Part shown: positions 1 through 6,150 of the stretch, piece by piece
Position numbering within the stretch: the stretch's first letter is position 1
Layout of the letters: every line of letters starts with the position of its first letter
Virus record (IMG/VR): IMGVR_UViG_2778261637_000011
From: a virus
Taxonomy: Duplodnaviria > Heunggongvirae > Uroviricota > Caudoviricetes
Length of the DNA: 6,150 nt
Reading direction: 5' to 3' (one strand)
Notes under the pieces: generated by a model
What the model was told of the DNA's origin: nothing
The model's input: the letters and a program-made list of their open reading frames with translations, nothing else
Database searches by the model: none
Made by a program: the position numbers and the translations under genes

Positions 1-84
1 AATGACTGGTATCCCACAGCAAGTATCAGCGATTTGCTGGTTGTGGTGATGAAGAAAGCCACCGCAGGCATCAGTATCAGCTGA
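1..84 (+). CDS. 3' end of a tail tip / host specificity protein (J-like), partial; N-terminus lies upstream of the window
   Basis: Frame 1 is open from position 1 to TGA at 82-84 (NDWYPTASISDLLVVVMKKATAGISIS*). It sits about 68 bp upstream of lom, which is the position of J in lambda-like gene order. Identity is inferred from synteny only; the fragment is too short to judge independently. Confidence 0.45.
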   Translation, partial: NDWYPTASISDLLVVVMKKATAGISIS

Positions 85-102
85 ATTTTATAACCCCAAT
101 AC

Positions 103-127
103 GGGCGTCAGAAATGACGCCTTTTTT
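103..127 (+). terminator. Rho-independent terminator candidate after the J-like gene
   Basis: Seen directly: 7-bp stem ggcgtca (104-110) pairing with tgacgcc (115-121), loop gaaa, followed by a run of six T (122-127). Confidence 0.55.
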
Positions 128-151
128 ATTGCAGAAAAGCGAGAGGTAATT

Positions 152-751
152 ATGCGTAAATTATGTGCTGTTATTCTGTCCGCAGTAGTCTGGCTGGTTG
201 CTGCTGGTACGCCAGCGAGCGCAGCAGAGCATCAGTCCACACTAAGCGCCGGGTATCTTCAGACCCATACTGATATGCCCGGCAACGATGACCTGAAGGG
301 CATTAACGTGAAATACCGTTATGAATTTACGGACACGCTGGGGCTGGTGACGTCATTCAGTTATGCCAATGCCAAAGATGAGCAAAAAACGCATTACAGC
401 GATACCCGCTGGCATGAAGATTCAGTGCGTAACCGCTGGTTCAGCATGATGGCGGGGCCGTCTGTACGCGTGAATGAATGGTTCAGTGCTTATGCGATGG
501 CAGGTGTGGCTTACAGCCGTGTTTCGACTTTTTCCGGGGATTATCTCCGCGTAACTGACAGCAAGGGGAAAACGCACGATGTGCTGACCGGAAGTGATGA
601 CGGTCGCCACAGCAACACGTCTCTGGCGTGGGGGGCTGGCGTGCAGTTTAACCCGACCGAATCCGTGGCCATTGATATTGCTTATGAAGGCTCCGGCAGT
701 GGTGACTGGCGCACTGACGGTTTCATCGTGGGTGTCGGTTATAAATTCTGA
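152..751 (+). CDS. lom: Lom outer membrane protein (Ail/Lom family beta-barrel)
   Basis: 199-aa ORF. RBS gagagg (141-146) lies 5 nt before ATG 152. N-terminus looks like a signal peptide (hydrophobic core, ASA-AE cleavage motif). The C-terminal segment YEGSGSGDWRTDGFIVGVGYKF and internal motifs (KGINVKYRYE, SAYAMAGVA) match phage lambda Lom as I recall it. Ends in aromatic F, typical of outer membrane beta-barrels. Confidence 0.93.
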   Translation: MRKLCAVILSAVVWLVAAGTPASAAEHQSTLSAGYLQTHTDMPGNDDLKGINVKYRYEFTDTLGLVTSFSYANAKDEQKTHYSDTRWHEDSVRNRWFSMMAGPSVRVNEWFSAYAMAGVAYSRVSTFSGDYLRVTDSKGKTHDVLTGSDDGRHSNTSLAWGAGVQFNPTESVAIDIAYEGSGSGDWRTDGFIVGVGYKF

Positions 752-777
752 TTAGCCAGGTAACACAGTGTTATGAC

Positions 778-804
778 AGCCCGCCGGTTCAGGCGGGCTT
801 TTTT
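778..804 (+). terminator. Rho-independent terminator candidate after lom
   Basis: Seen directly: 8-bp stem agcccgcc (778-785) pairing with ggcgggct (792-799), loop ggttca, followed by a T run through 804. Confidence 0.6.
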
Positions 805-815
805 GTGGAGTGGAT

Positions 816-3143
816 ATGGCAGCAGTAAAAATCTCAGGTGTGCTGAAAGATTGTGCGGGAAAACCAATACAGAACTGCACTATTCAACTGAAGGCAAAGC
901 GTAACAGCACCACGGTACTGGTGAACACGGTGGCCTCTGAAAATCCGGATGAAGCCGGGCGTTACAGCATGGATGTTGAGCATGGCCAGTACAGCGTCAT
1001 CCTGCTGGTTGAAGGTTTTCCGCCTTCACATGCCGGGACCATTACCGTCTATGAAGGCTCCAGACCAGGTACGCTGAATGATTTTCTCGGTGCCATGACG
1101 GAAGATGATGTCATGCCGGAGGCATTGCGTCGTTTTGAGGCAATGGTGGAAGAAGTGGCACGCAACGCCGAAGCCGCCTCTCAGAGCGCAGCGGCGGCAA
1201 AGAAATCCGAAACTGCAGCGGCATCATCGAAGAACGCGGCGAAAACCTCAGAAACGAATGCAGCTAATAGTGCACAGGCGGCAGCGACCTCAAAGACTGC
1301 ATCGGCAAACTCCGCGACAGCAGCCAAAAAATCAGAAACCAACGCGAAAAATAGCGAGACAGCCGCAAAGACGAGCGAAACCAACGCAAAGTCCAGCCAG
1401 ACGGCAGCGAAAACCAGCGAAACGAATGCCAAAGCCAGTGAAACTGCGGCAAAAAACAGCCAGGTTGCAGCAGCCCAAAGCGAGAGCGCGGCAGCCGGTT
1501 CTGCGACTTCAGCAGCTGGATCAGCAACTGCTGCGGCTAACAGCCAGAAAGCTGCGAAGACGAGTGAAACTAACGCAAAGTCCAGCCAGACGGCAGCGAA
1601 GACCAGCGAAACGAATGCCAAAGCCAGTGAAACTGCGGCGAAAAGCAGTCAGGATGCAGCGGCCCAAAGCGAGAGTGCCGCAGCCAGTTCTGCAAGCGCG
1701 GCGGCTGCTTCTGCCACTGCATCAGCTAACAGTCAAAAAGCAGCAAAAACCAGTGAAACCAACGCAAAGGTGAGCGAAACAGCGGCTGCGAACTCAGCGA
1801 AAGCATCGGCAGCAAGCCAGGCTGCGGAGCCGTATAAATATGTCTTACAGCCGCTGCCTGATGTGTGGATACCATTTAACGATTCGCTGGATATGATTAC
1901 GGGCTTTTCGCCATCATATAAAAAAATTGTTATTGGTGACGATGAAATAACGATGCCTGGCGACAAGATTGTTAAGTTTAAACGTGCATCGAAAGCAACC
2001 TATATTAACAAATCTGGTGTGCTGACAGAGGCTGCCATTGACGAGCCACGATTTGAACGTGATGGCCTGCTTATTGAGGGGCAAAGAACAAACTACATGC
2101 TCAATTCGGAAAGCCCTGCCAGTTGGGGGCGATCGTCAAATATGGATGTGCCCGAAACAGGGACGGATAATTTTGGTTTTACCTATGGAAAGTTTGTCTG
2201 CAACGATTCTCTGATTGGGCAAACCTCAGCCATTAATATGGCATCAATTGCTGCAACAAAGTCAGTTGATGTCTCAGGCGATAATAAACACGTGACAACC
2301 TCATGTCGTTTTAAAACAGAACTGCAGGTAAGGTTGCGTATCCGGTTTGATAAATATGACGGTAGCGCAACAACTTTTCTTGGTGATGCGTATATTGATA
2401 CACAAACGCTTGAAATTAATATGACAGGCGGTGCTGCCTCAAGGATTACAGCGAGAGTCAGAAAGGACGAAGCTACCGGATGGATTTTTGCAGAGGCAAC
2501 AATTCAGGCAATTGATGGGGAGTTAAAAATAGGCTCTCAGATACAGTATTCTCCTAAGCAGAGCGGGGCAACCGTATCTGGTGACTATATTTATCTGGCC
2601 ACCCCACAAGTAGAAGATGGGCCTTGTGTATCATCTTTTATTATATCAGGAGCGACGGCGGCGACCCGCGCAAGCGATATAGTTACAGTTCCAATTAAGA
2701 ATAATCTTTATAATCTTCCTTTTACGGTTCTTTGTGAGGTACATAAGAACTGGTATAAAACGCCAAATGCAGCGCCACGTGTTTTTGATACCGGCGGTCA
2801 TCAAACCGGAGCGGCTATTATTCTTGGCTTCGGTCGTTCAACAGATTACGACGGATTTCCTTATTGCGATATTGGAGGAGCTAACAGACGGGTAAACGAA
2901 AACGCATCGCTTGAAAAAATGGTTATGGGGATGCGTGTAAAGTCAGAGCAGTCTACGTGCTCAGTAAGTAACGGGCATATATCCAGCGAAACAAAAACCA
3001 CATGGTCCTGTATTCAGAACACCGCAATTATCCGTATTGGAGGCCAGACTACAGCCGGGTTACGTCATTTATTTGGTCATGTCAGGAATTTCAGAATATG
3101 GCACAAGGCATTGACTGATGCTCAGGTGGGGGAGTCAATCTAA
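816..3143 (+). CDS. stf: Side tail fiber protein, mosaic: lambda Stf-like N-terminus, repetitive shaft, divergent C-terminal putative receptor-binding domain
   Basis: RBS ggag (807-810) lies 5 nt before ATG 816; the ORF track begins at an in-frame GTG at 810. The N-terminal ~110 aa (MAAVKISGVLKD...GQYSVIL...GFPPSHAGTITVYE...GTLNDFL...AMVEEVARNA) closely resemble lambda Stf from memory. Residues ~120-340 are AAKTSETNAK-type tail fiber repeats. The C-terminal ~430 aa are lower in GC and end in ...FGHVRNFRIWHKALTDAQVGESI, which resembles the terminal motif of LamG/ConA-like jelly-roll domains. Confidence 0.88.
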   Translation: MAAVKISGVLKDCAGKPIQNCTIQLKAKRNSTTVLVNTVASENPDEAGRYSMDVEHGQYSVILLVEGFPPSHAGTITVYEGSRPGTLNDFLGAMTEDDVMPEALRRFEAMVEEVARNAEAASQSAAAAKKSETAAASSKNAAKTSETNAANSAQAAATSKTASANSATAAKKSETNAKNSETAAKTSETNAKSSQTAAKTSETNAKASETAAKNSQVAAAQSESAAAGSATSAAGSATAAANSQKAAKTSETNAKSSQTAAKTSETNAKASETAAKSSQDAAAQSESAAASSASAAAASATASANSQKAAKTSETNAKVSETAAANSAKASAASQAAEPYKYVLQPLPDVWIPFNDSLDMITGFSPSYKKIVIGDDEITMPGDKIVKFKRASKATYINKSGVLTEAAIDEPRFERDGLLIEGQRTNYMLNSESPASWGRSSNMDVPETGTDNFGFTYGKFVCNDSLIGQTSAINMASIAATKSVDVSGDNKHVTTSCRFKTELQVRLRIRFDKYDGSATTFLGDAYIDTQTLEINMTGGAASRITARVRKDEATGWIFAEATIQAIDGELKIGSQIQYSPKQSGATVSGDYIYLATPQVEDGPCVSSFIISGATAATRASDIVTVPIKNNLYNLPFTVLCEVHKNWYKTPNAAPRVFDTGGHQTGAAIILGFGRSTDYDGFPYCDIGGANRRVNENASLEKMVMGMRVKSEQSTCSVSNGHISSETKTTWSCIQNTAIIRIGGQTTAGLRHLFGHVRNFRIWHKALTDAQVGESI
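1190..1800 (+). repeat. In-frame repetitive region inside stf, including a 189-bp tandem duplication (copy 1 1362-1550, copy 2 1551-1739, partial third copy from 1740)
   Basis: Seen directly: the string gtccagccagacggcagcga recurs at 1391 and 1580, a 189-bp period, with near-identical flanks. A nested periodicity of about 42 bp encodes TAAKTSETNAKxSx units. Confidence 0.8.
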
Positions 3144-3424
3144 TGAAAGATTTAACACTCAAATTTGCCGACAGGGCCGACTTTTCGGCCTTTATGGAGA
3201 GTATTGGCTATTATGATGACGAGTCGATGCAGGATGATATTCTTATTGACGTGATAGGTAACGTGTACAAAGAAACCGGAGAACTGACTGAAGATGGCGA
3301 ACCGGTATGTGTTAAGGAAGACGGATATTTTGTAAACGTGCGCATCATTAATGATTCGCAAATATCGTCATTATTCGATGAATACGTGGTTGCTGTTGAG
3401 CATCAACTTCGTGGCTGGATGTGA
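3143..3424 (+). CDS. Hypothetical small acidic protein (93 aa) translationally coupled to stf; possible fiber assembly factor or adaptor
   Basis: ATG at 3143-3145 overlaps the stf stop TAA (3141-3143) by 1 nt (TAATG). A G-rich Shine-Dalgarno-like stretch ggggag (3129-3134) lies upstream. The protein is D/E-rich with no obvious transmembrane segment. I do not recognise the family. Confidence 0.6.
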   Translation: MKDLTLKFADRADFSAFMESIGYYDDESMQDDILIDVIGNVYKETGELTEDGEPVCVKEDGYFVNVRIINDSQISSLFDEYVVAVEHQLRGWM

Positions 3425-3433
3425 GGAAGAAAA

Positions 3434-4474
3434 ATGGCTACATCGACAGTAATTCCTGATGACATCAAAACGCTAAAATCCGACGTTAGCAAATTAAAAA
3501 ACGATCAAGGAAGCTACGCAACAAAATTATATGTAGACAGCAAAGATGAAATCGTTGGTGACTGGTCTGCTTCATGGTATCAGCAGGTATTGCCAACTAG
3601 CGGAGCTATATTTGGGAGAAAACTCCGCTCAACTCACAGGACGGCAGGTGTTGAGGATGCGTATTGCGAACTATACCTCAAAAAATGGATAGACAGTCCA
3701 GGTAACGCAATGGCGCGCCTTAACCTGAACGATAACGGGACAAACATTTGCTGGGACTTTACCAACCTTTATGGCGGTACGATGATTTTTCCCGGTGACA
3801 GCGGATACCTCAAAATGGGTAACTGCCTTATGTCATACAGCAAGCGTGGAAGTAACGCGCTTATTAAATTTGATTACACCGACACATTACAGATCAAATA
3901 TGCCAATCATGGGTCAACCATGACATTAAACACACAGGGAACCGCTTATGCTGGTGTTACTGCTCAATTGTGGGGCAACTCCAGCCGTCCTGTTGTTTAT
4001 GAAGTCGGTGTTGATGGTGGCGCTTATATGTTCTATGCGCAGAAAAATACCGATAACACCTATATGTTAAGCGTTAATGGTGCATGTCATGCCACCGCAT
4101 TTAACCAGCATTCCGACCGGGATCTGAAAGACAACATTCAGGTGATCGATAATGCAACCGACCGCATCCGTAAAATGAACGGCTATACATACACGCTTAA
4201 AGAAAACGGTATGCCCTATGCTGGTGTCATTGCACAGGAAGCTCTGGAAGCAATCCCAGAAGCTGTAGGTTCCGCAATGAAATATCAGGACGGTGCAAGC
4301 GGATCGGAAGGTGAAGAAGGTGAACGTTATTACACAGTAGATTATTCTGGTGTTACTGGCTTGCTTGTTCAGGTAGCCAGAGAGTCAGACGACAGAATAA
4401 CAGCACTGGAAGAAGAAAATGCAGAATTAAAACAAAGATTATCTGCAATTGAGGCGACGCTTGCGTCTAAATAA
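3434..4474 (+). CDS. Tail fiber / tailspike-like protein with C-terminal peptidase S74 intramolecular chaperone domain
   Basis: RBS gagga (3423-3427) overlaps the upstream stop, 6 nt before ATG 3434. The C-terminal ~120 aa carry the hallmark S74 motifs: S227-DRDLKDNI, GVIAQEALEAIPEAV, YYTVDYSGVTGLLVQVARE and a terminal coiled-coil ITALEEENAELKQRLSAIE, as in endosialidase and T5 L-shaped fiber chaperone domains. Confidence 0.85.
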   Translation: MATSTVIPDDIKTLKSDVSKLKNDQGSYATKLYVDSKDEIVGDWSASWYQQVLPTSGAIFGRKLRSTHRTAGVEDAYCELYLKKWIDSPGNAMARLNLNDNGTNICWDFTNLYGGTMIFPGDSGYLKMGNCLMSYSKRGSNALIKFDYTDTLQIKYANHGSTMTLNTQGTAYAGVTAQLWGNSSRPVVYEVGVDGGAYMFYAQKNTDNTYMLSVNGACHATAFNQHSDRDLKDNIQVIDNATDRIRKMNGYTYTLKENGMPYAGVIAQEALEAIPEAVGSAMKYQDGASGSEGEEGERYYTVDYSGVTGLLVQVARESDDRITALEEENAELKQRLSAIEATLASK

Positions 4475-4480
4475 TATTAA

Positions 4481-4500
4481 GGGGCCGAGCGCCCCGTTTT
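4481..4500 (+). terminator. Rho-independent terminator candidate after the fiber module
   Basis: Seen directly: GC-only 5-bp stem ggggc (4481-4485) pairing with gcccc (4491-4495), loop cgagc, then tttt (4497-4500). It starts 7 nt after the stop codon at 4472-4474. Confidence 0.5.
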
Positions 4501-4516
4501 ATTGGGTAGGATGAAA

Positions 4517-4810
4517 ATGGATATAACACCTTTCCTTCATGCACTTTGTGCTGTGGCTGCGCAGGTACTGGTTGGTCTTTTTACCGGAAACTGGGCTTAC
4601 GGGGCGATAGCCGGTTGTACGTTCTTCATTGCTCGTGAACATACCCAGGCAGAATATCGCTGGATTGAAATGTTCGGGCATGGCAAGCGTATGAATATGC
4701 CGTGGTGGGGTGGTTTTGATCCGCGCGTGTGGGATGTGGCAAGCCTGATGGATTTTTCTGTGCCGGTGGTGGCTTGTCTGCTGGTCTGGCTGTTGGTTAA
4801 TCGTGGGTGA
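4517..4810 (+). CDS. Hypothetical small membrane protein (about 98-102 aa), candidate prophage accessory gene
   Basis: ORF is open from 4502 (TTG) to TGA at 4808-4810. The most plausible start is ATG 4517, with agga (4508-4511) 5 nt upstream; ATG 4511 is an alternative. Two hydrophobic stretches (LHALCAVAAQVLVGLFTGNWAYGAIAGCTFFIA and VPVVACLLVWLLV) suggest two transmembrane helices. The overlapping antisense ORF (4499-4984) has a His/Arg/Pro-rich composition that does not look protein-like. Confidence 0.5.
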   Translation: MDITPFLHALCAVAAQVLVGLFTGNWAYGAIAGCTFFIAREHTQAEYRWIEMFGHGKRMNMPWWGGFDPRVWDVASLMDFSVPVVACLLVWLLVNRG

Positions 4811-5273
4811 AAAAGGGAGTTGTAAACGCAACACAGGAAGAGGTGCCGCTTCAGGTTGCTGGGAATAAGCGCCGGGGTCTGTTAAATCATGCCAATACGC
4901 TAATCGAGCCAGATATTGAGTAGCCTGCAGTCCGTCATGGCGTAATCGTTTTGTGATATGCTGCACGCCGTATGCAAGGAGCATGATTGCGCTCGGCTGG
5001 CGAGCGCTCGATAGTGCTACTATTGAATGATTGCTAGTCTAGGCGGATTGTACTTAAGTAATATGACGGTTCAAGGCGTTTAATCTGAAACCAGCCACAT
5101 ATTAGCCTTTTCAAACATTTCCTGAACACTCAGGCTTACCTGCTCTTTCTCGTGCTTGCTGGCATTTGTGTTGAGCGCCGGTGAATACTCTTACTCAACA
5201 CTCCCAGAATTATATCTGTTGCATCAGGCAGACCATCAAAATTCTTTTGTCATAAACGAGTTCCACGAATAAT

Positions 5274-5292
5274 GTGCCCTATGGTAGGGCAC
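5274..5292 (-). terminator. Perfect 8-bp inverted repeat downstream of the minus-strand cargo gene; possible terminator or operator
   Basis: Seen directly: gtgcccta (5274-5281) and tagggcac (5285-5292) around loop tgg, about 65 bp past the stop of the minus-strand ORF. The flanks are AT-rich but carry no clean U-tract. Confidence 0.3.
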
Positions 5293-5355
5293 TATTGATA
5301 TGAATGAGTAGCTAAAAAGATTTTTCGTTATGTATTAATGTATCTGTCACTTATT

Positions 5356-6150
5356 TTATAGTAAAGATGATATGCCAGCAAGAAATGGAGTAAATACTGT
5401 AATGTGTGCAGATACATTATTAATAAAGTCCTTATATGCTTCTTTAAAACAGCCGCTTTGGTGACTGGCTGCCAGTGCCTGTACATTATCTATAAGGTGT
5501 GATTCTGTCGCGCCATCAAAGTTTTTCGATTTTATTGCCTCAATCATTTCATTAAATATTGTGGGCTCATTATAATTTGTCGTAGTAGTTGCCGTAGCAC
5601 CTGAAGAATGTATATTGATACTAGAACCGGAAATTCCACTGACATGAATATTAGCTTCTTGTTTCATAAGAGGTAAACCATTCTCCATCTTGTATAGGTC
5701 ACTATCTTGTAGCATCTGCAATGTGATACGTACTGCTGCTAATAGTTGTTCTTGCTTTTTGAATAAGGAACACATCTGTTCTACAGACCAAAGCTGAACT
5801 GCATTTTCTTCGCATGTTTTTTTAGCTATATTTGGCACTTCCGAATCATAATTACCATAAACCCAAGTGTCCTTGAATCTTTCGATAATAGCTGTCAACG
5901 TTGGAAATTTACTGAAATCACTATTAATGGATAGTAACTCATCAGACATATAAAGTGCCATATCTCTGCCTTCCGCATATACTGCTTCCACTTTATTCCG
6001 TGTTGCAAATGGTATTCTTGAAATAAAACGAAAATCCTCTTCATTTTTTAAATGGACCCAGTCTTTATCAAAACGGCTAAATTCGTACCCTATCGATAAC
6101 AGTCTACTTATATATTGGGCTACTGATTCCAAATCTTTTCTTATGTCCAA
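5356..6150 (-). CDS. Hypothetical protein, AT-rich cargo gene, 5'-truncated by the window edge (C-terminal 264 aa visible)
   Basis: A 795-nt open frame on the minus strand with stop TAA at 5356-5358 (tta on +). The M at 6150 in the ORF track is a TTG at the window edge, so the true start is beyond 6150. Sampled 60-nt lines give about 32-42% G+C versus about 63% in lom. I recognise no confident family from the visible residues. Confidence 0.6.
   Translation of the reverse strand: MDIRKDLESVAQYISRLLSIGYEFSRFDKDWVHLKNEEDFRFISRIPFATRNKVEAVYAEGRDMALYMSDELLSINSDFSKFPTLTAIIERFKDTWVYGNYDSEVPNIAKKTCEENAVQLWSVEQMCSLFKKQEQLLAAVRITLQMLQDSDLYKMENGLPLMKQEANIHVSGISGSSINIHSSGATATTTTNYNEPTIFNEMIEAIKSKNFDGATESHLIDNVQALAASHQSGCFKEAYKDFINNVSAHITVFTPFLAGISSLL

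What the first reader, a model, noticed from the sequence alone, without database searches (positions are those of the whole stretch)
816..3143. Mosaic side tail fiber: lambda-like N-terminal anchor fused to a divergent, lower-GC C-terminal putative receptor-binding domain
The first ~110 residues track lambda Stf closely, which fits the virion-attachment part. The last ~430 residues come from DNA visibly lower in G+C (sampled lines about 33-47%, versus about 63% in lom) and end in a motif (VRNFRIWHKALTDAQV) reminiscent of LamG/ConA-like lectin folds. That pattern suggests horizontal swapping of the receptor-binding module and a host range different from lambda.
Basis: partly seen in the sequence, partly recalled or inferred. 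Interest (0 to 1): 0.55.

Follow-up and report, generated by a model that had tools for sequence, protein, structure and literature searches.

The report
Two-part prophage side tail fibre cassette
This is an ordinary, very common E. coli prophage side tail fibre: a lambda-type anchor and shaft joined to a swapped-in lectin-like head, and probably only the inner half of a two-protein fibre, because a second fibre gene travels with it.

Summary

The low-GC block runs to nt 4474 and also holds a 93-aa protein and a 346-aa second fibre with an S74 chaperone domain. This trio recurs in lambdoid, T1-like, Dhillonvirus, T5-like and P2-like phages, and the first two parts also in rV5-like phages. It matches IrisVonRoten Gp22-Gp23-Gp24, published in 2025 as a proximal fibre with a "galectin-like" end carrying a distal receptor-binding fibre. 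No receptor is known. It is a new member of a known kind.

The parts
816..3143 (+). stf: side tail fibre gene, 775 codons plus stop. I read it as the proximal subunit of a two-protein fibre.
   Evidence: ORF list. Full-length match to phrog_1419 'tail protein', 1402.7 bits. 99.7% DNA identity to E. coli MS 69-1 and others, downstream of gpJ and lom.
816..1100 (+). Residues 1-95: lambda-type StfN collar domain, the virion anchor.
   Evidence: PF08400 at E 1e-65. PDB 9e7m_Ta, lambda tail fiber protein, at E 1e-47. 86% identity to lambda. In Ur-lambda, StfN 1-91 forms a dodecameric collar at the gpV/gpM junction (PMC12617516).
1101..1826 (+). Residues 96-337: linker plus Ala/Ser/Thr/Lys-rich repeat shaft, inferred to be a trimeric alpha-helical coiled coil. 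Also a recombination and indel hot-spot.
   Evidence: 47% identity to the lambda Stf coiled-coil region. Matches the DT57C LtfA helical-bundle region 41-205 (8hqz_d, E 2e-5; PMC10713586). Tandem repeats of period 42 and 189 at 1316-1769. Composition A 35%, S 19%, T 11%. 48-bp in-frame indel at nt 1811 relative to MS 69-1. Phage matches begin or end inside this region.
1827..3140 (+). Residues 338-775: C-terminal all-beta, lectin-like module (ConA-like sandwiches) at 44% G+C.
2070..2672 (+). Residues 419-619: first sandwich, the 'GTA head spike fiber' domain. Its core is variable.
   Evidence: NCBIfam NF048003 at E 3.2e-13, 50.6 bits against a cut-off of 36. Only 21-28% mean identity among distant homologues. 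Swapped independently of the second domain in loci L049, L052 and L055.
2673..3140 (+). Residues 620-775: second sandwich, Laminin_G_3-like, ending in the conserved motif HLFGHVRNFRIWHKALTDAQV.
   Evidence: Pfam Laminin_G_3 at E 0.006, 17.2 bits, below the gathering score of 27.6, on fragment residues 380-432. 36 of 56 homologues hit it, best E 1.9e-11. Swapped independently in locus L079.
3143..3424 (+). orf93: small accessory protein always encoded directly after the lectin-like module. Function unknown; possibly an adaptor or assembly factor.
3434..4474 (+). orf346: second (distal) fibre protein. N-terminal docking-type motif in residues 1-37 (nt 3434-3544), a fibre tip, and a Peptidase_S74 intramolecular chaperone at residues 227-278 (nt 4112-4267).
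   Evidence: PF13884 at E 2.6e-14. phrog_4563 at 731 bits. The IMC region matches phage S16 6f45. The motif M-x-T-x-T-x-IP-x-DI-x-x-LK is shared with tinuso gp66, KarlBarth gp30, AKFV33 orf135, a P2-like ORF and IrisVonRoten Gp24. In the 19 phage records I cross-checked, the motif lies directly after the orf93 homologue.
4481..4495 (+). Terminator-like GC hairpin right after orf346, at the end of the low-GC cassette.
   Evidence: Consensus scan. G+C returns to about 50% downstream.
152..751 (+). lom (Ail/Lom outer-membrane protein), the upstream neighbour as in lambda. Context only.
   Evidence: PF06316 at E 9e-127. Same J-lom-stf gene order as lambda.

Best explanation
The gene encodes the proximal subunit of a two-protein side tail fibre of a lambdoid E. 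coli prophage.

Shown or nearly shown: residues 1-95 are the lambda StfN collar domain that anchors fibres at the tail tube/tip junction. Residues ~100-337 are a lambda/T5-type coiled-coil shaft. Residues 338-775 fold into lectin-like (ConA superfamily) beta-sandwiches, the first related to the capsule-binding head spike fibre of the Rhodobacter gene transfer agent and the second Laminin_G_3-like.

Inferred: these lectin-like heads hang off the end of the trimeric shaft and bind a surface glycan weakly and multivalently. The 346-aa fibre encoded two genes downstream docks at this end through its conserved N-terminal ~35-residue motif, with or via the 93-aa protein, and supplies a second, probably dominant, receptor-binding tip that matures by S74 autoproteolysis.

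The whole 2.65-kb block (lectin module, orf93, distal fibre) is a low-GC cassette. It is moved between unrelated phages by recombination in the repetitive shaft-coding DNA. That gives this prophage a primary-receptor specificity different from the gp37-like, OmpC-binding tip of lambda.
For: Anchor: and PMC12617516.

Shaft: and PMC10713586.

Variation: cores vary while framework segments are conserved, as expected for binding domains. The two domains are swapped independently.

Cassette: the low-GC block spans 1827-4474 and a hairpin follows at 4481-4495. Nt 1350-4841 are 97% identical in phage Tritos, and 1848-4402 are 95% identical in the 60-kb phage ESCO3, which has the genome size of the virulent Nonagvirus group.

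Linkage: orf93 follows the module in every locus where it could be checked. The motif-bearing second fibre follows orf93 in the 19 phage records I cross-checked, and all 59 motif hits are in phage groups that carry the module. The same trio occurs in T1-like, Dhillonvirus, T5-like and P2-like contexts with quite different distal tips.

Published homologue: IrisVonRoten Gp22 is 49.7% identical over 650 aa, Gp23 is an orf93 homologue at 39%, and Gp24 carries the motif. PMC11990801 describes Gp24 as attached to the proximal fibre Gp22, whose C-terminal 'galectin-like domain' could be an additional RBD.
Against: No binding, attachment or virion-composition data exist for this protein or any close homologue. 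The attachment of the distal fibre rests on synteny, a shared motif and a published AlphaFold-Multimer model that I could not inspect.

Many loci keep the module and an orf93 homologue (at 41-54% identity) but have no second fibre (ev017, phage 21). So the module can be the end of a fibre on its own.

I could predict only a monomer, so the arrangement on the trimer is unknown.

Several polar residues are invariant (R73, E82, N87, Q259, E261, S268, R279 of the 436-aa fragment). They could mark a catalytic or metal site rather than a framework.
Confidence: 0.6

Rival explanations
1. The LamG-like module is the fibre's sole and decisive receptor-binding domain. orf346 is an independent fibre that attaches elsewhere on the tail.
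For: The fold and its homology to a capsule-binding protein. The variable domain cores. Loci in which the module ends the fibre and no second fibre follows.
Against: Across phages with unrelated tails (lambda-, T1-, T5- and P2-like), the only components shared with the motif-bearing second fibre are this module and orf93. So its docking partner is most simply one of them. The literature places the IrisVonRoten distal fibre on the homologous proximal fibre.
Confidence: 0.17
2. The module is purely architectural. It is a hub that holds the distal fibre, as the ConA-like wedge protein gp46 of phage Pa193 holds a trimeric tail fibre through one loop, and it has no receptor binding of its own.
Against: Only 13% identity to gp46, so the similarity is at fold level only. 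The domain cores are highly variable and are exchanged independently, which a pure scaffold would not need. The module persists where there is no second fibre.
Confidence: 0.13
3. The module is an enzyme of the ConA-like glucanase/lyase type (as in GH16 or glucuronan lyase) that cuts or modifies surface polysaccharide.
Confidence: 0.05
4. The locus is a decaying remnant of a defective prophage and the fibre is not made.
For: RefSeq annotates the near-identical gene in MS 69-1 as a split pseudogene. A frameshifted DinI-like gene lies nearby.
Against: The ORF is intact here, and also in MS 69-1 (791 aa, no frameshift). All cassette genes are intact. The cassette and the C-terminal half of the gene are 97% identical in phage genome records deposited as isolated phages: Tritos, 2G7b, HannyBb and PhiR63_1.
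Confidence: 0.05

Closest known systems
Lateral tail fibre of Tequintavirus IrisVonRoten (Bas32): Gp22 proximal fibre, Gp23, and Gp24 T-shaped distal fibre (Humolli et al. 2025, PMC11990801)
   Same: Gp22 is 49.7% identical to this Stf over 650 aa, covering shaft plus lectin-like module. Gp23 is 39% identical to orf93. Gp24 starts with the same MxTxTxIPxDIxxLK motif. The gene order is the same. The published model has a distal RBP attached to the proximal fibre, whose C-terminal 'galectin-like' domain may be an extra RBD.
   Different: The virion anchor differs: a T5 pb1/LtfA-type N-terminus there, a lambda StfN collar here. The distal fibre differs: a 574-aa dual-RBD T-shaped fibre there, a 346-aa single-tip fibre with an S74 chaperone here. 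IrisVonRoten is a virulent T5-like phage, whereas this is a temperate lambdoid prophage.
Bacteriophage lambda (Ur-lambda) side tail fibre Stf plus Tfa
   Same: Genome position after J and lom. The collar domain is 86% identical. Homologous coiled-coil shaft.
   Different: The lambda distal half (hinge, gp37-like six-stranded coiled coil, OmpC-binding tip) and its Tfa chaperone are absent. They are replaced by the lectin-like module, orf93 and a second fibre.
RcGTA head spike fibre (rcc01080; NCBIfam NF048003 'phage head spike fiber domain')
   Same: Residues 419-619 match the domain model above its cut-off. The RcGTA protein binds capsular polysaccharide and is modelled as a lectin-like two-domain beta protein (PMC10218006).
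   Different: There it sits on capsid vertices of an alphaproteobacterial gene transfer agent and is anchored by a 10-residue N-terminus. Here it is the C-terminal end of a tail fibre. Sequence similarity is remote.
Branched lateral tail fibres of DT57C (LtfA/LtfB) and phiEco32 (gp14/gp15)
   Same: The concept is the same: a proximal fibre carries a second receptor-binding fibre, and the distal proteins end in S74 chaperones. The body of AKFV33 orf135 resembles LtfB and gp15.
   Different: The docking elements are unrelated. The LtfB/gp15 N-terminus (MSRPLMPKSG...) and the LtfA 223-471 region show no similarity to the motif or to the lectin-like module. LtfA itself ends in an S74 tip, and no orf93-like gene is present.
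ConA-like lectin/glucanase superfamily (Pfam Laminin_G_3; LamG, pentraxin, CBM40, clostridial neurotoxin Hc-N, AbnA domain 4)
   Different: Identity is only 8-17%. This protein on its own is below the Pfam gathering score. Its ligand and any Ca2+ site are unknown.

Membership tests
Lambda-type side tail fibre (Stf) | N-terminal collar/anchor domain (Pfam PF08400 phage_tail_N; StfN 1-91) | tested here: met
   220 bits against a cut-off of 26.6. 9e7m at E 1e-47. 86% identity over residues 1-95.
Lambda-type side tail fibre (Stf) | Proximal coiled-coil shaft homologous to lambda Stf 102-393 | tested here: met
   58% identity over 341 aligned residues and 47% over residues 121-337. The region is low-complexity, so homology is likely but the identity value is inflated.
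Lambda-type side tail fibre (Stf) | gp37-like distal tip (lambda orf-314 part) with a downstream Tfa (Caudo_TAP) chaperone | tested here: not met
   No BLASTP hit to orf-314. No Caudo_TAP or other Tfa family among the window's proteins.
Pfam Laminin_G_3 / ConA-like lectin-glucanase superfamily | Profile match at or above the Pfam gathering score | tested here: not met
   17.2 bits against 27.6, E 0.006, covering only the last third of the profile. However, 36 of 56 homologues match at E of 0.01 or better, best 1.9e-11.
Pfam Laminin_G_3 / ConA-like lectin-glucanase superfamily | ConA-like beta-sandwich (jelly-roll) fold | tested here: met
Pfam Laminin_G_3 / ConA-like lectin-glucanase superfamily | Carbohydrate (or Ca2+-dependent ligand) binding | not testable with these tools
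   Needs a glycan array, LPS binding assay or co-crystal. Supported only indirectly, through the capsule-binding RcGTA homologue.
NCBIfam NF048003 GTA_spike_fiber domain | Profile match above the curated cut-off | tested here: met
   50.6 bits against 36, E 3.2e-13, residues 419-619 over profile positions 1-181 of 182.
IrisVonRoten-type two-protein lateral fibre (proximal fibre, small protein, distal RBP) | Proximal fibre ending in the homologous lectin-like module | tested here: met
   49.7% identity over 650 aa to Gp22, E 0.
IrisVonRoten-type two-protein lateral fibre (proximal fibre, small protein, distal RBP) | orf93-family gene immediately downstream | tested here: met
   The orf93 start codon (3143-3145) overlaps the stf stop codon (3141-3143) by one base. 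39% identical to Gp23. The linkage holds in all loci that could be checked.
IrisVonRoten-type two-protein lateral fibre (proximal fibre, small protein, distal RBP) | Distal fibre gene with the conserved N-terminal motif | tested here: met
   orf346 begins MATSTVIPDDIKTLK and Gp24 begins MVTKTVIPTDITKLK. The motif occurs only next to orf93 homologues in the phage collection.
IrisVonRoten-type two-protein lateral fibre (proximal fibre, small protein, distal RBP) | Physical attachment of the distal fibre to the proximal fibre | not testable with these tools
The literature support is an AlphaFold-Multimer model.
DT57C LtfA/LtfB and phiEco32 gp14/gp15 branched fibre | LtfB/gp15-type N-terminal adaptor and LtfA(223-471)/gp14-type docking region | tested here: not met
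   No BLASTP similarity between these regions and Stf, orf93 or the orf346 N-terminus.
Peptidase_S74 intramolecular-chaperone fibres (for orf346) | C-terminal PF13884 domain | tested here: met
   53.7 bits against 22, residues 227-278. The region matches S16 gp37 6f45. Autocleavage itself was not tested.

The most novel reading that the evidence does not exclude
The lectin-like module, the orf93-family protein and the ~35-residue N-terminal motif MxTxTxIPxDIxxLK form a portable, phage-family-independent plug-and-socket. It would allow almost any fibre tip (S74-chaperoned T5-like tips, P2 H-like tips with a Tfa, T-shaped dual-RBD fibres) to be mounted on the lateral fibre of lambdoid, T1-like, Dhillonvirus, T5-like and P2-like phages, and possibly rV5-like ones, with orf93 as the previously unrecognised adaptor or assembly factor. 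The literature I could search describes one instance (IrisVonRoten) but neither its generality nor any role for the small protein.
Probability: 0.45. Interest if true: 0.5.

Novelty: new member of a known kind. Interest (0 to 1): 0.3.

Why it matters
Modular exchange of tail-fibre ends is textbook phage biology, and this gene is present, identical or nearly so, in many sequenced E. coli genomes and in several isolated phages. So the finding itself changes little.

It has some practical value. Lambda Stf chimeras are being engineered to retarget DNA-delivery particles (PMC11338833). A natural lambda-anchored fibre that ends in a lectin-like head and carries a second exchangeable fibre shows a fusion point (about residue 337) and a possible way to mount two specificities on one lambda-type fibre.

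The cross-family conservation of the 93-aa protein and the docking motif is a clean, testable lead for anyone studying how branched fibres assemble.

Tried and rejected
1. A fused-chain AF2 prediction (Stf C-terminus, linker, orf93, linker, orf346 residues 1-60, with paired rows from 16 loci) meant to test docking.

3. Whether the docking system is the published DT57C LtfA/LtfB or phiEco32 gp14/gp15 one. Rejected: no sequence similarity in the relevant regions.

4. No hit in this protein. It appears only in homologues with P2-type N-termini.

5. The Gifsy-1 Stf paper and the Eligo lambda-chimera paper. Both concern lambda-type or other C-termini and say nothing about this module.

6. A literature search for ConA-like or LamG tail-fibre domains in coliphages. 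Nothing specific to this family turned up.

7. The pseudogene reading suggested by the RefSeq split annotation. Rejected: the MS 69-1 copy is an intact 791-aa ORF.

8. Promoter scan. Not above the shuffled expectation (8 sites against 6.8 ± 2.0).
Full report
WHAT IS THERE. The window is the tail-fibre end of a lambdoid prophage of E. coli. It is 99.6-99.7% identical over its full length to the best-matching chromosomes, MS 69-1 and others, and 51 complete genomes hold at least 80% of it. In MS 69-1 it lies after the tape-measure, L, K, I and J genes and directly next to sitABCD. The gene order in the window is: the 3' end of J; lom (152-751); stf (816-3143); a 93-aa ORF (3143-3424); a 346-aa ORF (3434-4474); a roughly 100-aa membrane-like ORF (to 4810); a DinI-like pseudogene; and a 264-aa ORF on the minus strand.

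CHECKING THE OBSERVATION. The ORF is intact at 775 aa. Its N-terminus is the lambda Stf anchor: PF08400 at E 1e-65, 93 residues matching the solved lambda Stf collar 9e7m at E 1e-47, and 86% identity over residues 1-95. Similarity to lambda does not stop at 110 aa. It continues at 47% identity through an Ala/Ser/Thr/Lys-rich repeat region to about residue 337. In Ur-lambda the equivalent region is the proximal trimeric coiled coil (PMC12617516). The same stretch also matches the helical-bundle region of DT57C LtfA (PMC10713586).

At residue 338 (nt 1827) all similarity to lambda ends, with no hit to orf-314, and G+C falls from 54.9% to 44.2% (z = 5.1), with GC3 falling from 50% to 38%.

The low-GC block is also larger than the gene. 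It runs through both downstream ORFs to nt 4474 (43.9%) and is followed by a GC hairpin at 4481-4495 and a return to about 50% G+C.

THE C-TERMINAL MODULE. Pfam finds nothing at threshold in the full protein. NCBIfam places a 'phage head spike fiber' domain (NF048003) on residues 419-619, above its cut-off.

The domain limits I give rest on the profile matches and the pattern of secondary structure, not on inspection of coordinates. The homologous RcGTA head spike fibre binds capsular polysaccharide (PMC10218006). That is the only functional anchor for glycan binding.

HOW COMMON AND HOW MOBILE. The full-length architecture is an established family (phrog_1419, 1402.7 bits end to end). Proteins with an identical C-terminal part are abundant in E. 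coli. The module has 2059 representative homologues at 50% clustering, and it was C-terminal in the hits I examined. It occurs in 219 phage records from lambdoid, Drexlerviridae, Dhillonvirus, Nonagvirus, T5-like and rV5-like phages, and it is also fused to P2-type fibre N-termini.

Phage matches to the window begin or end inside the repeat-coding DNA. Tritos matches from nt 1350 onward, and PhiR47_1 matches up to nt 1706. A 48-bp in-frame indel sits at nt 1811. The repetitive shaft DNA is therefore the likely recombination joint.

Within the module, the two domain cores are exchanged independently between alleles. In distant homologues the cores are the variable parts (19-28% identity), while the first ~100 residues, the inter-domain segment and the C-terminal motif are conserved (45-67%).

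An orf93 homologue starts 0-14 nt after the fibre stop codon in every one of the IMG/VR loci that has room downstream. The same is true in ev017, tinuso, KarlBarth, AKFV33, JeffSchatz, a P2-like prophage and IrisVonRoten.

In about two thirds of loci a second fibre gene follows. Its body varies widely: a 346-aa S74 type, a 234-aa type, a P2 H-like tip with its own Caudo_TAP, a phiEco32 gp15-like body, and a T-shaped dual-RBD fibre. Its first ~35 residues, however, share the motif M-x-T-x-T-x-IP-x-DI-x-x-LK.

In the phage collection this motif was found in 59 records, all from phage groups that carry the module. In the 19 records I cross-checked by coordinates it lies directly after the orf93 homologue. 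These phages have otherwise unrelated tails. The simplest inference is therefore that the motif docks on the lectin-like module and/or orf93.

This agrees with the one published description I found. In IrisVonRoten (Gp22 is 49.7% identical to this Stf over 650 aa), the distal T-shaped fibre Gp24 is modelled as attached to the proximal fibre Gp22. [quoted passage not shown]

The counter-evidence is that some lambdoid phages (ev017, phage 21) keep the module and a diverged orf93 but have no second fibre. The module must therefore be able to function as a fibre end by itself.

MECHANISM, WITH CONFIDENCE LEVELS. Shown by strong homology: the collar anchor, the coiled-coil shaft and the lectin-like fold. 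Inferred: glycan binding by the heads (about 0.6), docking of orf346 at the Stf end (about 0.65), and orf93 as adaptor or assembly factor (open). The orf93 fold gave no informative neighbour, and a complex prediction could not be run. Rivals are that the module is the sole RBD, that it is a pure hub, that it is an enzyme, or that the locus is a dead remnant. They are weighed in their own section.

COMPARISON AND VERDICT. The protein is a member of the lambda Stf family only for its anchor and shaft. The lambda tip-plus-Tfa feature was tested and is not met. It belongs structurally to the ConA-like superfamily and passes the NF048003 domain model. The cassette matches the IrisVonRoten-type two-protein fibre on every sequence-level criterion. 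It is not the DT57C/phiEco32 branching system. The finding is a correct reading of an ordinary, widespread mosaic fibre, and I class it as a new member of a known kind. The only modestly novel lead is the generality of the module, orf93 and motif cassette across phage families.

Noticed in passing
window 1811 (within stf): Relative to E. coli MS 69-1 and the other closest genomes, the window lacks 48 bp (16 aa, TAAKASEDAAREYASQ) just before the shaft/module junction. RefSeq annotates the MS 69-1 gene as a partial pseudogene plus a separate 'head spike fiber' CDS, yet the ORF there is intact (791 aa). The split looks like an annotation artefact.
   Followed up: yes
window 5356-6150, minus strand: A 264-aa ORF at 35.6% G+C (GC3 27.5%) at the prophage edge next to sitABCD. 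No Pfam, PHROG or NCBIfam family. Only a weak hit to the PADLOC candidate PDC-M14B (E 0.0017). It could be a moron or a defence gene.
   Followed up: partly
window about 5080-5266, minus strand (L001 11128-11314): RefSeq annotates a frameshifted DinI-like pseudogene here in the near-identical MS 69-1 locus.
   Followed up: no
L004 (phage ev017) 4987-7311; L001 12671-16120: The sitABCD iron/manganese transporter genes lie immediately beyond the prophage end in E. coli, and sitD, sitC and a third ABC-transporter gene are annotated inside the deposited genome of phage ev017. Either the phage carries sit as cargo or the record includes flanking host DNA.
   Followed up: no
window 1105-1773 (+), 1181-1621 (-), 1264-1527 (-): Long ORFs in other frames and on the opposite strand across the repeat region (146-222 aa, Ala/Arg/Pro-rich). 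They look like by-products of the GC-rich Ala/Ser/Thr codon repeats. Lambda's annotated antisense orf206b inside orf-401 is the same phenomenon.
   Followed up: partly
window 778-799: A strong terminator-like hairpin (8-bp stem, 7 G-C pairs, T-run) sits between lom and the stf start. Transcription of stf presumably depends on late-gene antitermination.
   Followed up: no
L049, L052, L055 versus L079 (IMG/VR loci); window 2070-3140: Alleles of the lectin-like module are themselves mosaics. Some share the window's flanks and second domain but have a different first-domain core. Others share the first domain but have a different second domain.
   Followed up: partly
L059-L066, L079-L089 versus L046-L058: The orf93 allele type tracks presence of the second fibre rather than the allele of the lectin module. 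Window-type orf93 (88-100% identity) goes with a second fibre even when the module is only 76-78% identical. The 41% and 54% orf93 alleles occur where no second fibre follows.
   Followed up: partly
window 4517-4810 (+): A small hydrophobic protein (phrog_1443, unknown function) follows the fibre cassette. It is conserved at 81-100% identity even in loci with a different cassette or no second fibre, so it belongs to the lambdoid backbone rather than to the cassette.
   Followed up: partly

What the first reader, a model, noticed from the sequence alone, without database searches (positions are those of the whole stretch)
3143..3424. Orphan 93-aa acidic protein translationally coupled to stf
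The 1-nt TAATG overlap with the stf stop implies coupled, stoichiometrically linked expression. The protein is small, D/E-rich and sits where lambda carries tfa, yet it is about half the size of lambda Tfa and I do not recognise its sequence as Tfa. It may be a novel fiber chaperone, an adaptor linking Stf to the downstream S74 protein, or an unrelated moron.
Basis: partly seen in the sequence, partly recalled or inferred. Interest (0 to 1): 0.5.

Follow-up and report, generated by a model that had tools for sequence, protein, structure and literature searches.

The report
Conserved small partner of lectin-tipped tail fibres
This 93-residue acidic protein is not an orphan: it belongs to a widespread phage family of unknown function that always sits directly after a tail-fibre gene ending in a lectin-like head, and here it probably helps build the joint where a second fibre branches off.

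Summary
The ORF is real: 3143-3424, 93 aa, pI 4.05, with a 1-nt TAATG overlap on the stf stop. It is not an orphan. It matches phrog_1361 (unknown function) over its full length and occurs in 988 of 5,426 complete E. coli genomes and 183 phage records.

- **Upstream partner.** In 194 of 196 loci the gene directly upstream ends in a Stf C-terminal module homologous to the window's. 189 of these overlap the small gene by 1 or 4 nt. Distant metagenomic members follow the same rule, one set inside a Mu-like baseplate cluster.
- **Downstream gene.** This is optional. About half the loci carry a distal fibre that starts with a conserved peptide (M-x-T-x-T-x-IP-x-DI-x-x-LK). The rest have none, yet the small gene stays under purifying selection (dN/dS about 0.35, against 0.20).
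- **Mosaicism.** ORF93 plus that peptide is a near-identical island between two independently swapped variable modules.
- **Fold.** The confident AF2 fold matches no known fibre chaperone.

Best reading: a non-allele-specific accessory subunit of the lectin-type fibre head that also forms the branch joint. Binding, virion presence and mechanism remain untested.

The parts
810..3143 (+). stf, side tail fibre, 777 aa. N-terminal anchor at aa 5-134, Ala/Ser-rich repeat shaft, C-terminal head module.
   Evidence: ORF. PF08400 at E = 1e-65. phrog_1419 tail protein over the full length. Tandem 42- and 189-nt repeats at 1316-1769.
1854..3140 (+). Stf C-terminal head module (aa 349-777). This is the part shared by every fibre that precedes a family member.
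   Evidence: 40-62% identity to the C-termini of fibres whose N-termini are otherwise unrelated, of lambda-, T5- and rV5-type. Found in 201 phage records at >=80% coverage. All 194 upstream ORFs hit it.
2070..2672 (+). Region like the RcGTA head-spike fibre (Stf aa 421-621). Probably a globular glycan-binding domain.
   Evidence: NCBIfam NF048003 scores 50.6 bits against a cut-off of 36. PDB 6tb9 chain F3 (Rcc01080) at E = 1e-7. RcGTA head spikes mediate capsule binding, and the fibre is present as a single subunit per spike (PMC7296036).
2970..3128 (+). LamG/ConA-type C-terminal strands of Stf, including RHLFGHVRNFRIWHKALTD.
   Evidence: Pfam Laminin_G_3 at E = 0.0028, below threshold for the window protein but present in 13 of 18 homologous C-termini, best E = 2e-11. 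The motif is conserved in all upstream partners, including distant ones.
3128..3134 (+). Shine-Dalgarno sequence (GGGGGAG) for ORF93, embedded in the last stf codons.
   Evidence: Read from the sequence. Equivalent purine-rich sites occur in most of the 13 diverse loci read.
3143..3424 (+). ORF93, the finding. A small acidic alpha/beta protein, member of phrog_1361.
3123..3480 (+). Constant island of near-identical DNA across prophages whose flanking modules differ: SD + ORF93 + 9-nt spacer + first ~15 codons of the distal fibre gene.
   Evidence: 30-nt sliding identity runs at 90-100% inside the block. It falls to 3-83% in the last ~130 nt of stf and to 10-67% after about 3480 in L019, L074, L071 and L092.
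3422..3433 (+). ORF93 stop plus 9-nt spacer (TGAGGAAGAAAA) carrying the SD for the distal gene. ORF93 and the distal gene are in the same frame.
   Evidence: A 9-nt spacer recurs in L004, L009, L010 and L199.
3434..4474 (+). Distal fibre protein, 346 aa, with a C-terminal S74 intramolecular chaperone domain (aa 227-278, nt 4112-4267).
   Evidence: PF13884 at E = 2.6e-14. phrog_4563 tail fiber protein over the full length.
3434..3478 (+). Candidate docking peptide MATSTVIPDDIKTLK at the N-terminus of the distal fibre.
   Evidence: The same peptide heads otherwise unrelated distal proteins in L002, L003, L004, L008, L009, L095 and L096. 93 loci match the motif. In phages without the cassette, the fibre module that follows it is internal to a larger single polypeptide.
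4481..4495 (+). Terminator-like GC hairpin followed by a T run, closing the stf-ORF93-distal fibre unit.
   Evidence: No terminator-like site lies between the three genes on the + strand.

Best explanation
ORF93 is a dedicated accessory protein of lateral tail fibres that end in a lectin-like (LamG/ConA-type, RcGTA-head-spike-like) head. It is not specific to any one head allele.

It is made in step with Stf through the conserved stop/start overlap. It most likely binds a conserved feature of the head module, such as the invariant C-terminal strands ...RHLFGH(V/I)RNFRIWHxxLxD. Its own conserved beta-sheet face and strictly C-terminal R-x-W tail are the likely contact surfaces.

In loci such as this window that also encode a separate distal fibre, ORF93 and the conserved N-terminal peptide of that fibre (MATSTVIPDDIKTLK) form the constant joint. 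Through this joint the S74-processed distal fibre hangs non-covalently on Stf, giving a branched fibre with two independently exchangeable receptor-binding modules.

**Shown here:**
- The gene is real, selected and folds.
- It is invariably coupled to a fibre or tail protein ending in a head module homologous to the window's Stf C-terminus, which matches Laminin_G_3 in 13 of 18 sampled C-termini.
- It persists without a distal fibre.
- It is inherited as a block with the distal peptide.
- It lacks co-variation with the head.

**Inferred, not shown:**
- Physical binding to the head.
- Presence in the virion.
- Contact with the peptide.
For: 1. **Obligate synteny.** 194 of 196 loci have an upstream ORF bearing the window-type Stf C-terminal module, and 189 overlap the small gene by 1 or 4 nt.
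2. **Independence from the fibre N-terminus.** The module and small-gene pair travels on lambda-type, T5-type and rV5-type fibres.
3. **Distant members follow the same rule.** These include a Mu-like baseplate cluster (L203-205) and a 153-aa single-domain partner (L207). The upstream protein ends in a LamG-type strand motif in five of the six distant contexts where it is visible, including L207 in degenerate form, and only loosely in L206. Laminin_G_3 hits 13 of 18 partners.
4. **Apparent exceptions are explained.** AKFV33 and BRET carry a divergent 88-aa member (hhalign probability 98.5%). Phage 1W has an IS element inserted in the 3' end of stf.
5. **A shared peptide on distal fibres.** They are unrelated in their bodies but share the N-terminal peptide. 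In phiKT, Sloth and HermannAdler, which are outside the cassette set recovered here, the same downstream fibre module is internal to one large polypeptide.
6. **Mosaicism.** ORF93 is 95-100% identical next to Stf heads that are 31-50% identical. Across 70 unique combinations, r(ORF93, distal N30) = 0.82 against 0.31-0.39 for the Stf head. The DNA identity block runs from about 3123 to about 3480.
7. **Retained without a distal fibre.** About 94 loci and 24 unique sequences give dN/dS of 0.35, against 0.20 with one. Phage 21 has no other fibre gene or motif anywhere in its genome. Configurations A and B are interleaved in the family tree.
8. **Structure.** The AF2 model is confident (pLDDT 86.4), but the conserved C-terminal tail has low confidence, as expected for a partner-binding segment.
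9. **Operon structure.** There is no internal promoter or terminator, and a terminator follows the distal gene.
Against: - No direct evidence of any protein-protein contact. Co-folding was impossible with the tools.
- No virion proteomics covering a 10.7-kDa protein was found. AKFV33 had only four gel bands analysed, and rV5 lacks this allele.
- The correlation between ORF93 and the peptide could reflect only the 9-nt physical linkage and where recombination breakpoints fall.
- LamG-type domains usually fold without helpers, so the need for a partner is unexplained.
- Published AlphaFold-Multimer models of the IrisVonRoten fibre describe Gp22 and Gp24 and assign no role to the small Gp23 (PMC11990801).
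- dN/dS is somewhat higher without a distal fibre. This hints that part of the constraint depends on that fibre, but the pairs compared are not independent.
Confidence: 0.55

Rival explanations
1. ORF93 is a purely transient assembly chaperone. It helps the lectin-type head of Stf fold, or keeps it soluble or capped inside the cell. It is absent from the mature virion and does not touch the distal fibre, whose N-terminal peptide docks directly on Stf.
For: - It occupies the position of lambda tfa, directly downstream of and coupled to the fibre gene.
- It is retained where no distal fibre exists.
- It is never found fused to its partner in any of the clusters with E <= 0.001.
- There is precedent for downstream-encoded fibre chaperones acting as transient caps on lectin-like heads (PMC10579305).
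Against: - Known fibre chaperones of the P2/Mu/lambda Tfa type travel with the fibre tip they serve (my own knowledge, not tested here). Here the head is swapped to 31-50% identity while ORF93 stays 95-100% identical.
- There is no sequence or fold similarity to Tfa, gp38, gp57A or IMC-type chaperones.
- It does not explain why the left edge of the conserved block falls at the ORF93 start while the right edge includes the distal peptide.
Confidence: 0.3
2. ORF93 is a reversible mask or regulator of the lectin head. It occupies or occludes the glycan-binding site until the virion is released or meets a host, so that progeny are not trapped on debris. It has no architectural role.
For: - The whole family is strongly acidic, pI 4.05-4.81.
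- The partner is a glycan-binding type of domain.
- There is precedent for transient caps.
Against: - Glycan-binding surfaces should be the variable part of the head, yet ORF93 does not co-vary with the head.
- No evidence bears on this directly.
- It does not explain the linkage with the distal peptide.
Confidence: 0.08
3. ORF93 is unrelated cargo, a moron or anti-defence gene, that merely hitch-hikes at a recombination-prone spot after stf.
For: The function is unknown and there is no match to structural families. It lies near other accessory genes: lom, a 97-aa membrane protein, and sitABCD beyond.
Against: - It is present in strictly lytic phages of at least five lineages, always in the fibre operon.
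- It is absolutely coupled to the stop codon of one kind of partner protein, even in a Mu-like baseplate cluster.
- It has no own promoter or terminator.
- It has no PADLOC hit.
Confidence: 0.04

Closest known systems
Lambda Tfa / P2 G / Mu U tail fibre assembly proteins (Caudo_TAP type)
   Same: Encoded immediately downstream of the side tail fibre gene and tightly coupled to it. Small and cytoplasmic. Presumed to act on the fibre's C-terminal receptor-binding end.
   Different: - About half the size: 93 aa against about 190 aa.
- No sequence match.
- A different predicted fold.
- It does not co-vary with the fibre tip, whereas Tfa-type proteins travel with the tip they serve (own knowledge).
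- The partner tip is a lectin-type head rather than a trimeric fibre tip.
Alteromonas phage V22 gp27 / A5 gp9 'transient chaperone caps' (PMC10579305)
   Same: A downstream-encoded small protein acting on a fibre with a lectin-like distal head. The pair is shared as a module between unrelated phage families.
   Different: Those chaperones resemble intramolecular chaperone domains, and ORF93 does not. No experimental data exist for ORF93.
Branched lateral tail fibres of T5-like phages DT57C/DT571-2 (LtfA + LtfB; PMC4728585, PMC10713586)
   Same: Two fibre proteins encoded in tandem, with the distal one attached through the proximal one. They give dual O-antigen specificity, and the modules are exchanged by recombination.
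   Different: In DT57C both proteins end in S74 domains, and neither paper mentions an intervening small gene. Here only the distal protein has S74, the proximal one ends in a lectin-type head, and a conserved small gene lies between them.
IrisVonRoten (Bas32) Gp22-Gp23-Gp24 fibre as modelled in the BASEL collection paper (PMC11990801)
   Same: This is the same three-gene cassette. Gp22 is the proximal fibre with a 'galectin-like' C-terminal domain, Gp23 is an ORF93 homologue (39% identity), and Gp24 is a distal fibre with the same N-terminal peptide.
   Different: The paper discusses Gp22 and Gp24 and gives the small protein no described role. The window's distal fibre is a short S74 fibre, not a T-shaped dual-RBD fibre.
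T4 gp35/gp36 hinge between proximal (gp34) and distal (gp37) half-fibres
   Same: A functional analogy only: small separate proteins forming the joint between two fibre segments (own knowledge).
   Different: No homology was detected in any search. The sizes and architecture differ, and T4's joint is demonstrated whereas this one is inferred.

Membership tests
phrog_1361 (PHROGs, unknown function) | Full-length match to the family HMM | tested here: met
   E = 2.4e-46, residues 1-93 on profile positions 1-92 of 92.
Tfa-type tail fibre assembly proteins (lambda Tfa, P2 G, Mu U) | Sequence match to a Tfa / Caudo_TAP family model | tested here: not met
   No Pfam, NCBIfam or annotated PHROG hit at E <= 1.
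Tfa-type tail fibre assembly proteins (lambda Tfa, P2 G, Mu U) | Encoded directly downstream of the fibre gene it serves | tested here: met
   1-nt overlap here, and a 1- or 4-nt overlap in 189 of 194 loci.
Tfa-type tail fibre assembly proteins (lambda Tfa, P2 G, Mu U) | Travels or co-varies with the fibre's receptor-binding tip | tested here: not met
   ORF93 is 95-100% identical next to Stf heads that are 31-50% identical. r = 0.31-0.39.
Tfa-type tail fibre assembly proteins (lambda Tfa, P2 G, Mu U) | Required for fibre folding or trimerisation | not testable with these tools
   Needs co-expression and deletion experiments.
Intramolecular / IMC-like fibre chaperones (Peptidase_S74) | S74 domain match or IMC-like fold in ORF93 | tested here: not met
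Structural joint or adaptor of a branched tail fibre | Always accompanied by both a proximal and a distal fibre | tested here: not met
   The distal fibre is absent in about half of the loci and in several independent lineages.
Structural joint or adaptor of a branched tail fibre | Inherited together with the attachment segment of the distal fibre | tested here: met
   The identity block runs from about 3123 to about 3480 and includes the first ~15 codons of the distal gene. r = 0.82.
Structural joint or adaptor of a branched tail fibre | Present in the virion and contacting both fibres | not testable with these tools
No informative proteomics was found.
Partner domain: Laminin_G_3 / ConA-like lectin (Stf C-terminus) | Pfam PF13385 match above the gathering score | tested here: inconclusive
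   The window's Stf scores 18.3 bits against a cut-off of 27.6 (E = 0.0028). 13 of 18 homologous partner C-termini match, best E = 2.2e-11. Precomputed hits exist in L200 and L203.
Partner domain: RcGTA head spike fibre domain (NF048003) | NCBIfam match above the curated cut-off | tested here: met
   50.6 bits against 36, Stf aa 421-621. PDB 6tb9_F3 at E = 1e-7.
Moron (lysogenic-conversion cargo) | Own promoter or terminator, and restricted to temperate elements | tested here: not met
   No signals beyond the chance expectation between stf, ORF93 and the distal gene. The family is common in strictly lytic phages.

The most novel reading that the evidence does not exclude
ORF93 and the ~15-residue N-terminal peptide of the distal fibre are a universal plug-and-socket joint. 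On this reading ORF93 is a new, Tfa-unrelated class of virion protein. It caps lectin-type fibre heads and lets any fibre carrying the peptide be hung on any head of this kind. That would explain how coliphages from at least five lineages shuffle two receptor-binding modules independently.
Probability: 0.35. Interest if true: 0.7.

Novelty: new variant of a known kind. Interest (0 to 1): 0.5.

Why it matters
Lateral tail fibres decide which O-antigen and capsule types a coliphage can reach, and they are the main target of host-range engineering. This family sits at the exact boundary where two receptor-binding modules are exchanged in nature, and it occurs in about 18% of complete E. coli genomes and in many therapeutic-type phages (T5-like, rV5-like, Drexlerviridae). 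No function has been described for it in any paper I found.

If it is the joint or an obligatory assembly partner, chimeric fibres of this type will fail unless it is carried along. In that case the ORF93-plus-peptide unit could serve as a ready-made connector for adding a second receptor-binding protein.

If it proves to be only a transient helper, it is still a fibre accessory family unrelated in sequence and predicted fold to the known fibre chaperones, and its lack of co-variation with the fibre tip would set it apart from Tfa-type proteins.

Tried and rejected
- **Pseudo-complex co-fold.** ORF93 and the distal gene share a frame, so I tried submitting window:3143-3571.
- **Natural fusions as a substitute.** The longer homologues are frameshift artefacts or loop insertions.
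- **PDB searches.** Sequence and profile searches gave only chance-level hits.
- **Large multi-stretch hits in the exhaustive search.** P0235, P0266 and the like are PKD-type repeat proteins, and P0262 is another tandem-repeat protein. They match a short strand/acidic motif summed over the repeats, so I rejected them as spurious.
- **Virion proteomics.** AKFV33 had only four bands identified. The rV5 whole-virion MS is irrelevant because rV5 did not appear among the 35 phage records carrying this fibre allele.
- **Papers that say nothing on the small protein.** The DT57C papers, the chimeric-Stf papers and the SIA3lw paper.
- **Viral-contig scan with the VogelGryff protein.** It found nothing.
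- **TGA read-through fusing ORF93 to the distal fibre.** Considered and set aside. The spacer is not a multiple of 3 in L002, L003 and L008, the stop codon varies, and the spacer is a plain SD.
- **Third deep protein search and second AF2 job on the Stf head.** Not spent, because the main conclusion does not depend on them.
Full report
**Observation.** The window is the right end of the tail region of an E. coli lambdoid prophage. It carries lom (152-751), a 777-aa stf (810-3143), ORF93 (3143-3424), a 346-aa S74 fibre protein (3434-4474), a small membrane protein (4517-4810), and a 264-aa ORF on the minus strand.

The stf stop TAA and the ORF93 ATG share one base (TAATG), and a GGGGGAG Shine-Dalgarno sequence lies 8 nt upstream. 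The protein weighs 10.7 kDa and is acidic, with pI 4.05 and 21 D+E against 7 K+R.

**Not an orphan.**
- ORF93 matches PHROG family phrog_1361 (function unknown) over its full length, at E = 2.4e-46.
- It has no Pfam, NCBIfam, PADLOC or PDB sequence match.
- Near-identical DNA is present in 988 of 5,426 complete E. coli genomes.
- tblastn finds it in 183 phage records. These span lambdoids (including phage 21), Drexlerviridae, Dhillonvirus, Queuovirinae, T5-like Markadamsvirinae and rV5-like Vequintavirinae.
- An exhaustive profile search of 1.84 billion representative proteins returns only 91 clusters. The full-length distant members share MxDLxLKF at the start, a central D(I/V)(I/V)G, then G(Y/W)HVNLRV, and a strictly C-terminal TPxRVWA.
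- Several large multi-stretch hits in that search are PKD-type repeat proteins, which I regard as spurious.
- Among one-genome-per-species bacterial representatives, only Escherichia carries the gene.

**The invariant neighbour is upstream.** I analysed 198 loci from annotated phages, IMG/VR and genomes.
- 194 of the 196 with a callable start have, immediately upstream, an ORF that hits the window's Stf C-terminal module.
- 189 of those overlap the small gene by 1 nt (58 loci) or 4 nt (131 loci).
- The two exceptions are an IS insertion into the 3' end of stf (phage 1W) and one unresolved locus.

Many of these loci are near-identical prophages, and they reduce to 67 distinct small proteins. 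The rule also holds across the diverse set.
- The shared part of the fibre is only its last ~430 residues (40-62% identity). It is attached to a lambda-type, a T5 pb1-type or a 1,489-aa rV5-type N-terminus.
- T5-like AKFV33 and Nonagvirus BRET have a head only 36% identical. They carry an 88-aa protein that is a divergent family member (hhalign probability 98.5%, 24% identity).
- Distant metagenomic members behave the same way. L199 has a 1-nt overlap. L203-205 have a 532-aa Laminin_G_3 protein and the small gene (4-nt overlap) wedged between Mu gp43-like and gp44-like baseplate genes. L207 has a partner that is a single 153-aa domain.
- The upstream partner ends in a LamG/ConA-type C-terminal strand motif (…IRN(F/L)RIWHxxLxDxQ(I/V)K…) in all the fibre loci and in four of the six distant contexts where it is visible. 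It is degenerate in L207 and only loosely similar in L206.
- Pfam Laminin_G_3 hits 13 of 18 partner C-termini. The window's own is below threshold at E = 0.003.
- Stf residues 421-621 also match the RcGTA head-spike fibre domain above NCBIfam's cut-off, and PDB 6tb9. That fibre is present as a single subunit per head spike, and the head spikes mediate capsule binding (PMC7296036).
- The phage collection holds the head module in 201 records at ≥80% coverage, against 183 for the small protein at the sensitivity used.

**The downstream neighbour is optional but informative.**

*Configuration A* (about 95 loci, 50 unique nucleotide sequences, including the window). The small gene is followed within a few bases by a fibre protein.
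- These distal proteins have unrelated bodies: an S74 fibre here and in JenP1, 225- and 388-aa proteins annotated as 'putative lateral tail fiber chaperone' in two BASEL phages, and T-shaped 557-579-aa fibres in T5-like phages and Nonagvirus BRET.
- They nevertheless begin with the same peptide, M-x-T-x-T-x-IP-x-DI-x-x-LK.
- A second clade of small proteins (AZ21, L199) goes with a second peptide type, MANRxDTxxL.
- In phiKT, Sloth and HermannAdler, which are outside the cassette set recovered here, the fibre module that follows the peptide in T5-like phages lies 230-375 residues inside one large polypeptide.
- So the peptide marks fibres that are separate proteins and must be attached non-covalently.

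*Configuration B* (about 94 loci, 24 unique sequences). There is no distal fibre, and the small gene is followed by the 97-98-aa membrane protein that in the window lies after the distal fibre.
- Phage 21 has no other fibre gene and no such motif in any reading frame of its 42.9-kb genome.
- A and B are interleaved in the small-protein tree, which implies several independent gains or losses.
- The gene is under purifying selection in both configurations. Median pairwise dN/dS is 0.20 in A and 0.35 in B, though the pairs are not independent.

**Mosaicism.** Among 70 unique combinations that have a distal fibre, ORF93 identity correlates with the first 30 residues of the distal protein (r = 0.82). 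It correlates only weakly with either half of the Stf head (r = 0.39 and 0.31).

Many prophages have ORF93 at 95-100% identity next to Stf heads whose last 215 residues are only 31-50% identical. At nucleotide level the near-identical block begins about 20 nt before the ORF93 ATG. Where the distal fibre differs, the block ends 30-60 nt into the distal gene, just after the peptide. ORF93 plus the peptide is therefore a constant island between two independently exchanged variable modules.

**Structure.** With a 73-sequence alignment, AF2 gives a confident model (pLDDT 86.4, pTM 0.73). The order of elements is β1-α1-α2-β2-β3-β4-β5-α3, followed by a lower-confidence C-terminal tail that carries the conserved R90 and W92.

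**Interpretation.** The data show a selected, folded protein whose one invariant associate is a protein ending in a head module homologous to the window's Stf C-terminus, which scores as Laminin_G_3 in most sampled members.
- It does not track the variable parts of that head, so it is unlikely to be an allele-specific chaperone of the Tfa kind. If it binds the head, it must recognise conserved features such as the invariant C-terminal strands.
- It is inherited as one piece with the attachment peptide of the distal fibre. I therefore favour a non-allele-specific accessory subunit of the head that also provides, or completes, the socket for the distal fibre (confidence 0.55).
- The main rival is a purely transient assembly helper that never meets the distal fibre (0.3).
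- A reversible mask of the sugar site (0.08) and unrelated cargo (0.04) are less likely. The cargo reading is contradicted by the synteny in lytic phages and by the lack of its own transcription signals. A terminator-like hairpin appears only after the distal gene, at 4481-4495.
- Binding, stoichiometry and virion presence are all inferred. I could not co-fold the proteins, and I found no proteomics able to see a 10-kDa protein.

**Relation to the literature.**
- The same three-gene cassette is IrisVonRoten Gp22-Gp23-Gp24. The 2025 BASEL paper models Gp22 (proximal, with a 'galectin-like' C-terminal domain) and Gp24 (T-shaped distal fibre). It gives the small protein no described role (PMC11990801).
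- Branched fibres are established genetically for DT57C LtfA/LtfB. There both proteins end in S74 domains, and neither paper mentions a small intervening gene (PMC4728585, PMC10713586).
- Downstream-encoded chaperone caps on lectin-like fibre heads are described for Alteromonas phages, but they are IMC-like (PMC10579305).
- I found no paper that assigns a function to this family.

**Verdict.** The gene is a member of a common, uncharacterised fibre-associated family. The coupling rule, the optional distal fibre with its conserved peptide, and the constant-island mosaic pattern together make a specific, testable hypothesis. I rate it as a new variant of a known kind (fibre accessory protein) with moderate interest.

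Noticed in passing
window 4517-4810 (+): A 97-aa predicted two-TM membrane protein (phrog_1443, unknown function) follows the fibre cassette. In about 94 related loci it directly follows the small gene when the distal fibre is absent, and in phage 21 it is annotated 'putative membrane protein'. It lies after the terminator-like hairpin, so it may be a separate accessory gene, possibly for exclusion.
   Followed up: partly
window 3422-3436: ORF93 and the distal fibre gene are in the same reading frame, separated only by TGA plus 9 nt (TGA GGA AGA AAA ATG). The 9-nt spacing recurs in L004, L009, L010 and L199. The spacer is a plain SD and the spacing is not universal, so I did not pursue stop-codon read-through.
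   Followed up: partly
window 1316-1769 (+), within stf: The Stf shaft is built from 42-nt and 189-nt tandem repeats encoding Ala/Ser/Thr-rich heptad-like units (…AAKTSETNAK…). In RefSeq record NZ_CP023820.1 the equivalent stf is annotated as a truncated pseudogene plus a separate 'phage head spike fiber domain-containing protein' CDS. This suggests that repeat-length variation or frameshifts confuse annotation of this gene.
   Followed up: partly
window 5356-6150 (-): A 264-aa ORF that runs off the window end has no family assignment apart from a weak PADLOC hit (PDC-M14B, E = 0.0017). In the matching genome it lies between a frameshifted DinI-like gene and sitABCD, at the prophage/cargo boundary.
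   Followed up: no
L097 (phage 1W, OM475428.1) 4661-7327: A three-ORF mobile element (annotated 'mobile element protein' x3) is inserted into the 3' end of stf. It truncates the head and separates it from the intact small gene by about 2.7 kb.
   Followed up: partly
L203-L205 (metagenomic Mu-like contigs) 2406-4282: A pair made of a Laminin_G_3 protein and a family member is inserted between the Mu gp43-like (DNA_circ_N) and gp44-like baseplate hub genes of a myovirus. The pair is therefore not restricted to side-fibre loci.
   Followed up: partly
phage collection records MG0656xx ('Campylobacter phage') and OR84xxxx-OR85xxxx ('Listeria phage', 'Salmonella phage' fragments); L092 ('Collinsella sp.' MAG contig, 2.8 kb): Records labelled Campylobacter or Listeria phage carry sequences 100% identical to rV5-like or T5-like coliphage fibre loci. 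A Collinsella MAG contig carries an E. coli prophage fragment. These are probably mislabelled or contaminated entries.
   Followed up: no
L209 (Dhillonvirus Sloth) versus L008 (Dhillonvirus rolling): Two phages of one genus solve the same problem differently. Sloth has a single 805-aa lateral fibre containing the distal module internally. Rolling has the split design: a fibre ending in the same head module as the window's Stf, then the small protein, then a separate distal protein with the docking peptide.
   Followed up: partly

Follow-up and report, generated by a model that had tools for sequence, protein, structure and literature searches.

A probable two-module side tail-fibre locus

The 6,150-nucleotide stretch of viral DNA analysed here (the window) carries a side (lateral) tail-fibre locus of modular build from a lambdoid E. 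coli prophage, in which three same-strand genes are arranged in series: stf (816–3143), orf93 (3143–3424) and a gene with an S74 domain, gene 3 (3434–4474). Judged from sequence comparisons, the locus probably encodes a side fibre with two receptor-binding modules, in which the gene-3 protein is plugged into the Stf head/orf93. Of the two adjacent fibre genes, only the first specifies a virion anchor (PF08400), and gene 3 encodes just 346 aa. The candidate attachment module is the ~20-aa gene-3 N-terminus, which follows an orf93 homologue and this head in four siphovirus groups, and putative receptor-binding variable regions are present on both proteins, as two hypervariable segments of the head and three gene-3 bodies. 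An earlier note on this DNA had proposed a two-component or branched receptor-binding apparatus; the comparative evidence speaks for two components with two modules, but not for an obligatory trio, because orf93 follows the Stf head even without gene 3, as in phage 21. The features of the locus are:

778–804, + strand: intrinsic terminator after lom; 8-bp GC-rich stem, 6-nt loop, T5
816–3143, + strand: stf-like side tail fibre gene; 775 aa from ATG 816, phrog_1419 over its full length
1353–1769, + strand: shaft tandem repeat; 189 nt (63 aa), 2.2 copies, nested 42- and 21-nt periodicity
1851–2090, + strand: conserved head "neck"; residues 348–427, mean pairwise identity 0.78–0.95 across 11 head alleles
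2091–2630, + strand: hypervariable beta-sandwich head domain; residues 428–607, identity 0.22–0.44 among head alleles
2751–3050, + strand: second hypervariable head segment; residues 648–747, identity 0.25–0.40, low AF2 confidence
3051–3140, + strand: conserved Stf C-terminal tail; ends …RHLFGHVRNFRIWHKALTDAQVGESI, identity 0.62–0.74
3143–3424, + strand: orf93; 93 aa, acidic (pI 4.05), alpha/beta, phrog_1361 (unknown function)
3434–3529, + strand: gene-3 N-terminal "plug"; starts MATSTVIPDDIKTLKSDVSKLK…, about 20–32 aa, invariant
3530–4114, + strand: gene-3 variable body; residues 33–227, phrog_6578, 5668 and 14572, three body alleles
4115–4474, + strand: S74 intramolecular chaperone domain; residues 228–346 and stop codon
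4481–4503, + strand: weak terminator-like hairpin; 5-bp GC stem, then GTTTTATT
4517–4810, + strand: gene for a 97-aa membrane protein with two TM segments; phrog_1443

Since GGAG is located 6 nt before ATG 816, this codon is the likelier start of stf than GTG 810. The stf stop codon (TAA 3141–3143) and the orf93 start codon (ATG 3143–3145) have one base in common within TAATG, with GGGGGAG positioned 8 nt upstream of the latter, and orf93 is translationally coupled to stf. This overlap is kept in all six of six loci from lambdoid, T5-like, Nonagvirus, Drexlerviridae and rV5-like phages. The orf93 stop codon (TGA 3422–3424) is followed by the 9-nt spacer ggaagaaaa and the ATG of gene 3 at 3434, which ends with TAA 4472–4474. 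The chaining of the three genes by an overlapping stop/start and a 9-nt gap, as described in the earlier note, is exact to the nucleotide.

The slot of stf lies downstream of J and lom in the lambdoid tail module, and a 99.7%-identical genome, as well as Tritos, displays the order tape measure, M/L/K/I-like genes, J, lom and stf. The J-lom-stf position and the homologous N-terminal anchor are shared with stf-tfa of lambda, whereas here Tfa and the lambda-type C-terminal tip are missing and a second fibre gene is present. Indeed, no Tfa-type assembly protein (Tfa/Caudo_TAP) was found among the window ORFs with Pfam or PHROGs, nor downstream with NCBIfam, in agreement with the proposal that the cassette stands in place of lambda stf-tfa. 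Unlike in lambda, maturation of Stf must depend on orf93 and/or other factors.

Architecture of the Stf fibre protein

Stf begins with a lambda-type anchor at its N-terminus, continues in a repeat shaft rich in Ala, Ser and Thr and ends in a head of ~430 aa. The anchor matches PF08400 over residues 5–134 (E 1e-65, 220 bits against a cutoff of 26.6), and residues 5–97 match a 94-residue chain of PDB 9e7m annotated as 'Tail fiber protein' (E 1e-47), which we take to be lambda Stf. PF08400 is the sole Pfam match to Stf, in which no S74 domain (PF13884) was detected, as the earlier note had maintained. Within the shaft repeat, the closest genomes differ by an in-frame 48-nt indel.

The neck constitutes the left edge of the cassette common to the phage families, and homology to the fibres of KarlJaspers, IrisVonRoten and CarlMeissner spans from the neck to the Stf C-terminus, starting at residue 347 for CarlMeissner. 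The adjoining residues 428–607 represent a putative glycan-binding receptor-binding domain 1. Residues 421–621 match NF048003 GTA_spike_fiber (50.6 bits against a cutoff of 36), and the beta-sandwich is the only confidently modelled part of the head, for which the mean pLDDT is 50 (AF2). In fold comparisons this sandwich comes closest to baseplate and tail-fibre entries of phage Pa193/E217 and to carbohydrate-binding modules of families CBM4/27/6/35, matches that are weak because most of the head is modelled at low confidence. Homologous heads have been termed galectin- or lectin-like (PMC11990801, PMC12143355). The RHLFGHVRNFRIWHKALTDAQVGESI motif that ends the C-terminal tail also closes the fibres of phage 21, IrisVonRoten, KarlJaspers and CarlMeissner. 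We note that RefSeq names Stf after NF048003 ('head spike fibre').

Gene 3 encodes a probable S74-domain fibre

No anchor domain was found in gene 3 with Pfam. Its protein matches PF13884 Peptidase_S74 over residues 227–278 (E 2.6e-14, 53.7 bits against a cutoff of 22), which bears out the claim that the third gene carries its own cis chaperone; the S74 domain can be aligned to PDB 6f45, and a coiled-coil end follows the match. A Ser…Lys motif, HS227DRDLK232, can be read off the sequence at the start of the domain, and S227 and K232 presumably form the catalytic dyad, as in work on endosialidase and T5. Self-cleavage is predicted at S227 within HSDRDLK.

The gene-3 body, a putative receptor-binding domain 2, shares 44–61% identity with the C-terminal tips of fibres made of a single chain, among them mEp460 Stf and T5-like fibres, and PHROG 6578 includes an Stf-type shaft and a gene-3-like tip in one protein. 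Short gene-3 alleles of 234 aa and 221 aa, in which the S74 domain begins at residue 106–116, would yield a mature stub of ~105–115 residues with no obvious binding domain, which counts against the two-module reading. By contrast with the body, the N-terminus is fixed: a near-identical 20-mer is present in 71 loci carrying three unrelated bodies. The N-terminal motif was found in 59 phage records, and in each of the 19 with a listed orf93 position it lies downstream of the orf93 homologue at a distance of about 20 nt or less.

Distribution and reassortment of the cassette

The cassette is a common, already sequenced type of side-tail-fibre gene cassette. It is 97–99% identical in the isolated phages Tritos, 2G7b, HannyBb and PhiR63_1, and orf93 together with gene 3 occurs in about a tenth (520/5426) of complete E. 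coli genomes. The earlier description of the architecture as 'non-canonical' does not hold in view of this frequency, the assignment of stf, orf93 and gene 3 each to a separate PHROG family, the presence of the cassette in sequenced plaque-forming phages and the existing model of the IrisVonRoten locus. The refuting condition set in the earlier note, 93-aa and 346-aa genes away from any fibre gene, did not materialise; rather, orf93 and the gene-3 motif adjoined one wherever they were found. Homologous trios with unrelated N-terminal anchors and tails are present in Nonagvirus ESCO3 and JenP1, in KarlJaspers (Drexlerviridae) and in the T5-like IrisVonRoten, and therefore the docking site must travel with the cassette.

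For comparison of alleles, 84 loci were fetched with an orf93 alignment, of which 80 were from IMG/VR (orf93 at least 94% identical) and four from genomes, with the 80 IMG/VR loci being close relatives, mostly E. coli prophages, and not independent samples. Across these 84 loci, every uncut locus of the 93-aa form has, 9 nt downstream, a gene starting MATSTVIP[DGE]DI[KT]TLK. In loci of this form, orf93 hardly changes, nor do the ~20 residues with which the gene-3 protein begins, whereas the Stf head and gene-3 body vary, with 12 head alleles and three gene-3 body alleles in mixed combinations. The conserved ~400-bp block comprising the Stf tail, orf93 and the gene-3 N-terminus may provide the stretch of homology that lets heads and distal knobs reassort. 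Because adjacent genes are linked, a recombination hotspot, as opposed to protein contact, could account for part of the conservation shared by orf93 and the gene-3 N-terminus.

Comparison with known fibre systems

The same three-gene layout, with a stop/start overlap followed by a 9-nt spacer, is observed for Gp22/Gp23/Gp24 of IrisVonRoten (Bas32). The Gp22 and Stf heads share 63% identity, Gp23 and orf93 share 39%, and Gp24 begins with MVTKTVIPTDITKLK and finishes in an S74 domain, like gene 3. The anchors differ, being T5-type in IrisVonRoten and PF08400 here, as do the distal proteins, since the 574-aa, 'T-shaped' Gp24 has two binding domains whereas the 346-aa gene-3 protein has a single body. 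Gp24 has been modelled as attached to the proximal fibre Gp22, with a galectin-like head domain, and the role of the 92-aa Gp23 is not discussed in that paper (PMC11990801).

Two adjacent fibre genes likewise encode the branched L-shaped LtfA/LtfB fibres of DT57C and DT571/2, in which the first protein anchors and the second is inferred to attach through the first; for DT57C, attachment of LtfB through LtfA has genetic support (PMC4728585). LtfA and LtfB each possess an O-antigen receptor-binding domain, no small intervening gene has been described between them, and the N-terminus of LtfB resembles phiEco32 gp15 (PMC4728585, PMC10713586). An S74 domain ends both of these proteins, whereas here it ends gene 3 only. 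By analogy, the cassette can be taken to work like the DT57C LtfA/LtfB type; it is not a member of that subtype, because Stf is devoid of an S74 domain.

Phage 21, Perceval and PhiR40_1 encode stf, orf92 and a membrane protein, without gene 3. Their Stf is 62% identical overall and about 90% identical, by eye, over residues 350–660, while orf92 is 42–54% identical to orf93 and the membrane protein 88–95% identical; the last ~115 Stf residues and the orf92 allele differ from those found here. In the single-chain fibres of mEp460 (Stf, 1202 aa) and T5 (L-shaped fibre), the distal tip and S74 domain are homologous to gene-3 residues 84–337, with 44% identity for the mEp460 tip, which occupies the same genomic slot. 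In these fibres, however, the tip is fused to the shaft, and there is no lectin-like head, orf93 or separate plug.

A model for fibre assembly

We suggest that Stf trimers would be fixed to the tail tip through the N-terminal anchor, with the lectin-like head acting as the first receptor-binding domain, probably for a surface glycan. The gene-3 protein would trimerise with the aid of its own S74 domain, which would then be cut off at S227, and the resulting knob of ~227 residues may plug in through its N-terminal peptide, the socket being made up of orf93 and of either the conserved framework of the Stf head or the C-terminal tail of that head. Each fibre of the virion would then bear two independently exchangeable receptor-binding modules.

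Alternative roles for gene 3 and orf93

It is improbable that gene 3 is instead a trans-acting chaperone for Stf rather than a virion fibre, even though homologues in KarlJaspers, KurtStettler and ESCO3 are labelled 'putative lateral tail fiber chaperone' or 'endosialidase chaperone' and the 221–234-aa alleles leave little mature protein ahead of S74. S74 domains are known to serve, in cis, the polypeptide of which they are part before being cut off, and the identity of gene-3 residues 84–337 to the distal tips of long single-chain fibres (44–61%), the variation and reassortment of the body in the manner of a receptor-binding domain and the PHROG class of gene 3 (tail fibre) all argue for a fibre. 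Gene 3 is served by a ribosome-binding site of its own, and its product might in principle self-assemble; nevertheless, an independent short fibre attached elsewhere on the tail (e.g. to the tip complex) and unrelated to Stf/orf93 is very improbable, given that lambdoid, Nonagvirus, Drexlerviridae and T5-like phages share one N-terminal motif despite their differing fibre anchors and, we presume, differing tail tips, that in every case this motif directly follows an orf93 homologue and this Stf head, and that gene 3 is without a Pfam anchor domain. The notion of a defective prophage in which the cassette is a mere remnant, decaying and without function, could draw on the RefSeq entry for stf in the closest genome, a pseudogene fragment and a separate CDS, and on a nearby DinI pseudogene. 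It appears exceedingly improbable, since the stf ORF, of 775 aa in the window and 791 aa in that genome, is intact in both, the two differing only by one in-frame 16-aa indel of the shaft repeat and five substitutions, the junctions and ribosome-binding sites are all intact, as are the upstream tail genes, and isolated phages carry the cassette at 97–99% identity.

The part of the cassette that has no explanation so far is orf93 alone. Its predicted structure has a pLDDT of 84, and neither sequence nor fold searches linked it to a known family or fold; comparison with lambda Tfa, T4 gp38/gp57A and Mu U revealed similarity in neither sequence nor fold. Homologues of orf93 always adjoin this Stf head, with gene 3 present or not, and gene 3 is missing beside them in phage 21, Perceval, PhiR40_1 and rV5-like phages; orf93 is therefore not simply an adaptor for gene 3. 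As it persists where gene 3 is absent, orf93 may be needed by the head itself, as a head-associated assembly or junction factor. One tentative possibility is that orf93 is a previously unrecognised structural joint, which together with the conserved Stf tail would form a universal socket for the ~20-residue gene-3 plug. Such a joint would represent a plug-and-play connector common to at least four siphovirus groups, would be kept as a capping piece where a fibre lacks its distal partner and could be exploited for mounting arbitrary receptor-binding domains on lambda-type particles. Also possible, although doubtful, is that orf93 is a purely non-structural, Tfa-like folding chaperone for the Stf head that is absent from virions, with gene 3 docking directly on Stf. 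This would fit its constant companionship with the head, the lack of both a Tfa and a cis S74 domain by which Stf could be folded, the small size, high acidity and coupling to stf, as is often the case for fibre chaperones, and the low confidence of the AF2 monomer model in the head flanks, as expected for intertwined trimeric parts that need folding help. Tip-specific chaperones, however, usually co-vary with their tips, whereas orf93 is near-invariant (at least 94% identical) beside heads that are 40–100% identical, and it resembles no known fibre chaperone in sequence or fold.

Terminators and a fourth gene

The terminators said to bracket the three genes fare unequally. The upstream one, a hairpin (778–799) with a T5 run, is strong (−18.2 kcal/mol, z −3.8), yet it belongs to the lom moron, which is flanked by terminators at 103–122 and 778–799, and ends lom just upstream of stf; by analogy with lambda late transcription, we do not regard it as a boundary of a fibre operon. 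The downstream hairpin (4481–4495) was picked up by a terminator scan, but it is weak (−10.1 kcal/mol, z −0.79), with 42 of 200 shuffles folding equally well, the T tract is interrupted, and a gene co-oriented with the fibre genes starts 22 nt beyond it, at 4517. The 97-aa membrane protein encoded there is 95% identical to its phage 21 counterpart, the gene for which directly follows orf92 in phage 21-type loci. Thus, while the chaining of the three genes stands, their extent as a unit probably does not, the membrane-protein gene (4517–4810) being the likely fourth.

Gene content of the fibre locus

The window comes from a lambdoid E. coli prophage, of which it forms the right end. In 51 complete E. 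coli genomes the match spans 80% of the window or more, and the top matches among those listed cover it entirely at 99.6–99.7% identity. In the best-match genome, the genes located 5' of those in the window encode the tape measure, minor tail proteins and J. The window itself contains the following genes:

152–751, lom
816–3143, stf-like gene (side tail fibre; product Stf)
3143–3424, orf93, encoding a 93-aa protein
3434–4474, gene 3, encoding a 346-aa fibre protein
4517–4810, + strand, gene for a 97-aa membrane protein (phrog_1443)
about 5080–5266, - strand, DinI-like gene, frameshifted
5356–6150, - strand, 264-aa ORF with low GC and a TTG start

Checked against the sequence, all coordinates of the earlier note are correct. 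The ATG of stf at 816 is preceded by GGAG 6 nt upstream, the stf stop codon (TAA, 3141–3143) overlaps by one base with the orf93 start codon (ATG, 3143–3145; GGGGGAG upstream), and the 9-nt spacer ggaagaaaa separates the orf93 stop codon (TGA, 3422–3424) from the ATG of gene 3 at 3434. Each of the three genes has a full-length PHROG family (stf, 1419; orf93, 1361; gene 3, 4563). Stf lacks an S74 domain, as the note had proposed, its only Pfam match being PF08400, and gene 3 carries its own (PF13884, Peptidase_S74, residues 227–278). The proposal that these genes take the place of stf-tfa also holds, with Pfam, PHROG and NCBIfam identifying no Tfa-like product among the window ORFs.

Anchor, shaft and head of Stf

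Residues 5–97 of Stf match the 94-residue chain of PDB 9e7m, deposited as 'Tail fiber protein', which we take to be the N-terminal domain of lambda Stf. The shaft, rich in Ala, Ser and Thr, includes at 1353–1769 (and 1316–1642) a tandem repeat of 189 nt (63 aa), present in 2.2 copies with 84% match, within which periods of 42 and 21 nt are nested. Near the shaft-head boundary an in-frame indel of 48 nt (16 aa) separates the closest genomes from the window, which suggests that shaft length varies via repeat slippage or recombination. We note that the stf ORF of E. coli MS 69-1 (locus L001, 8816–11191), although intact at 791 aa, is split by RefSeq/PGAP into a truncated pseudogene (8816–9182) and a second CDS (9941–11191, 416 aa, 'phage head spike fiber domain-containing protein'); because the ORF is continuous, the split looks like an artefact across the repeat-rich shaft.

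The head matches the NF048003 'phage head spike fibre' domain at residues 421–621. An AF2 model of the head (mean pLDDT 50) is confident only at residues ~435–604, which form a beta-sandwich. The Foldseek matches of this model, led by baseplate and tail-fibre entries of the Pseudomonas phages Pa193 and E217 and followed by carbohydrate-binding modules, are weak (best E 2e-4) and thus serve as supporting evidence only. The homologous head of IrisVonRoten Gp22 has been termed galectin-like (PMC11990801), and domain D69 of EmilHeitz, also a homologous head, is described as lectin-like, stated there as confirmed by cryo-EM (PMC12143355).

Distribution of the cassette

The description of this architecture as non-canonical does not hold: orf93 and gene 3 are present at 80% coverage or more in 520 of 5426 complete E. 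coli genomes, the arrangement occurs in sequenced phages, and a homologous T5-like locus has already been modelled. At least partial matches to the pair extend to 1130 genomes, the partial ones among those listed comprising orf93 and the first ~15 codons of gene 3. The block of stf head, orf93, gene 3 and membrane-protein gene recurs with 97–98% DNA identity in the isolated phages Tritos, PhiR63_1, HannyBb and 2G7b. At least four standard alternatives, this cassette among them, occupy the lambdoid locus:

stf-tfa
single chain with cis S74 domain
lectin-head fibre + orf92 (the orf93 homologue of phage 21-type loci)
lectin-head fibre + orf93 + distal S74 fibre (window cassette)

Homologues of orf93 are found in 183 phage records from lambdoids, Drexlerviridae, Dhillonvirus, Queuovirinae, T5-like and rV5-like phages, and in all annotated rows among the matches listed the match lies under or adjoins a fibre gene. 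The proteins of the virulent Nonagvirus ESCO3 are 96% (head), 92% (orf93) and 93% (gene 3) identical to those of the window, and the trio sits behind a fibre N-terminus other than that of the window Stf, a layout shared by JenP1. In T5-like IrisVonRoten, gp22 (796 aa), gp23 (92 aa) and gp24 (574 aa, with S74 domain) are joined by the same overlap and the same 9-nt spacer as in the window. The trio of KarlJaspers (Drexlerviridae) comprises a 651-aa fibre, orf92 and a 221-aa S74 protein. In rV5-like CarlMeissner, a 1479-aa fibre ending in the same head is followed by a 110-aa orf93 homologue; no gene bearing the N-terminal motif of gene 3 was found downstream of it. Depending on the phage, this head is joined to PF08400, a T5-type N-terminus, a T1-type N-terminus or P2-type PF12571/PF03406.

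A constant junction between two variable modules

The loci compared for variation were 80 from IMG/VR, in each of which orf93 is at least 94% identical, and four from genomes, three with orf93 89–100% identical and one of the phage 21 type; the scan of genome contigs used one degenerate pattern and returned these four only. Among loci with the 93-aa form, Stf head identity ranges from 40% to 100%, with hypervariable stretches bordered by a conserved neck and tail.

Mean pairwise identity along the Stf head (residues, identity, class)
348–427, 0.78–0.95, conserved neck
428–607, 0.22–0.44, hypervariable
608–647, 0.53–0.62, intermediate
648–747, 0.25–0.40, hypervariable
748–777, 0.62–0.74, conserved tail

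In all uncut loci with the 93-aa form, gene 3 starts exactly 9 nt after orf93 and its first 20 residues are nearly invariant. The bodies that follow are of three types (346 aa; a second 346-aa type, 75% identity; a 234-aa type, 25% identity), which are unrelated or diverged. The Stf heads comprise 12 alleles that occur in mixed combinations with the three body types. Together, the head identity profile and the mixed combinations define a constant junction of about 400 bp (Stf tail, orf93 and gene-3 N-terminus) with, on either side, a variable module that exchanges independently of the other. Gene 3 is absent from loci whose orf93 homologue is the phage 21-type orf92 allele (42–54% identical to orf93).

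In one IMG/VR locus (L014, 3894–4998), orf93 is 100% identical and gene 3, truncated by the end of the contig, is of the 346-aa type, but Stf does not carry the usual …RHLFGHxRNFRIWHK… tail and ends …STYVSSVFAGRTDVRKFIGEY. If this ending is real, orf93 does not strictly require the conserved Stf tail as its neighbour.

The putative distal fibre protein

Residues 84–337 of gene 3 share 44–61% identity with the tips at the distal end of single-chain fibres, among them the 1202-aa Stf of mEp460, which occupies the same slot without tfa and without orf93. The motif HS227DRDLK marks the predicted self-cleavage site. The N-terminus of the window gene 3, here termed the plug (MATSTVIPDDIKTLK), is resembled by those of the third genes in IrisVonRoten (MVTKTVIPTDITKLK) and KarlJaspers (MATVTNIPADITALK). 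A 40-residue query with the plug motif identified 59 phage records; an orf93 position is listed as well for 19 of these, and in all 19 the motif follows the orf93 homologue by no more than about 20 nt. In the short gene-3 alleles of 234 aa (L018 5292–5996) and 221 aa (L008 4782–5447), the S74 domain begins at residues 116 and 106, respectively, which would leave a predicted mature stub of ~105–115 residues, mostly coiled coil; such a stub may bind a receptor or merely cap the fibre.

In the window, orf93 and gene 3 share a frame, separated by TGA and 9 nt, and the two genes are in one frame also in IrisVonRoten, JenP1 and ESCO3. Stop-codon readthrough joining the two was considered and rejected: the stop is TGA or TAA depending on the lineage and the genes are out of frame in KarlJaspers, so that the shared frame is probably a coincidence rather than programmed readthrough.

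Possible roles of orf93 and a proposed model for the fibre

The orf93 family is small, with 355 clusters among 5.8 billion proteins and no assigned function in the libraries searched. A profile search for fusions of orf93 to fibres, across 1.84 billion representatives, returned 87 matches, almost all stand-alone and 85–150 aa long; four long matches (TPR/CHAT, PKD and Mtd_N proteins) were spurious, their scores being sums over stretches of at most 12 bits each. No member fused to a fibre was found among the 355 clusters and 87 representatives. A role of orf93 or the membrane protein in anti-phage defence was rejected, neither having a PADLOC match. Inspection by eye of two alignments (A1 and A2) revealed no clean signature in orf93 or the Stf tail that marks the presence of gene 3, and the literature yielded no usable virion proteome in which an orf93 homologue is listed.

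Even in loci that lack gene 3, orf93 accompanies the head, indicating that the head is its primary partner, which favours a role as an assembly or capping factor. However, tip-specific chaperones usually co-vary with their tips, and no such co-variation links orf93 to the hypervariable head segments. Its conservation goes together with that of the plug, which speaks for a structural joint.

In the most likely mechanism, Stf would attach at the tail tip and display a hypervariable lectin-like head, and gene 3 would fold with the aid of its own S74 domain, which would then be cut away. The invariant N-terminus of the remaining short knob would serve as a plug that fits into orf93 and/or the conserved part of the head, giving a fibre with two exchangeable receptor-binding modules. 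The strongest argument for such docking is portability: the plug is present in four siphovirus groups with differing fibre anchors, always with this head and orf93, which implies that the docking site must belong to the cassette. The tail tips of these four groups also differ. The suggestion of a two-component or branched receptor-binding apparatus in the earlier note is broadly correct; the attachment of gene 3, S74 cleavage and the receptors are what we infer.

The mechanism proposed here agrees with the published proximal-plus-distal fibre model for IrisVonRoten (PMC11990801). The cassette would also work like the branched LtfA/LtfB fibre of DT57C, which is genetically supported (PMC4728585, PMC10713586), but it is not of that subtype, since the window Stf has no S74 domain.

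The range of E. coli surface glycans open to a temperate phage is determined by its side tail fibres, which are also the parts swapped in engineering lambda-derived delivery particles. The junction of about 400 bp and the two reassorting modules offer a practical cut-and-paste map; the cassette is not mentioned in the literature found on Stf chimeras in such particles and on lambdoid co-transfer. The feature is real, but abundant in E. coli and present in sequenced phages, and its interest is modest, centred on the conserved junction as an engineering handle and on the uncharacterised 93-aa family, which may act as chaperone or joint; the rest of the locus is ordinary.

Transcription unit and neighbouring genes

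The fibre genes had been described as bracketed by terminators, which stands only in part. The terminator at 778–804 (hairpin 778–799) is strong (-18.2 kcal/mol, z -3.8), but it belongs to lom and does not mark the left edge of the fibre genes, as the earlier note had it: with a second terminator at 103–122 (z -5.1) it encloses lom in a classic moron layout, and both lom-flanking sites are annotated likewise in mEp460. As in lambda, late transcription would pass through the lom-stf terminator. Downstream, the hairpin at 4481–4495 is weak (z -0.79), the membrane-protein gene starts 22 nt 3' of it, and in phage 21, Perceval and PhiR40_1 the same gene follows the orf93 homologue by 9–12 nt. The transcription unit therefore probably comprises four genes, including that of the membrane protein.

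In many lambdoid phages, whether or not gene 3 is present, this fourth gene sits directly 3' of the fibre genes, its product being 88–100% identical. The phage 21 annotators predicted two transmembrane domains for this 97-aa protein, which has no PADLOC or Pfam match and whose role could be in conversion, exclusion or the fibre. The 264-aa ORF has a GC content of about 0.35–0.37, compared with about 0.45–0.56 in the fibre genes, and is probably prophage cargo; it has no match in Pfam, PHROG or NCBIfam, and its very weak PADLOC match to PDC-M14B (E 0.0017) is below the useful threshold.

The DinI-like gene is frameshifted according to the annotation of the 99.7%-identical genome; intact DinI-like genes are located at that place in mEp460, and PhiR40_1 has a DNA damage-inducible protein gene at this position. 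We also note that the phage 21 and Perceval genomes carry the sitABCD iron/manganese transporter operon directly 3' of the fibre and membrane-protein genes (L003 5752–8693 and L005 6506–9447). In E. coli MS 69-1, sitABCD (L001 14671–18120) is located about 470 nt past the window end and may likewise be prophage-borne cargo.

Follow-up and report, generated by a model that had tools for sequence, protein, structure and literature searches.

A short S74-type fibre protein encoded after the side tail fibre of a lambdoid Escherichia coli prophage: a candidate docked receptor-binding protein

Described S74-matured and branched fibres

The O-antigen and capsule types that a siphovirus gets past are set by its lateral fibres. 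T5 pb1 (PDB 4UW7/4UW8) is a protein of 1396 aa that has its own tail anchor and a C-terminal S74 chaperone comprising residues 1263/4-1396 (PMC4690869). Ser1264 is the scissile and catalytic residue, with the S1264A substitution abolishing autoproteolysis, and Lys1269 is the activator of Ser1264 (PMC4690869). In receptor competition, only the cleaved form of pb1 is effective, and known S74 domains work in cis on their own chain and are then cleaved off (PMC4690869).

The closest precedents for fibres that carry a second fibre are the branched lateral fibres of the T5-like phage DT57C, which consist of LtfA and LtfB, and the gp14/gp15 pair of phiEco32 (PMC4728585; PMC10713586). The particle can do without LtfB on rough hosts and gains a second specificity from it (PMC4728585; PMC10713586). 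LtfB has 788 aa, and LtfA bears an S74 domain of its own. In a third system, T4 gp34, a repeated domain (4UXE, 5NXF, and 5NXH) serves as an internal shaft module and is not followed by an S74 domain.

The DNA analysed here, a window of 6,150 nucleotides (IMG/VR record IMGVR_UViG_2778261637_000011), comes from a phage-21-like lambdoid E. coli prophage, of whose late operon it forms the right-hand end. The gene order is lom (positions 152-751; Ail_Lom match, E 9e-127), stf, a 93-aa gene, an ORF referred to here as the mini-fibre gene, and a gene for a small membrane protein. From stf onward, the features of this series lie on the plus strand. The side tail fibre Stf (777 aa, positions 810..3143) begins with a lambda-type N-terminal anchor (PF08400). 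The 93-aa protein (phrog_1361, positions 3143..3424) has a start that overlaps the stf stop codon (TAATG), and it is followed by a Shine-Dalgarno-like GAGGAA at positions 3425..3430, 3 nt (AAA) 5′ of the mini-fibre ATG. The mini-fibre gene itself occupies positions 3434..4474, with its stop codon at 4472-4474, and encodes a 346-aa precursor. A terminator-like GC hairpin, formed by GGGGCCGAGCGCCCC and then GTTTTATT, lies 6 nt past this stop codon at positions 4481..4495; it is a consensus match only.

The reading favoured here, to which a probability of about 60% is assigned, is that the mini-fibre is a trimeric accessory receptor-binding protein that is matured by its S74 domain and docked on Stf. 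The mini-fibre and T5 pb1 share a C-terminal S74 domain, an S-x-x-x-x-K motif, and a terminal coiled-coil helix. The mini-fibre would therefore be expected to behave as pb1 does, i.e., to trimerise, cleave, release the chaperone, and unmask a binding tip. However, it is far shorter than pb1 and has no recognisable tail anchor, and its tip is predicted to be a gp34-like knob, whereas that of pb1 is a “bullet”.

The likeness to LtfB of DT57C and DT571/2 is of a different kind. LtfB, too, is an S74-bearing fibre protein whose own gene comes just after that of the main lateral fibre, and both proteins are proposed to hang on the main fibre via their N-termini. Moreover, in the T5-like relatives of the locus, the mini-fibre cassette occupies the position of LtfB, after ltfC. 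In contrast, the mini-fibre is less than half as long as LtfB, and its proposed carrier does not end in an S74 domain as LtfA does but in a laminin-G-like (LamG) domain related to gene-transfer-agent (GTA) spikes, followed by an extra gene of about 92 codons. The preliminary description of the locus had raised the possibility that the first ~45 residues resemble the adaptor segments of branched receptor-binding proteins. This expectation found no backing, as a permissive BLASTP comparison detected no N-terminal similarity to the LtfB/phiEco32 gp15 adaptor (~45 aa, MSRPLMPKSG...VVVNRDAAV...). Because the N-terminus is dissimilar and the carrier belongs to another type of fibre, the mini-fibre is not placed in the LtfB/gp15 family; if it docks, the interface is a different one.

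S74 domain, knob, and variable body of the mini-fibre

The mini-fibre family is already catalogued as a tail fibre protein but is uncharacterised. It is matched end to end by phrog_4563 (“tail fiber protein”; 346/346 positions, E 3.5e-220), and PGAP labels it “tail fiber domain-containing protein” (WP_001523194.1). The DNA of the gene is 100% identical to the WP_001523194.1 loci, and the protein belongs to a 98%-identical cluster of 2132 members. A description of the cassette was not found in the BASEL, DT57C, LL5, and Hf4s papers or in an O-antigen review, a set that covers the literature incompletely. Thus, the modestly new elements are confined to the three-gene cassette common to several lineages and to the distinctive N-terminal anchor.

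The C-terminal part had initially been read as an S74 intramolecular chaperone that cleaves itself at Ser227, and the domain assignment is borne out. Within residues 220-346, the Pfam model PF13884 (Peptidase_S74) matches residues 227-278 with an E value of 2.6e-14 and 53.7 bits (cut-off 22), spanning model positions 1-57 of 58. The domain (residues 227-346, positions 4112..4471) lies at the extreme C-terminus, after the gp34-like knob, and ends in a long helix, which AF2 places at residues 304-344 with a pLDDT of 87-93. The only solved structure matched by sequence alone is PDB 6f45, the chaperone-bearing tip of S16 gp37, whose chaperone region is found with an E value of 8.6e-4 from the single sequence and 7.6e-9 from the profile.

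The catalytic motif S227-D-R-D-L-K232 is encoded at positions 4112..4129, with the Ser codon at 4112-4114 and the Lys codon at 4127-4129. In a MAFFT alignment, the stretch QH/SDRDLKDNI of the mini-fibre aligns ungapped with NT/SDARLKNDV of T5 pb1 (the slash marks the predicted scissile bond). Because S227 and K232 are in register with the proven pb1 residues S1264 and K1269, cleavage is expected between His226 and Ser227, and the chaperone domain would be released after folding; to this extent the self-cleavage foreseen at Ser227 is upheld. In the alignment with pb1, no obvious Arg lies upstream of S227 at the spacing of pb1 Arg1250, which has no clear equivalent in the mini-fibre; R185 is invariant in the mini-fibre family. 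Overall, the S74 match is real, with chance excluded, and the predicted cleavage position is the standard one to draw for the family.

The anatomy of the chain was derived from an alignment of the mini-fibre with close relatives (68-87% identity) and distant ones (38-46%), all of 307-348 aa. Residues 1-15 (positions 3434..3478), the proposed docking element, follow the pattern M-[AV]-T-x-T-x-I-P-x-D-I-x-x-L-K in this alignment of 16 relatives. M1, T5, I7, D10, I11, T13, and K15 are invariant in 16/16 sequences, down to 38% identity. When residues 1-45 were searched by themselves against the database, the matches were all incomplete pieces of this E. coli protein and thus uninformative. Overlapping the motif is a predicted trimeric coiled-coil stalk of three heptads (residues 9-29, positions 3458..3520). 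AF2 models it as a helix over the same residues, and I11, L14, V18, and L21 fall at heptad a/d spacing, in agreement with the short heptad-like segment that had been noted at the N-terminus. The length of the coil differs among relatives by whole heptads, several of them carrying a 21-residue (3-heptad) insertion, and homologues give noise-level matches to coiled-coil Pfam models.

The stalk is followed by a variable beta-rich body (residues 36-160, positions 3539..3913), of which residues 36-125 are hypervariable and constitute the candidate receptor-binding region. AF2 predicts beta strands here with a pLDDT of ~70-87, and Foldseek against the PDB gave no significant fold match for this middle domain. 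The middle of distant relatives is very divergent, and the sequences converge again from residue ~160. From there on, a knob domain (residues 161-226, positions 3914..4111) extends to the predicted mature end at His226. The knob is homologous to the repeated domain of T4 gp34, with which it shares the pattern WGN..R..V.E.G....FY.Q..... The family profile matches the gp34 structures 5nxh, 4uxe, and 5nxf with E values of ~1e-9 over the stretch just before Ser227, Foldseek gives a local match to 4uxe_A with a probability of 0.97, and the Gp34_trimer Pfam model matches homologues weakly. The AF2 monomer as a whole is mediocre (pLDDT 64.9) and finds nothing in the PDB at E<=0.001 with Foldseek, the local gp34 match standing alone. 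LolA-like Foldseek matches (E ~0.1) were dismissed as noise.

Variation is distributed unevenly along the chain. Over 44 distinct 346-aa proteins, mean pairwise identity is 0.93 for residues 1-35 (one allele), 0.68 for residues 36-125 (three alleles), 0.83 for the knob, residues 161-226 (four alleles), and 0.92-0.96 for the S74 domain (two alleles). The alleles of body and knob occur in mosaic combinations, as produced by free recombination. A conserved anchor joined to variable, recombining distal parts is a pattern suggestive of receptor-binding proteins. Judged by its substitutions, the gene is under purifying selection, with a whole-gene dN/dS of 0.11-0.32 against four alleles.

The protein is also unusually short for its class, as had been remarked at the outset. 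A HMMER scan of 1.84 billion cluster representatives with the mini-fibre gave 43,544 hits at E<=0.001, and among the 150 best matches only four full-length clusters have the short architecture of 326-346 aa. Nearly all other full-length strong matches among these 150 are fibres with a length of 400-1400 aa whose similarity is confined to the C-terminal part, from mini-fibre residue ~42-160 onward; the leftover short matches look like fragments.

Because the strong full-length matches are mostly long fibres with the same C-terminal part, the mini-fibre body is taken, by homology, to be a genuine fibre tip. Body, knob, and S74 domain also end single-chain fibres of Bas19 ChristophMerian (633 aa) and Klebsiella phage KLB26 (859 aa) and a further one of 551 aa (P0265). 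These proteins are homologous to the mini-fibre from its residue ~10-58 onward, and their tip is covalently joined to a shaft with its own tail anchor. The M-A-T-x-T-x-I-P-x-D-I motif, the LamG fibre, and the 92-aa gene are absent from all three. The short N-terminal motif thus marks the stand-alone form, as would be expected if a docking contact replaces the covalent link.

A cassette common to four siphovirus lineages

Among the motif-bearing ORFs, 114/117 have the 93-aa gene and a LamG-type fibre gene directly upstream (the other three lie at a contig edge), and a mini-fibre gene follows 116/119 of the 93-aa genes, although these counts overstate independence because the loci were recruited via these proteins and some are duplicates. 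Six distant short homologues that were looked up independently (P0042, P0044, P0046, P0084, P0098, and P0108) show the same order. In these, the mini-fibre gene starts ~10 nt after a 91-92-aa gene, with which the 3′ end of a 646-784-aa fibre gene overlaps; contigs that break off within the locus still show the remaining end of such a gene. The same order is found in the annotated phages JenP2 and ESCO3 (Nonagvirus), Bas22 KurtStettler (Seuratvirus), and Salmonella phage HMD-P4 (Tequintavirus), in the last of which the cassette follows the collar gene ltfC. The six look-ups and the annotated phages are free of the recruitment bias.

In total, the cassette occurs in four lineages, i.e., lambdoid, T1-like, T5-like, and 9g-like phages. 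The T1-like genomes that harbor it carry ERF, primase, and Dam genes, while the T5-like genomes carry pb3, pb4, and LtfC. In no locus examined does the mini-fibre gene occur apart from the pair of LamG fibre and ~92-aa gene.

The carrier fibres of the four lineages share only a C-terminal block of ~430 aa, which extends from QPLPDVWIPFNDSLDMITGF to RNFRIWHKALTD, and their N-terminal anchors are lineage-specific. Lambdoid and 9g-like phages have an anchor of the lambda Stf type, T5-like phages one of the pb1/LtfA type with 79% identity to DT57C LtfA, and T1-like phages one of a third type. In Stf, a repetitive shaft rich in Ala, Ser, Thr, Lys, and Glu connects the PF08400 anchor to the C-terminal domain (residues 345-777, positions 1842..3140), which is the candidate docking surface. 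The block matches the head-spike fibre of the Rhodobacter gene transfer agent (NF048003, E 3.2e-13; Rcc01080, PDB 6tb9, E 1e-7), and a homologue of the block matches Laminin_G_3 weakly. Alleles of the Stf C-terminal domain (100, 78, 56, 48, 44, and 40% identity to that of the window) are freely paired with alleles of the mini-fibre.

The 93-aa protein has no match in Pfam, NCBIfam, PADLOC, or the PDB, its database relatives are all “hypothetical”, and its AF2 model is unusable (pLDDT 51). A divergent 89-aa version travels with the 48% fibre allele. Because of this co-occurrence, the small protein is suggested to be tied to the large fibre, e.g., as a chaperone, rather than to the mini-fibre; a role as chaperone of the fibre or as adaptor is conceivable. 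Among GTDB species representatives, the gene was seen only in two species of Escherichia and on a single MAG contig that is probably mis-binned, a result that is uninformative on its distribution beyond enterobacterial phages.

The third slot of the cassette can be filled in more than one way. Many E. coli prophages have in this place a protein of 227-234 aa whose first 32 residues correspond to those of the mini-fibre (71% identical overall), with the motif intact. This protein has a longer coiled coil and a mature part of ~115 residues, and it ends in an S74 domain of its own (SSIRYK motif; Pfam E 4.6e-6). All three states of the slot are common in E. coli: of 5426 complete genomes, 527 contain the 346-aa form at a coverage of at least 80%, and 723 contain the 234-aa form. 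The arrangement of phage 21, in which the LamG-type fibre and the ~92-aa gene are present but the slot is empty and a membrane-protein gene follows directly, is found in 1128 of the 5426. As nearly all of these 1128 junctions are >=99% identical to each other, with Nissle 1917 as one carrier, they represent largely one clonal element. An initial view of the mini-fibre as an optional insert relative to phage 21 was revised on these counts: an occupied slot is the usual condition, and the vacant one is a single widespread, largely clonal variant. Since fibre and 93-aa gene occur without the mini-fibre in phage 21 and in ~1100 genomes, the mini-fibre is dispensable, and some other role must fall to the 93-aa protein.

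Attachment to the side tail fibre

The mature chain of 226 residues that emerges from the sequence comparison consists of the invariant 15-residue N-terminus, the three-heptad coil, the hypervariable beta-rich body, and the knob. By homology with described S74 proteins, the chaperone (residues 227-346) would bring three such chains into register. Once the gp34-like knob has folded, Ser227 and Lys232 would cut the chain at His226/Ser227, and departure of the 120-residue chaperone would uncover the distal end. Comparative genomics further suggests that the trimer is held non-covalently, through its N-terminus, on the LamG-type C-terminal region of Stf, possibly with the assistance of the 93-aa protein. 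Stf would in this manner gain a second, exchangeable specificity, most likely for a surface glycan, with the mini-fibre forming either an extension of its tip or a branch. It is the hypervariability, and only this, that points to a second specificity.

The preliminary description had proposed a compact tip or branch protein that docks onto another fibre, and four lines of comparison argue for it. The N-terminal 15 residues are invariant among relatives that are elsewhere only 38-46% identical. In four siphovirus lineages, whose fibres differ in their tail anchors, the gene strictly keeps its place behind a LamG fibre gene and the ~92-aa gene. The occupants of the slot are interchangeable, or the slot is empty. 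Finally, single-chain fibres with the same tip do without the N-terminal motif. The LamG domain and the 93-aa protein are, as far as the gene comparisons reach, the only virion-associated candidates common to all mini-fibre lineages, and docking is for this reason placed on the LamG end, the 93-aa protein, or both.

It is unlikely, although not to the same degree as for the readings below, that the mini-fibre is a short fibre in its own right, matured by its S74 domain and with an attachment of its own at the tail tip or baseplate region rather than on Stf. Many phages carry several independent fibres, and the strong ribosome-binding site and terminator-like hairpin of the gene would suit such a protein. 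However, the four lineages differ in their tail tips and fibre anchors and nevertheless have the same mini-fibre N-terminus, and the constant company of the LamG fibre and 92-aa pair in the loci examined also speaks against separate attachment.

Slightly less probable is a trans-acting assembly chaperone that serves the large lateral fibre and stays outside the virion. The annotations of Bas22 (from BASEL) and HMD-P4 read “putative lateral tail fiber chaperone”, and both an S74 domain of its own and a Tfa-type chaperone gene are lacking for the large LamG fibre. Yet the known S74 domains act in cis and are then removed (PMC4690869), and the mini-fibre has a fibre-type knob and a hypervariable, recombining body, the latter being the distal tip of ordinary single-chain fibres elsewhere. 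In addition, phage 21 and ~1100 E. coli genomes keep this type of fibre without a mini-fibre. A recombination remnant, i.e., the C-terminal end of some longer fibre gene that stayed behind in the prophage and does nothing by itself, is very improbable: residues ~42 onward do match the C-terminal ends of 550-1150-aa fibres and fibre loci are recombination hot spots (PMC4728585), but length and N-terminus are kept in four lineages, including lytic phages with compact genomes, the whole-gene dN/dS is low (0.11-0.32), the ribosome-binding site is strong, and the gene is intact in 527 complete E. coli genomes.

If the mini-fibre does dock on Stf, siphoviruses of at least four lineages would plug in interchangeable, self-cleaving mini receptor-binding trimers with mature chains of ~115 to 226 residues. 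Docking would explain an exchange of host range among lambdoid, T1-like, T5-like, and 9g-like phages via a three-gene cassette. With its short conserved anchor and swappable binding parts, the mini-fibre may be among the smallest natural receptor-binding modules; it would offer a ready-made minimal scaffold for phage retargeting and, in particular, a compact module for retargeting lambda-type particles. If docking is false, the gene simply encodes another S74 fibre protein. A tentative extension, rather more apt to fail than to hold, is that the invariant N-terminus, the LamG/GTA-spike-like end, and the 92-aa protein together constitute an undescribed portable docking system, unlike the LtfA/LtfB-gp14/gp15 joint.

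Downstream of the hairpin, positions 4517..4810 (plus strand) encode a 97-aa predicted membrane protein (phrog_1443). It is found 3′ of the cassette in lambdoid prophages only, and its membership in the fibre system is doubtful. Several chromosomes of human E. coli match positions 3143-4810 with 100% identity, and in them the element adjoins sitABCD, as does phage 21. Genes with ~97% identity are present in the isolated phages Tritos, PhiR63_1, HannyBb, and 2G7b. The minus strand of the window harbors a DinI-like pseudogene and a low-GC ORF of 264 aa.

Stf domain architecture

Stf, the side tail fibre, has a C-terminal block of ~430 aa (residues 345–777; window 1842–3140) that shares homology with Rcc01080, the head-spike fibre of the Rhodobacter capsulatus gene transfer agent (GTA; PDB 6tb9, E = 1e-7; NF048003), and terminates in the LamG-like motif RNFRIWHKALTD. 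In T1-like, T5-like, and 9g-like phages, the lateral fibres carry this C-terminal block at their ends, joined to N-terminal anchors that are lineage-specific. A KTSETNA motif is invariant across the fibres of all four lineages (i.e., lambdoid, T1-like, T5-like, and 9g-like). In the Stf shaft, KTSETNAK/SETAAK-type repeats are the product of tandem repeats at window 1316–1769 (period 189 nt, 2.2 copies, 84% match), inside which 42- and 21-nt units are nested.

In the identical genome of E. coli TUM14771 (L001:6626–9001), PGAP annotates stf as two separate features, a pseudogene labelled “prophage tail fiber N-terminal domain” and a gene for a “phage head spike fiber domain-containing protein”. 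Because the ORF in the window is unbroken over 777 codons, this split looks like an annotation artefact arising from the repetitive shaft.

The 93-aa protein encoded with the LamG-type fibre

The start of the gene for the 93-aa protein (phrog_1361; window 3143–3424) overlaps the stf stop codon (TAATG). The LamG-type fibre, defined by its LamG-like C-terminal domain, is always accompanied by this protein, including at loci devoid of the mini-fibre. Searches for family, structure, and defence-system matches returned none, and the AF2 model is poor (pLDDT 51). A divergent 89-aa version pairs with a divergent allele of the fibre, suggesting that the 93-aa protein is a fibre-specific chaperone or accessory. 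The gene is also present, at 92% identity, on a 2836 bp contig of a Collinsella sp. MAG (L151); this contig is almost certainly a piece of Escherichia prophage placed in the wrong bin.

Variation at the third cassette position

The third position of the cassette, occupied in the window by the S74-domain mini-fibre, can instead encode a protein of 227–234 aa (L024:6292–6996; also the comparison loci L056, L070, and L079, among others), which is found in 723 complete E. coli genomes. It shares the first 32 residues of the mini-fibre, its coiled coil is longer, and its mature part comprises ~115 residues only. The S74 domain is divergent and carries an SSIRYK motif.

The position can also be empty, as in phage 21 (L003:4576–5160), the E. 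coli strain Nissle 1917, and some 1100 further genomes, where a gap of 12 nt separates the 92-aa gene from the membrane-protein gene downstream. Almost all of these copies are ≥99% identical; therefore, the empty cassette is probably a single sit-linked prophage remnant that has been vertically inherited.

The mini-fibre homologue of phage Bas22 KurtStettler (510 aa; L008:5001–6533) harbors a ~210-residue extension after the S74 core in place of the usual terminal coiled-coil helix. The extension is rich in Gly, Gln, and Cys, ends with PTPPTPPTSCC, and may represent either a genuine fusion or an error of sequencing or annotation.

Hairpins and minus-strand ORFs

A terminator-like GC hairpin (window 4481–4495) lies directly after the mini-fibre stop codon, between the mini-fibre and membrane-protein genes, and is palindromic and thus readable on both strands. 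Similar terminator-like GC hairpins flank lom on both sides (window 778–799 and 103–122). Antisense to the membrane-protein gene lies a 161-aa ORF (window 4499–4984, minus strand) that matches no family and is probably not a genuine gene.

Toward the prophage end, PGAP annotates a frameshifted DinI-like pseudogene on the minus strand of the identical genome (about 5080–5266). Adjoining it is a 264-aa minus-strand ORF of low GC content (about 36%; window 5356–6150) that extends exactly to the window end. Searches of Pfam and PHROG gave no match for this ORF, and PADLOC gave only a weak one (PDC-M14B, E = 0.0017). The ORF has the appearance of a “moron”, a cargo gene situated where the prophage ends.

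What the first reader, a model, noticed from the sequence alone, without database searches (positions are those of the whole stretch)
5356..6150. AT-rich, oppositely oriented cargo gene at the tail-fiber-proximal moron position
The gene is on the opposite strand to the tail genes, is about 20-30 percentage points lower in G+C than lom, and sits in the position equivalent to the lambda b region. In lambdoid prophages that region is a known hotspot for acquired cargo. I recognise no family, so this may be the edge of an uncharacterised accessory or defense locus continuing beyond 6150.
Basis: partly seen in the sequence, partly recalled or inferred. Interest (0 to 1): 0.6.

Follow-up and report, generated by a model that had tools for sequence, protein, structure and literature searches.

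The report
Orphan prophage cargo gene, likely anti-phage
The AT-rich reverse-strand gene is a complete, stand-alone cargo gene at the right end of an E. coli Rac-type prophage, and its unnamed N-terminal domain is fused in related proteins to classic bacterial immune "killer" domains, so it is most likely an untested single-gene anti-phage defence protein.

Summary
The gene is real: a 264-codon ORF on the minus strand at 5356-6150, 35.6% G+C against 53.2% for lom. It is complete, not truncated. Its TTG start codon is the last three bases of the window.

The window is the right arm of a Rac-family prophage integrated at ttcA. Beyond 6150 lie a 472-bp spacer, the sitDCBA metal-uptake operon, attR and then uspF. 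No further defence genes follow.

The gene sits in a 1.47-kb cassette that sister prophages lack, and about 2% of complete E. coli genomes carry it.

The protein matches no Pfam, NCBIfam or PHROG family, no solved structure and no deposited phage or plasmid. It does belong to a large superfamily (1381 clusters).

Its N-terminal helical domain (motif WxHLKNxED) is fused in relatives to TIR, Pycsar-type TIR, CHAT, PNP and nuclease-like (PADLOC PDC-S54) domains. Its C-terminal module is also found in other proteins.

Homologues are solitary, AT-rich and mostly start with TTG or GTG. They lie in prophages, P4-like satellites, an ICE and defence-island-like neighbourhoods.

Best reading: an untested single-protein sensor-effector defence gene. 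The mechanism is inferred, not shown.

The parts
5356..6150 (-). Complete CDS of 264 aa plus the TAA stop. The TTG start is at 6148-6150. The product is WP_000354607.1, annotated 'hypothetical protein'.
   Evidence: ORF list. RefSeq annotation has identical ends. The SD sequence AGGAG lies 7 nt upstream. Homologue N-termini align at this codon.
5671..6150 (-). N-terminal all-helical domain, residues 1-160. Conserved residues include R4, D6, R16, the W31-x-H-L-K-N-x-E-D39 motif, E55, Y58, G61-R62, N76, M126 and Q133.
   Evidence: The AF2 model has pLDDT above 90 over residues 1-160. Invariant columns come from the alignments. This domain alone recruits 1381 cluster representatives. In relatives it is fused to TIR, CAP12-TIR, CHAT, PNP and PDC-S54 C-terminal domains.
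5563..5670 (-). Conserved linker, residues 161-196, predicted to be unstructured in the monomer. It carries the strand-like motif I-x-V-S-G-x-S-G-S-S-I-N-I-x-S (family-wide 'KVNIxSTDNS').
   Evidence: pLDDT is below 50 in both models, yet S182 is invariant and the motif is conserved across families.
5359..5562 (-). C-terminal four-helix module, residues 197-264. It ends in the conserved hydrophobic tail A-H-I-T-V-F-T-P-F-L-A-G-I-S-S-L-L.
   Evidence: AF2 with alignment A3 gives pLDDT 88-95 for most of this module. The module also occurs alone or behind unrelated N-terminal domains. There is a weak PADLOC PDC-M14B match over residues 163-251. Kyte-Doolittle hydropathy of the last 19 residues is 1.53, which is borderline for a membrane helix.
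5274..5292 (-). Terminator-like hairpin GTGCCCTA-CCA-TAGGGCAC, about 65 nt downstream of the stop codon.
   Evidence: Consensus scan, L001 12343-12325. It is weak evidence: the T-tract is poor, and one such site is what shuffled sequence gives on average.
5080..5266 (-). Frameshifted DinI-like pseudogene that shares the inserted cassette with the target gene.
   Evidence: RefSeq annotation, L001 12131-12317. It lies inside the block that is absent from the sister prophage L044.
4964..5032 (.). Left copy of a diverged direct repeat of about 70 bp that bounds the 1.47-kb cassette. The right copy lies outside the window, at the equivalent of 6435-6501.
   Evidence: Repeat families D1 and D2, spacing 1469-1471 bp, 78-93% identity. 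The 'empty' prophage L044 has a single copy.

Best explanation
The feature is a complete, solitary, horizontally acquired cargo gene. It lies in a 1.47-kb cassette inserted between the tail-fibre module and sitDCBA, in the right arm of a Rac-family prophage.

It encodes a two-module cytoplasmic protein of an uncharacterised superfamily. I infer that it is a single-protein anti-phage defence of the abortive-infection or exclusion type.

Proposed mechanism, all inferred:
- The constant N-terminal helical domain (WxHLKNxED motif) acts as the sensing or autoinhibitory module.
- The swappable C-terminal part is the effector.
- In this protein the effector is non-enzymatic: a conserved strand motif plus a four-helix bundle with a hydrophobic C-terminal helix. 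On activation it probably oligomerises and acts on the membrane or another cellular target.
- Expression is kept low by a weak TTG start codon.

What is shown: gene structure, completeness, prophage position, cassette insertion, domain architecture, family size, purifying selection and genomic contexts.

What is inferred: the defence role, which module does what, and the mode of action.
For: Position and insertion:
- The prophage carries intR, xisR, ralR, recET, kilR, sieB and ydaSTUV at ttcA. A 43-bp ttcA repeat between sitA and uspF marks attR.
- The cassette is absent from the sister prophage L044 and from the CFT073 and R12 sit-prophages. It is bounded by a diverged ~70-bp repeat.
- The gene is in about 105 of 5426 E. 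coli genomes, whereas sitD is in 2343.

Real, selected protein:
- 85 full-length homologues of about 264 aa exist in diverse Gammaproteobacteria.
- Synonymous sites are saturated (pS 0.77-0.88) while pN is 0.15-0.31. One paralogue pair gives dN/dS of 0.28.

Modular immune architecture:
- The profile search finds 1381 clusters, most matching only residues 1-160.
- The C-terminal parts of 60 longer relatives fall into at least 29 classes.
- These include PDC-S54-type D..ExK domains (11, E 1e-74), TIR (7), CAP12/Pycsar TIR (3), bSEFIR, CHAT (2) and PNP (1).
- The gene's own C-terminal module also occurs elsewhere and weakly matches the defence candidate PDC-M14B in 8 of 34 members.

Contexts of homologues:
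- Lambdoid prophages.
- Beside a reverse transcriptase and a SMEK_N protein.
- P4-like or primase-carrying elements near beta/cII homologues or an AIPR gene.
- The edge of an ICE.
- A TIR/Macro/helicase island, for the TIR-fused relative.
- No neighbouring gene is conserved.

Signs of mobility and low expression:
- The family is AT-rich in every host checked: 33-44% G+C against flanks of 42-59%.
- TTG or GTG is the start in 16 of 26 loci and in nearly all close relatives.
Against: - There is no experimental evidence for any member. PDC-M14 and PDC-S54 are only computational candidates and appear in no paper of the searched library.
- The only direct hit of this protein to a defence library is weak and partial (E 0.0017).
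- The hydrophobic tail is below the usual transmembrane threshold, and AF2 packs it into the bundle.
- No promoter-like site was found upstream of the start, so expression in the lysogen is unknown.
- All E. coli copies are at least 99.9% identical and in one context, so within E. coli the distribution is clonal. One strain has deleted the 5' part of the gene.
- Enrichment near defence genes was sampled in about 10 loci, not measured statistically.
Confidence: 0.55

Rival explanations
1. The N-terminal domain is an effector-associated adaptor (EAD-like) rather than a sensor. It would couple the attached C-terminal module, by homotypic interaction, to a core NTPase-type system encoded elsewhere in the genome. 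On this reading the gene is one detached arm of a multi-component conflict system.
For: EADs are small, mostly all-helical, non-enzymatic domains fused to TIR, caspase-like, PNP and nuclease effectors, with further copies sometimes encoded elsewhere in the genome (PMC7159879). The N-terminal domain here shows the same range of fusions.
Against: - No second copy of the domain sits in any neighbouring gene in 25 loci.
- In the top 150 profile hits the domain is in proteins of at most 740 aa. None was recognised as a STAND, vWA or GTPase core protein.
- At about 160 aa with many invariant polar residues, it is larger and more conserved than an EAD is described to be.
- Each E. coli genome has one copy at the DNA level. 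Diverged paralogues were not excluded.
Confidence: 0.1
2. It is a selfish maintenance or competition factor of mobile elements, such as a toxin-like addiction module or a factor acting against rival elements. It would not protect the host against lytic phages.
For: It is carried exclusively as cargo of prophages, satellites and an ICE. Weak start codons suggest a dose-sensitive or toxic product.
Against: No conserved adjacent antitoxin-like partner exists. The effector domains fused to the same N-terminal domain (TIR, Pycsar-type TIR, CHAT, PNP) are typical of anti-phage immunity.
Confidence: 0.1
3. In this E. coli lineage the gene is a neutral, probably silenced hitch-hiker that arrived by recombination together with a dead dinI-like gene. 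The family would be functional elsewhere but do nothing here.
For: - It shares its cassette with a frameshifted DinI-like pseudogene.
- No recognisable promoter was found.
- The distribution is clonal, with at least 99.9% identity.
- One strain has a deletion of the 5' part.
- From general knowledge, not tested here: DNA of 35.6% G+C is a typical H-NS target in E. coli.
Against: The ORF, the Shine-Dalgarno sequence and all family-invariant residues are intact in 105 genomes. It could also be transcribed by read-through from sitABCD, which is on the same strand.
Confidence: 0.15
4. It has a host-adaptive or virulence role linked to sitABCD. It would be co-transcribed downstream of sitD and act in metal homeostasis or envelope physiology.
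For: It has the same orientation as sitABCD and lies directly downstream of sitD, 472 bp away. No strong terminator or promoter signal was found in the spacer.
Against: sitD occurs in 2343 genomes, with the gene in only about 105. No homologue in another species is next to sit genes. The domain fusions point to immunity.
Confidence: 0.05

Closest known systems
PADLOC phage-defence candidates PDC-S54, PDC-S66 and PDC-S35 (single-gene, computational only)
   Same: Relatives that carry the same N-terminal domain have C-terminal domains matching these profiles strongly: PDC-S54 at 1e-74, PDC-S35 at 4e-74 and PDC-S66 at 2e-42. The overall plan is the same: one protein with an N-terminal non-enzymatic domain and a C-terminal effector.
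   Different: For PDC-S54 and PDC-S35 the alignments I inspected cover only the effector half of the profile. The PDC-S66 match to P0138 also overlaps the last part of the N-terminal domain. The E. coli protein itself matches none of the three. None has published experimental validation in the searched library.
PADLOC candidate PDC-M14, component B
   Same: The C-terminal module (residues 163-251) aligns in register with positions 149-239 of the 267-position profile. Eight of 34 family members match, with a best E-value of 1e-4.
   Different: The match is weak and limited to the C-terminal part. PDC-M14 is a multi-gene candidate, and no partner gene is conserved next to this family.
Lambda b-region morons and prophage or satellite defence hotspots (for example the P4 psu-int hotspot and P2 old/tin)
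   Same: It is a variable cargo position at a prophage end, oriented independently of the late operon, with atypical G+C and present or absent between sister prophages. Two homologues sit in P4-like or primase-carrying elements. The hotspot concept is from PMC9122126.
   Different: At this site I saw only three states: empty, a tfa remnant, or this cassette. A true many-allele hotspot at this position was not demonstrated. The homologues in satellites are not shown to lie in the psu-int interval itself.
Effector-associated domains (EADs) and bacterial Death-like adaptors (Kaur et al. 2020, PMC7159879)
   Same: These are N-terminal all-helical, non-enzymatic domains fused to TIR, CHAT/caspase, PNP and nuclease effectors.
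   Different: No paired second copy in an adjacent core component was found. The domain here is larger, with many invariant polar residues. No sequence relationship was tested.
Single-protein abortive-infection genes with a membrane-acting C-terminus (for example lambda RexB-like proteins, or the transmembrane effectors of CBASS and Pycsar)
   Same: The protein is small, MGE-borne, has a weak start codon and a hydrophobic extreme C-terminus.
   Different: No clear transmembrane helix is predicted (hydropathy 1.53; AF2 packs the helix into a bundle). There is no sequence or fold similarity to any of them.

Membership tests
Prophage moron / lambda b-region-type cargo | Lies between the tail-fibre genes and attR of an integrated lambdoid prophage | tested here: met
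   The Rac-family prophage at ttcA runs from intR to the tail genes. The 43-bp ttcA repeat (attR) lies between sitA and uspF, so the gene is inside the prophage.
Prophage moron / lambda b-region-type cargo | Present or absent between otherwise collinear prophages, with atypical composition | tested here: met
   The 1.47-kb block is absent from L044, L043 and L045. G+C is 35.6% against 44-53% for the neighbours.
Prophage moron / lambda b-region-type cargo | Own promoter and terminator (an autonomous transcription unit) | tested here: inconclusive
   One hairpin lies downstream of the stop, which is no more than shuffles give. No promoter-like site was found upstream of the start.
PADLOC PDC-M14 (two-gene defence candidate) | Full-length match to the B-component profile | tested here: not met
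   Only residues 163-251 match, at E 0.0017. Eight of 34 members match, with a best E-value of 1e-4.
PADLOC PDC-M14 (two-gene defence candidate) | Adjacent A-component gene | tested here: not met
   The neighbours are a dinI pseudogene and sitD. No neighbour is conserved in 25 loci.
AbiTii (the name one UniRef entry gives to homologue P0067) | Significant match to the Pfam AbiTii model | tested here: not met
   AbiTii is not among the 25 Pfam families listed for the 34 members. The five unlisted families are weaker than about E 0.1. Only weak PADLOC AbiTi hits fall on the C-terminal domains of PDC-S54-type relatives.
TIR / CHAT / PNP / PD-(D/E)xK immune effectors | Presence of the catalytic domain in this protein | tested here: not met
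   Pfam and PADLOC find none in the E. coli protein. These domains occur only in relatives that share the N-terminal domain.
HEPN RNase | Conserved R-x(4-6)-H motif in a helical bundle | tested here: not met
   H33 is nearly invariant, but the arginine 7 residues upstream (R26) is not conserved in the alignment. There is no HEPN hit in Pfam.
Toxin-antitoxin module | Conserved adjacent partner gene | tested here: not met
   All-against-all BLAST of the neighbours in 26 loci finds no conserved partner.
Membrane-inserting (transmembrane) effector | At least one predicted transmembrane helix | tested here: inconclusive
   The best 19-residue window scores 1.53 on the Kyte-Doolittle scale, just under the usual 1.6. 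The helix is packed into a four-helix bundle in the AF2 model.
Effector-associated domain (EAD) adaptors | [quoted passage not shown] | tested here: not met
   No second copy is present in the flanks of 25 loci. A distant paralogue elsewhere in the genome was not tested.
Phage structural or housekeeping protein | Homologues in sequenced phage genomes, or a PHROG family | tested here: not met
   tblastn against 50,697 phage records finds nothing. There is no PHROG match and no BFVD fold match at E 0.001 or better.

The most novel reading that the evidence does not exclude
The WxHLKNxED helical domain defines a large, undescribed family of single-protein bacterial immune sensors (more than 1300 clusters at 50% identity) that plug into interchangeable effectors. 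The E. coli protein would carry a new, non-enzymatic effector: the 'STDNS' strand motif plus a four-helix bundle. This effector would arrest or kill infected cells by induced oligomerisation or membrane attack. The same module is also deployed on its own and behind other sensor domains in Firmicutes.
Probability: 0.3. Interest if true: 0.7.

Novelty: new variant of a known kind. Interest (0 to 1): 0.5.

Why it matters
If the prediction holds, two results follow:
- One of the many "hypothetical" genes at prophage ends would gain a function.
- More usefully, a new constant sensor or regulatory domain would be defined, shared by over a thousand protein clusters and wired to TIR, CHAT, PNP, nuclease and non-enzymatic effectors.

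That would give a compact single-gene system (264 aa) for studying how a small helical domain detects infection and releases an effector. It would also allow many unannotated genes in defence islands, prophages and satellites to be annotated.

The gene sits next to the virulence-associated sitABCD operon in clinical E. coli lineages. It could therefore affect how well those strains respond to phage therapy.

If the prediction fails, this is simply one more orphan cargo gene.

Tried and rejected
Searches that found nothing useful for the E. coli protein:
- Pfam, NCBIfam and PHROGs: no family. Pfam on all 34 family members gave only noise.
- PDB sequence profile search: nothing relevant.
- Foldseek against viral structures: nothing at E 0.001 or better.
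- The AlphaFold-database fold library was not available.
- tblastn against phage and plasmid collections: no match.
- Rfam on the cassette and spacer: nothing near the gathering scores.
- Literature searches for the accession, the PDC names and the sit-prophage context: no characterisation.

Ideas tested and dropped:
- The 'AbiTii domain-containing' label on one UniRef homologue could not be reproduced.
- A conserved ~210-aa downstream partner, suggested by gene sizes in several loci, was rejected. Those neighbours are unrelated to one another.
- A HEPN reading was rejected because the arginine of the motif is not conserved.

A search that did not deliver:
- A third homologue search with an N-terminal-domain profile mostly re-found the close family and gave no census. 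The census therefore rests on 60 representatives.

Full report
**What is in the window**

The window is the late right arm of an E. coli lambdoid prophage. On the plus strand it carries:
- lom (152-751; Pfam Ail_Lom, E 9e-127);
- a side tail fibre with the prophage tail-fibre N-terminal domain (810-3143);
- a 93-aa ORF (3143-3424; phrog_1361);
- a tail fibre with a Peptidase_S74 chaperone domain (3434-4474);
- a 102-aa ORF (4502-4810; phrog_1443).

The flagged gene is the only long minus-strand ORF with support. It spans 5356-6150 and has 264 codons.

**Checking the observation**

The ORF is real. At its own base composition, 264 stop-free codons have a chance probability of about 9e-10. RefSeq annotates exactly the same coordinates as WP_000354607.1, 'hypothetical protein'.

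Its G+C is 35.6% and its GC3 is 27.5%. Comparison values are 53.2% for lom, 48.8% for stf and 44.3% for the second tail fibre.

The main correction is that the gene is complete. The last three bases of the window are its TTG start codon. An AGGAG Shine-Dalgarno sequence lies 7 nt upstream, just outside the window, and the in-frame upstream extension is only 7 codons long. All homologues begin at the same aligned codon, 'M-D/E-I-R-K-D'.

**Where it sits**

The 1.2 kb around the gene matches 104 complete E. coli genomes over most of its length, at 99.9-100% identity. In strain TUM14771 the element is a full Rac-family prophage integrated at ttcA. It carries intR, xisR, rcbA, ralR, recET, racC, kilR, sieB, ydaS/T/U/V-like genes, trkG, and head and tail genes.

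To the right of the window come a 472-bp spacer, sitDCBA and then uspF-ompN. A 43-bp repeat of the ttcA 5' end (93% identity) lies between sitA and uspF and marks attR. Both the target gene and sitABCD are therefore prophage cargo in the equivalent of the lambda b region.

So nothing uncharacterised continues beyond 6150. The neighbour is the well-known Fe/Mn transporter.

**A small inserted cassette**

sitD is present in 2343 of 5426 genomes, but the target gene is present in only about 105. In a collinear Rac-site prophage (NZ_CP032145), and in the CFT073 and R12 sit-prophages, sitD follows the tail-fibre module almost directly.

Against the collinear prophage, the window's lineage has an extra block of about 1.47 kb (window roughly 5033-6501). 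The block contains a frameshifted DinI-like pseudogene (5080-5266), the target gene and its 5' region.

The block is bounded by two diverged copies of a ~70-bp sequence, at window 4964-5032 and at the equivalent of 6435-6501. They are 78-93% identical, and the empty site has a single copy. This looks like module exchange by recombination at a conserved linker.

One strain (PEC1013) has lost the 5' part of the gene and the spacer. The gene is therefore dispensable.

**The protein**

No Pfam, NCBIfam or PHROG family matches. There is no PDB relative by sequence. tblastn finds no hit in 50,697 phage records or 72,556 plasmids.

PADLOC gives one weak, partial hit: PDC-M14B at E 0.0017, with residues 163-251 aligned to profile positions 149-239 of 267. 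Eight of 34 family members show this match, with a best E-value of 1e-4.

The AlphaFold2 model has a mean pLDDT of 85 and shows three parts:
- a confident all-helical N-terminal domain (residues 1-160, pLDDT above 90);
- a conserved segment that is low-confidence in the monomer (163-193), carrying 'SGxSGSSINIxS';
- a C-terminal helical module.

Modelled alone with a deeper alignment, the C-terminal module is a four-helix bundle with pLDDT of 88-95 over most of its length.

The last 19 residues (VSAHITVFTPFLAGISSLL) score 1.53 on the Kyte-Doolittle scale. That is borderline for a membrane helix.

**The family**

Eighty-five close homologues of about 264 aa, essentially without indels, occur in Escherichia, Enterobacter, Klebsiella, Serratia, Edwardsiella, Pseudomonas, Stutzerimonas, Vibrio, Pseudoalteromonas, Marinomonas and others. 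Twenty-seven residues are invariant, including R4, D6, R16, W31, K35, N36, E38, D39, E55, Y58, G61 and R62.

Synonymous sites are saturated (pS 0.77-0.88) while pN is 0.15-0.31. A closer paralogue pair gives dN/dS of 0.28. The family is under purifying selection.

An exhaustive profile search finds 1381 cluster representatives at E of 1e-3 or better, and 626 at 1e-10 or better. Most match only profile positions 1-160 at their own N-terminus and vary widely in length.

**Modularity, the key evidence**

The parts downstream of the N-terminal domain in 60 longer relatives fall into at least 29 unrelated BLAST classes. The recognisable ones are almost all immune effector domains:
- 11 carry the C-terminal domain of PADLOC PDC-S54 (E down to 1e-74), which has a D..ExK motif of the 'GKTDILVR...EFVGECKFW' type;
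- 7 carry TIR_2 (2e-28; also PDC-S66 at 2e-42, and RT-TIR, ThsB and Aga-TIR profiles);
- 3 carry the CAP12/Pycsar TIR-like domain (3e-36; PDC-S35 at 4e-74);
- 3 match the PADLOC bSEFIR profile (best 3e-51);
- 2 carry CHAT;
- 1 carries a PNP_UDP phosphorylase, the CBASS 'PN' effector type.

Others carry transmembrane segments, LRV repeats or a phage tail-collar domain. One N-terminal-domain-only protein overlaps the start of a UvrD/PD-(D/E)xK helicase-nuclease gene.

The C-terminal module of the E. coli protein is itself found in other settings. A profile of it finds stand-alone 100-140-aa proteins and about-194-aa Firmicutes proteins with an unrelated N-terminal domain. All end in '...ANHMTxFxPFIPALTxLL' and carry 'KVNIxSTDNS'.

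A constant N-terminal module joined to interchangeable effector modules is the usual architecture of single-protein sensor-effector immune genes. That is general knowledge of defence-system organisation. The nearest formal description is the effector-associated domain (EAD) concept of PMC7159879.

**Genomic contexts**

Across 25 loci from a species-representative genome collection, no neighbouring gene is conserved. The gene works alone, or at least travels alone.

Sampled contexts are mobile or defence-like:
- a second E. coli paralogue lies in a lambdoid prophage between the replication and Q/lysis genes;
- a third lies beside a 613-aa reverse transcriptase and a SMEK_N protein;
- a Pseudomonas veronii copy lies in an AlpA/Toprim-DUF927 element near homologues of P4 beta and cII;
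- a Serratia copy lies next to a P4-type alpha primase, with Ogr/Delta and an AIPR gene nearby;
- a Klebsiella copy lies at the edge of an ICE type IV secretion module;
- an Enterobacter copy lies at a prophage edge next to minor tail protein L;
- the TIR-fused relative lies between another TIR protein, Macro and YAcAr genes and large helicases.

In reference P4, gop-beta-cII occupy the psu-int defence hotspot (PMC9122126).

Two family-wide traits fit a mobile, dose-sensitive gene. The gene is AT-rich in every host checked (33-44% G+C against flanks of 42-59%). The aligned start codon is TTG or GTG in 16 of 26 loci, and in nearly all close relatives, each preceded by a Shine-Dalgarno-like sequence.

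**Interpretation**

Shown:
- a complete, selected, solitary cargo gene in a recombination-delimited cassette in the b-region equivalent of a Rac-type prophage;
- a two-module protein;
- membership of a large superfamily whose N-terminal domain is coupled to immune effector domains.

Inferred:
- The gene is an anti-phage defence or abortive-infection gene (about 0.55-0.6).
- The N-terminal domain senses or autoinhibits.
- The C-terminal module is a non-enzymatic effector. It may act through oligomerisation via the conserved strand motif, which is disordered in the monomer model. It may involve the hydrophobic C-terminal helix and the membrane (about 0.2-0.25 for the membrane detail).

The rival readings are an EAD-like adaptor to a distant core system, a selfish maintenance factor of mobile elements, a silent hitch-hiker in this lineage, and a sit-linked host function. 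They are listed with their tests in the rival-explanations section.

No member of the family, nor PDC-M14, PDC-S54, PDC-S35 or PDC-S66, has published functional data in the searched library.

**Novelty and score**

The kind of thing is well known: a prophage-borne, single-gene defence candidate at a cargo site. PADLOC's candidate lists already touch the effector halves of some relatives.

What is new is the pairing of two unnamed modules, and the recognition that the N-terminal domain is a widespread constant partner of TIR, CHAT, PNP and nuclease effectors.

I rate it a new variant of a known kind, with an interest of 0.5. It is worth a phage-panel test, but nothing so far contradicts current understanding.

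Noticed in passing
window 6148-6150, and the aligned start codons in L002-L040: The family uses weak start codons. TTG or GTG is the start in 16 of 26 loci and in nearly all close 264-aa relatives, each with a Shine-Dalgarno-like sequence 6-10 nt upstream. This suggests selection for low translation of a dose-sensitive product.
   Followed up: partly
window 4964-5032, and L001 13486-13552 (equivalent to window 6435-6501, outside the window): Two diverged ~70-bp direct repeats (78-93% identity) contain a CCGCAG...CTGCGG hairpin and flank the 1.47-kb cassette. The sister prophage without the cassette has a single copy. This is probably a recombination linker. It matches no Rfam family above threshold.
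   Followed up: partly
window 5080-5266 (minus strand): A frameshifted DinI-like pseudogene lies directly downstream of the target gene, inside the same inserted block.
   Followed up: no
window 4502-4810 (plus strand) and 4499-4984 (minus strand): A 102-aa hydrophobic ORF (phrog_1443, function unknown) follows the tail fibre. It is kept at this position in CFT073-type and Rac-site sit-prophages. The 161-aa ORF on the opposite strand overlaps it and looks like a shadow ORF.
   Followed up: no
window about 1100-1800, inside the stf gene (810-3143): A long run of Ala/Ser/Thr-rich 'AAKTSETNAKSSQT'-type repeats with extreme AT skew (up to 0.66). RefSeq splits this tail-fibre gene into an N-terminal 'pseudogene' and a separate CDS, although the window has one continuous 777-codon ORF.
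   Followed up: no
L028 (NZ_CP165737, strain PEC1013) 7001-7476: A deletion removes the 5' part of the target gene and the whole spacer up to sitD, leaving a 140-aa annotated remnant. The gene is dispensable in that strain.
   Followed up: partly
L048 7001-8064 and L049 341-1404: The Firmicutes ~194-aa proteins that share the C-terminal 'STDNS + four-helix' module are followed in both sampled contigs by the same-sized 148-aa gene. This may be a two-gene arrangement like the one implied by PADLOC PDC-M14.
   Followed up: no
L006 (Vibrio brasiliensis) 8941-11051: Downstream of the Vibrio homologue lie three consecutive, mutually unrelated genes of about 212 aa each. Several loci have small, unrelated ORFs, some with hydrophobic segments, next to the homologue. 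This looks like a stack of solitary accessory genes.
   Followed up: no
L001 13674-17123: sitABCD is carried as prophage cargo at two different integration sites: the ttcA/Rac site here and the icd-proximal site in CFT073 and R12. It is also on plasmids (1012 plasmid places). The operon therefore moves between prophage right arms.
   Followed up: partly
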